Source: an uncultured archaeon (GTDB taxonomy: Archaea; Thermoproteota; Nitrososphaeria; Nitrososphaerales; Gagatemarchaeaceae). Taken from it: DNA of 64,000 nt. The stretch's first letter is position 1. Each line of letters begins with the position of its first letter. Shown here piece by piece: positions 1 to 64,000 of the stretch. Made by a program: the position numbers and the translations under genes. The notes beneath the pieces were generated by a model that saw only the letters and a program-made list of their open reading frames with translations, ran no database searches and was not told where the DNA came from. Location: the NCBI GenBank assembly GCA_963799775.1, contig CAWCYD010000003.1, positions 544,001-608,000 on the forward strand, written 5' to 3'.

Positions 1-235
1 GGTGGAGGCCCTTGCTGAGGGCTTCAGAGCGCTGCCGCTTGTAGAGGATGTAAGAGTTCGTCATCAGGACCTTGAAGCCCATCGACTCGAACTGTGAGAC
101 GGGGATGTCTCGCCAGACCGGGTGAATCACGGGAGTTAGGCATGGGGTCTCGAAGCTCTTTTTGCCCACGGTGACGACCCCGATTCGCCCCATGAGGTCG
201 GTCTCCCGGACCTCAAAGGAAAACGGGGTAGGCAT
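1..235 (-). CDS. tgtA: Archaeosine tRNA-guanine(15) transglycosylase, N-terminal part (runs off window)
   Basis: Not in ORF track. Manual translation from ATG at 235: MPTPFSFEVRETDLMGRIGVVTVGKKSFETPCLTPVIHP...GFKVLMTNSYILYK...KGLH, matching the archaeal TGT N-terminus. Confidence 0.88.
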   Translation of the reverse strand, partial: MPTPFSFEVRETDLMGRIGVVTVGKKSFETPCLTPVIHPVWRDIPVSQFESMGFKVLMTNSYILYKRQRSEALSKGLH

Positions 236-362
236 CGCTGGGACGGCCGTTCGCTGATAGACATATCAGGATTCCTAGGGGCCAGGAAGCCAGGCCGTCG
301 CAAGCAGTCGAGCAAAACGCTTATCCAAACAAGGCCTGCTACAACCAACCGAAGGACAAGGG

Positions 363-593
363 ATGTCGCGGCGTCGCGTTGCAAGCTTCAGGATGCAGCT
401 CCTAGTTGCCCTGTGCATCCTCGTCGGGCTCTTCTTCGTCGAATATCCTCCAATATTCCTAGTGGGCTATTGGGCTTGGGGAGCCCTCGTACACAAGACG
501 CTGTCGGGAGTGTTTATCGTCCTGAACCTGTTGATCACACAATATGCGACTAGGCGCCTGGGTTTCTTTCAGAGCGCCACGATCAAGGCCTGA
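363..593 (+). CDS. Small two-TM membrane protein
   Basis: 76 aa with two hydrophobic stretches, fills an intergenic gap. Confidence 0.5.
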   Translation: MSRRRVASFRMQLLVALCILVGLFFVEYPPIFLVGYWAWGALVHKTLSGVFIVLNLLITQYATRRLGFFQSATIKA

Positions 594-621
594 AAGCTGG
601 GCGAGCCGCGGACCCGCTAGT

Positions 622-2380
622 CTACGCCGTCCCGAAGGCCCTTCGTGACTTGGCCTTGTGGTCGCTCGAGCGTTTGAACCTCTCCTCTTCGTCGACGTTG
701 GCCCGCTCGTGGTACCCGAAGCTCTCCCAGTATCCGTCGACGTATTCGGGGATGAACTCTATCTTCGTCAGCCACTTGGCGCTCTTCCAGCCGTAGAGGT
801 GAGGCATGAAAGGCCGGGCGGGGAACCCTTGCTCTGCCGAGAGGGGCTTCCCGTTCATCTTCAGGGCGACGATAGAGTCCGGCCGCAGGGCGTCCTCGAC
901 GGGTATAGGGGCCGTGTAGCCATCTGCGCAGTGGAACATCACCCACTTCGCTTCCTGCTTCACCTTGGCGGCGTCTGCCAGGTACTTGATCGGCACGCCC
1001 TCCCAGAGGGGTCGCTCGATGGACCACGAGGTAACGCAGTCTTGAGTAACGAACGGCGAAAGCATCGTGAATGCGGGCGGCGCCTGGAAATCATAGACGC
1101 TACCCGTGTACCAATCGGACCAGACTCTTCGTATGGGATAGTAGAATCCTTCTGGCGTCTCCTTGTAGTGCATCCTGTCCACCCGTTCCTTCGTCCTGAA
1201 GTCAGGGATGAGGCTGCTAATCTTGCTCCCACAGACCCTAACGCTATACGCCATCCTTACGGAGCCCGGGTGATTTACTAGTTCCCCAGGTACGCCCAGC
1301 TTTGACAGCGCCAGGAGGAGTTGATACGCGAGGATTCTGGAGGAGGTTGTGAAGTCAATAAGCTCCGACCTGGTTTTTTCGATGGCCTCCTTTGTATATC
1401 CGTCCCCCCGGAGGTACCTTTCAAGGAATTCTCTAACGGACCTTGGGCTCGGCGTCCATGATGAAATCGGGTATGTATTTGTTCGCGGCTCCGATTCCAC
1501 ACCAGTCAGCGAATATCGTACGAAGACGACCGGCTCGACTGCTCGTCGCCACGACGGTCATTCCTGTCCCCCTCTCGTTGAGGTAAGTCCCCATCCGAGC
1601 TCCCATCAAATCCTCCATGAGCTCGATTATCTCGAGCCTGTGCTCTTGCTCTGAGCTATTCAGGGCGAATGCCACAGCCCGATCGTAACTGCTTGCAGCG
1701 GATCCCTCTGCTAGGTACCATCCGAGCAGCCTGGCAAGCTTCTCGTCAATACTGAAGGTGACGCCTTGCGACGTGACTCGTTGTTCGGGGGAGATGAACT
1801 TGTATTTCGGAAAGAAAACATAGTCTCCCTGCTTCAACGCGTCTCCCCTTATCCACTCAGCTCTCCATCCCTGTCGGAAGGTCAATTTTCTCCGCTTGCT
1901 CCTCGCCTTCCCGTAACCTGGATGGGCGCGAACCGCCCAAACTGGGTGGTCCGGGGTCAACAACACGGTAGGAAGATAGCTGGCCTTCACGCCGATGACC
2001 TGCCCGCTGTGGGGGATACGAACGAGTTCGGTCACCTTGTGATTAAGACCATCGTGGCCGACGATTTCCATGCCGGGACGGATGTCTTCGATTGCCAAGG
2101 GCCTGGGCTTCGCGTAGACCAGGCTACCCGGGAGAAGGCAGTGGAAGCTCTTCGAGTAGCTCGTCATGGGAAGCGTCATGAACTCCGCGTAACCGAAGAT
2201 GAGTGGGGTCTCCACCAAGCCGCTGACCTCCAGCCTCCACTTCGCTGGGTCCACGTGCTGGACGCCCATAGCAGCGTAGATGACGAACTTCTTGCCCCAC
2301 ACTTGGCCCGGCGGGAGGGGTTCTCTTGGTGCTGCAGCCGCCGTGGCGCTGGACTGTGACAAGATAGGCTGTTGCAACAC
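622..2380 (-). CDS. Sulfite oxidase/MsrP-like molybdopterin oxidoreductase interrupted by an intein (one indel near 1438)
   Basis: N-extein LPPGQ...[10 protein letters not shown]...SFH; C-extein CVTSWS...DGYTAPIP...GFPARP...[10 protein letters not shown]...GYWE..GYH. Confidence 0.9.
1039..2140 (-). mobile_element. Intein with LAGLIDADG homing endonuclease
   Basis: Block A CLLPGSLV, block [18 protein letters not shown] and [10 protein letters not shown], block F VYDF, ends VTQD before +1 Cys. Confidence 0.92.
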
Positions 2381-2545
2381 ATCCGCTGGATAAAACGCTT
2401 ACTCGCGCATGAACCGACTCGATGAACCGACTTTTTACGCTGCCCCCCGCTTGCACGACGTGGCGCCCATGGCGACCTGATATTCGAAATCCATTGGGTA
2501 TAAATAACGTCAGCCAAGTGAAATATTTCAGGAAAACGGCAAGCT

Positions 2546-3367
2546 ATGCCCGCTCATGTGGAGGCTGACCATATCGATGCCCGCGAGGCCCCCGTCCACG
2601 ACGCCAGGGAGATAGTCACAATATTATACAAAAAGAACCACAGGCTCTTCCAGATAGCGTTTCGGTCTCCGCTCCAAGTAGGCCCTTTGGGTCAAGTATG
2701 GACTGCTCTGATAGGAATGGGGGTCAAAATCCGTCATACCACGATGTATAGCACCGACGGAAACACCGGAATTTGGAACGTCTTCTTGGACTCGGAAGAC
2801 TACGGCTTGACATCGAAGGCCCTGAGGTCCAAGTTGGAGAGCGTCTCGATTCTCAGCAGTCTTAGAATCACTCAGGGAGACGAACTCGTCGCGGACCAGC
2901 TGTTCTTTCCTATAGTCGGGTCCACAGGAAATCGACTGATGATTCTTAGTCAAGTGGCGTTTCAGGGCATGCTCACCAAGATGGACTCGGTGCTCGGAAC
3001 GGGAGAGAGCGTGATAGCCTATCAAGAAGGCCGCGCCATAGGCGCCGCGCAAGGGGAAGGAATCATGTCGCTGGTTGGCGGAGACTCGAGGAAGCATCTG
3101 GGCGAAATCGCCAAGGTCTTGACCGCCATGGGGGCAGGGATCTGCGAGATCGTCGAGATGGACCTCGATAACCTTCATTTCGTACTGCGGCTGAGAGAAA
3201 GCCTGGAGTGCCAAGGCAAGACTTCGGAACAACCGAGGGGATACTGGCTGAAGGGAATCCTAGAGGGGGGAGCCTCCGCGCTGCTAGAAACGCCGATGGT
3301 CTGCCAGGAGCGAAAGTGCCTCGCAGTGGGAGACCCCTATTGCGAATTCGAGCTGTCTGCCAGCTAA
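2546..3367 (+). CDS. ACT-like plus V4R domain protein
   Basis: C-terminal ESLEC...G.LEG...E.KCLAVGDPYCEFEL V4R signature. Confidence 0.85.
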   Translation: MPAHVEADHIDAREAPVHDAREIVTILYKKNHRLFQIAFRSPLQVGPLGQVWTALIGMGVKIRHTTMYSTDGNTGIWNVFLDSEDYGLTSKALRSKLESVSILSSLRITQGDELVADQLFFPIVGSTGNRLMILSQVAFQGMLTKMDSVLGTGESVIAYQEGRAIGAAQGEGIMSLVGGDSRKHLGEIAKVLTAMGAGICEIVEMDLDNLHFVLRLRESLECQGKTSEQPRGYWLKGILEGGASALLETPMVCQERKCLAVGDPYCEFELSAS

Positions 3368-3594
3368 GGGCGAGAGGCACCGCCGGGATGCTTAACGTCC
3401 GGCGGAAGCGAGCGAAGTCACTCTAAAAGGGTAAGGAACACAGTTTTTGTCAAAGGATAGATCCGGAGCAAAACGCTTTTCCCGACTCGACGAGGCGCCT
3501 CCTTCTCTAGGCGCCTAGGGCAGCCAGAGTGACCCCTGACCACAGTTTTATACGCCTTGGGAAGAGGCCTCCAGAAGGACATAGCCATCACGCC

Positions 3595-4059
3595 ATGAAG
3601 TTGTCAGCAACGACAAGCAGTTCTTCCGGCCAGACTCAAACACGACGCGGCCCTGCCCTATTGCCGATAGTGATACTCGTCCTGATAGCCATCGTGCTCG
3701 TGGCCACCGGAGTCGGCGTGGCAGGAAGCATAGGGGGCCCCACCAGCTATGCCTGCATGAGCGTATCGCACTCTGGTAGTGACGTCAAGGTCACGACGAG
3801 CGGGCTCATACACTACGTAAAGTCGCAATACTACATCAGCTGCAACGAAGGATCGCCACTTCCAACAAGCGGATACAAGTACTCTTGCCTCACCATCTCT
3901 CCGCAGGTGATTCTCGCCCCAATCGGTGTCGGCGCCTCCACGGAATACTACTACGTCTCCGGCGGAGCGAACGGGATTGCCGTCCAGGGAGCTCCCCAGA
4001 TGGCAAACGGGACAGAGATAATCAATCCGACTAACGTCAGCTTGCAGGCATCCTGCTAG
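3595..4059 (+). CDS. Membrane-anchored hypothetical protein
   Basis: N-terminal TM followed by Cys-containing beta-rich domain. Confidence 0.65.
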   Translation: MKLSATTSSSSGQTQTRRGPALLPIVILVLIAIVLVATGVGVAGSIGGPTSYACMSVSHSGSDVKVTTSGLIHYVKSQYYISCNEGSPLPTSGYKYSCLTISPQVILAPIGVGASTEYYYVSGGANGIAVQGAPQMANGTEIINPTNVSLQASC

Positions 4060-4185
4060 GCCTCGTTCTTCGGACTCCCAACGCCAATCTCTGCGAAAAT
4101 CTCTCTGAGACTCTCCGTCTAGTCGGATTCGATTAAATACGCCACCAATAGGAGGCGTGGCCGAGCCGAGGAATACCTAGAGAGA

Positions 4186-5409
4186 ATGTCATCATCTTCT
4201 TCTTACCCATATCTCAGCAGACTGGAAAGCGCGTTGAAGCAGCACGAGACCTGGAGGCTCGGAGAGTGCCTGAACATGATAGCCTCCGAGAACTTCAGCA
4301 GCCCTCAGACGAGGGGGATGCTGGTCAGCGACTTTGCGAACCGCTACACAGCCCCTGACCACTTCTACAGGGGCGCCAAGTTCCTGGACGAGGTCCAGGC
4401 GCTCGCGGAGGAGGTCGCGCGCAAGGTCTACAGCGCGAAGTTCGCTGACGTCAGGTTCACCTCGGGTCACGCGGCCGACCTGGCTCTCCTATTGACGCTC
4501 GTCGAGAAGGGGGACACGATCATGTCCGCGCCGCTCGAGAAGGGCGGGTACCCTGGCATCTCGCATATCGGGCTAGGGAGGATACTCGGGCTCAAGAACT
4601 CCTACTTCGCGTTCGACGACAAGACGTTCAACGTCGACGTCAAGGCTACCAAGAGCCGAATCGAGATGGAGGCGCCCAAGCTGATCATCTTCGGCTCGAG
4701 CTTCATCCCCTTCCCCCACCCCGTAAGGGAGATTTCCAGCTTCGTGGACGGCGACGCGATCTGCGTATACGACGGGTCGCACGTGATGGGCCTGATCGCG
4801 GGCGGCGAATTCCAGGACCCACTTCGCGAAGGATGCTCGCTCATCATCGGCTCAACCCACAAGAGCCTTCCTGGTCCGCAAGGGGGCCTGATGCTCGGCA
4901 ACAACGAGGCGATCTTCAGCAAGGTCAGCTCGCAGATACACCCGGGGATTATCGACAACGTGCACTGGAACAGGGTGGCGGCACTGGCGGTAACCCTCCT
5001 AGAGATGATGCAGTTCGGCAAGTCCTACGCCCAGGCGGTCGTCAAAAACTCCCAGGCGCTGGGCAAGGGGCTGGCAGACAGGGCCATCCCGGTCAAGGGC
5101 GCCTCGCAGGGATACTCAAAGTCCCACCAGCTCATCCTGGACTGCGAAAAGCCACGGGCCGAGCTCTACGCCAAGAGGCTCGAGGAGGCCAACATAATCA
5201 TCGACAACGGGGGCAGGGTAGGGACCGCAGAGGCGACCCGCATGGGCATGGGTCCGAATGAGATGGATCAGATCGCCGAGCTGATGAGCACGGCCATGCA
5301 GGGGAGGAAGCCCGCGGACTTTGTCAAGAAGAAGGTGAAGTCCCTCACCAAGGACTTCCGGACTCCTCGCTACGTCCTGCGGACGGTCGCGGAAGCCAGA
5401 GTGGACTAG
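4186..5409 (+). CDS. glyA: Serine hydroxymethyltransferase
   Basis: [13 protein letters not shown] and [13 protein letters not shown] (PLP lysine). Confidence 0.96.
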
Positions 5410-5413
5410 TCGC

Positions 5414-6467
5414 TCAGTTCGCGCGGGCCTGGACAGCCTGCATCTTCATGGGCTCGGCGATGCCCATCGTGCTGTTGGTCATCCGGACCGACTCTGCCTG
5501 GCTCATCGTCCCCATCATGGCCCGGATCGCGTCCACGTTCTCGGGCACGACGATCGACTCCTGCTGGACTCCCAAGAAGAGATAGAGCTCGTTCTCGTCC
5601 ACCACGGTCACCGACTCCTTCCAGATCGCCGCCTCGTAGACGTCGTTCTTGGGCCTTCCCTTCCACCTGGCCCAGTCTATGACGTGCGAAGTCGATTTGA
5701 AACCTTCTTTCCCGGCGATGACCATGATCCGGTTCTCTCTCTGGAAAGCGCTGACGACCTCCTCCGCTGTCGCCTTCTTCCCAAGGGTGATTATGAGGGA
5801 GTGGAGGTGCATGTGCGTTGTCGGAATCTTGATTGCCATCGTGGTGATGTTGATGTCGGGCAAGACGGTCATCACGTCCGGGCCGTGGTGAGACGGTAGG
5901 GTAACCGGGTCCGGCACGACCGCGTCGATGGTGCCCCTTCCCAACCTCCTGCGGATCCGCAGCCCTGCGCGCCAAGACTGCTCTGGCCTTCTTGACGCCG
6001 AAGTTGGTCTGCAGAGCGTGCAGCGTCCTGCAAAGGCCCGTCGTGTTGCAGCTGACGACCCTGATGAACCTGCGTCCCTTGGCGCCGTCGTAATTGCAAT
6101 TGGAGTTGAACGAGAAGCCGGTGAGCTCGTGCTCCTCCCCGCCCTCGAAGATGGCTCTGACGCCCGCCTTCTCATACATCTCCTTGTTCCCCGAGGCGAT
6201 TTCCTCCCCTGTGGCCTCGATCATGACATCGACCTTCTTCATCAGGTCTTGGAGGCTTCCGACAGTCTGAATCCTCGCCTTGGCAAACTTCGCCTTGCCG
6301 TCGTCGTCCAGGTGATAGATCTGGACGCCCTTGTCGACCGCAATCCGGGCCTTGTAGTCCGGAGTGAACTTTGTCACCCCGACAAGCTCCATGTCCTTCT
6401 GCATCATGACAGCGTCAGCGACTCTGCCGCCTATGGTCCCATAGCCGTTCACGCCCACTTTAATCAT
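5414..6467 (-). CDS. gap: Archaeal type II glyceraldehyde-3-phosphate dehydrogenase (indel near 5940)
   Basis: [46 protein letters not shown] across two frames. Confidence 0.95.
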
Positions 6468-6791
6468 TGGCAAGCACCCTCTGGCTGCGGGATTTAAAGA
6501 GCCTTTGGACTTTCTGGTTGTTTCGCTTCGACAAAGAGGATTGCGGAAGCGTATTGACGCCTTCAAACTTTTCTGGGTGGCGATGCCAGCTCGACTTGGT
6601 CTCGGCCGCGAGGAAACGGACACAAGGACCGGTAGCCGGCAAGTACGTAGCGCCGGGCCATTGGTTGCCGACCGGCAATGTCGGGTGACTACAATAATTG
6701 TGTGTCTATGCGTGTAAAGACGTAGGATTTGGAATACAATTGCAATCTTACAAGTAAGACGATTCTCCTCTCGTGTAGTGCTTGGAGATAG

Positions 6792-7637
6792 CTAGGTCGG
6801 AAGCAGGCCCGGAGTCAAATTGAAGGTCGCTACAATGGCTCCCAATGAGATAGCCACGACCCCGAGAAACAAGGTGATGATGTAGACGTGTTTCGTCCGT
6901 GCAAATCTCAGGAGGGCGCCTATGACTATGAAGCTTGTCACCGCAGCGGTAGCCAGGGCTACAGCGATCCCCGAGGCATCGAAGGTCGTCAAAGCAGTTC
7001 CGATCTCAGGTCGGCTGAAGACAATGGTGGTAAGAAAGCCGCCAAGGGAGGCAGGCATGTAAGCTAGGTACGAGAGCTTGAACGCCTCGCGGGGAGCGAC
7101 TCGCATGAACAACATGGTCGAGACGGTCATCCCGGACCTGCTGACCCCTGGAAGGGCCGCGAGGCCCTGTGCGGCGCCGATGATGAGATACTGCTTCCAT
7201 GAGAGGGTGCCGAGGCTCCCCGAATGAGGCTGCTTCCTCGAGTATCGGATGTAGAGCCCGTCAAAGATGAGGAAGGCTCCCAGGACCATCATCGGATAGC
7301 CGAGGTTGTATGCGTTGGCGAGGAGCTTCTCGCTGAGCAAGTAGAGGGGCACCCCCTCAAGGCCAGTGATTATCGTGACGACCAACAGGAAGACAAGGAG
7401 CTTTCGGTCGTGAAAGAGGGAGAGGATGTCCTTTCGAAAGTAAGCTAGCGCCGCGACGAGAGAGCCCACCTCCATGAAGAGGCCGAACGCGTACGCGACG
7501 GTCAGGGGGAAGCCGAAGAGAAAGGAAGAGACCAAGAGAACCTGCGTCTTGCTGCTGATCGGGAGCCACTCTGAGACGCCTTGGACGAGTCCGACGATGA
7601 TCGAATAGAGCAGGTTCGACAAGGCTCGCGAAAGCAT
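6792..7637 (-). CDS. uppP: Undecaprenyl-diphosphate phosphatase (BacA family)
   Basis: GLVQGVSEWLPISSK and PGVSRSG motifs, multi-TM. Confidence 0.93.
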   Translation of the reverse strand: MLSRALSNLLYSIIVGLVQGVSEWLPISSKTQVLLVSSFLFGFPLTVAYAFGLFMEVGSLVAALAYFRKDILSLFHDRKLLVFLLVVTIITGLEGVPLYLLSEKLLANAYNLGYPMMVLGAFLIFDGLYIRYSRKQPHSGSLGTLSWKQYLIIGAAQGLAALPGVSRSGMTVSTMLFMRVAPREAFKLSYLAYMPASLGGFLTTIVFSRPEIGTALTTFDASGIAVALATAAVTSFIVIGALLRFARTKHVYIITLFLGVVAISLGAIVATFNLTPGLLPT

Positions 7638-7739
7638 CGGTCTTCCAAATGTCTACTTAACCTCTCCAAGATTCGAGAGCTCACCGGGGTCGGCCTTCGC
7701 TGCCCCACCTTATATCGTCAGTATGGGCAATCGCCTGTC

Positions 7740-8108
7740 GTGAGTGAAGCCGACCTTCGGGTGGCGATGCTTGAGGCCTTGGAGCGCTACCTCTCCAAGA
7801 GGAGGCTGGTCAATGTCACTAGGGTCGCGGTGGCTGGACGGGAGCAACCCCGGAATGTCAATGGTTTCGTTCCTGACATTGAAGGTATGACTTCAATCAT
7901 CGGGCAGCCCGCATACGGGGTCGCGGAGAAGTGCGATACCTACGCTGCGGAAGGAGCTCGTGCGCGTCTGGACGCGCTCTCGCGAACTTCGTCGCATGCG
8001 GTATTCTTGCTTGTGCCACGTTCATGCTACGATCGCGCAAAGGAATACGTCGAGATTAGCCTTCCGGGGCGAAATATCGAGGTATTGCCATACGGTAAGA
8101 AAGATTGA
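7740..8108 (+). CDS. Hypothetical protein, possibly PD-(D/E)xK-like fold
   Basis: FVPDIEG...GVAEK pattern; GTG start inferred from upstream TTATA. Confidence 0.5.
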   Translation: MSEADLRVAMLEALERYLSKRRLVNVTRVAVAGREQPRNVNGFVPDIEGMTSIIGQPAYGVAEKCDTYAAEGARARLDALSRTSSHAVFLLVPRSCYDRAKEYVEISLPGRNIEVLPYGKKD

Positions 8109-8262
8109 ACATCTTAACGTCTGGTCTACATGAGCCCAAGACGAGTCGTTTCTTTTGAGAACTCACAATGACGTCCTAAGGATAAATTGGCCTCGCTCCG
8201 ATGATCAAGGTGCGCGCCCTCGCTACAGTTATATACAGAAAGCGACCACGTATCTATTTGTT

Positions 8263-8829
8263 TTGGTGAACAAAGTCACCGTCGGTGTTCTCGTCACACT
8301 CTCTGCGTTATTGGCGGTCCCGTTTGCCATAAGTTACGCGACTGGATCCGCATCACAGGTTCCTACACCGTCTGGTCAACTCTTTCAGTTTCAAGACATG
8401 ATCGGCAATGAGTGCACACCCGCCGCCGGCTATACTCAACCTCCGCAGTGTGGAGGCAACCCATCACCCGCAGTGGCAGGAATTAACCCGGCTGGCGCGC
8501 CATGGGTTGTGAACCAGCAGGCGCAGGTCCAGCTCAACGGAAACGGCCAACTGCAGGTCAACATCCAGGGGCTTGTGCACGCCAGCGGTGCGAATACTGG
8601 CTTGTCGGGCGGGGCGAATGTCGTAGCAACGCTAGCATGCCAAGTCACAGCGACGACCTGGAGCTACACCACAACTGGCTTCGTGCAGCTGGACCCGAAC
8701 GGTAACGCGCAGATAAACCAAGTAGTAACCCTCCCCAGCTCTCCATGTTATGGGGCCATAGTTCTGGTTAGGTCTTACAGCACGACCACGGGCCTAGCAG
8801 GCAATTGGTTCGCGGTCACGGGCTACTAG
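8263..8829 (+). CDS. Secreted Gln/Asn-rich beta protein
   Basis: Signal peptide, paired Cys, upstream TTATATA. Confidence 0.7.
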   Translation: MVNKVTVGVLVTLSALLAVPFAISYATGSASQVPTPSGQLFQFQDMIGNECTPAAGYTQPPQCGGNPSPAVAGINPAGAPWVVNQQAQVQLNGNGQLQVNIQGLVHASGANTGLSGGANVVATLACQVTATTWSYTTTGFVQLDPNGNAQINQVVTLPSSPCYGAIVLVRSYSTTTGLAGNWFAVTGY

Positions 8830-8954
8830 AGTCCTAGCCGCGGGTTCCAAGAAAACGGTTGCAGCTCACGCGAGTGCGTCGGAGGCCCGCGTGCAGTTTG
8901 TCTAAAAGACGCCTATGGAAGGAGCAAGCCCAGCGTTTCCCCCTTGCAATATAA

Positions 8955-8978
8955 ATCGACCTCGATATCGACTTCGAT
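8955..8978. repeat. 24-bp quasi-palindromic element, copy 1
   Basis: ATCGACCTCGATATCGACTTCGAT, intergenic. Confidence 0.75.
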
Positions 8979-8998
8979 AACTCACTGGGAGCGGATGA

Positions 8999-9436
8999 TT
9001 AGTTGCTTTGGACCTTGACGAGGTCGTTCCAGCCCTTGGCAAGCTGCCAGGCCTGCTTCACAAAACCGCCTTGGGGCCCCCTCTCCGGGATGGGCTGGAG
9101 CTTGAGCTGGTAGACTGCCTCGGTCTTCTTGCGCTTTTCGTCCCATATGAGCACGTCTTTCTCGATGAAGCCGAGATCGAGCAGCTTCCTGAGCAACTTG
9201 ACGTAGAAGTTGTGATAGCTATATTTCACTCCGAGCTTTCCCTCCCCGAGGTCTTTGGCAAAGAACCTCAATTGCCTCTTGGTCATCGCCAGATGTTGGT
9301 CCCCTCTCATCCTCTCGACCAGGATCTTCGCGGCCAAGATCGTGTCCTCACGGTCGCCGAACAACAGCGTGAGTATGTCCCCGTTGGAAACTGTCTTGTC
9401 GTTCCAGTACAACTTGATCGACTTCGGGGAAGACAT
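8999..9436 (-). CDS. Conserved hypothetical protein, winged-helix-like
   Basis: FYVKLLRKLLDLGFIEK helix-wing pattern, strong coding bias. Confidence 0.75.
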   Translation of the reverse strand: MSSPKSIKLYWNDKTVSNGDILTLLFGDREDTILAAKILVERMRGDQHLAMTKRQLRFFAKDLGEGKLGVKYSYHNFYVKLLRKLLDLGFIEKDVLIWDEKRKKTEAVYQLKLQPIPERGPQGGFVKQAWQLAKGWNDLVKVQSN

Positions 9437-9617
9437 CTACCCCAGTAGTTCCCCTGCAGGGTCTATTCTCTTGCCCGGGTGAAATGCGTTGAGCGTGTGC
9501 TCAAAATGTCCTCAGTTGAACCGCAAGATATCCGAGAATCTTCGTCCCTTGACGAATTGCACTAGTTAGATTCATGCTCACAGAAGCTGTATATCTTCGA
9601 CAATCGAAGAACAACGC

Positions 9618-10070
9618 ATGTCGACAAGTGACGGACCTGCATTACTGAGCCTCTCAGAGCAAAGAAAGGAAGAGGCTGGCCAGTTGAAGTTCTGGTCTCC
9701 GGAGTTTTTCGAGCTCGCTTCGCGGTCCTTGAACAGCAACCCGGTCTTCTCTCCAATCTTCAAGGGGATACGGACGACTATCCTGGCCGAGTCAACGGAT
9801 TCAGGAGGCTCGTACCTGATTCGCATCGCCGACGGCGTGATTTCGGTGAGACCGGCCGTGCAGGGGGAGCGTGCCGATTTCCGGTTCAGCGCCCCCTACT
9901 CGGAATGGGTCGCCGTGGTGAGAGACGGCGTTGAGCTGCGAGGAGACGTCGTGAAAGGGAAGGTCAAGTTCAGGGGTTCCATGCCAATGATGCTGCTTAT
10001 GCTGGGGAAGGTGTCGCGCGCTGAGAAGGAGATTGTTTCGCAGATGCGGTCCATGAGGCCGGAGTACTAG
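9618..10070 (+). CDS. SCP2 sterol/lipid-binding domain protein
   Basis: ADF.FSAPY..W...G...KGKVKFRGSM..LL. Confidence 0.8.
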   Translation: MSTSDGPALLSLSEQRKEEAGQLKFWSPEFFELASRSLNSNPVFSPIFKGIRTTILAESTDSGGSYLIRIADGVISVRPAVQGERADFRFSAPYSEWVAVVRDGVELRGDVVKGKVKFRGSMPMMLLMLGKVSRAEKEIVSQMRSMRPEY

Positions 10071-10082
10071 GAGGGATGGTCC

Positions 10083-11058
10083 ATGGCGAAGATCAGAGTC
10101 TACACATCCTTCTCCTTCATGCTTGACACATTCGACGTCTCACTGAGGTCGCGATACCCCGATGACCACCTCCACCTCATCACGTTCAGGGACCACCCCA
10201 AGATGGTCTACGAAAGGATCGTCCGTGAGGTCAAAGACGAAGGCCGCTCTGCGGACATCATCATCGGGCCTCACTGGATGGTCATGAACCTCCTCCTGAA
10301 CGGATACCTCCGGGCATATGAGAGCCCCGAATTCGCCCAGTACAAGCCCGAGTACTACGATGCCAAGGCGGGATGGTGCGGGATGGCTCTCTCTCCGGTG
10401 GGAATGTGCTACAACAGCGACCGGGTCAAGGAGGCTGACGAGCCCTCAGGGCTCTGGGACCTGGTGGGGGGAAGGTGGAAGAACAGACTTGCAGTCCATG
10501 AGATCACCGAGAACAAGGAGGGCCAGATGGGGCTGACCTACCTCACCGTCTTGCGTGAGGTCATGGGAGAGTCCAAATGGACCGAGTTCGTAAAGTCGAT
10601 GTTCCTCTCGCGGCCCACGACGTACGACTGCATGCCTGAGATGGCCCTCAACATCGCATTGGGGAACAACGAGGTCGGCTTCCCGGCGACCCTTTCGTGC
10701 GTCGCCTACTACGTCGAGATGCAGGCCAGGGCTGTGAAGCACAAGATGCCGAAAGACGTCCCATACATGGTGACCTTCGCACCCACAATCGGGATACTCA
10801 AGCACGGGGAGTAACCGAAACTGGGCCGAGAGGGCGTTCGACTACGGCATCTCAGAGGACTGGCAGTCAAAGGTGGAGTCGTTCGGGGGGAAGATTCCAA
10901 TGAGGACGGGCGTGGCGGCCGCGTCGACTATACCCAGCGATGCCAAGATCTTCCCGACATTGGCTCACGCGAGGAAGATTCCCGAGACTAGGGAGGCGGT
11001 CCTCCGCATCCGCGAATCGGTAGTGCCCGGAATCCAGCCATTGCACGTGACGAGCTAG
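10083..11058 (+). CDS. ABC-type substrate-binding protein, Fe3+/thiamine-like (indel near 10810)
   Basis: ADII, YNSDRV..P....DL...WK motifs; continues in 10873..11058 frame; no signal peptide seen. Confidence 0.75.
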
Positions 11059-11428
11059 GTCAGAGTTAGGCGTGGCCGGTCCAGACTGGCCCCAAACCCA
11101 CCTGACATTTGCGAGAGGCCCTCTGCAAGAAGTTCCCCTCTGGGGTCCAGACGCTTGCGTGAGCCGCAAAATGTTTAGTGTATGCTCTAGGGTCACTAAC
11201 CTACCCCTAGGAGCAAAGGATGGTGATGGCTGGACGGAGGCATATCGGTGTGGAGTCTGTGACCCTGCAGGAGAACAACGATTGGGGCGACCCCGTGTGT
11301 CGCCGCTGCATCTCGGATGTGCGCCCAAGGGAATGCCCCGTGCTTGGTCCGAGGCTCACGGATCGGACTTCTATGGGTCCGATACCATGCTGTCCGAGGC
11401 CTAACTCTGCCTCTCGTGAGCGGTGATG

Positions 11429-11860
11429 TCACCTTAGGAATATCGGCTCGAACCTGAACGGGTTCCTCGACATCTCGAGGCTGAGGTCTTTTTCCCTCGC
11501 GACGAACACCGGCCTCGTGCTCGTGATTTCGGAGACGGCAAGAGTGTAGCAGTCTCCCAGAGAGATAGCGCTGTGGCACTTGATTCTCGACACAACCACA
11601 TGTAGGTCTGAGTCTTGTTCTACCGCCAACACCGATGAGGCAACTAGGTCCTTGACGGCAGACTCCGCCTTTTCATTGCCAATCTTCCTGCATAGGACAT
11701 AGCCCGCTTCCGCCAAGTTAACGTAGCTGGTATGAGCCGAAATCACGCCGCCTTCTAACCGGGTGGAGACTCCGTTTCCGGTTTCAGATCCATCCAGCAT
11801 CTCCACGAGGACGCTCGAATCGAGTGTAAGGTCTCCCTCAAGAGGGTTATCTTCGCTCAA
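11429..11860 (-). CDS. vapC: PIN-domain toxin
   Basis: LDSSVLV, NLAE, SLGDC, EKD acidic residues. Confidence 0.88.
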   Translation of the reverse strand: MSEDNPLEGDLTLDSSVLVEMLDGSETGNGVSTRLEGGVISAHTSYVNLAEAGYVLCRKIGNEKAESAVKDLVASSVLAVEQDSDLHVVVSRIKCHSAISLGDCYTLAVSEITSTRPVFVAREKDLSLEMSRNPFRFEPIFLR

Positions 11861-12107
11861 GGAATTCCTCGTGCCTCCTGTCTTCTTTCCGTCCTTCACG
11901 TAACGTCCTCTGCAGCTCCTCAGAAGAGGCACCCTTCGGAGCGATGGCCCTCCTGAACAGCGCGTAGTCCTTTTGAGATTTTTGGACCAGATACTCGATC
12001 GCCTCCTCGTAACCGACTTTTTCCCCTCTCTTCGATTGCAGCTGGGCAGCGACCCTCAGTAAGTCCTGCCGAGTCTTCTCTGAAATCGTTATCGTTGTCA
12101 TCTTCAT
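11847..12107 (-). CDS. VapB-type antitoxin
   Basis: MTTITISEKTR...EEAIEYL, overlaps toxin start. Confidence 0.82.
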   Translation of the reverse strand: MKMTTITISEKTRQDLLRVAAQLQSKRGEKVGYEEAIEYLVQKSQKDYALFRRAIAPKGASSEELQRTLREGRKEDRRHEEFLERR

Positions 12108-12113
12108 GATTTC

Positions 12114-12135
12114 CATTGGATTCATATATTCAATG
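12114..12135. promoter_or_regulatory. Palindromic operator of the vapBC pair
   Basis: CATTGGAT-n6-ATTCAATG between TATA box and start codon. Confidence 0.55.
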
Positions 12136-12170
12136 ATATTTAAGAGTCAAGGTTCGTCGCGGCAGCGGAT

Positions 12171-12194
12171 ATCGACCTCGATATCGACGTCGAT
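12171..12194. repeat. 24-bp quasi-palindromic element, copy 2
   Basis: ATCGACCTCGATATCGACGTCGAT. Confidence 0.8.
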
Positions 12195-12203
12195 GAGGAA
12201 GCG

Positions 12204-12617
12204 TCAGACCTTATCCAACCCGCGAGGTCTGCATGGCCTGGCGAAGGATTCCCGCGAGCACGAATCAATCGTCAAGGCAAGGCTTCGAATACCGTCCATC
12301 CCAAGCAGAATCTCCTCAGCACCTTCACAAGTCTGAACTCTCCCATCGAGTTCGACCTCGACGTCGGATATCTCAATCGTCCCATACGAAGAAAGCATCC
12401 GAATCACGGACCCGTCGGCCAAGCGGGCATAGGTCGTCTCGGTTCTCAAGTCCATGAACCCCAGGCGCTTGAAGAGCTCCTCGGGAAGCATAATGAAGCC
12501 GCCGTAGCCCGTGTCGACGACAGCCATCACGCTCGCAGTTTCCGTTTTTCCTCCGCCCGCCAGAGTGTTCTTGATGCTCAGAGGGATTGCCGGGCTTCTC
12601 TCAAGGAAGGGCCACAT
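12204..12617 (-). CDS. Clan AA (retropepsin-like) aspartic protease, AF_0612-like
   Basis: VVDTGY catalytic motif, LADGS flap, ILLGMD. Confidence 0.88.
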   Translation of the reverse strand: MWPFLERSPAIPLSIKNTLAGGGKTETASVMAVVDTGYGGFIMLPEELFKRLGFMDLRTETTYARLADGSVIRMLSSYGTIEISDVEVELDGRVQTCEGAEEILLGMDGIRSLALTIDSCSRESFARPCRPRGLDKV

Positions 12618-12635
12618 CGAGAATCTTCCGTTCCC

Positions 12636-12959
12636 TCAACGCGTGCGAAGCCCCAATCTAACGAGATCGGGCTCGGTGGGGATCGTCCGGATTTCGACGC
12701 TCCTTGGATCGATTCCGCTCTCCCTGAGGGTTCTTGCCAAGAGGCTGAGGTTGTTTGCCTCCGCTACCTTCTTTCCATCAATCATCGCAATGAACTTCCT
12801 AGACGCCAACCTTTCGGCGCGGGGAGCGGAAAGCCACAAGGTGAGGGCCTCTTCGACGCTTTTCGAGATTGCGCCTTTTGCAGCTCCGTGCGTCTCACCT
12901 GCTTTTCGACGCAACCGCTGCTCTATCTTATCATCTATCTTGAGAGTGATGACTCCCAT
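12636..12959 (-). CDS. Ribbon-helix-helix plus DUF5678-like protein
   Basis: ITLKIDDKIEQRLR...ISKSVEEAL; C-terminal KFIAMIDGKKVAEA. Confidence 0.78.
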   Translation of the reverse strand: MGVITLKIDDKIEQRLRRKAGETHGAAKGAISKSVEEALTLWLSAPRAERLASRKFIAMIDGKKVAEANNLSLLARTLRESGIDPRSVEIRTIPTEPDLVRLGLRTR

Positions 12960-13005
12960 GCGCTGTAAATATTCTTTTATATATTTAAACGCCACCTCGA
13001 ACTCT

Positions 13006-13029
13006 ATCGAGCGCGATATCGACGTCGAT
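13006..13029. repeat. 24-bp quasi-palindromic element, copy 3
   Basis: ATCGAGCGCGATATCGACGTCGAT. Confidence 0.8.
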
Positions 13030-13181
13030 ACCGTTTGAAATGACCAGGGCCGACCGTTGCCTAGCTGACTTGCGCCAGAACCGGTCTCTAGGGCCCTTTC
13101 GCGTCCGTGAGGGTTGTTTCAGAACATTCTTCCATGCGCGCTTAAGAAAACCCTCGTCAGGCACCCTGCGTCGAGTGTAGG

Positions 13182-13403
13182 TTGGTCGAGGAGTATGTCT
13201 ACCACGTTGATGTGAGAGCGAACGAGGCGTTTGCCAACGCCGTCAGGAGGGAGGGCGTCAACTTGCCAGATGTTGCACTTGGCAGGATTGTCTTCTCTCA
13301 CGAAGGTCTTCTCGACATGAAGAGCTACAAGAGGCGCGGTTTGATCTGGTCTTACAGCATAGTGCGGATCGTTCGAAACGAAGAGGAGATAGAGCGAGGT
13401 TGA
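13182..13403 (+). CDS. Small hypothetical protein
   Basis: 73 aa of plausible composition, upstream CTTAAG. Confidence 0.45.
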   Translation: MVEEYVYHVDVRANEAFANAVRREGVNLPDVALGRIVFSHEGLLDMKSYKRRGLIWSYSIVRIVRNEEEIERG

Positions 13404-13424
13404 CGATCGCCCCTCGCCGGGGTC

Positions 13425-13736
13425 TTACGGCGAATCGGCGACATAGACATCTCTGGGAAGGGAGGGTCGCCAGACGATGAGAAGAGCGGCCCTGCAAGCT
13501 TTGGAGATGGGTTTTCGCAGCCAGACAACGATTATCGCGTCGAAGATCGCGTAAGCAAATCCAAGGAGCAGGCTGGACTGCGTGATACCTATCGTGTAGG
13601 CTATCATCACGCTAAGGACGTCCACAACAGAAGCAACCAGGTTCTCGAAGACCTCGTGGTTCCCTATCGCGTTCGTCTTAGGTCGGTTTCTATGATTGCC
13701 TGGCGGATTAATAACGTCTCTGAATCTCAAATCCAC
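13425..13736 (-). CDS. Two-TM hypothetical protein
   Basis: Two hydrophobic segments, follows 13753..14280. Confidence 0.55.
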   Translation of the reverse strand: MDLRFRDVINPPGNHRNRPKTNAIGNHEVFENLVASVVDVLSVMIAYTIGITQSSLLLGFAYAIFDAIIVVWLRKPISKACRAALLIVWRPSLPRDVYVADSP

Positions 13737-13752
13737 GTTCTAGATAGGACTA

Positions 13753-14280
13753 CTACGGCCTGGAATCTGAGATCTTCTCAATCAGTTTCTTCAACGTCCC
13801 GTTCATCACAACGAGATTGTCGTTTATTTCTTTCATCGGCGCGAGGTTCGTCACAAGCGAATCCAACTTCGTGGAAACATTCGTGAGAGTCACCCCTATG
13901 ACTCCAAACTTGGCTTCGATATCCTCCAGCTTGGAATATGTCTTTTGCAGGTAGACCACGCCCTTGGCGGTCTGTTCGGCGCTGAACATGGAAGAATACG
14001 ACTGCCAATCAGGTTCAAGGCCCTTGTAATCTTGCGGGGATTCAATGGAAGACTTGGGTATTTTGAACTCGTCCTTGCACATGGTGAGAACGTCAGAGTG
14101 AAAACTGGCTATGGCATCTTCGTCGCCAGACACGACGATTCTCACCAGGGCCTTCGAAACGTTTACCGGGGCAACCTTGACATGATATACGTACCCGATC
14201 GAATACAATCTGGCTCTGAGTCCAACATCTATCACGCTTATCCCTTGGGTAGCCTTAATCGAGAATTCTTTGGTAGGCAA
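13753..14280 (-). CDS. Acylphosphatase-like domain with C-terminal coiled coil
   Basis: V.DVGLR...N...V.IVVSGDEDAI.SF pattern, then heptad repeats. Confidence 0.65.
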   Translation of the reverse strand: MPTKEFSIKATQGISVIDVGLRARLYSIGYVYHVKVAPVNVSKALVRIVVSGDEDAIASFHSDVLTMCKDEFKIPKSSIESPQDYKGLEPDWQSYSSMFSAEQTAKGVVYLQKTYSKLEDIEAKFGVIGVTLTNVSTKLDSLVTNLAPMKEINDNLVVMNGTLKKLIEKISDSRP

Positions 14281-14495
14281 CTAGCCAGCTGCTCCTCGCC
14301 TCAAAGACCTCGGCACACGGCGTCACGTCGCCTTACAGTATTAATAAGTTGTGAACGTGGTTTCCCGCACAGAGCAGCATTCTGCTCTGCCAGGGCTGGC
14401 GGATGCGAGCGTAGGACGAGGTAGAGTAGAAACCATCGAGAAGGAGCCTTGTTTGGGAGTGCGAAAAAAGGAAGAGTAGAAACCAGGCGCGTGGC

Positions 14496-15551
14496 CTAGT
14501 TTCTTGAGCCTACTCTGATGGGCCCCATCTGGAAGCGCGACTGCGCCTGCTGGGACAAGAACGTGCTCTCGACGCCTGTGAGGACCACCATGACCCTCGC
14601 GGCACCGCGCATGTTCGGCTCGACGCGTGCTCCCCAGACGATCCTTGTGCTGGGGGGAAGTGACTTTGTCACAAGCTCTCCAGCCTTCGTGACCTCCTCG
14701 AGGCTTACGTCGTCTCCGCCGGAAACGTGTACAAGTACGCCCTTCGACCTTGTTACGTCCTTGATGTCGAGGAGCTGCCCGTCGATGGCCTGCCTGACAG
14801 CGACTTCAACCCTATCGGGTCCGGTCGCCTGGCCTACGCCTATCGCCGCTAGCCCTCTCCTTTCCATGATCGCCCTCAGGTCCGCGTAGTCGATGTTGAT
14901 GAGACTCGCTGTTGTGATTGTCTCGGTGATCCCCTTGATGAACTGGCCGACCAGCTCATTCGCGACGCCAAGCGCCTGCTGCAACGGGAGGTCTCCCGCT
15001 ACTTTCGAAAGCTTGGTGTTGTCGATCGCGACAACGGTGTCGCAGTACTCCCTGAGCCTCAGCAGGGCCTTCTTCGCGTTCTCGTATCGATAGCTCTCGA
15101 TCGAGAACGGGAGCGTTACCACTCCGATGGTCAAGCCGCCGTTGCCCCTCAGCTCTCTTGAAAGAGCCATGATGGCGCCGGTGCCCGTCCCTCCGCCAAG
15201 ACCTGCGCAAAGGAAGGTGATGTTCGACCCGTTTACCTCCTTCTTCAGCTCGGACATGCTCTCCATGGCGGCCCTCTCGCCGCGCTCTGGGTAGCCGCCG
15301 CAGCCTGTGCCGTGGGTGAGCTTCTCACCGATTAGGAGTCGTCTGTCCGCTTTGGTGATTCCGAGGTGTGCTGCATCTGTGTTGGCAGCGATGAGCTTGC
15401 CTCCCGCGACGCCGCGTTGCTTGATCCAAGAGACGATGTTGCTTCCAGCGCCTCCGAGACCAACGACCGCTACGTTTGGACGGGCTGCACGCATCGCTGC
15501 TTCGATGCGTTCTGCTTCCAAGAAGTCTGTGCTTTCCGTGGACAGTTCCAT
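14496..15551 (-). CDS. ftsZ: Cell division protein FtsZ
   Basis: GLGGAGSN, NTD, GLGGGTGTG, INIDYAD. Confidence 0.96.
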   Translation of the reverse strand: MELSTESTDFLEAERIEAAMRAARPNVAVVGLGGAGSNIVSWIKQRGVAGGKLIAANTDAAHLGITKADRRLLIGEKLTHGTGCGGYPERGERAAMESMSELKKEVNGSNITFLCAGLGGGTGTGAIMALSRELRGNGGLTIGVVTLPFSIESYRYENAKKALLRLREYCDTVVAIDNTKLSKVAGDLPLQQALGVANELVGQFIKGITETITTASLINIDYADLRAIMERRGLAAIGVGQATGPDRVEVAVRQAIDGQLLDIKDVTRSKGVLVHVSGGDDVSLEEVTKAGELVTKSLPPSTRIVWGARVEPNMRGAARVMVVLTGVESTFLSQQAQSRFQMGPIRVGSRN

Positions 15552-15584
15552 GCCTCGCTAACAATGTTCTGGCACATAAAAGCC

Positions 15585-15618
15585 CCGTGAACATGAGGAC
15601 TGTATGGAGGATTCATAC
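15585..15618. promoter_or_regulatory. Shared operator (three boxes) at the ftsZ promoter
   Basis: CCGTGAAC-n5-GACTGTAT-n5-ATTCATAC between reverse TTTTAT and forward CTAAATAG. Confidence 0.55.
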
Positions 15619-15785
15619 GCGCTAAATAGATGGTCCATGCGCGACACCGGTCGTAGGCACGCCTAGAAATCAGACCGAAATCGACGAAGATTTCGAAAAC
15701 GAGGCCTTTGCCTTGCGATAATTGCTTCAAGAATTCTGTCGGTTCGGTAGGTTTATGAACGAAACCCTTCCTTTCATGCGCTTGA

Positions 15786-15938
15786 ATGCCTAGGCTGGAG
15801 AGCCCGGGTCACGTCTGCGCCTTCTGCATGCTTGTGATTCAAATCGGGTACGACGAGCTGACGAAGGAAGACATGATCAAAATTGCGGCGCACTTGCGAA
15901 TCGCACATGGCCTCAGACCTTACGAGATTTCGCGATAG
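15786..15938 (+). CDS. 50-aa C2H2-like zinc-finger micro-protein
   Basis: Below ORF-track cutoff: MPRLESPGHVCAFCMLVIQIGYDELTKEDMIKIAAHLRIAHGLRPYEISR; similar to 19021 and 26870; TTTATGA about 30 bp upstream. Confidence 0.75.
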   Translation: MPRLESPGHVCAFCMLVIQIGYDELTKEDMIKIAAHLRIAHGLRPYEISR

Positions 15939-15972
15939 TTCACCCGGGCCTCTAGGGTGCAGTTTTGCCTAT

Positions 15973-15996
15973 ATCAAGGACGATATCGACGTCGAT
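15973..15996. repeat. 24-bp quasi-palindromic element, copy 4
   Basis: ATCAAGGACGATATCGACGTCGAT. Confidence 0.75.
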
Positions 15997-16028
15997 ATTT
16001 ATCCATTTCTCGGTGGACGCGTCCTCAT

Positions 16029-16424
16029 TCAACTTTGCCCTCCTAGCATCGACTTCGCTTTGGAGAGAATCCTCGAAGCCCTTTTCACAGCGTCGACCGC
16101 GTCTCCATCGCTCATCAGGTCCGGCTGGTACTCCGACCTGTTCTTCAGCTCGATCAGGCCGATGAACTGCTTGGATATTTCGCTGAATTCCAAAGGACTG
16201 ATCGAACCTTTTACTGAGGACAACGCGTCCTCATGCCTTCCTGCATGGCGCTTGCCACGATTAAAGACGGAAATCGCATCCAACGAATTGATGGCGCTAT
16301 GAATCGAATCTGTCACGGCGGCGTTATTCCTAGAACTGTCTCGAGCAAATTCTGCTACGGCTAACAGCTCTTCCGCCTTCTTGAGGAAGTTATGCGCAAG
16401 TTTCGCAGGGACAGGTCTACTCGT
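16029..16424 (-). CDS. HEPN-domain toxin
   Basis: Frame extends upstream of the track ORF (NFLKKAEELL...NAAV..SIHSAI); KNRSEY motif; apparent ACG start. Confidence 0.8.
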   Translation of the reverse strand, partial: TSRPVPAKLAHNFLKKAEELLAVAEFARDSSRNNAAVTDSIHSAINSLDAISVFNRGKRHAGRHEDALSSVKGSISPLEFSEISKQFIGLIELKNRSEYQPDLMSDGDAVDAVKRASRILSKAKSMLGGQS

Positions 16425-17028
16425 TTGCTGACAACTCTTTCAGGTCAGTTCCACATACGTGAATGTATTCCTCTAGAATCGACTTGGCAAGATCGCTCGA
16501 TGGGAACCGAAGGAATTCGGCCCTGGTCATGACAATCGGGGAAATGGCTGGTCCAAATTGGCCCTTGACTGCATCCCAGGCTCTTGAGGCGCAGCTTAAG
16601 GCGAGTTCTCTATCTGGCGTGATGATCAAGAGGTCGATATCGCTCTCGGGACGCTCGCTTCCTCTTGCGAAGCTGCCGAAGATTGCCACGGAGATTATCC
16701 TCTTGTCTTTGAAGAAGCGGGCTATGAGGGAGACGATTCTCTCAACGGTCGCTCTTTCCGCTGCGAACATCGGTTCGAGGATCGACCTGGTGACGTAGCT
16801 ATCCTTGTTTAGTGCGACTTGAAGCGCTCTGCCGACCGGTTGGATTGTCACGATGGATTTCTTCTCAAGCTTTCTTACTATCATTGAAACCTCAGGATGC
16901 GAGACGCCCGCGGTTCGCCCCAGCTCCCTGATTGTGAAGATTTTTCCCCTGTAAGTCGAGAGGGCCCTAAGTACACGCGCGTCCGCCTCGCCATTGAAGA
17001 TCTCAGGGATGTACTCGTGCAAGCTCAT
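16417..17028 (-). CDS. HTH plus minimal nucleotidyltransferase (MntA-like antitoxin)
   Basis: IFGSFARG..RPESDIDL (GS-x10-DxD), N-terminal HTH. Confidence 0.9.
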   Translation of the reverse strand: MSLHEYIPEIFNGEADARVLRALSTYRGKIFTIRELGRTAGVSHPEVSMIVRKLEKKSIVTIQPVGRALQVALNKDSYVTRSILEPMFAAERATVERIVSLIARFFKDKRIISVAIFGSFARGSERPESDIDLLIITPDRELALSCASRAWDAVKGQFGPAISPIVMTRAEFLRFPSSDLAKSILEEYIHVCGTDLKELSANE

Positions 17029-17046
17029 GGAGTTCGTCTAGTGCCC

Positions 17047-17086
17047 ATGGTAGATAAGGCTTCCATATGGTAACGTCCTCTACCAT
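17047..17086. promoter_or_regulatory. Tandem 20-bp palindromic operators over the MNT-HEPN promoter
   Basis: ATGGTA-n8-TTCCAT directly followed by ATGGTA-n8-TACCAT. Confidence 0.7.
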
Positions 17087-17261
17087 GCCCCCGCTTCGAG
17101 AGTTATTGCGCCCGTCTCTCTTTGGCGCGATGTCGTTGCGTCCCATCTCCTTCGAAGAGTTATCCCGAGGAGTGGCCTTGTGCGGGACTCCTGCCAGACC
17201 GATTTGTATTTGAGAGGGTCAATTCAGCCCTCTCGAACAACGAGCGTGTTATCGAGCAGAG

Positions 17262-18078
17262 ATGTCTAAGGCCCCTGTCAGAGGGAAGCTCCGGAATCCG
17301 CCCCGAGCGCGGCAATACGCAATGATCGCGGTCGTCATCGTGCTCCTAGTAGCAGGTGGCTCAGGGGTATACCTATACGAAAGCCATGCAGCAACTTCGA
17401 CCACGACGACCAGCCCTAGCTCATCATCAAGCGCCTCAGGATCGACCTCGTCCAACTCTTCGAGTTCCGCGTCCACCACATCGACGACGGGCTTCACGAA
17501 CCCTCCGTGTTCACCCTCCAGCACGAGCGCGACGACGAGCGGCAGCAGCACAAAATACGCCCTCATTTGCACCAACCTTGGTCTCATCGAGGTCGAGCTC
17601 TATCCTCAGTATGCGCCACAGACCGTCGCAAACTTCGTGAACCTCGCGAACCAGGGATTCTACAACGACATCGTCTGGCACAGGATCGACCCAGGGTTCG
17701 TGATCCAGGCAGGAGATCCCAACACCAGGAACGGACAGGGAGACAGGTCCACGTGGGGGACCGGGACGTCCGGGACGAACGTGCCATTCGAAGGGACCTC
17801 CATCCAACCCTCTTAGCAATGTCGTCGGGAGCGTGGCAATGGCCAGCACCGCCGCCAAATCTGGAGGAAGCTCCCAATTCTACATCAATCTGGCGGACAA
17901 CGCCCAGTCCCTCGATGGCAGCTACGCTGTCTTCGGCCAGGTCATCAGTGGGATGAACGTCGTGAACGCCTTGGCGCAAGTGCCGATAAACACAAGTCAG
18001 AGCTCTTCAGAATACGACCAGCCGCTGACGGCATCGTCCGCCTATATCGTCAGCATCACACTCCAGAGCACCCCTTAG
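17262..18078 (+). CDS. Membrane-anchored cyclophilin-type PPIase with Ser/Thr linker (indel near 17800)
   Basis: APQTVANF, WHRIDPGFVIQAGDP, SQFYIN, YAVFGQVISGM. Confidence 0.92.
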
Positions 18079-18129
18079 CGGGGGCACAGTCAATTCTTAC
18101 TGCTCTTACCCGTAAGACCTACATCCATC

Positions 18130-18804
18130 TCATGCGATGATTCCTGCGATGACAAGGAAGAGAAGCGCTAGCGGCGCGAACACACCCGCCCAGTAAAGCT
18201 TGTTCCATCTCCATACCTTGGCGCCGTCCAGAGGCATAATCGGAAGCAAGTTGAAGAGCGCCAAGAAGATGTTGACGGGGAACCCGATGGCCCCAATATC
18301 ATAGACGATGCCGGTCCCCACGGATGCCACAACAAGGAAGAGGGCGGCGATCACTATGTTCGTCGCCGGTCCTGCCAGAGAGATAATCCCGTTCTGCCTC
18401 GGCGTGACGTTGTTGCCTTGGATGTAGGTCGCTCCCGGCGCTGCAAAGATGAAGCCCAAGGTAGAGGTGACCAGAGCCAACACTATGCCCATCACCCACA
18501 TCCGAAACTCCGCCCAGTACCCGTAGCGCTCCGCGGTGAACTTGTGCATGAGCTCGTGGAGGACAAAGCCGCTCCCCACCGCCACGAACGAGATCACGAA
18601 GAGGGTCGGAAGGTTATGGCCAATCACCGAGCTTCCCGCAAGTACGCCGCCGCTGTAGGCGATCGTGAATGCTAGAGCCAGGGCGGCCCAGGCGATCAAT
18701 ATGTCCCTGACTTCCTTCTGGGAGAATAAGTACGGATTGGCCCTCTGGGTAGAGTGCCCTGAGAACACGGACCCATCCCACGAACCGGTCATTCCTGGGC
18801 TCAT
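18130..18804 (-). CDS. M50 site-2 protease
   Basis: HELMH, AGPATN, NLLPIMPLDG. Confidence 0.93.
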   Translation of the reverse strand: MSPGMTGSWDGSVFSGHSTQRANPYLFSQKEVRDILIAWAALALAFTIAYSGGVLAGSSVIGHNLPTLFVISFVAVGSGFVLHELMHKFTAERYGYWAEFRMWVMGIVLALVTSTLGFIFAAPGATYIQGNNVTPRQNGIISLAGPATNIVIAALFLVVASVGTGIVYDIGAIGFPVNIFLALFNLLPIMPLDGAKVWRWNKLYWAGVFAPLALLFLVIAGIIA

Positions 18805-19020
18805 CGCCCTCCTTCTAGTGAGGGTCACCTGTGCACGCGTGCGACTCGGGCAGCCTGTGCTCGGCGCAGAACGTCCCGCCGCAGTAGCTGCATGTGAAGG
18901 GAAGGTCATCTTCCTTCCCACAGTAGTCGCACTTCAAGAAGGAAGTTCTCGCGCCAGCCGGGTCTTATTTAACGATGACAACGAACTAGGTTACCAGGAC
19001 CAAGGGTTCGCGCCACTGAT

Positions 19021-19230
19021 CTACTGCGGGATCTCGCTGACGAGGCCGTGGCTCTTCTCGAGGTGCGTCTTGAACGTCACGTGGTCCCTGTCAGGCATCC
19101 CTTTTAGAGCAGGGTAGAGGGTCACCACGAACCAGCAGAACGAGCAGCTCGTGCTCGACTGGGCCTTTGCGTGGATGTTCACCGCGTACGTCTTAGCGCC
19201 GTTGTCAGCCGCGTTTTGTCCGTGTGTCAT
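19021..19230 (-). CDS. C2H2-like zinc-finger micro-protein
   Basis: CSFC-x~23-HLEKSHGL; paralog at 26870. Confidence 0.85.
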   Translation of the reverse strand: MTHGQNAADNGAKTYAVNIHAKAQSSTSCSFCWFVVTLYPALKGMPDRDHVTFKTHLEKSHGLVSEIPQ

Positions 19231-19424
19231 GTTTCGACATCCTGCATGAAGGGAGCTGCTCTACTTTTCGATTCTAGGCGAAGGAGGAGCGGCTGTAAGC
19301 CGAAGTTCTGGATTCCCTGAGGAGACTGAATATGGATTCGGAGTTCATGTTTCTGGCCTTGCGAGCGACCTTTGCCGAAGCGGCAGCGTCCCAGGAACGG
19401 GCCATGAGCGATGGAAGGCATGGC

Positions 19425-22400
19425 CTACGTGTGCTGGAAGGTCATGAACGCCGAGTTCACGTAGTCGGTCACGATTATGGTATAGTAACCAGCGGCAGCG
19501 GTGGGCACCTGGAACGTCGTCCCTGCAGGTATGTTGCCAGAACTGGTCATCGTGAACGTCTTGAGCGTCGTTATCACGCCCACCGAGTTCATCCATCCTA
19601 TCGTGGCCTTTGCGTTCGCGTTGAACCCGCACGGGCTAGTGCAGGTGACGGAGATGGTCGCGCTCGTGGCCCCTGCCTGCGGGGATGTGGCCGCGTTCGC
19701 GTTTGTGACGTATCCTGTAGGATAGGGGATGGTCGCGCCGAACAGGGTGTGGTCGCTGTAGATCCCGCTCAGCTCGAACGTGGCCTGGAACCCCGCTATC
19801 TCGTCCAGGAGGTCAGTCGTGGTCGCTAGCGGCGTCATCGAGCCGAAGTACATCGTCACCGGGGTGTCGTACGGCAGCGTCACAAAGTCCTGGCTGGAGT
19901 TGTAGGCGACGAGCCCCGTACCGTCGATGTTCACACCCTGTATTATGAAGAAGACCGTGTTCTCGAAGAACTCGTCCTCGTCCGTCCCCACGGTCAGCAC
20001 CGATGTCGGGAAGACGGTTATTGTGCGGTGCTCCGGGTCGAGGTTGGTGAAAGACTCGCTCCACTCCAGCTTTATGTTCTCGGGCACCGCCAGCGCCGGG
20101 TATCCTCCCACCTGCTGCCCGTTCTGGGGATTGACCAGCGCGCTCAAGGCGATGGCGGACTCCACCCAGGTCTCTGAAGTGCTAAGGGTAAAGGATGCTG
20201 TCTGAGCACCTGTCGCAGTAGTCAGCGACTCAGTGCACCCGTTCGAGGCGTCGCTCCCGTCACACCCACCGGATCCGGTCTTCACGCTGGTATAGCCGGT
20301 CCCGACGGTGTACGTGGTTGACGAGGAAAACGTTTCCACGCTGCCTATCATGATCGGGCCGCTGCCGGGCGGCGTGATCGAACCGACGGACGCTGATGTC
20401 GACCCTGTCGCTGAGCTCCCAGTCGAACTTTCCATTCCTGTAGTTGTGTATCCGGCGAGCTCGTAGATGGAGACGGTGCCTACCACCGTCGAGCCGAACG
20501 TCGCCTTTATCGAGTCGGTGCCTGAACCCGCCGCCGTAGCGTACCAGATGTAGGAGTAATAGGTCTGGGTCTTGGGGGCGAACGCCAGCGCGACCTCGAC
20601 CCAGGGAGAAATGGGGCTGATCGTCATCGGGACCGTGGTCGCGGAACCGACTCCGAGCTGGTATTCTCCGCACCCAGTCACCGATGGGGAACTGCACGTT
20701 CCGGACAAGGTGTAGCCTGACCCGACCGTGTAGCCGGTAGACGCACTCTCTGTGTTACCTATGACCACCGAGCTTGCGCTCGGGGTCATCGAGGTGACCG
20801 AGGTCGAACCAGAGTTCGAAAACGAGCTTCCGGTCTCGCTCAGGAGCCCTGTAGCCGTCACGCTGCTAAGCTCATAGATTGAGACCGACCCCGCCACAGA
20901 CTGCCCGAAGCTCGCCGAGATGGTGTCCGATCCGGTGCTCCCCGCCGTGGCGTACCACATGTAAGAATAGTACGTCACAGCTGTGGCCGGCGTGAATGAC
21001 ATGGCTACCTCGACCCATGGAGTTGAGGCGCTAATCGTGAACGGCACTGTCGTAGCGGACCCGAGGCCCGTGGCGTATTCGTTGCAGCCCTGGGAGGCGT
21101 GGCTCGCATCGCATCCTCCGGCACCTGTCGCCACCGTCGCGTAGCCGCCGCCAGCTGTGTACTCTGTCGAAGCCGAGCCTGTCTCCACGTTGCCTACCAC
21201 GAACGAGTTCGAGTTCGGCGTTATGGAGCTTACGCTAGAGGCTGTTGATCCAGCGGATGAACTGCCTGTCGACGAGAGTATGCCCGAGGTCGAGTACCCG
21301 GCTATCTCATAGATCGAGATCGAGCCGGCGACGGCCGAGGCGAAAGTCGCAGTCACTGTGTCGGCTGCGGAGCTCGATGCCGTCGCGTACCAGATGTATG
21401 ATTCGTACGTCGTTCCCCCGCTGAGCACGGAGAGGGAGGTGCCCACCACGAACGTGTCCCCGAGAGTGTCCGTCACAGAGGTGGGAGACGCCGTGCCCTG
21501 CACCAAAGTCCCCAATGAGGTGGACGGCATAACTCCATTCGGCGGGTAGGCCCGCGCTCGCCCCCAATTGTACTCCATGCTTGCAGTGGAGCCTGAGGCC
21601 GTGCTGAACAGAAAGCCAAGATAGAGGTGCCCCGCGGCAGAAATGGGGTTCACGTTCACGACGCCGCTGTAGCCGTTTGTCGTCGAGTATAGCTGGGGAG
21701 CAACGTACCCGCTGTACCACGTCGAGGTGGTCCCAGGGTAAGACACTGAACCGAACTGCCATGCGGTGGAAGCGCTTCCCTGAGGGTTGACGTCTGTGGT
21801 TGCCGCCCCGCCTGTCACGTAGTCTTGGTTGAAGTACGCGCTGTTGTAGCCGTTGTTGGTCCCTATCGCGTTCTGGACGCTTCCTGCTGCGGAATTGTCA
21901 ACCAGACCGGCGGTGCCCGAGTCCGTTCCCGTCTTGGAGTTCTCGAAGTTGCTCTCGACCACTGTCCCCGTCGTCGTCATCTGAGTGCTGAAGACGAGAG
22001 GCGTTTCACTGGTGCCGTAGCCCGTCAGCTTGATCGCGGAGATGGTGCCTGCGCCGTAGGTCACGCCTGTGGCCTGCGCCAGTGCGTAAGACTGGCCTGC
22101 GACGAGAGAGAAGCTACCGGTGGCGGTGTTGCCGTTGAAGTACGAGTTGAAGACGTTTGCTCCGTTGTCGTACTGGCCGTACGTCGAGGTCAGGTTGGGA
22201 GCCTCTCCCCAGTAGTTGTCGTCGAAGTTCACGTTCGTGGATTCGAAGACAAGATAGACCGTCAAAGTCCCTCCGTTGCCCGCAATCGAGGATGTGAGCT
22301 TCACCCATGCGTTCGCGGAGGTGGAGCTGGAGCCGCTGGTGCTGCAGGTGCTCGAGCACGACTCGAGCCACGCGTAGAGGGGAGTGTTGCAGGCGTCGTC

Positions 22401-25046
22401 TGCACAGAAGCGGACGTTCCCCAAGTTCGTCGCCTCGTATGTCGAATATGAAGAGGGGTTCCAAGACACGAGTTCCTGGAACGTGGTCGGGGTGGCCGTC
22501 GCTGGCGCCGCCTGGATGGCGTCCGCGGTCATCATCCAGTTGTCGGACGAGTCGGTGGCAGTTCCGAACGACTCGGTGACGGTCGTTTGGGTGGTTGTAA
22601 CCGTCTTGTATTGGACCGCGGCCTCTGAACCCCCGCTGCCGCCTGTATTCTTCTGGACTTGAATCAGGCTGTATCCGGCACCCCCTGTCTCCGTCGGAAA
22701 GCTTGAGTCAGAGGTCGTCGTGAGCCCTGCAAACCCAAGGATCATATCGTTCGCATTGCTCGTGGAGATGCCAGTCACGGAAGGTGTTCCCGCCGTTGTG
22801 GCCGTCGCGCTCTTCGGCAGCGCTACGTTCGCGTCCCACGGGGTCACTATGTTCGCGCCGTTTACGCCGAGCGCCACTATCGAGCAGTCGTCCGTGGACC
22901 CTGAAAGCGTGACCGTGATCTGCACTGAGGAGAGCGCCAAAGGAGAGTATGCCCACCAAACTTCCCCATCGGAGTACGGGGAGGAACTGATAGAGCTCGT
23001 CGACCTGTGTGCGAAGGACAGCCCGGTCGCAGTTACGCTGCTCACCGACCTGACCGAAGCGTGCGTGGTGTCCTCGTTGGCTACATAGACTAAGATGATG
23101 TCGTTCGAGTCCGCAGTCGAGAGGGTGACATGGCCCGAAGTGGCAGTGGAGAACGAACCAGTCGCCGAACCGTCAAGGAAATGACCCGGAGTTGCGCAAC
23201 TGGAGGAGGCGGCCTGGATCGCGTCCCCAATCATCGTCCAGTTGGTGTTGGCGACTCCGAACGACGCAGAGACTCCCGCTTGGGTCGAGCTTACCAGCTG
23301 ATACTCGGCCGCCACCTCGTCGGCACCAGTGCCTCCCGAGTTCACCTGTGTCTGTATCAGGGTGTATCCGGAGCCCGCGGTCTCGGTGGAAGGGGCACCT
23401 GCGCCCGGAACGGAGTCCCCGTTCACTCCGAACAGGATGTCTGCCGCGTTGCTCGTGGAGATGCCGCTCACCGACGGGGCTTGAGATGCGGTGTTGCTGT
23501 TGTAAGCGGGTATCGCGCCGTTGGTGTCCCAAGGGGTGCTCGTGTTTGCACCGTTCACTCCAAAGGCCACTATAGATGCGTCGTCGATGGAGCCCGTCAA
23601 GGTCACGGTTATCGAGGCGGATGACAGGGTCGATGATGCCAGCGCCCACCAGACCTCGGTGTCTTCATAGGGCGCAGAGTTCTGCGTGACTGCCGATCTG
23701 TTGTGGAAGGTGAGGCCTGTCGACGTCACCCCGCTCACGGTCCTTAGCACGCCGTTCGCGGTGTTCTCGTTGTTCACCGCGACCACTATGATGTCGTTCG
23801 TCTTGCCCGTGGTCAGCGTGACGGCACCCGTGTTCGTGCTCGAGAAGGAACCTGTGGCGCTCCCGTCGATGGATAGCGACGACGACAGCAACTGGCAGTT
23901 CGTTATGGTCACGGGCACGTAGTTGTATGGCGTCGTGGTTGGCCAGCCGAGCCCGTAGACGAGAGTATTGCCGTAGGTGACAGCCGAAGAGTACGCCAAG
24001 GCGCACGTCGCGGCGTTGCAGTTCGCAAGGTACCTATGCTGGACGACCGACGGAGACGGTGGGTTGTAGGTCACAGACTGCGACGCTCCCAGCGTGAACG
24101 CATCGTTGAAGGTGTCAGTGGGCGCAGAAGGGGCAGCCTCGTTGGCCCATCCCAACCCGAAGACCAGGGTGTCGCCCGATGATACCGCCGAAGAATAGGC
24201 CAGCCCGCACGCCGCCGCGTTGCAGTTCGAAGTGTATCTCTCCTGTACGAGCCCCGGGCTGTAGGTGTGTATGACGGAGTTCGAGGCGCCCAGGGTGAAG
24301 GTAGAACCGAGGGTGTCGGTCGGGGTGGATGGGGGACTCTGCCCATACCAACCTAGTGCGTAGAGCAACGTGTCCGCCACGGTCACCGCCGAGCCGTACG
24401 AGAGTGAGCATTGGTTCGAGTTGCAGTTCGCGGTGTAGCCTTTCTGCACTATCGACGTCGGCTCCGCGTTCAGGGCGTGCCACCTGAACTGGTTGAGGTT
24501 GACCACAACGGACTCGCTCGATGCTGCGTTGTTCACGTTGTTCGCGACCGTGGCCGGGTAGGTCTGGGAGAACGTGTTCCCCCGAGCCGTGAGCACTATC
24601 ACTTCGTCCACTCCGCTGACGTACAGATACCCGGTGTCGAATATCGCCGATCCGCTGCCTACGTTGACGACGCTCCATAGCGTAGGGGTCGTGTTCCCGC
24701 AGGACGCGGAGGCAGGCTGACCGACCCCGTCGCACTTCAAGAGAGCGCCCGTCTGAGATTGGACGTATACGGCAGTCATGTTGATGACAACGCCCGAAGT
24801 GTTATTCACGTAGAACCCTACGTCCCCGTTGGGTTCCAGAGTCGTAGTGACCTGGAGGCTCTCGGCAGAGGCTCCTTGCAGCTTGTTGGTTGCGCCGACG
24901 AGGTTCTGCGCGTAGGATGCGTTCAGGTTGTTCACGAAGATGAAGTACGACGTTCCGACGGTGAACAGGATCGCAAACATGATGATCGTCGCGATGATGC
25001 CTGCGATACCCCTCCTCCTGCGCCGTGCTATCGGTCCCATCTTCAT
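19425..25046 (-). CDS. 1873-aa minor pilin/adhesin with class III signal peptide, nested repeats and DUF2341-like domain
   Basis: RRRRRG/IAGIIATII signal; S/T-rich; repeats visible; NVRF...LYAWLE...WVKL...YWGEAP.L...YGQYDNG..VF...RAYPPNGVMP. Confidence 0.9.
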   Translation of the reverse strand: MKMGPIARRRRRGIAGIIATIIMFAILFTVGTSYFIFVNNLNASYAQNLVGATNKLQGASAESLQVTTTLEPNGDVGFYVNNTSGVVINMTAVYVQSQTGALLKCDGVGQPASASCGNTTPTLWSVVNVGSGSAIFDTGYLYVSGVDEVIVLTARGNTFSQTYPATVANNVNNAASSESVVVNLNQFRWHALNAEPTSIVQKGYTANCNSNQCSLSYGSAVTVADTLLYALGWYGQSPPSTPTDTLGSTFTLGASNSVIHTYSPGLVQERYTSNCNAAACGLAYSSAVSSGDTLVFGLGWANEAAPSAPTDTFNDAFTLGASQSVTYNPPSPSVVQHRYLANCNAATCALAYSSAVTYGNTLVYGLGWPTTTPYNYVPVTITNCQLLSSSLSIDGSATGSFSSTNTGAVTLTTGKTNDIIVVAVNNENTANGVLRTVSGVTSTGLTFHNRSAVTQNSAPYEDTEVWWALASSTLSSASITVTLTGSIDDASIVAFGVNGANTSTPWDTNGAIPAYNSNTASQAPSVSGISTSNAADILFGVNGDSVPGAGAPSTETAGSGYTLIQTQVNSGGTGADEVAAEYQLVSSTQAGVSASFGVANTNWTMIGDAIQAASSSCATPGHFLDGSATGSFSTATSGHVTLSTADSNDIILVYVANEDTTHASVRSVSSVTATGLSFAHRSTSSISSSPYSDGEVWWAYSPLALSSVQITVTLSGSTDDCSIVALGVNGANIVTPWDANVALPKSATATTAGTPSVTGISTSNANDMILGFAGLTTTSDSSFPTETGGAGYSLIQVQKNTGGSGGSEAAVQYKTVTTTQTTVTESFGTATDSSDNWMMTADAIQAAPATATPTTFQELVSWNPSSYSTYEATNLGNVRFCADDACNTPLYAWLESCSSTCSTSGSSSTSANAWVKLTSSIAGNGGTLTVYLVFESTNVNFDDNYWGEAPNLTSTYGQYDNGANVFNSYFNGNTATGSFSLVAGQSYALAQATGVTYGAGTISAIKLTGYGTSETPLVFSTQMTTTGTVVESNFENSKTGTDSGTAGLVDNSAAGSVQNAIGTNNGYNSAYFNQDYVTGGAATTDVNPQGSASTAWQFGSVSYPGTTSTWYSGYVAPQLYSTTNGYSGVVNVNPISAAGHLYLGFLFSTASGSTASMEYNWGRARAYPPNGVMPSTSLGTLVQGTASPTSVTDTLGDTFVVGTSLSVLSGGTTYESYIWYATASSSAADTVTATFASAVAGSISIYEIAGYSTSGILSSTGSSSAGSTASSVSSITPNSNSFVVGNVETGSASTEYTAGGGYATVATGAGGCDASHASQGCNEYATGLGSATTVPFTISASTPWVEVAMSFTPATAVTYYSYMWYATAGSTGSDTISASFGQSVAGSVSIYELSSVTATGLLSETGSSFSNSGSTSVTSMTPSASSVVIGNTESASTGYTVGSGYTLSGTCSSPSVTGCGEYQLGVGSATTVPMTISPISPWVEVALAFAPKTQTYYSYIWYATAAGSGTDSIKATFGSTVVGTVSIYELAGYTTTGMESSTGSSATGSTSASVGSITPPGSGPIMIGSVETFSSSTTYTVGTGYTSVKTGSGGCDGSDASNGCTESLTTATGAQTASFTLSTSETWVESAIALSALVNPQNGQQVGGYPALAVPENIKLEWSESFTNLDPEHRTITVFPTSVLTVGTDEDEFFENTVFFIIQGVNIDGTGLVAYNSSQDFVTLPYDTPVTMYFGSMTPLATTTDLLDEIAGFQATFELSGIYSDHTLFGATIPYPTGYVTNANAATSPQAGATSATISVTCTSPCGFNANAKATIGWMNSVGVITTLKTFTMTSSGNIPAGTTFQVPTAAAGYYTIIVTDYVNSAFMTFQHT

Positions 25047-25053
25047 TTCAGGG

Positions 25054-25650
25054 TCACCGGGTCGCCGAGTGGGTCACGACGTTGCCGTATAGTCCGGTGA
25101 CGACTACCGAGTAGGTCGTCCCCGAGACGAGGCTGTAGCCAAAGGACGGGCAGTTGGTGACCGTTCCTGGGATGGTCAACGTGTAGATCTGCGCGTCAGA
25201 GCTCTTCACGTCGGTCCCCGAGACGGTGGGAACCTCGTAGGCTGACGCAGCCGTCTTGCATTTTGTGGCAAGACTACTCGAGAGGTCGTACACGTAGTCC
25301 GTCTTGACGCCTTGGGCGTTGGTGGTGTAGTTGTAAAGGAGGTTGATGGTCCCCGACGGGCCGAAAAATCGAACAGAGTACGCCTGATACGTCAGCGCGC
25401 CCGTGTTGTAGACCCAGAAGGTCGTAGAGGTCGCGGCGCTGTAATATTGGTCGATTACGTTGAAATGTTCGGCAAGATAGTTGTTGGTTCCTACCACTCC
25501 GTTCTGCAGTGCCAGCTCGCTGACCGCCGATTGAGACCTGACAAAGCTCCAAGCGGCAGCGCCCGCGATCAGCGTCATAGCAATAGCTAGCATCGCCCCT
25601 ATTGTCTCTGATACGGCAACGCGCCTGTTCTTACGACTAGAATACCTCAA
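25054..25650 (-). CDS. Minor type IV pilin
   Basis: RRVA/VSETIGAML class III signal; ends VVTGLYGN. Confidence 0.85.
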   Translation of the reverse strand: MRYSSRKNRRVAVSETIGAMLAIAMTLIAGAAAWSFVRSQSAVSELALQNGVVGTNNYLAEHFNVIDQYYSAATSTTFWVYNTGALTYQAYSVRFFGPSGTINLLYNYTTNAQGVKTDYVYDLSSSLATKCKTAASAYEVPTVSGTDVKSSDAQIYTLTIPGTVTNCPSFGYSLVSGTTYSVVVTGLYGNVVTHSATR

Positions 25651-25687
25651 GATTTGGCGATTTTTGCCCTTCCATCTATATTATCGG

Positions 25688-25708
25688 TTATGGACTTACA
25701 ATCTGTAT
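25688..25708. promoter_or_regulatory. Shared operator upstream of minor pilin operon
   Basis: TTATGGAC-n5-ATCTGTAT next to reverse TAATATAG. Confidence 0.7.
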
Positions 25709-25871
25709 CTCTGCTCGCCCATTCTTACAAGAAAACGCTGCTTGCGGGTTGCGTGCGGCGAAGAGCGCGTATCAGACTTGGTAATATCGGATAAGGATGT
25801 TAGCGGTTGCATGAACTATTTCATAAACTATATATGGATACACTAACACTCTTCTATGTGACGAAAACAGA

Positions 25872-26210
25872 ATGACATACCTGCAAAAATCGGCGGGCGT
25901 GGCGCAAATGGATCAGACATCTGTTCGAAAGACGGTGAACAGGAGATCGCAGCTCGAGATCAGGATGGACATCCTGCGGGCAATCATGGAAGGGGCGGAA
26001 GGACCGACTCAGATCATGTACAAGGCGAACCTCTCCTGGATCCTGCTTTGCGACCACTTGACGGCCCTTGGAGAGCAGGGGTTCGTAGGCGAAAAGAGCG
26101 TCGGCAACAGGAAAAAGTACTCCTTGACCGGTAAGGGCATCGAGATCGTCGGAGCCTATCTTAACTTGATAAGGGAGATAGTCTTTGACACGGCCGCGGC
26201 TCCGATGTAG
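25872..26210 (+). CDS. Winged-helix regulator (HTH_45 family)
   Basis: RRSQLEI..DIL...TQIMYKANLSW...Y.LT.KG. Confidence 0.9.
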   Translation: MTYLQKSAGVAQMDQTSVRKTVNRRSQLEIRMDILRAIMEGAEGPTQIMYKANLSWILLCDHLTALGEQGFVGEKSVGNRKKYSLTGKGIEIVGAYLNLIREIVFDTAAAPM

Positions 26211-26279
26211 AGTCAAAAAGCAGCTCAAGCAAAGCAAAGCGAATGCAACGGGCATTCGGTTGAAAGGTTAATATCCCGA

Positions 26280-26546
26280 ATGAGGGGCAACAAGCCCGGC
26301 TACGGAATGGGCGAAAGCGAAACAGCCCCTGGGTCTTACATAATTTGCAATATCTGCAATAGGGACTTTCGCGACCGAACCGAGCTGATCGAGCACCTCC
26401 GCACCGAGCACGAGATCCTCGAGCTCGCGTCTTACACCGCGGCGACCATGGCGGCCGAACAGGAGCGCGACAGGACCGCGGCAGAGTTCAGGAGGAGGTT
26501 CGAGCTGCTAAAGAGGGAGCTCGCCGGACACACCGAGCAGCGCTAA
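26280..26546 (+). CDS. C2H2 zinc finger plus helical tail
   Basis: CNICNRDF....L.EHLRTEH. Confidence 0.8.
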   Translation: MRGNKPGYGMGESETAPGSYIICNICNRDFRDRTELIEHLRTEHEILELASYTAATMAAEQERDRTAAEFRRRFELLKRELAGHTEQR

Positions 26547-26593
26547 GAGCGTCTAGCCTTTATTAAGGCCCTGACGTGGAAGTCAAATTCCGC

Positions 26594-26824
26594 ATGGCCG
26601 ACGAGCCTATCATCGACATGACCAAAGTCTCCGACAAGGGGCAGGTTGTCATCCCCAAGGAGATCCGTGATAAGTTAAAGTTCAGCGAAGGCTCGAAGCT
26701 CCTCGTGATAGCCACAGAAGACGCCGTGATACTTCAGAGGATCGAGACGGTGGCTGGCAAGATGCGAGTCAAGGACATAATGGACAAGGTCAGGTCCATC
26801 GCGAGCAAGATCTCTCTCGGCTAG
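26594..26824 (+). CDS. AbrB/MazE/SpoVT-family DNA-binding protein
   Basis: KVSDKGQVVIPKEIRDKL...G.KL. Confidence 0.9.
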   Translation: MADEPIIDMTKVSDKGQVVIPKEIRDKLKFSEGSKLLVIATEDAVILQRIETVAGKMRVKDIMDKVRSIASKISLG

Positions 26825-26869
26825 TGCCGAGGGTTCGGATGTCTAGGATTCTGGTTTGCGGGCGCAGAC

Positions 26870-27076
26870 CTACTGAGTTATCTCGTCGCCGAGCCCGTGT
26901 TCCTTTTGCAGATGCTCACGGTATGTCGATTCGTCTCTCGGCGTCATCTTGGCCAGGCTGGGATAGATGTTCAGCACAAACCAGCAGAACGAGCAGCTGG
27001 TGCTCGAGTGTGCCTTTGCCTGGACATCAACTGAGTATGCCTTCTCTGCCTCTCTTCCTGGAGCCTGAGCCGTCAT
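26870..27076 (-). CDS. C2H2-like zinc-finger micro-protein
   Basis: SSTSCSFCWFV...HLQKEHGL; paralog of 19021. Confidence 0.85.
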   Translation of the reverse strand: MTAQAPGREAEKAYSVDVQAKAHSSTSCSFCWFVLNIYPSLAKMTPRDESTYREHLQKEHGLGDEITQ

Positions 27077-27185
27077 TGTCGAAGGGGAAGCCGTCGACGA
27101 GCTACTTGTCGTTTCTAGCCCAAACCCCCATGACAAACAGCTCGCCGTCTGGAAATCGGCTACGACCCGCCATCCGGGTATGTGC

Positions 27186-29812
27186 TTACTCCAGGGACGT
27201 GTCGAAGTCTTCCTCGCCGGAGCCGCCCTTGCCTCTGCGCCTCCTGACAAGGAATATGGCTGCCACCGCGCCGCCAGCGCCGCCGATGGGAAGAAGCAGC
27301 ATGGGGAAAGTGGTGAGCTGCTGCGTAAGCGTGGGCTTTGGCTTCAGAGCGTGCTTGGGTGGTGGAGGAAGGCTGACCTTCACCGTGAAATTGAGGGTCT
27401 TGGTGGAGAGACCATATGGGACTGTCACGGAAACGATAGCTGTGCCGACCTTGTTCGGCTTGTATATTGCGGTTGAGGAACCCTGAGCGTCTGTAGTTCC
27501 ATTCACCTGCGGTGTTCCTGTCGGGGCAGCCGTCGTGGTGGATCTTGTGGAGGTCGTGTTGGTCTCGGTCGTGCTGGTTGAGCTGTTGGAGGGAGGCGCT
27601 GCGAGGACCACGTTGCCGATGGATGCCTTCCAGAGCACCTGAGCGCCAGCATTGGGCAGGCCGTCCACTAGGAGGCTCACTGATATGACGGCCGATTGGT
27701 TCGTAAAGATCGCGGCGGGGCACTCCGGTAATAGTCGCCTGAGTTGGGAAGGGGAGGAACGTGACGGAGACGAGGGCGATCGCCAGGCCCGGAACAGAGA
27801 TAGTCAGCGTCGTGGTGCCTGGGACTCGCGGTTGCAGAGGCACGTACACAAAGTCTTGTCCGAGGCCAACCGAGGCGCTCGTCACTTGCGATATCACGGT
27901 GCTGTTCGAGGACGTAAGAGTCATGTTCATCGGAGCTCTTGCTCGCGCCGGATTCCCGGCTGAATCGGTGAGCTGGACGGCAATCGAGGAATAGAGATTG
28001 GAGGCTTTGGGGCTGAAGATGAGAACATTCAAGTCAGGCACCTCCGGCCGATATCGCGGATGGAGCAGGGATTACAGCCTCGACACCCACGGTGGAGCTT
28101 GTGGTGCCGCTCGTGAAGGAAGAGACAAGTGCGGTGACATTGGACCCGCCCTGCAGAAACCCTGTGGTGACGTTGAGGACAGCGAACGTCTGACCGGCCG
28201 GAATAACGGCATTGCTGACTCCGATGATCTCACTTTGAGACGACGTGAGGCTGACCGGGACGTCGGAGGCAGCGATCGCCGGATTGCCAAGGGCATCCTC
28301 CAACGAGAGTTCCAGTGCTGGATGTGACGCTCCGTCAGCAGGAAGATTCCCAGAGATTGCGCTAACGACAACTTGTGCTGGAACAGAACCATAGGTCTGA
28401 AGGGGAGTCTGGGCCGGCAGCATGTTCTGGGCAGAAGCAGTCAGCTGGGTTGTCCCGACTTGATAGGTTGAGGTGAAGGTGACAGCCGCCCAGTTTTGGC
28501 CCTTTGGAATAGCGAAAGTGATGGTGGTAAAGTTACCCACGCCTGTGATCGACGACGTGAGGGTGATCTCGGTCGGTCCAGTGTCGTTGACGGCGGGAGC
28601 CCCGCTGAGTACCGCCTGGAGCGAGACGACTACTGAGCTGTACGACCGATGATCGGCCAAGACTGGATTGGGCCCAGCATAAATCTGCAGCTGACAGCTT
28701 GACGATGGCCCAGTCTTGCAGTATGTGGGGCTGATTACGGTAGGTGAGGTCACCGTGATTGTGGCGAAGCTGGATTGCAATCCTGGAGAACTCGCGGTGA
28801 CTTCAGCCTCATCGGGGGTCGAACCCACTATCGATGTCGCAGTTACCGTGAAAGTAGCGATGGCGGTTATGTTTCCTTCCTTGATTGTCGTCGTTTCCGT
28901 TGCATTTACGACGGCAAGATCAGAGCTTCGAATCTGCACCTGGATATCCCTGGTTGCCCTGGTCGGGTTGCCGTTCGAGTCGGTGAGTGCCACTACAAGT
29001 CTTCCATTACAAGAGGTGACGTTGTTCGTGCATGCAGGCATGAAGCTAGGCTGTGCCAGCATCTTGAGTGTCAGAGGAGGAGAACCCAACACCGTTATGG
29101 CGACGGCTCCGGAACCGAAGCCCGGCGCAGTGGCTGTGATGAAGGCAGAACCGGGGACAAACCCGCTGGTGTAGTTCAGTTCCCGCAGATACTCTCCCTG
29201 CTTCATCACTGTGGATGCTGCTGTGACGTTCACGACGTTTGAGTTTGAAGAATAAAGCGATATGGGGACATCATCTATCGCCTTCGCCGGCAGTCCTAGA
29301 TCGTCCACCAGCTGAAGAACAACGAAACCAGTGCTGGCTGCGCTCGCTGGAACGATGTTCGGCACCGCGCTGACCACCAGGCGCGTCGGATAGCCGACCG
29401 CGACCACGGTGGTGACCGAGGTCGAAGCTGTCTGCAGACCTGTAGTCGTCGCCGTGATAGTTGTGACACCAGGAGTGTGCGTCGTGGTAAAGTTCGCAAC
29501 CGCATAAGCATCGTCGGCGGGTATCACGACCTGATTCGTCACCTTCCCCACGTTTGCGGTCGACGAAGTGAGAGAGATGTCGAGGTCGGTCAGCGCCACA
29601 GTAGGCCTGCCTGATCCGTCGACGACAGAAACGATGATTGCCGGGTAGGTGTTATTGTCGGCAGGTAGCTTCGAGGGTATTGGAGAGACAGCAAGGGATA
29701 GCGGAGCGCGTCCCGTGGCAGCTGATGTTGCATCTCCCATAGGAATCGTTCCCATTGCTATCAGAGAGGCCAGAAAGATGCAAATGCCAAACCTGACCGA
29801 ATTACTTCGCAA
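27186..29812 (-). CDS. Surface protein with about six Ig-like repeats and C-terminal TM anchor (indels near 28045 and 27715)
   Basis: Repeats of LPAD...V.L.D..GNP..A..D..I.LTSS; signal peptide; TM followed by RRRRGK. Confidence 0.85.
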
Positions 29813-29901
29813 CTATTTCGCAAAACAAGCGCTTATGATGATATTTAGACATGGTAGATGTCGTAGTCCAGATTTGGAATCCATCGCTAAGGGCGGTCTG
29901 G

Positions 29902-31627
29902 CTAGATCGCGTGGCCGAGGATGACGCCGGACAGGGCCACCATCATACCCCCGATGACCACGAGGGCCAGCGAGTGTTTGAAGCCGTCGGCTACCGTCCC
30001 ACCACCCATCTTCCCGGCGACGAATCCGATTACCCAGCCGTCGAAGATCGAGGCCGTCAGCAGTCCCTGTACTGCGTCGGGGGTGATGGTCAGCCCCGGC
30101 GTGGGTGCAGCGGTCCCGCCTAGCTTTATCGGTGTGGAGAGGAAGTAGACCATCATGAAGGTCGTGAGCGTGAGCATGATCCCCGCCATGTACACGACGA
30201 AGATGTACGACCTCAAAGCGGATTTCTTGTCTGACTCGAGCTCGTTCACCTTCTGGGTGAAGTCGGCCATCTGCGAGAAGCTCGTGACTGTTCCGCCGCC
30301 GACGTCGACCACTTCGACCATCAGCGTCCCGATCGCCATGGTGATCCAACTGTCGACAGATGACGCGAAGGTCTTGATGACTTTGATGATTGGAAGGCCC
30401 CGATGATATCTGGGCCCCCATCGTCTTGATTGACTTTGAGAGACGGCCGTAATTCTTGGACGCGAGCTGCTCGATGCTCCCTTCGGGAGAAAGACCGATC
30501 TTTCTCCCCTCCGCGACGTCACGGATAAAGTCAGGAAGGGCTTTCTCCAGTCCGTTCCTTTCCCTTGACTGCCTGAATGCCGCGATCGAGGGAATCACCA
30601 TTATCGAGCCGAGAGCAATGGACACATGGAGGCTCAGTTGAAGGGGCAGGGGCAGTAGGTAGATGACCAGCCCGATGGGGCAGCAGGCCAAGAACACATA
30701 GTACGGACTCTTGTTGAAGTACGGCTGTTTCGGCTGCGTCCCGTCGATGATGAAGATGAAGAGCGCGGATATTGCGGGGACTACGAGGTAAGAGAAGATG
30801 TAGAGGCTCTGCAATCCGCTGCTGTTGTGGGCCACCACTCCCTCTAGTTGGTAGAGGCTGAACAGAGTTATCCCCATGACGGCGGTGACCGTGAGATACG
30901 CCTCGGCGAGCGTTCCCACGGAGTCGGTGATCCTCCTCACTTTGGAGCTTCTTAGCTCCAATGTCTCTTTCAACTTGTTGTTCACGTAGTTCTTGACGTC
31001 GCCCCCTACCTTCAGCACCGTGGTGTATCCGTAAAGGAACTCTGCGAACGGCTTGTTGGGCATATGTCTTGCCGCGGTCTCGAACGCAGTGATAGGGTCG
31101 GTTCCGAAGACCTCTATGTCGACCAGCAACCTCTTCGCTTCCTTCGCGGACGCGGGAAATATCTTGGACATGCCGGAAATCCTACGAAGGGTCGAAACAG
31201 GTGAGACTCCCCCGCCTGAAAGGACGCCTAGGAATCCGATCAACATGGGGAGCTCGTTGTCTAGGGCTTGGGAGCGGGAGCTCTGTGATGCCTTCGGTGC
31301 GTTCCATATCATCACGAAGACGATCGGTGGGGCGAGGAAGGCGAAGTAGAGGTAGATTATGTGTAGTTCCATCCCGAGAATGATGCAGACTACGACCGGT
31401 ATCAAGGACAGGATGGTCGAGAAGAGCGCAAGGGAGACAAGGGCTTCAGGAGTAATTCGCATGCTCGATTTCAGTATCTGCTCCCTCATGTCCGGGGAGG
31501 ACTTCGCTATCTTCTTCCCCTGGGATCCGAAGATCTTGTAGGCTATCGCCGCCGTCCGGTCGAAGAGACCGAGCTTGGTGCCTCCGTTCTTCCTGCGGGC
31601 TGCGGTCTCGATCGCGACCTGGGTCAA
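29902..31627 (-). CDS. Type IV pilus membrane platform (TadC/ArlJ, T2SSF family; indel near 30405)
   Basis: Two T2SSF repeats (LDNELP...SGG; LEKALPDF...G.S), multi-TM. Confidence 0.92.
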
Positions 31628-33248
31628 AGCTTGAACCCTTCGCGCATCTCTGCCTGGATGGCCAAGCCGGCCTTCCCAAGGCCCATCCCTTGCGCGATCG
31701 AACACCTCGCGCGAGTGGGCCCTGTACTCCTCGAAGACCAAGGAGAGCTCTCGAAAGTTCCGGATCTCCCTTTGTTGGGCCCACCGCATGACCATGCTCC
31801 TCCGTTCGATCTCCATCATCAGGTCGGGTAGGGTAGTCCCGGTGTCCCTTGCCAGCCTTGCGAGCTTGACGCTCGTCTTGTAAGGCGATGCGACCTGCTT
31901 GTCGGTCGCTGGATCCCACTTGAACATCCTGACGTAGTTTCCGACGCTGACAACCTCGTCGACCGAGAGAACCCTCCTCATCGTCTTGAAGCCACCGCCT
32001 GGGATGGGAATCGCGATCCTCCTCACTGTGAAGACAAGGTCGAGGAACGGGATGAATGATGGAGGCACGTCCATGGGCTTGGACGTGAGCCTCTGGATCG
32101 CCGAGGTGACATCGTCTGCGTGAAGAGTGCAGAGGCCTCCGTGACCTGTGCTTATCGCTTGGAAGAGGACGTAGGCCTCCTCTCCTCTAACCTCTCCCAC
32201 CACAAGGATGTCGGGCCTCATTCTCATGGTCGCCTTGACGAGCTGGAAGAGCCCCACCTCTCCGCTCTTGTCTTCACCCGTCCCGTAGCTTTCGCGAGAG
32301 ACGAGGGCTGACCAGTTGGAGTGTGCGATGTTGATCTCCTGGACCTCCTCGATCGTCACGATCTTCGAGTTCATCCTCGTCAGTGTCAGCAGGGCGTTGA
32401 GGAGAGTCGTCTTCCCGGATCCCGTCGAGCCGCACACTATTGCGGTCGCCCGGTTCTCCATTAGGAGCCAGACGTAGGCTGCTAAGTTGTAATCTATGAC
32501 GTTGAAGTTCATCATGTCTATGATGGTGAGAGGATCCTCTCTGAATTTTCTGATCGTGAGTGTTCCGCCGTAGGGTGAAATCTCTCGCCTGTATGTCGCG
32601 GCGAGGCGGTGCCTGCCCGGCAAGGTCCACTTGCACGATCGGGAACGCGGTGGAGACGTGCTTCCCAGCCATGTGCGCCAGCCTAGCGATGATGTTGTCG
32701 AGCTCCTCGTCGTGGAGGAAGGTCATGTTGGTCTCGATGTTGTCGTACCTCCTGTGGAAGATGAAGAGCGGCTTGCCGACGCCGTCGACGGTGATGTCCT
32801 CGATCTGCGTGTCCCTCATCACCCCGTCGATCACGCCGAAGCCCACCAGGTCTCTCTCCGCGAAGTAGTTGATCTTTGGCCAAGACAGTTGAGAGGCCTT
32901 GATAGAGTATTTCTTCACCAGTCTCTTGGCCTGCTCCAGGAAGTACGCCCTCGGATCGATCTCGGAGCGGGGGACCGAGAGCTCGCTCTCGAGCGTGTCG
33001 AGCAAATATGTGTAGATCGACGCCTCCTTGGTCGAGAGGACCACTTCGTCGACGAAGTACTTCCTCGTGCCGCTCGCCGGCTCCTCCGCGATCACAGCGT
33101 AAGCAAAAGGGGCGTTGAGCGGATACTTGTCGGCGACCTTCCAGGAGGGTGAGAGCGGGGCGCCGACGAATGGGAAGCGGACGGAGGGCTTGCCCGGCTT
33201 GGCGCCGGGGGTCGTCTCCTTCTTGCTCAGAAAAGGCAGGCTAACCAA
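31624..33248 (-). CDS. Type IV pilus assembly ATPase (TadA/ArlI/VirB11 family; indels near 32625 and 31685)
   Basis: GSTGSGKTT, RMRPDILVVGEVRG, STGH..T.HA. Confidence 0.94.
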
Positions 33249-33377
33249 TCTGGTCTCTCCGTACGACCATGTCGAGCAATCTTAACGCGGCCAGGCTTCT
33301 ATTGGGCCGCGTCTTTGAAGAAATCGTCATCTTTGGCTCGAACTATCGCTTTTTTCGCGTTCTTTGCAATAAATAGC

Positions 33378-33398
33378 TTATGCATTCTGAATCGATGA
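33378..33398. promoter_or_regulatory. Shared operator upstream of pilus ATPase operon
   Basis: TTATGCAT-n5-ATCGATGA 4 bp from reverse TTTATT. Confidence 0.6.
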
Positions 33399-33462
33399 AT
33401 CCCAGATAGAAAAGAACAGAGGTCGTCGCGAATTGGGCTCTTCGAGCGCCCGATCCGGGCGA

Positions 33463-33975
33463 TTACTGCCACGTTCCGGTGTAGAGTACGACCGCTCCGT
33501 TGGAGAGCGTCACAGTCCCAGAATAGGTTTGGCCTGAGACCGGTGTAGTTGTTACAGTCGGGGTAGAAACGAACTCTGCGTAGGTGGTCGCAGTGGACGA
33601 CCCGGCGCCTCCGACCGAGCAGGCAGCGGTCATAGCGAACGCGTTGCTCGTGCCTGCCCACGTTAACGTAACGCCAGTGATCTGTGCACTAGCCGTTCCA
33701 GTATTGGCAAGCGTGAGGTATGGTGTCGTTGGATTTGTAGTCACGCAGGTGACAGTCCCAGCCGTGGCGCCAGTTGCGAACCCCGCCGCGTTAACCGATG
33801 TTCCGGTAACAGCTATCTGAGCGGACTGCGAAGCTGTCCCGAAGATTCCGAAGACGAAGCCGCCGATCGCGACCGCTGCGATAAGCGTGACAGCGATGAT
33901 AAGGACCGTGGCGATGATTGGGGAGATGGCTCTTCGCGGTGACGACCTTTTTTCGGCGGGCATTCGCATCTTCAT
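33463..33975 (-). CDS. Major type IV pilin, paralog 1
   Basis: RRA/ISPIIATVLIIAVT class III signal. Confidence 0.93.
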   Translation of the reverse strand: MKMRMPAEKRSSPRRAISPIIATVLIIAVTLIAAVAIGGFVFGIFGTASQSAQIAVTGTSVNAAGFATGATAGTVTCVTTNPTTPYLTLANTGTASAQITGVTLTWAGTSNAFAMTAACSVGGAGSSTATTYAEFVSTPTVTTTPVSGQTYSGTVTLSNGAVVLYTGTWQ

Positions 33976-34022
33976 CTTGCTCGGAAAGGGATGAAAATTG
34001 TTCCGACTTGCCTATTTACAGG

Positions 34023-34043
34023 TTATGAAATACAAATCCGTTG
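34023..34043. promoter_or_regulatory. Shared operator upstream of pilin 1
   Basis: TTATGAAA-n5-ATCCGTTG next to reverse TAAATAG. Confidence 0.65.
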
Positions 34044-34111
34044 GAAAAGAGGCTTCTCACGCGCTGATGGTCACGTCCGAGTTGTAGAGATGATTATGGA
34101 CGCGAGCGAAC

Positions 34112-35338
34112 TCAGCGTCGAGAACGAACAAAAAGAGCAACCCGAGGGGGAGAGTGAGCTGAAGGGGGCCCTCGAGAACGAAGAGACTTACGGACCGTCC
34201 CGACGAGTCCTATGAAGAAAGTGCGAAGGTTGGCTATCGAGGCGAATATCAAAGCGTACACGGGGATGAAATAGTACCCCAGAGCTTGGTTCGCAAGCAC
34301 GGAGAACAGCCAGAGCGATGAGAGCATACTGAAGATGCAAAGCATGCCGTAGAAGTTCGGCGCTTTTCTTACGACGTAAAGAGCTGGCGCCAAGAGAAGT
34401 AGCAGTAGAGGCGAGAGAAAGGACGCTATCTGATCCAGACGCCCTATAATCAGGGAGTTCGCAAATTCTTGTACGTTCACTATCTTGCCGCATATCGTTC
34501 CTGTGAACACGCCCGGTATCGTCGAGAGACCACATCCTGGTGCGCTGTTTGCAACCGCGTAGGCAGCGCTCGCGGAAGTTATCTTAACTGCACTGGGTTC
34601 TCCAGGGCCGAGCAGGCCATTCAAGGGAATGTAACTCAGCGAGTAAAAGTAATCGCGGGGAGCAAGAATCAGCCAAGGCAGCGAGACAATGAAGCATACA
34701 GCTAGAAATACCCCGACTCCCCTCCAGAGCTGTCCTCTGTTCCCCTGCGCGAAGAGTATCAGGTAGGCAGGCAGAATGAATAATGCCTCCTGCTTGAACA
34801 TGACAGCGATTGCAAGAGCAGCTGAAGAAAGCAGCGACCTGTTCGTCTTCAGCAAGTAGACCGAGAGAATGATGAAGAGGGTCATTGGTTGACTGCTGAG
34901 CCACAGGTAGTCTTCGTAGTAGAGGACAAACGGTGAAACCGCGTAGATCAGGGCCGCCGCGAACGCGATTTGGTTGGTGCCATACTCCTTCGCAAAAAGA
35001 TAGATGACAGCTACCGTCGCTATGTCTGCGGCTACAATCGGGATCAAGGCGCCAAGAGGGCTCCCCAGGAAGAAAGGGTAGAGCGAGTAAAGGAAAAGCG
35101 GGGTATACTTGTAGGTGTAAAAGTCCCGGTAGGGGAGCAGGCCCTGTCTTACGAGTTCCAGCCAGTGCAAGTAGGCAGAGTTGAAGTCCCCCCACGTGCT
35201 AAGGGCGAGCCCCGGCACCGAGGATAACCCGTGGGTGATCTCGACCAGAGACAAGATGATGCGTAGTCCCGCTGCTATCGCAAGAAGCAAGACCAACTGT
35301 CTTCTCGGAGAATTCGAGAAGAGTCGTATGACAGACAT
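34112..35338 (-). CDS. GT-C superfamily glycosyltransferase (GT87/PIG-M-like)
   Basis: D...Y...G.LPYRDF..KYTP, AVMFKQ, many TMs. Confidence 0.82.
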   Translation of the reverse strand: MSVIRLFSNSPRRQLVLLLAIAAGLRIILSLVEITHGLSSVPGLALSTWGDFNSAYLHWLELVRQGLLPYRDFYTYKYTPLFLYSLYPFFLGSPLGALIPIVAADIATVAVIYLFAKEYGTNQIAFAAALIYAVSPFVLYYEDYLWLSSQPMTLFIILSVYLLKTNRSLLSSAALAIAVMFKQEALFILPAYLILFAQGNRGQLWRGVGVFLAVCFIVSLPWLILAPRDYFYSLSYIPLNGLLGPGEPSAVKITSASAAYAVANSAPGCGLSTIPGVFTGTICGKIVNVQEFANSLIIGRLDQIASFLSPLLLLLLAPALYVVRKAPNFYGMLCIFSMLSSLWLFSVLANQALGYYFIPVYALIFASIANLRTFFIGLVGTVRKSLRSRGPPSAHSPPRVALFVRSRR

Positions 35339-35413
35339 GGAGCTAATCTCGCTCCTCGGCTTGGCCGAGAGAAGTTTGAGAAGAGCGACGATCCTTGCAG
35401 CTGGTCAATGCCG

Positions 35414-36787
35414 TCACGCCAGCGCGGACGGTTTCTTGGAGATCATGTCCTGGCCCAGAGCGAGGTAGTTTGCCGGTTCCTTCGGTCTGTTGCCGTTCAA
35501 GACCCTCCAGCAGTCGAGCACTATCTTCTTTGATAGTCTGGCCTTGCTCATTGTTGATATCGGTTCCCACGGAGTCGCGATGATGCAGACGTCACTCTTA
35601 TCGAGGCATGCATCAGCAGTGCTTTCCAACTTGATGTCTGAAGAGGAGATATCCCGGTCCGAAAGCAACGCCGGATCGAATCCGTGAACCTCGAAGCCCC
35701 TGATTGCCAGGCCTTTCGCCACCATCAAAGACTGCGATGCTTCGGTCACATCCGTATTCGGCTTGTAAGTTAGACCGAAGACGCCTATTCTCGTGGTATC
35801 TGGAGAGAAACGATCGCCTATCAGATCGACTATTCGCTGAGCTTGGCGCTTGTTAGTCTTGTCGGTGGCTCGTGGCAGATCAGCCTTCACGCCGATTTTC
35901 TTGGCGAACCGAGCAAACGCAATATTGTCGCGAGGGAAACAAGGGCCCCCATATCCCACACCGCCCTTCAGATTTGCCGCCCCGATCCTCCTGTCCCTGC
36001 TGATTGCATGAGTTATCGTGTCGACCTCGCCGCCAGGCATTCGCTCGCACATCTCGGCAAGAGTGTTCGCGAAGCTCATCTTCATGGTCACAAAAGAGTT
36101 CAATGCCATCTTTGCCAACTCGGCATTCCAAAAGCTCATTCTCTCGATTGGCGGAGAGTTAGAGCAAACGCGTTTCTGAATTCGCGATAGCAAGTCTCCT
36201 GCATGCACATCGGACTCGCCTACAAGAACGAAATCCGGATTTCGAAGCCCTCTGATGACGTCGCCAAGGGCTATGAATTCGGGGTTGTAGCACAGTCCAA
36301 AATCTCGACAGATCCGCTTTCCCGACGTCTCCTCGAGCGTCTGACGAACCGCGCCGTCCATAGAACCCGGCATGACCGTGCTGCTGAGGACGACCAAGTG
36401 GTATCCTTCTTTGGTGGCGAGAGCCTTTCCTATCGCTCGCATCGCAGCCCGTACGAACTTGAGACTGAACTCCCCGGTCTTCGTGCTCGGCGTCGGCACG
36501 ACGACGAAGGTGGCGTCCGTCTTGCAGACGGCCTCCTCACAGTCCGTTGTAACAGAGAAAGATTCCTTGGTGGCATCCAGGAGAGGGAGAAGCCCTCGCT
36601 CGTATATCGGAGACTCGCCCCTGGCTATTCTTGCGACTCTCTCTCGATCTATGTCGACCCCGATGACGCTGAAGCCGCTGTTCGCCAGCGTTGCGGCCAG
36701 ACAAAGGCCGAGTTTCCCCAGCCCGACAACGGAAATCTTTCGGACGGTAGACCCGCTCTTAGGGCCGCGGCGCAGGGATGAGGCCAT
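35414..36787 (-). CDS. UDP-glucose/GDP-mannose dehydrogenase family
   Basis: GLGKLG, YNPEF, GGPCFPRD, GLTYK. Confidence 0.95.
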   Translation of the reverse strand: MASSLRRGPKSGSTVRKISVVGLGKLGLCLAATLANSGFSVIGVDIDRERVARIARGESPIYERGLLPLLDATKESFSVTTDCEEAVCKTDATFVVVPTPSTKTGEFSLKFVRAAMRAIGKALATKEGYHLVVLSSTVMPGSMDGAVRQTLEETSGKRICRDFGLCYNPEFIALGDVIRGLRNPDFVLVGESDVHAGDLLSRIQKRVCSNSPPIERMSFWNAELAKMALNSFVTMKMSFANTLAEMCERMPGGEVDTITHAISRDRRIGAANLKGGVGYGGPCFPRDNIAFARFAKKIGVKADLPRATDKTNKRQAQRIVDLIGDRFSPDTTRIGVFGLTYKPNTDVTEASQSLMVAKGLAIRGFEVHGFDPALLSDRDISSSDIKLESTADACLDKSDVCIIATPWEPISTMSKARLSKKIVLDCWRVLNGNRPKEPANYLALGQDMISKKPSALA

Positions 36788-36800
36788 TACTAGTCCCCTG

Positions 36801-37892
36801 TCAGTCTACACGCATTGGAGGGGACTTGGCCTGCTGGCCTGCACGATAGATCTGCGCGATGGCCTTTGGCCTGCTGGGCTTATCACGCATGGCACTGTGC
36901 CACTCGATCGTATGCCGCATGCCCTCTTCAAGGTCGACCTTCGGTTCCCACCCGAGAGATCTGGCTCTCCTTATGTCCAGTGCCCGACTGAATGGTCCTT
37001 CAGGCTTCGATAGGTCATAGTGAATCTCTGTCGGAACGTGCCCTGAGACTCGGAGTATGAGCTCCGCGACGTCGCGAATTCTGTAGCGCTTGTCCCAACC
37101 TAGGTTTATCGGAGTCGCATCACTCACCATCTCGGAGGCCAGAATCGATCCGTTGACAATGTCGTCGACGTAGGTGAATCCCCTCTCCTGGTTTCCCGAA
37201 CCCCAGACCTGATATGGTGCATGTTCATCAAGGGCCTTCTCCACCAAAGCAGAGATCGCGTGACTCGAGTCGAGTTCACCTGGCCCGTAAACCGTGAGGT
37301 AGCGACTGACGGATGACTTGAAGCCGTGCTCCTGGTGAAAAGCGAAAAGCTGCATCTCTCCCATCAGCTTTGCAAACCCGTAGAGATTATCGCTGCTGTT
37401 CCAGCCTTCTCCCTTGCTCAGGACGTCTTCTTCCTTGAGGAGGTGACCCGGGATGTTCAGCGACGGAGGATAGACGCAGGCGCTCGAGGCATAGTGCAAG
37501 TGATCGACCCCAGCGTCATGAGACGCACTGATCACGTTGTGGTCGATCGCAAGCATCCTCGAGCATTCTGATTGGTGCACGTCGACAAACTCCCTTCCTC
37601 CGAAGACAGCGGCGAGATGAAATACCACATCATGCGCCGATGCTAGTAGCTGGAAGCGGTCCCTTTCGCTTGAAAGGTCGATGCAGTGCAGAGGGACTTC
37701 CCCTACCCCGTGTCTCGAGTAGATTCTCGCGAGACGAGCTAGTTTCGCTTCCCAAATCCACGTCTTCTCCGGGAACAAGAGCTTATCCACGACAGTGACC
37801 GACGCTCCTAGAGCAAGGAGCTTTTCGACAAGTGTGCTCCCGATGAAGCCTGCTCCCCCCGTGACTATTACACGGCGTTTAGACCAGTTCAT
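36801..37892 (-). CDS. NAD-dependent epimerase (GDP-mannose 3,5-epimerase-like)
   Basis: TGGAGFIG, SSACVYP, YGFAK. Confidence 0.93.
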   Translation of the reverse strand: MNWSKRRVIVTGGAGFIGSTLVEKLLALGASVTVVDKLLFPEKTWIWEAKLARLARIYSRHGVGEVPLHCIDLSSERDRFQLLASAHDVVFHLAAVFGGREFVDVHQSECSRMLAIDHNVISASHDAGVDHLHYASSACVYPPSLNIPGHLLKEEDVLSKGEGWNSSDNLYGFAKLMGEMQLFAFHQEHGFKSSVSRYLTVYGPGELDSSHAISALVEKALDEHAPYQVWGSGNQERGFTYVDDIVNGSILASEMVSDATPINLGWDKRYRIRDVAELILRVSGHVPTEIHYDLSKPEGPFSRALDIRRARSLGWEPKVDLEEGMRHTIEWHSAMRDKPSRPKAIAQIYRAGQQAKSPPMRVD

Positions 37893-37947
37893 TGCACGAA
37901 GTTGGCTCCGTCAAGAAAATCAAGCCCGCTCTATAGCTTATAACTAC

Positions 37948-37981
37948 GTTAGGCGTTGAAATCCATACTGCTAATTCGTAA
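37948..37981. promoter_or_regulatory. Shared operator (three boxes) in divergent glycan-island promoter
   Basis: GTTAGGCG-n5-ATCCATAC-n5-ATTCGTAA between two TATA-like boxes. Confidence 0.6.
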
Positions 37982-38021
37982 CGAATAACTTTCCGAAGAG
38001 CGGAAATTATTTCAACAGATT

Positions 38022-38489
38022 ATGACCTCACCTGACCCAAAGGGCGCGCATGTAAATCGAATCACGGCGGCTCTTTTCCGCGCGAACCCCGTGGGTGCAA
38101 ACGGCCGCGATTCTAGACCTTTGCGGCCGACTGCCGGGGCCTGGACCAAGCGGCGATGGTTCGACCTCCGAAACGGATACGGGTTTTACATCTCGATATT
38201 CCTTGGATTCGTCAATTTCTGCCTCTTGATCTCGGTGAAGTTCCCCGATCTCAACCCATACGTATTCGTGCCCCTCATAGGGGCCGTGGCTGCCGCATCG
38301 GCGACAGGGATTGGCTATCTGCATCGAAAGAAGCAGCTAAGAACAGATCAAGACTCGGTCTTCGAACAATCACATCTACTCGCCGGAGTGAACGAAATCC
38401 AATTGAAAGCGATACTTGGGAAGGCAACCGACGAAGAGATTACATGGGCATTGAATCTTCTCGCCGCGATTAGGAACAACCAGGCTTGA
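38022..38489 (+). CDS. Two-TM hypothetical protein
   Basis: Two TM segments, overlaps GT2 start. Confidence 0.7.
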   Translation: MTSPDPKGAHVNRITAALFRANPVGANGRDSRPLRPTAGAWTKRRWFDLRNGYGFYISIFLGFVNFCLLISVKFPDLNPYVFVPLIGAVAAASATGIGYLHRKKQLRTDQDSVFEQSHLLAGVNEIQLKAILGKATDEEITWALNLLAAIRNNQA

Positions 38490-39508
38490 GCGCCCCGGGA
38501 ACAGCGCAGAGGACTCCTTCTGTTCTAGTGGTAGTGAGCTACTTCAACTCCGCTCGCACCATTGGCAGTTGTCTCGACCGTCTTCTCGCGCAGGACTACC
38601 CGAACTATCGAGTCATGGTCGTAGACGCTGGGTCTTCCGATGGTTCGGTGGAGATTGCGAGAGCTAGGGAATCGTCCAAGCTCTCCTTCAACATCCTCCC
38701 TGGTTGCTCAGAGTCTGAGGGTCAAACGTTCGGAGTGTCTCAGGCAGGGTCTGATATCATCATGTTTACGAACTCCGATATCTATGTGCCTTCCGACTGG
38801 ATCAAGAGGCACGTGGCTTGGCTGGCAAAGGGCTACGATCTGGTAGGAGGGAAGGTGTTCTGGGGAGGAGACAAGTTCGCCCTGACTTGGAATATGCCCA
38901 AGCCCGGGAGCCCGAGATTCGTTCAGGAACAAGGCGTCGGACTAGGGTTCTCGAATTGCTCGACAACCAGGGACATGTTTCTCGCAGTGGGGGGGCTGAG
39001 CGACATGAAGTCCCAGCATGATACCGAGTTTGCGTTCCGCGTAGTAAGGCACGGCGGGAAGATGATTCTCGACCCTCAAATCGAGGTGTACCACGACCAT
39101 CCATTCGGATCGTTTGAGGCTTCGTTTCGCCGATCGTATGGTTACGCTAGGAACCATGTCCTTGTCATGCGCGCCATCTACGGTCGAATAGTGTCGGGCT
39201 CTGGGGCCCCCGCGATGGTATCTGTCGGATCCCTAATCAGAGAATGGACAGGCCTCGCTGGAGTGAAGGCATACAAGGAGCACGCGAGGGCAGCTTCCGC
39301 TGCGGGGATACAAATCAATCTGCTCGAATTCGAGTTCACTAGGCTCTTCTCAACGAAGCTGGGTCAAATGTTGGGGGTGTTCGTCGGCGCGACGAACAGG
39401 AGAGTCGCAAAATCTATCACGGACCTCCACAACCGGGCTGGAAAACCGAGGCCAGCGGAGGGGATGCGAGCGGCAGCCGATAATCCCGAACTGCAAGCAA
39501 TCGCCTGA
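38486..39508 (+). CDS. GT2 glycosyltransferase
   Basis: FNS.RTI..CL..L..QDYP, VDAGSSDG, NSD. Confidence 0.92.
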   Translation: MSAPGTAQRTPSVLVVVSYFNSARTIGSCLDRLLAQDYPNYRVMVVDAGSSDGSVEIARARESSKLSFNILPGCSESEGQTFGVSQAGSDIIMFTNSDIYVPSDWIKRHVAWLAKGYDLVGGKVFWGGDKFALTWNMPKPGSPRFVQEQGVGLGFSNCSTTRDMFLAVGGLSDMKSQHDTEFAFRVVRHGGKMILDPQIEVYHDHPFGSFEASFRRSYGYARNHVLVMRAIYGRIVSGSGAPAMVSVGSLIREWTGLAGVKAYKEHARAASAAGIQINLLEFEFTRLFSTKLGQMLGVFVGATNRRVAKSITDLHNRAGKPRPAEGMRAAADNPELQAIA

Positions 39509-39521
39509 GCGCGCGGTTCTT

Positions 39522-40217
39522 TTGACAAACCGGATCGCTTCGTTATATCGAACGTGGAGGCACGATTGGGATGAGAGACAGTTTGCGAGGCGAATCCTGG
39601 AACGCGGAAAATGGTATGAGCCGCTGCATGGCGACCCAATCCTTCAAGACATCATAGGCGGATTGATTCGGGATTGTGACATATCCCTTTTCGTGGAAAC
39701 GGGAACGTTCGTGGGCGACACGAGCAAATACGTCGCGCTGAAGCATCCGGAGGTCCGTGTGCTCACTTGTGAATTGAACCCTCGGTGGCTGCGAATCGCA
39801 CAGCGGTTCTGCACAGGAATAAGTAACATTCAATTCTTCCAAGGTCAGTCTCCGCGGTTTTTGGAGGAAGTGTACGAAACCCTCAAATCAAATAATGTCC
39901 TCTTTTGGTTGGACGCGCACTGGGGTGAATACTGGCCGCTGGTCGACGAGACGAAGATCATCTCATCACTCCATAGCTTCGCGGTCATCGTGGACGATTT
40001 TGAGGTACCCGGCAAGCCGTCGTTTCATTATGACAGCTACGCAGGAGTGAAGAACGGATTGTCGCTTCATGCCTCCACCCTGGGGCGGGAGTGCTTCGTT
40101 CCCAACTACGATCCCAGTCCCTCATGCCAAAGTCCTGCGGGATACGGCTTGTTCCTTAGAGAGATGCAATGCTCAGACTTGACGAAATTCGGGCCCTTAA
40201 GGCGGTTGGCTGAATAA
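39522..40217 (+). CDS. SAM-dependent methyltransferase-like protein
   Basis: FVETGTFVG, FWLDAH, IVDD. Confidence 0.8.
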   Translation: MTNRIASLYRTWRHDWDERQFARRILERGKWYEPLHGDPILQDIIGGLIRDCDISLFVETGTFVGDTSKYVALKHPEVRVLTCELNPRWLRIAQRFCTGISNIQFFQGQSPRFLEEVYETLKSNNVLFWLDAHWGEYWPLVDETKIISSLHSFAVIVDDFEVPGKPSFHYDSYAGVKNGLSLHASTLGRECFVPNYDPSPSCQSPAGYGLFLREMQCSDLTKFGPLRRLAE

Positions 40218-40240
40218 GGAGACTCCGAGGGACATAGGCA

Positions 40241-41953
40241 TTGCTGAGTCTCGGGATCAATGGCATCGACAAGATATTCCATGATGCATCCGCTTCGTTG
40301 GTCAGGGACGACCGAGTGATTGCGTCTGCGGAGGAGGAAAGATTCAACCGCAAGAAGCACACTAACGGACTACCCTTCAACGCCATTGAGTTCTGCATGA
40401 AAGAAGCTGGCGCTTCTTTTGACGACCTCGATCAAATCGGGTATTATCTGGATCCGTTCGTCCTAAAGCGTGTCTTCGTCGATGATGTGGTCGAGCGATT
40501 CAAATGCAATCCATCGGCCTTGCGTCATTACGCTCAAGCGGCAGACCGCATCACGAAAGTTGAACCAACTCTGAGGCGCAAATATGGCATCGGCCAACGC
40601 ACCAAGTTCCGGTACCTGAACCACCATCTTGCCCATGCCGCCAGTGCGTATTTCATCTCAGGGTTCGAGGAGTCCGCCATTCTGTCCCTTGATGGCTCGG
40701 GAGACAGGGAAACATGCGTTATTTTCAGGGGCGACGGCCCCGAGATTTCGAAGGTAGCTGACGTTCTGGTCTATCCGGAGTCGTTGGGGTTCATCTACAC
40801 AGTGATCTCCGCGCACCTCGGGCTAGGGTGGATCGAGGGGCCTGGCAAACTGATGGGTCTGGCAGGATACGGCAAGCCGGACCCGAGTGTCTTTCAGGGG
40901 ATCGTTTCCCTGCGGGATGACCCCTCTCGGCCGGTGGAGATTGACCTCTCCTTCTTCGACTATCACATCGGTGGCAAGGGCCTAAGCGAAAAGGGCAGAC
41001 AACGGTTTGGACCCCCGCGGGATGCAAAGGAATTGCTGCTGCAGAGTCACTTCGACCTGGCGGCGAGCACCCAAGGAATGCTTGAAAGCGCGATATCCCA
41101 TATCGTTCAATTCATCCCCAAGCTAGTTCCTAAAGTGCGCAACCTATGTTTCGCGGGCGGCGTCGCTCTGAACGTGCGCGCTAATCGCTTGATTGTCGAT
41201 TCCGGGCTCTTCGAAGGCTTCTTCGTTCCGCCCCCCGCAAATGACGCCGGAACATCGCTCGGGTGCGCTCTTCAGCTGAACGCGGAGAACCTTCGGCTTC
41301 GCAGGTTTCAGTTCAACGTGTACTGCGGCCCAGACATCGCAGAAGACTATTCGATTCCCAAATCGCTGGAAAAATTCAGGAAAAGGGTAACTTGGAAGAA
41401 GCTCTCGGAGGACGAGGCATGTGAAAAGGCGGCAGAGTTGATCTCGCAAAACATGATAGTGGGCTGGGCACGGGGGAGGATGGAGTGCGGTCCGAGAGCC
41501 CTCGGGAATCGCAGCATATTGACCAACGCCATGAACCCGAAAGCAAAGGACGAACTGAACGCCAAGGTGAAGAAACGGGAGTGGTTCAGACCTTACGCGC
41601 CTTCAGTGCTCGCCGAGGAGGCGACAAAATGGTTTGACCTCCCGATCCCAAGCCCATACATGCTCCTGGAAGCCGCGGTACTCCCGGGCAAAGAGGCCAT
41701 CATACCAGGAATCACTCATGTCGACAAGACAGCGAGGGTCCAAACGGTGACCGTCTCAGAGAATCCGACCTATTACAAACTCATCAAGGCATTCATGCGG
41801 AGGACAGGAGTGCCAGTTGTCTTGGACACATCCTTCAACAGGCACGGGGAGCCGATCGTGAACACGCCCGACGAAGCGATACAAGCGCTTTTAGGAACGG
41901 GGATGGACGCTCTGTTCCTGGGTGACTATCATGTTTCGAAGGCGAGCTCCTAA
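40241..41953 (+). CDS. Carbamoyltransferase (NodU/CmcH family)
   Basis: HDAS, EEERFNR.K, HHLAHAASA, GPRALGNRS, RPYAP, TSFN. Confidence 0.96.
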   Translation: MLSLGINGIDKIFHDASASLVRDDRVIASAEEERFNRKKHTNGLPFNAIEFCMKEAGASFDDLDQIGYYLDPFVLKRVFVDDVVERFKCNPSALRHYAQAADRITKVEPTLRRKYGIGQRTKFRYLNHHLAHAASAYFISGFEESAILSLDGSGDRETCVIFRGDGPEISKVADVLVYPESLGFIYTVISAHLGLGWIEGPGKLMGLAGYGKPDPSVFQGIVSLRDDPSRPVEIDLSFFDYHIGGKGLSEKGRQRFGPPRDAKELLLQSHFDLAASTQGMLESAISHIVQFIPKLVPKVRNLCFAGGVALNVRANRLIVDSGLFEGFFVPPPANDAGTSLGCALQLNAENLRLRRFQFNVYCGPDIAEDYSIPKSLEKFRKRVTWKKLSEDEACEKAAELISQNMIVGWARGRMECGPRALGNRSILTNAMNPKAKDELNAKVKKREWFRPYAPSVLAEEATKWFDLPIPSPYMLLEAAVLPGKEAIIPGITHVDKTARVQTVTVSENPTYYKLIKAFMRRTGVPVVLDTSFNRHGEPIVNTPDEAIQALLGTGMDALFLGDYHVSKASS

Positions 41954-42692
41954 GCAATTCGATTCGCCAAATCCAGTGATGTGGAGCGATTACCTGGATA
42001 CCCTCAGGGGTAAGTGGGGAGAGGTTCCTGCGGGAAAAGTCAGGCTGAAGACGACTGATTTGGAACTTCTTGACGATGAAGAGCTTCTCAAGACCTGGAA
42101 GCAAGCCGCGAAAGAGGGGTCTGAGGCGAGGGAATGGTATCGCATCCTATACGCACCGATCCTGAAGGACAAATCAGTCCTCGACGTCGGTTCAGGATTC
42201 GCTATCGACACCATTGGATTCGCCCTCAACGGAGCCAAGGTGACATTCCTCGACATAGTCGATTCCAATCTTCGGGTCTTACGCCGTCTTTGCAGCGTGA
42301 TGAAGCTAGAAGACGTGGACTTCTGCTATCTCAAAGAAGCGAAATCCCTGGACGCGCTGGGGGTTTTCGACGTGATCTGGTGCCAAGGCTCAATGATATG
42401 CGCTCCTTTCCAGGTCGCGAAAGGAGAATCGAGCGCCCTACTCCAGCATCTCAGGATCGGTGGAAGATGGATTGAGCTAGCATATCCAAAGTCTCGATGG
42501 GAAAGAGAAGGCAAGCTGCCATTTGAGAAGTGGGGGAAGAAGACGGATGACTCAGCACCGTGGATGGAGTGGTACGACCTTGATAAGCTCCTTCGAAGGC
42601 TTGAGCCCAGCAAATTCAAGACGATATTGGACTTTGAATTTCACTCGAGCGATTTCGTGTGGTTCGACCTGCTGAGATCTGGAAACGACTGA
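41922..42692 (+). CDS. Class I SAM methyltransferase
   Basis: VLDVGSGFAID. Confidence 0.85.
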   Translation: MTIMFRRRAPKQFDSPNPVMWSDYLDTLRGKWGEVPAGKVRLKTTDLELLDDEELLKTWKQAAKEGSEAREWYRILYAPILKDKSVLDVGSGFAIDTIGFALNGAKVTFLDIVDSNLRVLRRLCSVMKLEDVDFCYLKEAKSLDALGVFDVIWCQGSMICAPFQVAKGESSALLQHLRIGGRWIELAYPKSRWEREGKLPFEKWGKKTDDSAPWMEWYDLDKLLRRLEPSKFKTILDFEFHSSDFVWFDLLRSGND

Positions 42693-42755
42693 GAATTTCT
42701 CTTTCGGCTATCGACCACCGAGCCCAGAGCAATAGAGAGTATATGCTCACGTACC

Positions 42756-43613
42756 TTAATTGCTGGGTCTTCGCTTCGCTCTTGCGACAAGGTGCCATCC
42801 TAGCCTCACGTTGTCAGGTAAGTCGATCTTCACCTTGCGACGTTGCGGGGTGTCGACCACGTTGAAGCACGCTGCTACCAATGGCTCTTGGTAGTGCTTC
42901 GACAATAGACTTCTGACCTCGTCGGCGGTGTAAGCCCGCGTGTAGGGACATCCTTCGATCCTCTCCGAGTATTGGGAAACAAGAACATCCTCCGAGAGGC
43001 CGATTCCTCCGTGAAGGAACAGGATCGAGTAATAATAGAGAAGACTTTCCTTGTTGTAAACCATGAAGACCACCTCGCCGTCCTCCTTCAGTTTCCTTGT
43101 CAGTTCGTCGACGGCGTCGTCGACGTCAGGGATGTGATGCAGCACGCCGAATGAGTACACGGAGTCAAAGACCCCGTCCTTGAACGGCAGGTTCTGAGCT
43201 GCCGCCCTCACGACGTCGGATGGTCCAACGCCCGCCTCCGCTAGCGTGTCCCTCGTTGTCCTCGTGCCTGTCTCCGTAAAGTCAAGACTTACAACTTGAG
43301 CCCCATTTCTTGCGAACTCTGCTGAATCGATGCCGGACCCGCTCCCGATCTCGAGGACTCGTTTGCCTTTGAATGATGAAAAGGGAATCGCCTCGGACAT
43401 GTAGTCCTGGAGTTCGTATCGAAGTCGCCTTCGCTCAGCATACGAGAGCTTCTCCGACTTGAATGTCCAAGGGACCGTCCTTTCCCAATACTCTGCGAAC
43501 TCAGCCTTGTTCTTTACGAGTGACGCGTCAGGAGCCTTTGATTCATGGTCTTCCGAAAAAGAAGTAGTGGGGGGAACTGCTGCCATAGTAGTTCCTCGCC
43601 CCCTTCGCGCCAT
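42756..43613 (-). CDS. Class I SAM methyltransferase
   Basis: VLEIGSGSG, LPF.D..FD.VYSFGVLHH. Confidence 0.9.
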   Translation of the reverse strand: MARRGRGTTMAAVPPTTSFSEDHESKAPDASLVKNKAEFAEYWERTVPWTFKSEKLSYAERRRLRYELQDYMSEAIPFSSFKGKRVLEIGSGSGIDSAEFARNGAQVVSLDFTETGTRTTRDTLAEAGVGPSDVVRAAAQNLPFKDGVFDSVYSFGVLHHIPDVDDAVDELTRKLKEDGEVVFMVYNKESLLYYYSILFLHGGIGLSEDVLVSQYSERIEGCPYTRAYTADEVRSLLSKHYQEPLVAACFNVVDTPQRRKVKIDLPDNVRLGWHLVARAKRRPSN

Positions 43614-44111
43614 CTATTCCCAGGTGCCTGTGAATAGGACTACGGCCCCGTTCGACAGCGTGGCCGACCCAGAATAAGTCGACCCGATTACCGGAGCTGA
43701 TGTTACTTTTGGAGTCGCGACGAACTGTGCGTATGTGGTTGCGCTCCCCGATCCTGCCCCGCCTATCAGGCAAGTCGTGGCTGCAGTGAGGGCGAATTGG
43801 TTACTGGCCCCTGCCCAGGTTATCGTTACCGCGGTTACCTGCGTGCTCGCTGTGCCTGTGTTGGCCAGCGTGATATAGGGCGTTGCTGGTGCGGTGGTGA
43901 CACACGTTATGGTGCCCGATGTTCCAGTGCCGAATCCTGCGGCGGTAATCGAGCTTCCTGTCACAGCCACTTGGGCTGATTGGGATGCTGTTCCGAAGAT
44001 GCCGAAGACGAAGCCACCGATTGCTACTGCAGCAATCAGGGTGACCGCGATGATCAGCACCGTGGCTATGATTGGAGAGATGGCTCTGCGCGTCCCGTAA
44101 GAAGTTTTCAT
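43614..44111 (-). CDS. Major type IV pilin, paralog 2
   Basis: RRA/ISPIIATVLIIAVT. Confidence 0.93.
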   Translation of the reverse strand: MKTSYGTRRAISPIIATVLIIAVTLIAAVAIGGFVFGIFGTASQSAQVAVTGSSITAAGFGTGTSGTITCVTTAPATPYITLANTGTASTQVTAVTITWAGASNQFALTAATTCLIGGAGSGSATTYAQFVATPKVTSAPVIGSTYSGSATLSNGAVVLFTGTWE

Positions 44112-44148
44112 TGTTAGAGAAATCCTTGTGTATCTTGCTAATTAGGGA

Positions 44149-44169
44149 TTGTGTATTAGCAATCTGTAT
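44149..44169. promoter_or_regulatory. Shared operator upstream of pilin 2
   Basis: TTGTGTAT-n5-ATCTGTAT; CAATCTGTATCTC starts 49 bp from the start codon, as at 25699. Confidence 0.7.
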
Positions 44170-44406
44170 CTCAAACCAAACTCTTGCAATCCGGGTGGAT
44201 TCGACCGGCGGGCGACAGTGGAGACGAAACCCTCCGCTGCAGATTCCGGCCATGCTCAGATTGATTTTGCCCTACCAACAACGACCCATCCGTGTTGTCG
44301 AAGATCGGAAGCCCAGTCTATCAGATGTCACTGCTCTGAAGATGAAGAAAATGGGGGGATTGGAATCCTGTCGTCTGTCAGGATTCCTTCCGCCTTGGCC
44401 TTTCGC

Positions 44407-44909
44407 CTACTGCCAGGTTCCTGTGAAGAGTACGACCGCACCGTTGGAGAGTGTCACGGTGCCAGAGTATGTCTGGCCTGACACTGGTTGCACAGTAACC
44501 TTGGGAGTTGCTGTGAACCATCCATAGGTCGTTGCCGTTGCTGACCCTGCGCCGCCTATCGAGCATGCAGCTGTCATGGCGAACGCATTGCTCACTCCTG
44601 CCCACGTGACGGTCACTCCAGTGACCTGCGCGCTCGCTGTTCCTGTGTTAGCGAGCGTGATGTAGGGTGAGGCGGGCACTGTTGTTTGGCACGTAACCGT
44701 CCCAGAGGTTCACCACACCGAATCCGGCTGCGTTGATGGAGGTGCCCCGTGACGGCGATTTGTGCGGATTGGGATGCTGTTCCGAAGATGCCGAAGACGA
44801 AGCCACCGATTGCTACTGCAGCAATCAGGGTGACCGCGATGATCAGCACCGTGGCTATGATTGGCGAGATGGCTTTCCTTTGTGCGTATTTGCCGTTCCG
44901 TATTTTCAT
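44407..44909 (-). CDS. Major type IV pilin, paralog 3 (indels at about 44700-44745)
   Basis: RKA/ISPIIATV...; C-terminus VTLSNGAVVLFTGTWQ in another frame. Confidence 0.9.
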
Positions 44910-44958
44910 TGTTAGTTTCTTCGACCCGTATTTGGTATATGAAGGGTGGGAATTACTA

Positions 44959-44979
44959 GTATGGTTTTGAAATCCATAG
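44959..44979. promoter_or_regulatory. Shared operator between divergent pilin 3 and 45019
   Basis: GTATGGTT-n5-ATCCATAG, then 3 bp, then ATTAAATA. Confidence 0.7.
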
Positions 44980-45018
44980 CGAATTAAATACGACGCATGG
45001 GACAACTTCTCTCATCTC

Positions 45019-45453
45019 ATGAGTCGTCTCGTCGATGGGATCAGGAGGGCCAACGAACGAGACAGGGCGTTCATCATGAGCCTGGACATGAGGTTCCTCG
45101 ACAAAGTGGTCGCTCCTCTCTACGTGGGCTTCCTTTGTCTTGACTTCCTCGACGTCTATTCGACGCTCCTTGCGATGAGAAGCACGTTCGACTTCCGGGA
45201 GCTGAATCCTATCGCTTCCGCGCTTTTCTCGATGCGTTTTGATGGATTTCTGATCGCGATGGCTCTGAAGTACCTGCCTGCGATCCCTTTCTTCTACCTA
45301 GTCTATGTCAAGGGCCCGCACGAACTGCATCCGTTTGAGATCAGGCTTGTGAGGTTCGTCGCCCTCGTGTCGTTGGTGGCGGCGGACGCAGTCCTCGGAT
45401 ACATAGTGGCAGTCAACAACATCCCCATCCTGCTCTCTTTCCTTCACGACTGA
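45019..45453 (+). CDS. DUF5658-like membrane protein
   Basis: LD..STL...ELNPI...K...VNNI. Confidence 0.75.
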   Translation: MSRLVDGIRRANERDRAFIMSLDMRFLDKVVAPLYVGFLCLDFLDVYSTLLAMRSTFDFRELNPIASALFSMRFDGFLIAMALKYLPAIPFFYLVYVKGPHELHPFEIRLVRFVALVSLVAADAVLGYIVAVNNIPILLSFLHD

Positions 45454-45461
45454 GTGACTCG

Positions 45462-45640
45462 CTATACTACCCTGAACTTTCCGTCGAAGGTGAACACGGC
45501 CTTCTTGGCCTCCTGCGCCTCTACGATTATCCTCTCGGGCACGCCATTGCGGACATACAGCTCAAAAGGTCCCGTTTCTGGGCGATGAGGGTGCTCGCGC
45601 TCTGCTCGAGGGATTTTAGCGCCTTGTTGATTCGGGCCAG
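45462..45640 (-). pseudogene. Diverged duplicate of the 3' end of the 46407..46917 gene
   Basis: Encodes LARINKALKSLEQSASTLI...VRNGVPERIIVEAQEAKKAVFTFDGKFRVV*; direct repeat of 46407-46583. Confidence 0.88.
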
Positions 45641-45715
45641 ACCCTAGAATGAGCGGAGTACCATTGTAATTAGAAAGCTGTATATTTAAATACGTCCAGT
45701 TCTACTTACTAACCC

Positions 45716-45961
45716 ATGGGAACCAGGACAATCACATTCAGCGTCAACTCGGATGTGGAGCAGCGCTTTAGGAGGATTGCAAAGGCAACGCACAGCAACA
45801 AGAAGGGATACCTGGGAAAGGCCTTGACGGAGGCCATGGAGAAATGGACGCAAGAAAAGGAGCAACAGGACTCGGTCGCCGCATCGCTCCTGCTCTTGGA
45901 AAGAGGCGTGGACTTGGGGGGGCTAAGATACAAGCACAGAGAGGAACTCCATGACCGGTGA
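45716..45961 (+). CDS. RHH-type antitoxin
   Basis: TITFSV...EQRFR...ALTEAM..W; C-terminal REELHDR overlapping toxin. Confidence 0.85.
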   Translation: MGTRTITFSVNSDVEQRFRRIAKATHSNKKGYLGKALTEAMEKWTQEKEQQDSVAASLLLLERGVDLGGLRYKHREELHDR

Positions 45962-46410
45962 ACTCGCATTTGTCGACACGAACATCCTGGTATACGCGTA
46001 TGACAAAAGCGATTCGAAGCGTAGGAAGCCTTGCTCTCGACTCGTTCGTTCCGGATTCCAGGGTGAGGTGGCCTTTTGTATCTCAAATCAAGTACTTGCA
46101 GAACTCTTCGTGGTTCTGACGAAGAAGGTTGCCAAGCCTGTTCCAGTCAAGGAGGCTGGCGCCATCGTCAGCGCCTTCATCGACTCTACCTCGTGGAGCA
46201 AACTGAACTACACGCACCTCTCGGTCAAGCGAGCCTTGGAGAACACCTCGATCAAGACCTCTTTTTGGCGACATCCTCATCGCCGAGACGATGCGGGAAG
46301 GAGGCGTGACTACGCTTTACACCGAAAACGAGAAGGACTTCACGAACATTTCCTGGATTAAGACAGTCAACCCGATCAATACCCCGTCTGAAGGGTCTGA
46401 AACCGCCTAG
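45951..46410 (+). CDS. vapC: PIN-domain toxin (indel near 46268)
   Basis: VDTNILVY, QVLAE, SFWD..I, TENEKDF. Confidence 0.88.
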
Positions 46411-46917
46411 ACAACCCTGAATTTTCCGTCGAAGCTGAACACGGCCTTCTTGGCCTCCTGCGCCTCTACGATTATCCTCTCAGGGACACCGTTCCGGACA
46501 TAGAGCTCGAACGTCCCGTTCTGGGGGATTAGTGTGCTTGCGCTCTGCTCGAACGACTTTAGCGCTTCGGTGGTACGGGCCAGCTTTTGCTTTAGGTCCA
46601 TCGTGGATCTGATACATCACTTCTGTTGTTGCCGGGCCACCGCTGGCCGTGTTGAGCAGCATCGTACCCATCTTGATCCACCCCCCTGCAGGAGCCTTCT
46701 TCTGATCGTTCTTCTTGTCGCCTTTGTCTTGTTTCTTCTCTTCCTTCTGACTGGATGACTCTCCAGGGCCGGTTCTCAGCATGGATCCAAGCTTGTCGCC
46801 GTACTTCTCCGATTCCTTTTGGTAGTAGTCGATGACGTCCTTCATGTATTTGATGATCTCTGACTGGGCATAGAACTTCATCAGACCCGTGTTGAGGTCA
46901 GGTCGCCGCTGAGACAA
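46407..46917 (-). CDS. Conserved coiled-coil hypothetical protein (indel near 46600)
   Basis: Joined ORFs 46480..46917 and 46407..46601. Confidence 0.75.
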
Positions 46918-46935
46918 TTACCTAAGCCTGAGTGC

Positions 46936-47465
46936 CTATTCGCTCGTTATTGAGTTTTGAACTAGGTCCTGTTCGTCTTCCTTAGGCGGTCTGACGCGGT
47001 CGGTCTGCTTCGCCATGTTGCCGGCCTTCTTTACCTCCTTCAGGATCCTCTCGAGAAGATCCACCCTGGAGCCTACGTCCTTTCTCCTCTCCGAGATTAT
47101 GTTTGCCAGCAGGGGAGTCGCTGCCTGGACTATGGAGAGCACGTATTTGGGCTCGAATTTTGTGAGCGGTATCGACCTCTTCGAGTCGTCCTTGTCGACG
47201 ACGATAACGACGCAGTCGGATGCGAGATACGCCTCCTTGGCGGTGGAGTAGGCGGGCCGAGGTTCTCCTTCTGGAGCGGCAAGGCCGCGTCGACCTCGGA
47301 TTGGAGCATCTTCAGCGACTCTATGAGCTTCCTAGTGTAGTTCCTTTCCATCTCGTCGAGTTCAGAGAGCTGGGCGAACTCGCTCTGGAGAGTCGTGAGG
47401 TTCTCAACTATCCCGCGAGAAGGGTCGTCGCTGAGGTCAGGCATGGAGTCCCTGATTCTCGACAT
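46936..47465 (-). CDS. Coiled-coil hypothetical protein (indel near 47255)
   Basis: Joined ORFs 47130..47465 and 46936..47142. Confidence 0.72.
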
Positions 47466-47501
47466 ACGAGTCCTCGAGAAGCCCTTGCTCGTAATATAGT
47501 T

Positions 47502-47522
47502 TTGTGTATTACAAATTCAGTA
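47502..47522. promoter_or_regulatory. Shared operator upstream of coiled-coil operon
   Basis: TTGTGTAT-n5-ATTCAGTA next to reverse TATATTA. Confidence 0.6.
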
Positions 47523-47743
47523 TGCTAAATTCAGGTTCTACAGGAATCCATCGTTTGCGGCGCAATCTCCTGCGCGATTCCTGCCGTCTATGTCAGCGGC
47601 TGACGACGGAGTAGGGATCTACGCCCTCCCATCGTTGCGTTGTCTCGCCGGAGGGAGTTGAGAGAATTCGGGTTCAGCGAAAGAGCCGAAAGTGTAAGCA
47701 AATAGTTATATCAGACTTGTCCGTGCTATCTGCGTGGTTTGAT

Positions 47744-47989
47744 TTGTCGGAAGACACACTGCTTGTCGGAAAAAGGGGGGAGATCTACACAGATGCAAAA
47801 TTGCGCGAGCAGACAGGGATAAAGAAAGGCGGTCGGGTGAAAGCCACCGTGGCCGACGGACGTCTCATCATAGAGCCGCTTCTTTCGATTGAAGATCTGC
47901 TCAAAAAGCCGCCGCTCATCACTATCAGCGTAGAGCAGGCCGAACGGATCAGCGAGAGGGCCCAAAAGGAGCAAGGAATCTTTGGATGA
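47744..47989 (+). CDS. AbrB-type antitoxin
   Basis: VGKRGEIY..LRE..GIK.G..V...GRLIIEP. Confidence 0.85.
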   Translation: MSEDTLLVGKRGEIYTDAKLREQTGIKKGGRVKATVADGRLIIEPLLSIEDLLKKPPLITISVEQAERISERAQKEQGIFG

Positions 47990-48464
47990 ACTTCTCCTTG
48001 ACACCACGTACCTTCTCCCATCCTTCGGCGTCGCGCTAAGACTGGATGGCTTTCAGGAGCGTTTTCCGCTCATGCTTGAGAACATGAATGTCCACTACAA
48101 CCCGATAAGCCTCGTGGAGGCGAAATGGGTGATCCTAAGGCTTGTCCGCGAGCAGGTCGCTGATCATAAGAAGTGGTTGGATGCCTACAAGCAGGGCTTG
48201 GGGGTTCTCCTTTCAAACGACAGACTCGTGGAAACGGAACTGACTAGTGAGGAGATCGAGAGTGTTGCCGACGGGCTCTTTCTTCAGCACAGCGTAAAGG
48301 ACTACTTCGACAGAATAATCTACGCGACAGCGTGCAGCACGAACCGTGTCTTAGTTACGGAGGACGAGAAGCTGCACTCGTTCAAGGAAAGGACGGACCT
48401 ACCCCGACCGAAGAATATCCTGAGCTGGAAAGATCTTGGTGAGGCCGATAATCCTGCTGCGTGA
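47982..48464 (+). CDS. vapC: PIN-domain toxin
   Basis: LLDTTYLLP, SLVE, DYFDRIIYATA, TED. Confidence 0.88.
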   Translation: MDELLLDTTYLLPSFGVALRLDGFQERFPLMLENMNVHYNPISLVEAKWVILRLVREQVADHKKWLDAYKQGLGVLLSNDRLVETELTSEEIESVADGLFLQHSVKDYFDRIIYATACSTNRVLVTEDEKLHSFKERTDLPRPKNILSWKDLGEADNPAA

Positions 48465-48826
48465 AACGCCTAGAGCCGATGTCGGCGAGAAGAATCCGAG
48501 CTGTCGCTCTCCATAATTCTAGAGCTCGTAGGATAGTTCGAGGCTCATCCGGGATTCATGGATTCGTGGCGGGAGCACAGGATCCAGTCCGAGGAGAACT
48601 TTCTGCGCTCGGGCCCTCCAGAGCGAGACCAGCCCGATTCGTACAGTCTAGGATGAGGATTACCCGCTGGATCCCTCATAGGTCCAGAGGCCCAGACCAA
48701 GCGCTGGAGGCGACAGGCCGGGGGAGCTGTGATTGAGACCGCGGCGGACTCTCGAATCGGAGGTCGAGACCAGTCCCTTTCGCACTCCATCAGGCCTTTT
48801 CGTGCCCATTCGGGCTTCCCGAGACA

Positions 48827-50536
48827 TTAGAAACTGTAGGAGAGCTCGAAATATGACTTTGCGAAGGTCTTCATCATCTCATACGGGCTGCTAAGCACAC
48901 AGTTGACTGGGAAGTAGTCCTTGATGGCGCCGCTATCCACGCCGACCCCCATGAGGTATATGTCCGACTTGGCGAAGCCCTTGATGACGGACACGAGCTT
49001 CTTGTCGATGTCGTTGTAGCCAGACGGGTAGCCATCGGAGACGACCACTAGTATCCGCACCCCTGCCTCCCTAGTGCTGAGGGCCTTGTGGGCCACCTGG
49101 AGGGCGTCGGGCAGGAGAGTCGTGCTCCTTTGGGAGAGGCCCCCGATCCTCGCCTTGGTCGTGATGTCGTAGTTCTCGGTGAAGTCCTTTATGATCTGGA
49201 TCGAGTTGTTGAACGAGAACATCGCCCATTGGGTCTTCTGTCTCATTAGCTTCGTTGCCACCTCTGCGAGACAGGTGGCGATCCCCTTGGTCTCCTGGGC
49301 GAACGTCGAGATGCTCTTGCTTGCGTCGATCAGGATCACCCAAGCCTCGTCCTTGTACTGGGGCTGCAGCTGCTCGAAGACGTCTGTCCTGTCAGACTGG
49401 GTCGCCATGACCTGCATGACCGCCTGGGTGTCGAGCTGCGCCCCTGCGTCGTGCCCCGCGACGTCGTCCAAGACGTTCTTCACCATCATGAGCTGGTCCC
49501 GTACGTTCTTTATCGGGCTCGCCAGCTCCGACCTCACTCGCTGGAAGGTGGCATAGTCGCCGGGAGGGATCTCGATGCTTTCGAGCCTCGTTGGGGATAT
49601 GAGGCCCTCATAGAAGGCCCTTACCTTGGCTAACCTCGCCTGCGAGGTCTCCGTGCTTGCGAGGACTTCCTGCGCTTCGGAGAGGAATATCGCGTCTGTC
49701 GGGATCGGGTCGTCTTTCAGTCCCACCCTCGCAAGGGCAGACCGGAGGAGCGACTCTTCCTTGACTTGGTCGTTCTCGAGGAGCTTCCCCTCGAACAGGT
49801 TGCAAGGCCCGTGCGCCTCCGTGTACGGGAAGGCGGGTATCTCAGATAGTGGCCCGCCGTCGCTTATCGCGGCGTAGATCTCCTCAGCCGCCTTTGAGAG
49901 CAAAGCCTTGTTCTCCGGTGACTTGTGCTCGACGTAGTCCTCAACGTCGATCCTCACGCGCTCGTCTATGGCCGCGATCTGGGCGTCCTCTTCGCGCGAG
50001 AGCCTCGTCCCGGTCGACCTGAAGACACCCGCGGAGCTCAGCAGGAGCTTTGTCGCAAGGCGAAGGGGAGTGCTGTCGATGTCGTCCGGCTCGGACAACC
50101 GCAGAGCGGATATGTAGCTCCCGTGTGCGAGGTCGGCCAGGACGCCGACCCACTTGCTCCTCGCTTCTGTGAGGATGTGGACGTCTTCGACCAGCGAGAC
50201 GGCGAATGTCGCTGCTCCCGATTCCTTGGCTTTGGCCCAAGGAGCGTACGCCCTAAAGTCGGAGAAGGCGGCGTGCAGCGAGAGGTGAAAGAGCGACGCC
50301 CTGAAGTTGCGCCAGGTCGTCTCCCATCCCTTGGAGTCCTGGTCGGTGTAGAGCCCTTGCAGCTGGTAGAACTTGTCCTCTACCGTCTTGGGGGATGGTA
50401 GCTTGACAACGATGCCCCTGCGGTCTCCAGAGAGGAGGGGCGTCTTCAGGTTCTCGTCGAGTATCAGCCTGAAGGTGTCGTAGTCGCGCTGCGCTATGCT
50501 GGTCGCAGTGTTCCACGCGTAGTCAAGGACGTTCAG
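48827..50536 (-). CDS. VWA-domain protein (NorD/CbbO-like partner of MoxR ATPase)
   Basis: MIDAS DASKS...T...SDG; frame stays open 146 codons upstream of 50098 to a CTG overlapping the ATPase stop. Confidence 0.88.
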   Translation of the reverse strand: MNVLDYAWNTATSIAQRDYDTFRLILDENLKTPLLSGDRRGIVVKLPSPKTVEDKFYQLQGLYTDQDSKGWETTWRNFRASLFHLSLHAAFSDFRAYAPWAKAKESGAATFAVSLVEDVHILTEARSKWVGVLADLAHGSYISALRLSEPDDIDSTPLRLATKLLLSSAGVFRSTGTRLSREEDAQIAAIDERVRIDVEDYVEHKSPENKALLSKAAEEIYAAISDGGPLSEIPAFPYTEAHGPCNLFEGKLLENDQVKEESLLRSALARVGLKDDPIPTDAIFLSEAQEVLASTETSQARLAKVRAFYEGLISPTRLESIEIPPGDYATFQRVRSELASPIKNVRDQLMMVKNVLDDVAGHDAGAQLDTQAVMQVMATQSDRTDVFEQLQPQYKDEAWVILIDASKSISTFAQETKGIATCLAEVATKLMRQKTQWAMFSFNNSIQIIKDFTENYDITTKARIGGLSQRSTTLLPDALQVAHKALSTREAGVRILVVVSDGYPSGYNDIDKKLVSVIKGFAKSDIYLMGVGVDSGAIKDYFPVNCVLSSPYEMMKTFAKSYFELSYSF

Positions 50537-53045
50537 TCGTCTCTACCGGCCTGGTCGCTGCGGGGTTCGCAGCGGACGTCGCTGATGCACTCTGTGCGCT
50601 ATTGCTGTTCGGTCCAGTCGTCCCACTGCTGCTGCTTGCTCCGGTCGTCCCGCTGCCGAAGACCAGCGAGCAAATCCGTCTCACGATCGCCTGAACCTCG
50701 GCGTCATCCGAGGTAAGCGCGACGAGAGTCTCGTCGGCGGCTGCCTTGGGGTCGAGCCCGTCGGCGATCAAGGTCGACCAGTTGAGCAGGTCTCCGACAG
50801 AAGGCCCATAGGGCAGGTCTCCGCTCTTGTACCTTTTCCTGCACTCCGCCCCGACGCGTATCACCTTTTCAGCGATGTCCATCGGGATCTTCGCGCGCTC
50901 CGAGACCATCTTGACCTCTCGCTGCGATATCTTCGTCCCGACGCTGAGGTAATCGAAATCTATCCAGACGCTCATGCGCCTCCTGAACGCAGCGTTGAGC
51001 GGCTTTGTGCCCGAGAACTCCGAGGAGTACGGGTTCATGCTGATGACGACGTAGCCGAACTGATGCCTGGGGATCACCTCGTTGTCCTTTTCGTTGAGCA
51101 CCATGTGGCCTCTCGTGTCGAGGATTGGGTTGAGCCTTGTCGCGATGTCCTGTTTCATCATGTTCGCCTCGTCCAGATAGAGGATGCCGCCGTACCTGCA
51201 CCAAGAGACTATCGTCCCGTCGATCCAGTTTTCCTTTCCAAGCCCTACGAACCTCCCGAACATGTCGTAGACCGAGGTCTGGAGACCGCAGTTGATCTCC
51301 CAGAGCGGAAGACCGGCGATCTGTGCGACGAGGTACACGATATGGGTATTGTGGGTCATGACGTTGCCGAAACCTGCTGCAAATGTCTCAGTTCCGGGCA
51401 CCTGAAAGTCGTAAACCCAGCCATCGTAGTCGACCTCCTTCAATTGCTTCACGGAGTCCCATAGAACACCCGACTCCGCGAGCTGAACCAGTTCTGGAGA
51501 ACCCAATTCCGCGGCAATTCTTCCTAGGACGTTTAGCCCTATCATTCCTGTACTCGGATAGAGGCATGAGACCGTCCTCTTGTGGAAGGCCTTAGACTTG
51601 GACTCGGAAGGGAGCGCCTTGTAAGCGCGCTTTGCGATTGCAACCATGTCTGGCGTCACCTTCACCTTCTCGACGTGCCCCCTGTGGTCATCGGCTGTGG
51701 GCATTCCTGCGATCGGAACACCTATCCTCGCTGCACCGTCTCTGGCAATCGCGACGCAGTAGTGGGGGGCGCTCTTCGTCTTCTTCACTCGGACGGTTGG
51801 GAATATTCCAAGCTGCTCTAAGAGAACTATGATGCCGTTTGCGAGGTCATTGCTCGATGTCCCGAACAGCAGTTCAGAGCCCTCTTTCTGCCAGCCGTCC
51901 CCGATGTGGAACCCGCCGAGGAATGCTATCTTTGCGCGTTCGGATGCGGCAAAGATGAAGTCTGGAACTCTCTTGTATCTTGCTTGCGAGCCTTTGCCTG
52001 TCCCCACCCGTTTGCTTACCGTCGCCATTGAAAGCAGCGATACGAACGCCTTGCTGAATATCCTGAGCTCGGTCAGACCGTTTTGCAGTCTGGTCGATGT
52101 ACCGAGTCCTAGGGAGCGCATTAGTTTCTCGCATCTCCCGATCAGAGCGGCGTCTTCCTGGTAGATAGAGGCGAAGCCTTTGCCTATGTATCCCTCTGCG
52201 ACGAAGAAACCGAGGAACCAGCAGAATTCCTCGTTCAGAGGAATCAAGGCTGGGCAGGGAATCTGAATCGTATCCCTTCCGGCGATCACGGCTCCTCTTT
52301 CTGTTAGCTTCGAACCTGGGACGAGATCCTGAATCGCTATCTGCTCGAGGGGAGCTCCTTCGATGGCAGGGACATGGCGCATTACTGGAAGACGAGCGCC
52401 TACCGTCAACGCTTCCCCAGTCACCTCTTCCCGATCGGTGATGAACGAATGCTCCGGAGTCGCTCTGATCACTCGATTTCTGGAAGTCGTAACCTCGAGA
52501 ACCTTCCCCTTGTGGGACGACCGAGCAATGGCGTGTGCCCTCTTCCATGAAACCTTGTCCAAGGCTCTGTCGAGCGACAGTACCCGGAGGTCGACTTTTC
52601 CAAGCAGGAGTGACTCCCAGTGGTCGTCGTCCAACGCCACTGGAAACCTCCTGGACAGCTCGTCGAAGAGAGCATCGATTGTAGTAAGCTTTGGCTTGCC
52701 GTCCAGCAGCACGAAGACAGGCTCGCCCTGGCATACGCTCTTGCCCGTCCCTGAGGGCCCGATTAGAGCAGTCTGCTTGAAGTAGTAGAGGGCGCGCATG
52801 ATCCTCTCCACGTAGCCCTCCCCCTCGTCGACGTAGTCAGGGACCTTCGCAGGTATCATGCTCCTGAGGGCCTCCGGCACGGGGTAGCCGACGCCGAGGT
52901 CGTACTTTGAGACGCCGTACTTTTCTTTTAGCGATTGTTCCCCAGTCCTTGGGGTGACGGAAAGTTTTACAGAAAGCCGGGCTCCCTTGCCCTCAGAAGA
53001 CGTGGTTATGGTGGTCTTTTTGTTGGAATCCTCGGGATTACTCAT
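50523..53045 (-). CDS. MoxR/CbbQ/NirQ-type AAA+ ATPase with intein
   Basis: GPSGTGK[intein]T, LYLDEAN, SMNP, LNAAFRRR. Confidence 0.93.
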   Translation of the reverse strand: MSNPEDSNKKTTITTSSEGKGARLSVKLSVTPRTGEQSLKEKYGVSKYDLGVGYPVPEALRSMIPAKVPDYVDEGEGYVERIMRALYYFKQTALIGPSGTGKSVCQGEPVFVLLDGKPKLTTIDALFDELSRRFPVALDDDHWESLLLGKVDLRVLSLDRALDKVSWKRAHAIARSSHKGKVLEVTTSRNRVIRATPEHSFITDREEVTGEALTVGARLPVMRHVPAIEGAPLEQIAIQDLVPGSKLTERGAVIAGRDTIQIPCPALIPLNEEFCWFLGFFVAEGYIGKGFASIYQEDAALIGRCEKLMRSLGLGTSTRLQNGLTELRIFSKAFVSLLSMATVSKRVGTGKGSQARYKRVPDFIFAASERAKIAFLGGFHIGDGWQKEGSELLFGTSSNDLANGIIVLLEQLGIFPTVRVKKTKSAPHYCVAIARDGAARIGVPIAGMPTADDHRGHVEKVKVTPDMVAIAKRAYKALPSESKSKAFHKRTVSCLYPSTGMIGLNVLGRIAAELGSPELVQLAESGVLWDSVKQLKEVDYDGWVYDFQVPGTETFAAGFGNVMTHNTHIVYLVAQIAGLPLWEINCGLQTSVYDMFGRFVGLGKENWIDGTIVSWCRYGGILYLDEANMMKQDIATRLNPILDTRGHMVLNEKDNEVIPRHQFGYVVISMNPYSSEFSGTKPLNAAFRRRMSVWIDFDYLSVGTKISQREVKMVSERAKIPMDIAEKVIRVGAECRKRYKSGDLPYGPSVGDLLNWSTLIADGLDPKAAADETLVALTSDDAEVQAIVRRICSLVFGSGTTGASSSSGTTGPNSNSAQSASATSAANPAATRPVETTERP
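51348..52739 (-). mobile_element. Intein with LAGLIDADG endonuclease in Walker A
   Basis: SVCQGEPV, ATPEHSF, FLGFFVAEG, FLGGFHIGDG, VYDF...THN before +1 Thr; 464 aa. Confidence 0.95.
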
Positions 53046-53086
53046 CGGTACGAGGTTTAAAAACTTCGGAACTTCTTTTTAAATGA

Positions 53087-53120
53087 TTATGAACCAGCAG
53101 TTCATAACAGTGGTTCGTAT
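53087..53120. promoter_or_regulatory. Shared operator (three boxes) in divergent ATPase/SecB-like promoter
   Basis: TTATGAAC-n5-GTTCATAA-n5-GTTCGTAT between two TTTAAA boxes. Confidence 0.8.
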
Positions 53121-53177
53121 ACCTTTAAATCGAGTTGAGGGCTCTTTTAATCACTCGCTGGAAGGAATATACTAGAC

Positions 53178-53618
53178 ATGGTAGAGGTAGAAGTCCTGGT
53201 CAAGAACGTCGAGGCCAACCGTCTTAGCGAAGAGACTAGAGACGAGGCCTCGGTCACGTTCGACGTCGCTGCCTCGCTTGCAGAGATGGACCATGTTGCG
53301 GGGCAGTTCCTTCTGAAATACAGCATCACGATCACTTCCCAGCCTCCGGTGGCCAGGATGGACGTGTCGGGCACCGCCAAGATCACCGGGGAGGACAAGG
53401 AGATCGAGGAGCTGTTGAAGTCTCCCGACCAGAACACCCCGCCCCCGGTCTTCATGAGCATCTACCAGAAGGTCTACGCGATCCTCTATCTCCTCTCAGG
53501 CTCTCTGAAGATACCCTACCCCTCTCCAGGCCTCATGAAGGTCGTGAAGATGGCTTCCCCCAATGAGTCGGGGGGGTCAGTAAGGACTGAAGAAAAGGCG
53601 CCGCAGCTATCAGTGTAA
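53178..53618 (+). CDS. Archaeal SecB-like fold protein
   Basis: Four alternating beta strands, then a long helix ending IPYPSP; paralog at 53939. Confidence 0.6.
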   Translation: MVEVEVLVKNVEANRLSEETRDEASVTFDVAASLAEMDHVAGQFLLKYSITITSQPPVARMDVSGTAKITGEDKEIEELLKSPDQNTPPPVFMSIYQKVYAILYLLSGSLKIPYPSPGLMKVVKMASPNESGGSVRTEEKAPQLSV

Positions 53619-53924
53619 GACGGTCATTCTGGCGGTAGGATACATCATCCCTTCCGCCGCGGCTGTAGGCTCCATGAACACCGACTCCACAGCACAGTAT
53701 TTGTTGAGCAGATTCAGGCCGTCCTCCGTCGCCTGAACGACCAGGCCCGAGGGTGTGTCTTTGCTGGTCAGCATTCCTTTGCTCTCCATGCTGTCCAGGC
53801 ATTCCTTTAGGACGTTCCAAGCCAGGTTGGCCTTGTACATGATCCTCGTCCGTTTCGCTTCCCTCTCCTCGGCGACGACCTTCATGATGTCCATCAAGAC
53901 TTCGAGCTTTGATCTTCGAATCAA
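53610..53924 (-). CDS. Winged-helix regulator (HTH_45 family)
   Basis: RRSKLEV..DI...TRIMYKANLAW; paralog of 25872; SD-like GAGGGAGTG upstream of TTG. Confidence 0.88.
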   Translation of the reverse strand: MIRRSKLEVLMDIMKVVAEEREAKRTRIMYKANLAWNVLKECLDSMESKGMLTSKDTPSGLVVQATEDGLNLLNKYCAVESVFMEPTAAAEGMMYPTARMTVLH

Positions 53925-53938
53925 TTTGAACCACTCCC

Positions 53939-54431
53939 TCACTGGACGAGAGGAGCGATCTCCTGCTGCGGGAGGGGTTGCGGGACACTCGACCTCGGGT
54001 TGGATCTCTCCTGGTACGAGACGGACGTCCTCGATCAGCCATGGAGAAGGCGCCTGGAGACCGGATGACTCGAAGAGAAGGTAGAGCGTCTCGAAGTTCC
54101 TTCGGTATATCTGCATCGCAATCTCGGATATCTTCTCTTCCCCTAGCGCCTGGAGGTCGGTGACTGATGATATCCTGTCGCTCGTGATCGTAACTTCGCC
54201 ACCCAGCTCGGCTCTTTCTACCGCCGGGTTTGCATCGAGATAGAGCGTGTACTTGAGGCGGAGCCTTCCCTTCACGGTCTCGATCTCCTTGATGTCCGCA
54301 CCCAGGTCGAACGACACCTTGGGAGTCTCGTTCGTGTGGCCGAGGGTCATCCTCGCCACCTTGATCCTGGTGAGAGTGCAGACGAAATCACTGATGTCGA
54401 GTTGTAACGGGACATTTCCGGCGCTGTACAT
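53939..54431 (-). CDS. Archaeal SecB-like fold protein, paralog 2
   Basis: V.FD..A...E...L.Y.L....P......G...I...IY.....LYLL......PSP, aligns with 53178. Confidence 0.6.
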
Positions 54432-54734
54432 CACCACCAATGAGAGCGTTTCAGAAGTTAAGCGATTTCGCAGGTTACGTGAACATTCGCCCGTCATCTT
54501 CTGGAACATGCCAACTAGAGGCGTCAGCCCTTCTCGACGTGGAATCCTGATGATGACATCCCATTCCTCGAGGTATCATTCGCAATGGCGCAAGCCCGAT
54601 GCTGAGAGGCATGGGAGTGCATTTCTCAATTGAAGAGTCATGAAAGTCTCTGTTCGTGGTTCAAAATAAGAAAAGAGGGGGGATTCCGGCCTTTCCCCCG
54701 TTCTTCGTGTTTTTTCAGCGTGCTGGCGCTGCGA

Positions 54735-55778
54735 CTAGAGGTTGCTCAAGAAGCCGAAGAGCCCTGATAGCCCCCCGAAGCTTCCAAAGCCGAACCCCGA
54801 GTTGCTGTTCTGGCTTGCGCTTCCTTGAAGCTGTGTCGTGAAGGCGAATGCTGGAGATGTCCAGGTGGTTGAGTAGGTTCCTCTGAATTGACCGAGCGCC
54901 CAGTGTCCACTAGATTGGAATCCGGTGTACATGCATGTCGGTACTGGGTAGTCTATCCCAGTCAATGCGGACGAACAGTCCTGTCCTCCGGGAGGAATCG
55001 TCGAGGTGCCGTGGTAGTTCCCGTTCCCATTTAGCGATGGGATTGCGAACCCGGTGAATGTGGTCGTACCCTGGTCGATGGCGTATCCTGTGACTAGGTT
55101 CTCAAACTCGTTCCCAGAGTTGGAAGCAGTTCCCGAAACTGGTGTCGAGCCGAGCGTGCCTGTGACCGGACCGCTTACCTGTGATCCCTGCCAGTAGATG
55201 GTTCCTATGTTGTAGGTTGTCACGATAGTGAGATAGCAACTTGTTGTGTTCGGTATGAGACAGTCCCCTGAGTACATCACGATGGGGCCGCCGAAGGGAT
55301 TGGCGTATGGTGTTTCGATTGCGAGTGGTAGTCCGAATCGCTGTGTGTTGCCTCCCGTGTTCACGTTCAAGTTCGGAGAGTCCGAAATGAAGTAGCCGGG
55401 AAGGGCGTTGTAGCCTGCGGACGCGATGAATTGTGCGTCATCGATCCCAAAGTTTCCGCTTATGGTTATGCTCTGGCCGGATAGAGTTCCGGTCAAGCGC
55501 ATAGCTCCGGCTCCGCTCATGACTCCTGTGTTTTCAGAAGCCACAAAGCCGTACTGAAGCGACGGGTTGGAGAGTGGGACGCCGTTTATCAGGGCGAAGA
55601 CGACCTGGCCACCTGCAACGGTGTAGGTCTGTGCGCCCAAGTCGGTCACTCCTCCCATGGGGTTTGACGTGAGGTTGAGTTGCTGAGGTTGTGTGTAGGC
55701 CAACGCGGGGGCTGCTCCCCCGAGAAGGACGATGATTGCTGTGATTGCCAGCGCTGTTCTGCGTGCTGTTACGTTCAT
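54735..55778 (-). CDS. Secreted Gly/Thr-rich beta protein
   Basis: Signal peptide with ALA cleavage site; GF-rich tail. Confidence 0.75.
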   Translation of the reverse strand: MNVTARRTALAITAIIVLLGGAAPALAYTQPQQLNLTSNPMGGVTDLGAQTYTVAGGQVVFALINGVPLSNPSLQYGFVASENTGVMSGAGAMRLTGTLSGQSITISGNFGIDDAQFIASAGYNALPGYFISDSPNLNVNTGGNTQRFGLPLAIETPYANPFGGPIVMYSGDCLIPNTTSCYLTIVTTYNIGTIYWQGSQVSGPVTGTLGSTPVSGTASNSGNEFENLVTGYAIDQGTTTFTGFAIPSLNGNGNYHGTSTIPPGGQDCSSALTGIDYPVPTCMYTGFQSSGHWALGQFRGTYSTTWTSPAFAFTTQLQGSASQNSNSGFGFGSFGGLSGLFGFLSNL

Positions 55779-55889
55779 TACCTTGCATAGAGACCTGTTC
55801 GATGTATATCGATTATTGGCGTAATCCACAAAGGAGCAGACTCCGTTTTGGAAGTGGGTTCTTTCACCAGTCTTTCTTTCGAATGGGCG

Positions 55890-56270
55890 CTAATTCGGCT
55901 CTTCCACGACATTCGAGATTATCCCTGACTTTGCGGTCATCTTCTTCTTCAGATTGATTCCCCTGACGTAGCCGCCCCATGTTTCGGCGAATCTGGCCGT
56001 GCCGATGGCGAATATCGAGACCGCCGCGAACAAGGTCGCGTCTCTGATCCCGTTTGTCTGAACGCTGAACATGTTTTCAAAGTCGAAGTATGCCCCCTCG
56101 ATCACCCAGGATGCGAAGAAGATGCCTGAGATGCAGATGGGTATCCACTCGTGCCTGAGCATGCTCAGCTCTTCAATCCTGTAGATCTGCAACATTGTCT
56201 TCACGAGGTAAAAGCCGGGGGCAAGGCAGGTACCCGCTAGCAAGACGTCAAAAAAGACGTTAAGATTCAA
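55890..56270 (-). CDS. Small 3-4 TM protein, possible sensor
   Basis: Hydrophobic helices, adjacent to KaiC gene. Confidence 0.65.
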   Translation of the reverse strand: MNLNVFFDVLLAGTCLAPGFYLVKTMLQIYRIEELSMLRHEWIPICISGIFFASWVIEGAYFDFENMFSVQTNGIRDATLFAAVSIFAIGTARFAETWGGYVRGINLKKKMTAKSGIISNVVEEPN

Positions 56271-56303
56271 ACGGCGAAATACTCAGCGTGATTATTAAAA
56301 GCG

Positions 56304-56324
56304 TTCTGAACTAGTGGTCTATCC
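56304..56324. promoter_or_regulatory. Shared operator upstream of 55890..56270
   Basis: TTCTGAAC-n5-GTCTATCC next to reverse TTTAATAA. Confidence 0.55.
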
Positions 56325-56390
56325 GAATCGGCCCAGGAAGTCCCGTTTTGGGTATCGCGACGCGAAGAAGGGGTTTCTAGACCTGAGACA

Positions 56391-57119
56391 TCATGGGGTA
56401 TACGGCAGTATTTCTACACCATGAGGTGTGAATAGCACGCTGTGGAACTTCCTGCTGTGCTCGGTTCCCCTGAGCTTGCGGATGAGGAATTGCGTCTTGA
56501 TCTCGACGTCCCTGGAGATGTAGTTCCGCAGCTCGAATATCCCATCTGCCACGAACTCTTCGACGCCCGTCTCGACAGGGATCCCTGCTCCCTGAGGCCT
56601 GCTCACCGTCATCAGAGTCGTGACCCCTTCCCGCTTCAGGGTCTTGTAGATGAGATGCATTAGAAAGCTGTAATCGAACTTCTCTTCCGCGCCGCTCATG
56701 AAGGCGGTCAGCGAGTCCACCACCAGCCTCCTTGCGCCGATGTCGTCGAGAGCCTTTAGGAGCGCCTCGATGTTCGAACCCATCCCCCGACCCTCGAGCG
56801 CCTCGAGGTCGAGGAGCTTCACCTTGCCTTCCTTCTCCAGGGCTTCAAAATCCATCCCGAACCGGAGGAGGTTGCGCTTGAGGCTCTTGGTGTCCTCCTC
56901 GAACGTCGCGAACACTGCCTTCTCGTTGAACAGCTTTGCTGAGTTGTATACGAATTGCGAGGAGAAGATAGTCTTACCTGTTCCCATGTCACCCAGAAGC
57001 AAGATGAAGTCGCCTTTTTGGAGCCCCCCCTGAATCAGCGGGTCCAGGCCGGGGATCCCCGTCTTCAGCCTGACTTCTGCGGCAACCGTGGCCAAGATGT
57101 CTACCGCCTGAGTGACCAC
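56391..57119 (-). CDS. Single-domain KaiC/RAD55-like ATPase
   Basis: TGIPGLD, GDMGTGKT, FEE, VVDSL, KLRGTEHS; real start may be TTG at 57095. Confidence 0.93.
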   Translation of the reverse strand: MVTQAVDILATVAAEVRLKTGIPGLDPLIQGGLQKGDFILLLGDMGTGKTIFSSQFVYNSAKLFNEKAVFATFEEDTKSLKRNLLRFGMDFEALEKEGKVKLLDLEALEGRGMGSNIEALLKALDDIGARRLVVDSLTAFMSGAEEKFDYSFLMHLIYKTLKREGVTTLMTVSRPQGAGIPVETGVEEFVADGIFELRNYISRDVEIKTQFLIRKLRGTEHSRKFHSVLFTPHGVEILPYTP

Positions 57120-57396
57120 CTAAAATACATTGGGAAATTGCAATCTGCTTTGCAAGATTTCCCAACAATGACAGCGCTCGCAGATGATTCGTGCAACATC
57201 AGAGATTCGGGCAACGTTGCGCACGTTTCCATAGGCATAACCTGCAATTTCCAGACATCACATAGGTCCGTGTTGTGATTCTCGGATAATTGTCCGAGTT
57301 TTCGGAGAACGCTCCCGACTTAAGAGCCTTTTAGGAAAAAGGATATGGGATTCATACTGCTTTATTAGCCGAACGTCGAAGTGCGGTCGTCTCACG

Positions 57397-58539
57397 TTGA
57401 TGGAGTTTGAGCGGCTCAAACGCCGCAACCAGGATTATCTCCTCATCGAAACGATAAAACGCGTCGGCCCTTCCAACTACTCCCTCCTTGCGAGGCTCAC
57501 GGGGCTCAACGCCGAAACGGTCAGATACAAGATCAGCAAGCAGCTGGGCAAATACGGCCTGGGTCTCACAGTCAACATCAACTACGGAGAGCTCGGATTC
57601 TCGCTGGGCCTCCTGAAAGTCAAGGCCAACTCGGCGTCAGGCAAATCCTGGTTCGACCACGTGCACTATCTTATGCTCCTCTCGAAAGTTTCGGGCACGG
57701 ACAGATACATCTGCCTCTATGGCATCCCGTACAGGTTCAAGAAGAAGTACGCAGAGGGACTCGAGTTTCTCAAGCAGAAGGGACTCATCGAAGAGTTCGA
57801 GATGACGGAACTCTACTGGATGCGATACCCTCCTTTCAGGTCTGAGCTATACAACTTCGAGACGAAATGTTGGAACGTCGACTGGAAGAAGATCGATTCT
57901 CCCACCCAAGAGGCTGGCGTTACCTCGTTCTCGGTGAACCACGACCCCAAGGTCGACGACGTCGACATCAAGATCCTAAAGTACCTCAAGGAGGATCCGA
58001 CCTACGGCCTCGCCAAGCTGGGCAAGGAGATCGGGGTCAACCCGAGGACGGTGCGATACCACCACTCTGAGCACGTAGTGAAGGGCAACCTCATCATCGG
58101 GAACAACGTCCGGTGGACGTGGCCTCTCCAGCAAGGCAAGGGCGGCGAGATAATGCAGGTGAACGTGGCGTTCAAGGGCCTGCAGCAGGACGAAGTCGCT
58201 GTCGTCCGGAAGCTCTTCAACAAGCTGCCGTTCACGTGGTTCGAGGGAGGGACGGAGAGCAGAGACTACTTCGCCTTCATGGACATCCCGATCTACAGCT
58301 TCCACGAATGCGTCCGATTCATCGAGACAAACCTTGGCGCGACGAGAAGCGAGATGGAGATGTCCATTCTGGACTCCTCGAAGACACAGTACCTCAACGT
58401 CCCCGACGAGATGTTCGACAAGCGCCTCGGGTGGCGGCTCTTCGGCGACAGCGAGCAGGGTGCTCAAGACGTCGCCCCCACGGCGGAGCGTGGCGAGTCG
58501 AGGCAGGTAGGCGAGAGCGAACGGGGAACGGGCCATTGA
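57397..58539 (+). CDS. Double-HTH Lrp/AsnC-like regulator
   Basis: Two HTH plus ligand-domain repeats (LARLTGLNAETVRY; DDVDIKIL...LGKEIGVNPRTVRYH); box ATTCATAC at 57350 before TTTATTA. Confidence 0.82.
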   Translation: MMEFERLKRRNQDYLLIETIKRVGPSNYSLLARLTGLNAETVRYKISKQLGKYGLGLTVNINYGELGFSLGLLKVKANSASGKSWFDHVHYLMLLSKVSGTDRYICLYGIPYRFKKKYAEGLEFLKQKGLIEEFEMTELYWMRYPPFRSELYNFETKCWNVDWKKIDSPTQEAGVTSFSVNHDPKVDDVDIKILKYLKEDPTYGLAKLGKEIGVNPRTVRYHHSEHVVKGNLIIGNNVRWTWPLQQGKGGEIMQVNVAFKGLQQDEVAVVRKLFNKLPFTWFEGGTESRDYFAFMDIPIYSFHECVRFIETNLGATRSEMEMSILDSSKTQYLNVPDEMFDKRLGWRLFGDSEQGAQDVAPTAERGESRQVGESERGTGH

Positions 58540-59403
58540 GGCCCCTGAGCATAGTCTACAGAGAGCTGGTTCTTGGTGGACATCTCCTCGCGCTCGGGAC
58601 CGCTAGCATCGCGGCCGCTGCCGCCTACTTCTTCGGGAGAAGCCCCACCTTCGTGCTGCTGTTGATGGCCTACCTCTTCTCGTTTGGCGCGTACATGATG
58701 AACCGGAGCGCGGAGATGGACCAGGACCTTCGTCTCCCACCCAGAGAGGACGAACTACCTCGCGACGCGCAGGAGAGTCCTGCCGGGAGTGGTGGCCGCC
58801 TCCTTCCTAATCGGGTACTCTCTTGCCGCGACGGTCAGCTGGATATTCTTCGCGGCCCTTCTCGTTCCTCTAGCGCTGAGCCTTCTTTACAGCGTCGGTT
58901 CGAAGCGTCTCGTCGGTCTCATCGGGACGGCGAAGCTCAAGCAGAAGATGCTCCTCAAGAACCTGACCATCTCGCTGGGATGGTCGCTGATACCCATTCT
59001 CGTGGGGCTGTACTTCGGAGGCTTCAACACCGCGTTGCTGCTTCTGAGTCCTTTCATCTTCCTGAGGCTCATGACCAACACAATCGTGTTCGATATCCGC
59101 GACACCCAGGGAGACAGGGAGAACGGGATCAAGACTCTCCCCACGGAGCTGGGGGTGCCGAAGGCGTTCAGCGTCGTCGGTCTGATCGATGCCGCGTCGG
59201 CCATCTACCTGATCATCCTGCTAGGTGCTTCTCTCGTGCCGACGTTCGCAGTCACTCTCGTGACGCTTCCAATCTACTCCACGATATATCGGGCCTTCGC
59301 GATGCGGAGCAACGCCAACTTGGCGTTCATCTGCGACGTCGTCGCCGACGCCGAGTACGTGTTATGGGGACCACTGATCTACATTGGCAGGATTATCGCC
59401 TAA
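58536..59403 (+). CDS. UbiA-family prenyltransferase (indel near 58730)
   Basis: NRSAEMDQD, YS...K...KN, DIRDTQGD..GIKTLP. Confidence 0.9.
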
Positions 59404-60428
59404 CAAGGAAGGGGCTGAGGAGGCGAAGAGCCTGCAGGAGCCCGGCCAAAACCCACTCATCGCGCGATACAGGCTCGAAGTGGAGAAGCGCCTGACCGAG
59501 ATCTACAGCACGGACAGCTGGATCTCTGCCGCCGCGAGCGAAGCCATCCGCGCCGGCGGGAAGCGCCTGAGGCCCATCCTTGCAGTCCTGACGTGCGAGG
59601 CCATCTGCGGCAATCCGGAGCCCGCGTTCCCGGTCGCCATGGCCTACGAGCTTGCACACGCCGCTTCCCTTATCCAGGACGACATCATCGATGAATCAGC
59701 GGTCCGCCACGGCACCCCCACCACCTTCAACAGGTACGGCATCGCCCGGGCCATAATGCTCTCCGACAGCATGATCTTCGAGATATTCACGCTCCTTTCC
59801 CGCTACGGCGAGAGCGACATGACCAAGGAAGGGCTCGCTCAGCTCCTGGCGCTCCTGGGGCGTGCAGCGAGCTTGGCTGCGGAAGGCGAGATGCTCGAAG
59901 TCGCGCTCTCGAGGCGGGGCGACATAAAGACCGAAGAGTACACCAAGGTGATAGGCCAGAAGACAGGCGCGCTCTTCGCAGCCAGCGCGGCATCCGGGGC
60001 GGTCGTCGCCGACGCAGACAAGGCCCGTAGTCGACAGGATGTACGAGTTTGGAATGGCCCTGGGCGTCGCTTTCCAGTTAGGAGACGACATCCTCGACAT
60101 GACCGGGGACACGAAGGCCACAGGGAAGCCCGTCTTCAAGGACATTGAGAACAACGCGGGCAACATCGTCCTCCTTCACGCTCTCTCAAAGGCAGACGCC
60201 TTCCAAAAGAACACGATCAACTCGCTCCTGTTCAAGAAGTGGTTCACCTCAAACGAGGCCGATAAGCTACTTGCCCTGTTGAAGGAGCTCGGGTCGTTCG
60301 AGTATGCTTCGAACCTACTTGTGCTGCAGGCCTCCCGGTGCCGGATGCTCCTGGAGTCGCTACCCCAATCTCATGCGAAAAACGCGCTGGACGACCTGAT
60401 CAAGACCGTAGAAGTAAGGAGGCAGTGA
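59384..60428 (+). CDS. Polyprenyl diphosphate synthase (indel near 60025)
   Basis: GGKRLRP, DDIID, KTG, FQLGDDILD. Confidence 0.93.
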
Positions 60429-60437
60429 CAAGAGGCC

Positions 60438-61160
60438 ATGTCTGAACGTTTAGTTGAAATAGGCACCGGGGGAACCGGGAAAGGCAAGTTGAGCAGCCCC
60501 GCCAGGATACCAACTGGTATCGAAGGCCTCGACAACCTGATTGAAGGCGGCCTGATCCGAGGTGACATGCACCTCCTTGCAGGCGCTCCGGGAACGGGCA
60601 AGACCATCTTAGCTTCGACTTTTGCTTACAACGCAGTTACGCAACACGCGGAGAAGGCCGTCTACGCCACATTCGAGGAGTCGACCGAGTACCTCCAGCG
60701 GAACATGAAGAAGCTAGGGATCGACCTCGCAGCGGCTGAAAGGGCAGGGAACCTCAAGGTCATAGACCTCGACGCCTTGAAAGGAAAGGAACTGGAGAGC
60801 AACATCGCGCTCCTGGTTTCTGCGGTGAAGGAGACGAAGAGCACAATCCTGGTCATCGACTCTTTGACAGCATTACTTCTCGCCTCAGAAACAAGGTTCG
60901 AGCTCAGGGCATTCATGAAGAGCGTCTACAAGACTCTCAAGAACGAAGGCGTCACGACTTTGATGACGATAAGCGTGACCCCTGGGACTGGTTTTGGGAT
61001 AGAGGGCTTCGTGGCTGACTCTGTGATGCTCCTCGAGAACGTGGTGGACAAGGACCAGTTCAAGACAAGACTGCTCGTCTTGAAGATGAGAGGGACGGAG
61101 CACAGCAAGCGCTACCACAACGTCAGCTACGCCCCGAAGATGTCCGTGTCAAAGTACTAG
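60438..61160 (+). CDS. Single-domain KaiC/RAD55-like ATPase
   Basis: TGIEGLD, GAPGTGKT, IDSL, KMRGTEHS. Confidence 0.93.
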   Translation: MSERLVEIGTGGTGKGKLSSPARIPTGIEGLDNLIEGGLIRGDMHLLAGAPGTGKTILASTFAYNAVTQHAEKAVYATFEESTEYLQRNMKKLGIDLAAAERAGNLKVIDLDALKGKELESNIALLVSAVKETKSTILVIDSLTALLLASETRFELRAFMKSVYKTLKNEGVTTLMTISVTPGTGFGIEGFVADSVMLLENVVDKDQFKTRLLVLKMRGTEHSKRYHNVSYAPKMSVSKY

Positions 61161-61398
61161 CCAGATGGCCCGGTACTCGACACAAGATCCTGCCTCGCAA
61201 ATACGGGACGACTAGATTTCTGCTCCATTCGGCTTATAGGCAAACTGACAACCTCGTTAGAAAAAACATGAAAAAGGTGCAATAATTGTCCTTTTTACCA
61301 TGCACACAACGGATTCTAGGCTCATGGAGTTCAACGCAAGAGCGGGCTATAGCAAAGGTAATTGATTATGGCTCGGACCCATCGCGCAGGCGGTTGCC

Positions 61399-62807
61399 TT
61401 GACAGCTAGCGCTGCTATCTCGCCCCTGCCATTGGTCTTGGACCCCATCGTCCAGATTGTGACACTGGAAATCATCGCGCTCTCAGCCTTCTACATGTAC
61501 AGACAGAAACTAACCGCTTACAAATACGCGAAGGGACTACTGATTGCGAGTAATGCGCTCTTCTCTGTAGTGATGGTTTTCGAGTTCCTTCGCACGGCGG
61601 TCTACATACCATCCGACTTTGTGTCGAGCGGTTTCGCCTATATTTACACAGTTGGCGCTACAAGCCTGATCCTAGCCTCTGTCGTAGTGCTGACCCTACT
61701 CGCGGTCACAGTCTACTTGGCGCCGTCTGGCATTGGGACTAAGGGCATAGCCGGGTTGCTCTGGGACAAGAAAACTCACCTCTTGCTTTTCGGCGCTTAC
61801 ACAGCATTCATCGTATTTGCCGGAGTCTATCTTGCCGTTGCGACCCCATTCGTAATCCAGCAGATTCCGAGCATCACAGGAGTCATCCTGCCCGTCTCCG
61901 CTTTCAATCAGACGTATCTGCTGATAATTCTCATTGTTCTATTGGGCTTCATTCTCTATCCTTCGGTCCTCCTCTTTCTCGCGTCGAGGAAGGCGAAGGA
62001 CCCAGCGGTCAGGCGCGTGTTGAGGATCCTTCCCCTAGTTTGGAGCGGGATCGGCATCGATCTCCTCGTGTTCAACGGAGTCCTCCTGGCAGCCAACATA
62101 GACGCCACGGCCTTCGGGTACCTGATCGCCGCAGTGGCCTTTGGAGTGACGGCAATCGTCTTCCGGCGGGCCTCTCTCCTTACGGCGTTCTTCGAGCCGG
62201 TCGCACCCACTGGGAGGTTCGCGGCCGAATTCCCGTTCACAGAGCGGCTGGACGTGCCTTCGACCTTCCTTCAGGGGAGGACGCTCCTGCTGGAGGACGA
62301 CCCCTCGGTCCCATACGAGCAGGTTGTCACGGACTTTGCACGCCAATCAATCACGAACAACCAGACGATCTACGTCTTCACCGCCAAGGGAAGCCCGATC
62401 TATTCCGCGCTCCACAAGATGAACGGTGTGAGGTTCTACATCCTCTCTTCCAAGGTGGCGTATCCCAAACCGGAAGAGAACGAGCCTTCCCAGATACTCG
62501 TCCCGGCCAACGACCAAGCTGTGATCCTGGACCTCCTCGACAAGACGATAAACGCGGCAGAATCCCCCGCCCAAATAGCTGTGATATTCGACAGCATCTC
62601 CGACATGATCCTCTCAGCGAGCTTCGAGAGCACCTACAAGTTCGTCAAGCAGGTCAACGAGGTCACCGGGAACGGCAAGACCACTGCGCTCTTCCTCATG
62701 ACGTCAGGGGCGCACGAGGAGAAGGTCGTGAGCTTCATCAGGAGCCTCTTCCCGACACAACTCGTGGACGACAGCGGCGGCCTAAGGATGACGAGGTGCC
62801 CCAGTAG
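61399..62807 (+). CDS. Multi-TM sensor fused to inactive KaiC-like (DUF835-type) domain
   Basis: About 7 TMs, then RecA-like domain lacking Walker A but with IFDSISD; track ORF over-extends owing to an indel near 62797. Confidence 0.78.
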
Positions 62808-62863
62808 GGACCGAGCGGACAACATTTCCATAGTATATATATCGTGGAGCACCGCCTGTCCGG

Positions 62864-63172
62864 ATGATGGTAGCGATCCTGCCGCCAGGTGCATCGTTGA
62901 CTTTCGTCGCTGCGGTGCTCGTGCCCTTGGTGTTGGGCTTCATCGTGGGCACCGTCATAAAGCGGGCCGTCGCGCTCGGTGTCGCGATCGCGGTCCTCAT
63001 CCTAATTCTCATCGTGCTGGGCGTCGTGAGTCCGTCTCAAGTGATCAATCCTATAGTGTCGGCGTTCAAGTCAGGTCCGGCCCTGGCCTCCAAGGTCAGC
63101 CAGATAGCAGGCTATCTGCCGTATTCCTCTATCACGTTTCTGATAGGGCTAGCCGTCGGGTTCCTAAGGTAG
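62864..63172 (+). CDS. Small membrane protein
   Basis: Three hydrophobic segments. Confidence 0.75.
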   Translation: MMVAILPPGASLTFVAAVLVPLVLGFIVGTVIKRAVALGVAIAVLILILIVLGVVSPSQVINPIVSAFKSGPALASKVSQIAGYLPYSSITFLIGLAVGFLR

Positions 63173-63187
63173 ACTAGCAGCCACAGC

Positions 63188-63451
63188 CTACAGTAGCCAT
63201 TCCTTCGGAGGCGGGGTCGTCCCTGCGCAGTTCACCTCCCCCATCACGCGCCTCACGAACGAGGGGCAGGCGAAGCACACCAAGAAGCCCACCTCTTGGT
63301 TGACCACAGGGCAATCGACGCTCTCTTTCTTCATCCTGGCCATCGCCTTGCCACTCGCGACACCTTTCAGCTGCGCGGTTACCTCCTTTGGTATTCTCTT
63401 AGGCTTGGGAGCCTCTTTGATCTTGACTACGTACTTGAAATCAGCGGACAA
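63188..63451 (-). CDS. Small four-Cys metal-binding protein
   Basis: CP...C..C...C. Confidence 0.75.
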   Translation of the reverse strand: MSADFKYVVKIKEAPKPKRIPKEVTAQLKGVASGKAMARMKKESVDCPVVNQEVGFLVCFACPSFVRRVMGEVNCAGTTPPPKEWLL

Positions 63452-63523
63452 GGTGGTGCAGCTTGTTCATCGGGCGGATAAAAACCTGAGTGCCTGGCGC
63501 AGGAAGCACACCGCGGACTACAA

Positions 63524-64000
63524 CTACCCGCCTATGGTGAACGCTATCCACTTTGGTGCCAGAGGTGTCGCGGCGAGCCTGCTGACCATCATGAACCTCC
63601 CTTGTTCCGAGAACTTCATCCGTATCGTCCCGTCCGTGGCGTACTCCACCGACTTCGTCGTCTTCTCGTCGTGCACTCCCTCCTCGAGCAGAACCAGACC
63701 GGTCACGCCTCTCGTCTGGAGCTTGGTGTGGACCGTGTCTAGGAAGCGGAGTGCCCTTTCGGCTCCTCCGTAGTTTATGACGTCCGTGAAGGAGTCTATC
63801 ACTATCCTCGAGTCGTCCTCAGGCTTCGCACCAACGTCGTCTAGGATGGAGGTTACGCCGACCGAGACGTCAGTCAAGGAGCTCAGGCTCGCCGAATACC
63901 TTGACTTGGACTTGCCCGACTTCCAAGAGTAGCAGTCCAGGAAGTGCATGTACTTCTCGACGCCCTTGTTCCAGTGAAATAGCTCCATCGTCTCAAGAGC
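63524..64000 (-). CDS. RAD55/KaiC-like ATPase domain, C-terminal part
   Basis: FLDCYSW, RIVIDSF, EY..DG.I. Confidence 0.85.
   Translation of the reverse strand, partial: ALETMELFHWNKGVEKYMHFLDCYSWKSGKSKSRYSASLSSLTDVSVGVTSILDDVGAKPEDDSRIVIDSFTDVINYGGAERALRFLDTVHTKLQTRGVTGLVLLEEGVHDEKTTKSVEYATDGTIRMKFSEQGRFMMVSRLAATPLAPKWIAFTIGG

Follow-up and report, generated by a model that had tools for sequence, protein, structure and literature searches.

In bacterial adhesins with tandem-repeat stalks, length varies with the number of repeats, a single linker crosses each joint and the functional domain is found at the end of the chain. Domain insertion offers another way of building such proteins, and one known case is RrgA, the pilus-1 tip adhesin of Streptococcus pneumoniae, for which the portion of the account bearing on its fold places D3 within D2 and D2/D3 within D1, with the halves of D2 re-associating when produced separately (PMC5333627). 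As for type IV pilins, the relevant sections of a bacterial survey describe PilB and PilC of S. sanguinis as a pilin module plus a bulky vWA or concanavalin-A-like lectin module, modelled at the tip, and GspK as carrying an extra domain inserted in the pilin beta-sheet (PMC8179133). In archaea, large DUF2341 proteins encoded in pilus loci have been proposed as tip adhesins by analogy with PilY1, in a text that also lists the bindosome as a T4P-type system (PMC4858521, in the part concerning these systems).

Here we analyzed a giant protein, P0001, encoded in a 64,000-nucleotide stretch of DNA from an uncultured archaeon (hereafter the window). The best explanation for the whole is, quite probably, a type IV pilin-like surface protein of a Nitrososphaerales-type archaeon, with an insert that arose by recursive placement of domains into loops. 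According to this explanation, a pilin-like N module (Pn) and a conserved C module (Pc) would flank a 1442-residue insert built through recursive domain-in-loop insertion. A, a beta-sandwich of ~200 aa related to another domain, B, would be present in three copies, each seated within a loop of the copy before it, with the chain running outward via three N-halves and later back via three C-halves. The innermost A would hold a DUF2341-like domain, D, in an earlier loop, and D would in turn hold two tandem B domains after its own first strand. Every A would be completed by an N-half and the C-half at the mirror position, and as a consequence the three A domains would stack as a stalk whose joints are crossed by two linkers; these linkers are 7 residues long on the way outward and 4 to 5 on the return. 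The order of parts had been proposed in a preliminary description made from the letters of the window, and both legs of it hold, from Pn through three N-halves, the first strand of D and two B domains to the rest of D, and back through the remainder of the third N-half and three C-halves to the C module (Table 1). Ten of its 11 motif positions lie within 2 nt of ours; the exception is RAYPPNGVMP, found at 21554 instead of ~21530.

Table 1. Parts of the giant protein and neighbouring genes, in window coordinates.
Feature	Position	Strand	Basis or remark
Whole gene P0001, 1873 aa	19425..25046	-	stop codon included
Class III (prepilin-type) signal-like N-terminus, aa 1-38	24933..25046	-	RRRRRG, then ~24 hydrophobic residues
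Pn, pilin-like N module, aa 1-198	24453..25046	-	HMM match 7-192, E 3e-90
A1 N-half, aa 199-265	24252..24452	-	self-comparison and unit HMM
A2 N-half, aa 266-333	24048..24251	-	self-comparison and unit HMM
A3 N-half part 1, aa 334-375	23922..24047	-	ends after GLGW; unit HMM
D first strand (YVPVTITN...) and linker, aa 376-392	23871..23921	-	D contiguous in B-less homologs
B1, contiguous, aa 393-623	23178..23870	-	self-comparison and HMM; AlphaFold pLDDT ~80
B2, contiguous, aa 624-850	22497..23177	-	self-comparison, HMM and AlphaFold model
Rest of D, DUF2341-like, aa 851-1183	21498..22496	-	HMM match E 3e-155
A3 N-half part 2, aa 1184-1209	21420..21497	-	resumes at profile positions 37-60
A3 C-half, aa 1210-1354	20985..21419	-	self-comparison, HMM, hhalign, two-chain fold
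A2 C-half, aa 1355-1492	20571..20984	-	self-comparison, HMM, two-chain fold
A1 C-half, aa 1493-1640	20127..20570	-	self-comparison, HMM, two-chain fold
Pc, conserved C module, aa 1641-1873	19428..20126	-	HMM match E 2e-116
Small pilin gene, 198 aa	25054..25650	-	Pilin_N E 0.0034, below cut-off
Type IV pilus locus	27186..33975	-	profile matches and synteny
Surface protein of ~890 aa	27186..29812	-	part of type IV pilus locus
Secretion ATPase and TadC-like platform	29813..33248	-	T2SSE E 1e-34; T2SSF E 1e-10
Pilin	33463..33975	-	Pilin_N E 3e-6

The gene is a single open reading frame without an internal stop. Neighbouring genes show frame changes in the assembly, which could hint that this frame too is an assembly artefact, its repeats collapsed or chained by the assembler; however, at the DNA level the repeat copies share only 60-72% identity, 27 further full-length database proteins obey the same grammar, and short-read contigs of the soil-metagenome run X1 match the gene at the seven places listed, each time with at most one difference and free of indels. 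Given the agreement at these seven places, repeat mis-assembly of the giant gene is unlikely, and we assign the artefact explanation as a whole a negligible probability.

Comparison of 120-aa windows with the rest of the protein recovered the repeats far above chance; a self dot-plot was one of the checks that the preliminary description had asked for. The first two N-halves (215-280 vs. 282-348) are 55% identical (E 8e-22), B1 and B2 57.5% (E 2e-40) and the C-halves mutually 53-60% (E 2e-35 to 5e-42). Residues 1184-1254, right after D, match the tails of N-halves 1 and 2 (33%, E 6e-6; 29%, E 7e-5). With the unit HMMs, the third N-half ends near position 40 of the 61 in the profile and a separate match at 1184-1207 supplies the missing positions 37-60, so that the earlier claim that A3 resumes after D where it had broken off was borne out. 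The claim of one insertion loop throughout was not: A1 and A2 are broken at the junction between N-half and C-half and A3 ~20 residues earlier, a difference that the description had half noticed and that implies two insertion loops. We infer that the nest grew by repeated insertion, in which case it would lengthen via whole-domain insertion into two loops of the innermost domain.

To what do these domains correspond? With sequence sets cleaned of cross-contamination, the full-length C-half profile (1-133) aligned by hhalign to positions 69-215 of the 223 in B (97%, E 4.9e-11); as judged from these profiles, the C-half of A and the final two thirds of contiguous B are homologous. An earlier hhalign comparison of the two (E 1e-41) was discarded because B sequences had been absorbed into the C-half profile. 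When the N-half was compared with B, hhalign found no significant similarity to its first third, and the correspondence that we propose for this pair draws on length, position and three proteins (P0054 to P0056) in which an insertion of B plus D at position 62-70 splits a B domain. B, a unit of ~225 aa, is usually contiguous, with 1772 relatives counted as cluster representatives at E <= 1e-3; many of these are single-domain proteins of 230-260 aa, and B relatives share proteins with Laminin_G_3, RHS, SPRY or F5/8-type-C domains. None of the 42 B relatives scanned has Pfam coverage of B, no Pfam family was found for A or B, and the whole 1873-aa protein yielded 0 families at E <= 1. D resembles DUF2341, as the preliminary description had recognized, but the PF10102 profile, which has a precomputed match in 13 of 40 relatives, scores 15.9 bits over residues 876-932 (E 0.019), below the gathering cut-off of 23.4, and we therefore term D DUF2341-like and not a member. 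D also matches phrog_7548 (E 2.8e-50). PHROGs searches with B1, B2, one C-half and P0115 returned 0 families, and PDB sequence searches with P0115 and with the B1 to D segment returned 0 matches at E <= 1. In the ESM Atlas, the nearest clusters to B1 are unnamed and mostly viral (score 0.96), which we record as a lead only. Foldseek against the PDB with the model of residues 334-1352 gave nothing at E <= 1e-3. VIA-align against 48,161 chains reached a best Z of 5.9 for the first AlphaFold model and 7.5 for the second, and CBM-like, TNF-like and phage receptor-binding-head folds were rejected as names for the models because the Z scores were too low and too tied. These comparisons yielded neither a fold nor a ligand for A, B or D.

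When read linearly, the gene resembles two tandem arrays, so one could suppose that N- and C-halves are unrelated small independent domains, arrayed in tandem on either side of B and D without nesting, and it fits this supposition that the first third of B shows no detectable resemblance to the N-half. Against it, the C-half corresponds to no more than the final two thirds of a contiguous domain, and B too occurs split at the same loop. The homologs speak in the same direction. Our first search set comprised 40 proteins, 29 with both Pn and Pc, and 28 of the 29 carry A units. In every one of these 28 full-length A-bearing homologs, the numbers of N-halves and C-halves are equal and their order is properly nested. 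The depth is 3 in 16 of them and 4 in the other 12, the latter including a branched protein with five A units; a weak C-half-like match inside a D (P0014 595-730, E 1.4e-14) was excluded from the unit counts. Two relatives of 415-429 aa, P0115 and P0116, represent depth 0, with Pn followed directly by Pc, two more (P0064 and P0053) have depth 2, and fragments carry six (P0035) or seven (P0043) N-halves in series. Hence the depth varies at the same insertion point, a comparison that the preliminary description had called for: complete proteins have depths of 0, 2, 3 or 4, and fragments reach at least 6 to 7. Contiguous A units were found in P0032, P0033, P0013, P0053 and P0064, and in the innermost A of P0032, P0033 and P0064 the C-half starts 4 residues past the N-half; the objection that the two halves never occur contiguously thus fails. 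Likewise, six B-less homologs read ...YVPVTITNSQGSATPxxFQQ... unbroken, with the first strand of D joining the rest of D directly, in agreement with the nesting of both B domains in D. Assigning nest levels by best match to the units of the window was inconsistent between proteins and uninformative, as the unit types are partly homogenised.

We then consider which N-half belongs with which C-half. Residues 196-375 and 1184-1640 were folded as two chains in ESMFold2 with a custom 16-row alignment in which both chains are represented by the same set of proteins, the score being the model's own confidence. The ipSAE was 0.78 in all three runs, whereas the best of 3 controls scored 0.00. Of 80 solved complexes 58 reach the ipSAE mark, as do 2 of 110 mismatched pairs, counts that hold only roughly here given the custom alignment. 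At least 97% of the contacts were common to all runs, with a partner pLDDT of at least 89. The 25 lowest-error contacts form three groups, each in the nested register: 1218-1223 and 1246-1247 with 358-365 for A3, 1364-1365 with 295-296 and 318 for A2, and 1499-1503 and 1529-1530 with 226-231 and 250-252 for A1. The predicted pairing is therefore the one that the preliminary description had put up for checking, the N-half of A1 with the last C-half and that of A3 with the first, and the N-half of A2 takes the middle one. Alternate residues of 1185-1199, in the second part of the A3 N-half, also lie in the interface. That residue 1501 touches both 226-231 and 250-252, two separate stretches of the first N-half, suggests that the halves are interleaved, and together with the ipSAE contrast this argues against separate tandem domains.

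The covariation data also bear on the register. Mutual information between N-half and C-half columns, computed over 97 pairs, was 565.9 for nested pairing, 471.5 for same-order pairing and 447.4 +/- 6.3 for 60 within-protein shuffles (maximum 463.1), values that are counts and not probabilities since the sequences are related. Among fixed mappings, nested pairing ranked first of 6 at depth 3, where same-order pairing came last, and second of 24 at depth 4 (600.5), just behind mapping (3,2,0,1) at 603.1. Covariation thus peaks for, and favours, nested pairing, which again speaks against tandem arrays. The halves might instead complement each other in another register, for example in the same order, with N1 taking the first C-half, or by domain swapping; in favour of this are the slight lead of mapping (3,2,0,1) at depth 4 and the homogenisation that prevents levels from being assigned by best match. 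All 25 of the best two-chain contacts and the last place of same-order pairing at depth 3 oppose it, and successive halves are joined by linkers of 4 to 8 residues, a length that suits only halves adjacent to each other in the nest. We consider such alternative registers highly improbable.

Single-chain AlphaFold gave no confident nested fold, a point in favour of tandem arrays: the mean pLDDT was 52.5 and the pTM 0.34 for residues 334-1352 of the window protein, with D and A3 mostly <50, and 55.9 and 0.34 for P0032 211-1045, a four-level nest. These low-confidence models were used only for fold-match ranges; single-domain PDB sandwiches span from an N-half to its nested partner (3..915; 67..597, 64..691, 1..733), which lends weak support to nested pairing. 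Taken together, tandem arrays without nesting are already disfavoured and, in our estimate, very unlikely, while the architecture pilin[A1[A2[A3[D[B1,B2]]]]] put forward in the preliminary description is supported by the self dot-plot, the depths seen among homologs, the contiguous A units, the two-chain pairing and the B-less D. A further element of it needs to be amended. The two pilin parts are contiguous in depth-0 homologs and other relatives join Pn to unrelated C-terminal regions, suggesting that the nest probably lies between two modules and not inside a single pilin fold.

With respect to the pilin identity, the class III signal of archaeal type IV pilins consists of basic residues, a small residue ahead of the cleavage site and a hydrophobic helix of ~20 residues. 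The N-terminus here reads MKMGPIARRRRRG/IAGIIATIIMFAILFTVGTSYFIFV, a basic stretch followed by a hydrophobic helix, and we postulate that the protein would be processed as a prepilin. The TIGR02537 profile scores 12.6 bits (E 0.074), below its cut-off of 20, and a Pfam profile search found no match to Pilin_N (PF07790) in the giant protein; five relatives (P0038, P0055, P0056, P0088 and P0128) are named 'flagellin-like protein' in the source databases. The small pilin gene stops 7 nt before the giant gene starts, a gap that makes co-transcription of the pair probable. Within 9 kb there are also genes for an ATPase, a TadC-like platform and a second pilin, so that the context of an archaeal type IV pilin (ATPase, TadC/ArlJ-type platform and other pilins) is present, and the same gene order, small pilin neighbour included, recurs in 4 of 4 related Nitrososphaerales loci examined (L005, L006, L007 and L010). 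With this query, 60 other sampled genomes of the same taxonomic order gave no full-length relative. The ATPase and the platform are read in two frames each, and with the surface protein included each of these genes is read in two or three, meaning that the pilus machinery may be defective here or that the assembly carries indel errors; at these frame-change sites, contigs of runs X1 and X2 offered either no coverage or pieces with many differences. The sole candidate for a prepilin peptidase (Peptidase_A24) in the genome, which is 82% complete, is at G000:C3:853147-853431 (25.7 bits vs. a cut-off of 26.5, E 2.8e-5).

In our proposal, the stalk would keep the lectin-like domains D and B at a distance from the filament, and the giant protein would occupy the tip of the pilus that the neighbouring machinery makes, or be sparsely distributed within it. 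We lean slightly towards a role in adhesion, probably to glycans. Class III signal peptides are also carried by the substrate-binding proteins of the Sulfolobales bindosome, which form no filament, and the giant protein could by analogy be nested and yet no pilus subunit, but a membrane-anchored stalked receptor or a bindosome-like substrate-capture protein, its N-terminal helix, processed or not, serving as an anchor. Sub-threshold pilin profiles, a head of ~1830 aa that is far larger than any filament subunit, and the several frames of the neighbouring ATPase and platform genes all fit this alternative, which we judge unlikely, though the least so among those considered. It has to contend with the position of the gene directly after a small pilin gene, the synteny of ATPase, TadC and pilin in all four related loci, and depth-0 relatives that are pilin-like proteins of ordinary size; moreover, bulky modular tip pilins have precedent in the systems covered by PMC8179133.

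How does this protein compare with the described systems? It works like RrgA in topology without being a member of the RrgA kind. In both, domains are formed from N- and C-terminal segments around inserted domains, for the giant protein by prediction and comparative grammar only; as far as the consulted part of PMC5333627 goes, however, RrgA has two levels made of unrelated domains, in contrast to five successive insertions here, three of which place the same domain in itself, and depths from 0 to at least 7 among homologs. RrgA is further a sortase pilin with isopeptide bonds, in contrast to the type IV prepilin-like N-terminus and type IV locus found here, and the two share no sequence relationship. 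The giant protein fits the description of a modular type IV pilin in the sense of PMC8179133 (as that source sets it out where cited), having a pilin-like module, Pn, plus the extra modules A, B and D. In the modular pilins of that bacterial survey, based on IPR012902, modules are grafted once and mostly C-terminally, whereas here they stand between two conserved archaeal pilin-like parts, on a nested stalk. As with the DUF2341 proteins of PMC4858521, the giant protein is large, presumably secreted and encoded in an archaeal pilus locus; those loci are methanococcal, the pages dealing with them make no mention of nesting, and D in the window falls below the Pfam cut-off. With tandem stalks it shares a rod of repeated beta-sandwiches, the number of which varies among relatives and sets the reach of the tip. 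Unlike in tandem stalks, the joints are crossed twice, both chain ends are at the base and the nested repeat escapes tandem-repeat logic.

Domain insertion as such, and a two-level nest in the pilus adhesin RrgA, were already known; full-text searches of open-access papers and preprints turned up no account in which one domain is nested in itself three to seven or more times and the depth differs between close relatives. On balance, we slightly favour the view that recursive self-insertion represents a separate principle for constructing rigid extracellular rods, and for tuning them, with exchangeable lectin-like heads at the tip, and a long adhesin made of self-nested domains would be an unusual construction. 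If so, 'nested repeat' proteins would form a class invisible to tools for tandem repeats and for domain annotation, a blind spot exemplified by the silence of Pfam on a protein with at least nine recognisable units, and the mechanics of nested stalks would differ from those of beads-on-a-string adhesins. Should the predicted pairing be true, these proteins would provide natural rods of graded length (depth 0, 2, 3, 4 and at least 7) on which the stiffness, force resistance and proteolysis tolerance of nested and tandem stalks could be compared, as well as two loops that accept whole domains and may be useful in protein display. For the organism itself, the giant protein would then be a first candidate for the attachment of soil Nitrososphaerales-type archaea to surfaces or glycans.

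The giant gene of the window encodes P0001 in a single open frame; at the seven places listed, contigs from soil metagenomes show 0 or 1 differences from it. Of the 11 motif positions in the preliminary description, ten were recovered within 2 nt of the given place, and the remaining motif, RAYPPNGVMP, was present but 24 nt away from its given position. Comparison of 120-aa windows of P0001 with the remainder of the protein yielded three kinds of repeat (see table); residues 1184-1254 also gave weaker matches, at E 6e-6 and 7e-5, to the tails of short units 1 and 2. Pfam recognized no family in the entire protein, and the sole relevant match to its pieces was DUF2341 at residues 876-932, with 15.9 bits, under the cut-off of 23.4.

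Features of the giant gene, its product P0001 and the surrounding locus (nucleotides of the window unless residues are stated)
Feature	Coordinates	Strand	Description
Giant nested gene	19425..25046	-	1873 aa (P0001)
Pilin-like N module (Pn)	residues 1-198		
Short units, three	residues 199-375		~67 aa each; 55% identity, E 8e-22 (self-comparison)
B-type units, two	residues 393-850		~230 aa each; 57.5% identity, E 2e-40 (self-comparison)
C-half units, three	residues 1210-1640		~140 aa each; 53-60% identity, E down to 5e-42 (self-comparison)
Conserved C module (Pc)	residues 1641-1873		
Putative tip domain B1	23178-23870	-	
DUF2341-like domain (D)	21489-22496	-	
Cyclophilin-type PPIase	17262-18078	+	split in two ORFs: 17262..17816, 17833..18078
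Trio of small genes, divergent	25872-26821	+	winged helix, C2H2 zinc finger, AbrB/MazE-like
ATPase, platform, surface protein	27186-33248	-	

Profile HMMs for the six units of P0001 (Pn, the N-half An and C-half Ac of the A domains, the putative tip domain B, D and Pc) were iterated once on 40 protein-database relatives of 1030-3278 aa, with An scored as an opening and Ac as a closing bracket. Pn and Pc were both present in 29 proteins, 28 of them with A units, and all 28 displayed balanced, proper nesting (depth 3 in 16 proteins, depth 4 in 12); a weak Ac-like match within a D (P0014, E 1.4e-14) was left out of the count. In P0033, of depth 4, the third A holds two complete A units, one per loop. 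Among the 11 proteins lacking Pn or Pc, the seven with A units (P0027-P0031, P0035, P0036) look like pieces of the same nested grammar, and the unit HMM scan found no A units in P0037-P0040. A search among shorter proteins added depth 2 (P0064, 874 aa and complete, and P0053); depth 0 is represented by P0115 (429 aa), in which Pn (6-186) is directly followed by Pc (192-429), and by P0116, and fragments carry six (P0035, first search) or seven (P0043) consecutive N-halves. Nesting depth thus varies among homologs, as had been anticipated, and how the pieces are ordered, their nested grammar and its variation in depth are established here. P0032, P0033 and P0064 have innermost A units in which only 4 residues separate An from Ac; A therefore exists as a contiguous ~200-aa unit, in keeping with its description as one domain in two halves. 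Within the sets P0004/P0005, P0009/P0010, P0006/P0012, P0016/P0021 and P0027/P0029/P0031, members differ in depth or tip content but agree in the length of the longest contig, and each set probably lies on a single contig; some genomes therefore seem to encode two or three nested pilins that differ in stalk and head, as against one in the window's genome.

The third An of P0001 ends near profile position 40 and a separate match at residues 1184-1207 covers positions 37-60, so that A3 resumes exactly where it breaks off, just as the preliminary description had it. The accompanying proposal of repeated insertion into one loop fits A1 and A2, both interrupted at the An/Ac junction (loop 2), but not A3, whose break follows GLGW and lies ~20 residues before that junction (loop 1). 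Loop 2 of relatives is occupied by another A or by a B, loop 1 by a single D, by two, or, in the case of P0033, by an A. D itself was claimed to enclose B1 and B2; in support, its text is unbroken in six relatives without B (...GLGWPTTQVYGYIPITITNSQSSATTNPFQQIVTWNP...) vs. P0001, where YVPVTITNCQ and ATPTTFQELVSWNP are separated by 467 residues, with B1 and B2 in between. P0034 (2280 aa) has no A unit, comprising Pn, the first 15 residues of Pc, D domains and then the remaining Pc, and B domains break its D domains in several places, so that A is not the only domain to receive insertions in its loops. A nest that may have grown as whole domains entered the two loops of the innermost one would fit the series of depths, the contiguity of the innermost units and the branching in P0033. 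Assignment of A units to levels by best match was inconsistent, the units being too homogenised for ordering events, and DNA identity between repeat copies is only 60-72%. As for the site of the nest, which had been placed in a pilin head, it does lie between Pn and Pc; since other relatives combine Pn with C-terminal regions unmatched by the Pc profile (P0118, P0122, P0128 and P0130, 4 of 32 matches) and the insert of P0034 sits 15 residues deeper into Pc, we think that it probably occupies the junction of two modules and not the interior of one pilin fold.

Which N-half joins which C-half is a prediction. Single-chain AlphaFold models of P0001 334-1352 (mean pLDDT 52.5, pTM 0.34; B1 and B2 near 80, D and most of A3 below 50) and of the four-level nest of P0032 (55.9 and 0.34) were undecided, and two chains were therefore folded together, one holding the N-halves (196-375) and the other the returning part (1184-1640), each with a 16-row alignment of depth-3 relatives (alignment A2). 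ipSAE was 0.78 in all three runs vs. 0.00 for the best of three controls, with at least 97% of contacts common to the runs and partner pLDDT of at least 89; 58 of 80 solved complexes attained the ipSAE mark, as did 2 of 110 mismatched pairs, counts that apply only approximately because of the self-built alignment. We know of no comparable complex, and no solved relatives were found by sequence for the pieces searched (P0115; B1 to D). The model supports, rather than shows, binding of the N-half part to the returning part. Its 25 lowest-error contacts fall into three groups: 1) 1218-1223 and 1246-1247 with 358-365, joining the first C-half to the third N-half; 2) 1364-1365 with 295-296 and 318, joining the middle halves; 3) 1499-1503 and 1529-1530 with 226-231 and 250-252, joining the last C-half to the first N-half, in agreement with the pairing first proposed. 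Residue 1501 meets both of these last N-half stretches, suggesting that in the model the halves interleave. Covariation agrees with nested pairing: across 97 pairs, the mutual information shared by An and Ac columns came to 565.9 under nested vs. 471.5 under same-order pairing and 447.4 +/- 6.3 (maximum 463.1) in 60 within-protein shuffles, and among fixed mappings the nested one ranked first of 6 at depth 3, with same-order last, and second of 24 at depth 4, figures to be read as rankings and not probabilities because the sequences are related. A third, weak line comes from single-domain PDB sandwiches, which align to poor AlphaFold models from an N-half into its nested partner. In alignment A2, a CxxxxC pair is invariant in every N-half (P0001 residues 208/213, 275/280, 343/348), as are cysteines of the first two C-halves (1321, 1451/1459); these are candidate disulfides that may stabilise each A domain.

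The homology of Ac to B is established by hhalign on sets cleaned of cross-contamination, in which the Ac profile aligns end to end with the B profile, at 69-215 of its 223 positions (97%, E 4.9e-11). An, with 61 profile positions, fits the absent first 68 positions of B by length; hhalign detected no sequence similarity between An and the first third of B. Independent support for equating A with B at the An/Ac junction comes from P0054, P0055 and P0056, a second pilin-like family (~945 aa, class III-like N-termini) in which a further B, together with a D, is lodged in B at positions 62-70, so that the same loop is an insertion site outside the A family too. B belongs to a large, unnamed family with 1772 cluster representatives at E <= 1e-3, of which 958 also pass E <= 1e-10; many consist of a single domain and have 230-260 aa. 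Pfam covered B in none of the 42 relatives scanned (of 150 listed), and the other domains in B-carrying relatives scanned are of extracellular binding kinds (Laminin_G_3, Flg_new_2, RHS, SPRY, F5/8 type C). In the ESM Atlas, the clusters nearest to B1 (score 0.96) are unnamed proteins of 220-238 aa, for the most part from tailed viruses; as a lead only, B may be related to viral receptor-binding heads. D matches phrog_7548, of unknown function, along almost all of its length (E 2.8e-50, profile positions 252-583 of 591), so close relatives of D occur in proteins of bacterial or archaeal viruses; tblastn also found relatives at 28-54% identity on Micrarchaeota- and Bathyarchaeota-labelled contigs and in a small number of bacteria, e.g. 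Planomonospora, Streptomyces and Chitinophagales.

A pilin-like gene of 198 aa (Pilin_N E 0.0034) ends 7 nt before the start of the giant gene. Genes for a surface protein, a TadC-like platform and a secretion ATPase are found farther upstream in the same orientation, as is a second pilin gene (Pilin_N E 3e-6). The order ATPase, platform, ~890-aa surface protein, trio, small pilin and giant nested gene is conserved in all four related loci examined (L005, L006, L007, L010), from Nitrososphaerales-labelled and unlabelled archaeal genome bins. In these and the window the trio lies between pilus machinery and pilin genes and is 70-96% identical between loci, its products being candidate regulators of the pilus locus. 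Downstream of the block are an M50 peptidase in L006 and L007 and a PPIase in L006, the latter in two ORFs like its homolog in the window. Relative to L005, the window's ATPase, platform and surface protein each switch frame, with at least four shifts within 27.2-32.8 kb (near 32600, 30410, 28043 and 27719), and the ATPase and platform occupy a common 936-aa open frame. With short G/C runs close to the breaks and no useful coverage of them in contigs of two soil-metagenome runs, sequencing indels and real decay of the pilus machinery are both possible. Peptidase_A24 has one candidate in the window's genome, below threshold.

We surmise that the giant protein is a prepilin-like subunit whose helix would anchor it in the membrane or in the pilus of the neighbouring machinery. 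By the reasoning published for PilB, a modular pilin (PMC8179133), a head of ~1830 aa would find a place only at the filament tip or very sparsely. The three A sandwiches would form a stalk, with two short linkers (7 and 4-5 residues) over each joint; at its far end a ligand, probably a glycan, would be bound by D and both B domains, as the DUF2341/concanavalin-like affinities of D and the domain company of B suggest. We lean toward an adhesive, pilus-borne role; the same architecture would also suit a surface receptor outside any filament, which we regard as rather unlikely.

Among the nearest precedents, as far as the accessible texts describe them, are modular type IV pilins and GspK (PMC8179133), large DUF2341 proteins predicted to be archaeal pilus adhesins (PMC4858521), and RrgA, a sortase pilus adhesin with a two-level nest of unrelated domains (PMC5333627), in contrast to the same domain self-nested here. 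Adhesin-like proteins are mentioned in a survey of type IV filament loci in archaea that appeared in 2026 (PMC13705601), and the words "nested", "DUF2341" and "large pilin" are absent from its main text. No description of a self-nested domain stalk turned up in the full text of openly accessible papers and preprints. We read the P0001 family as a modular pilin or nested adhesin in a recursive, length-variable form.
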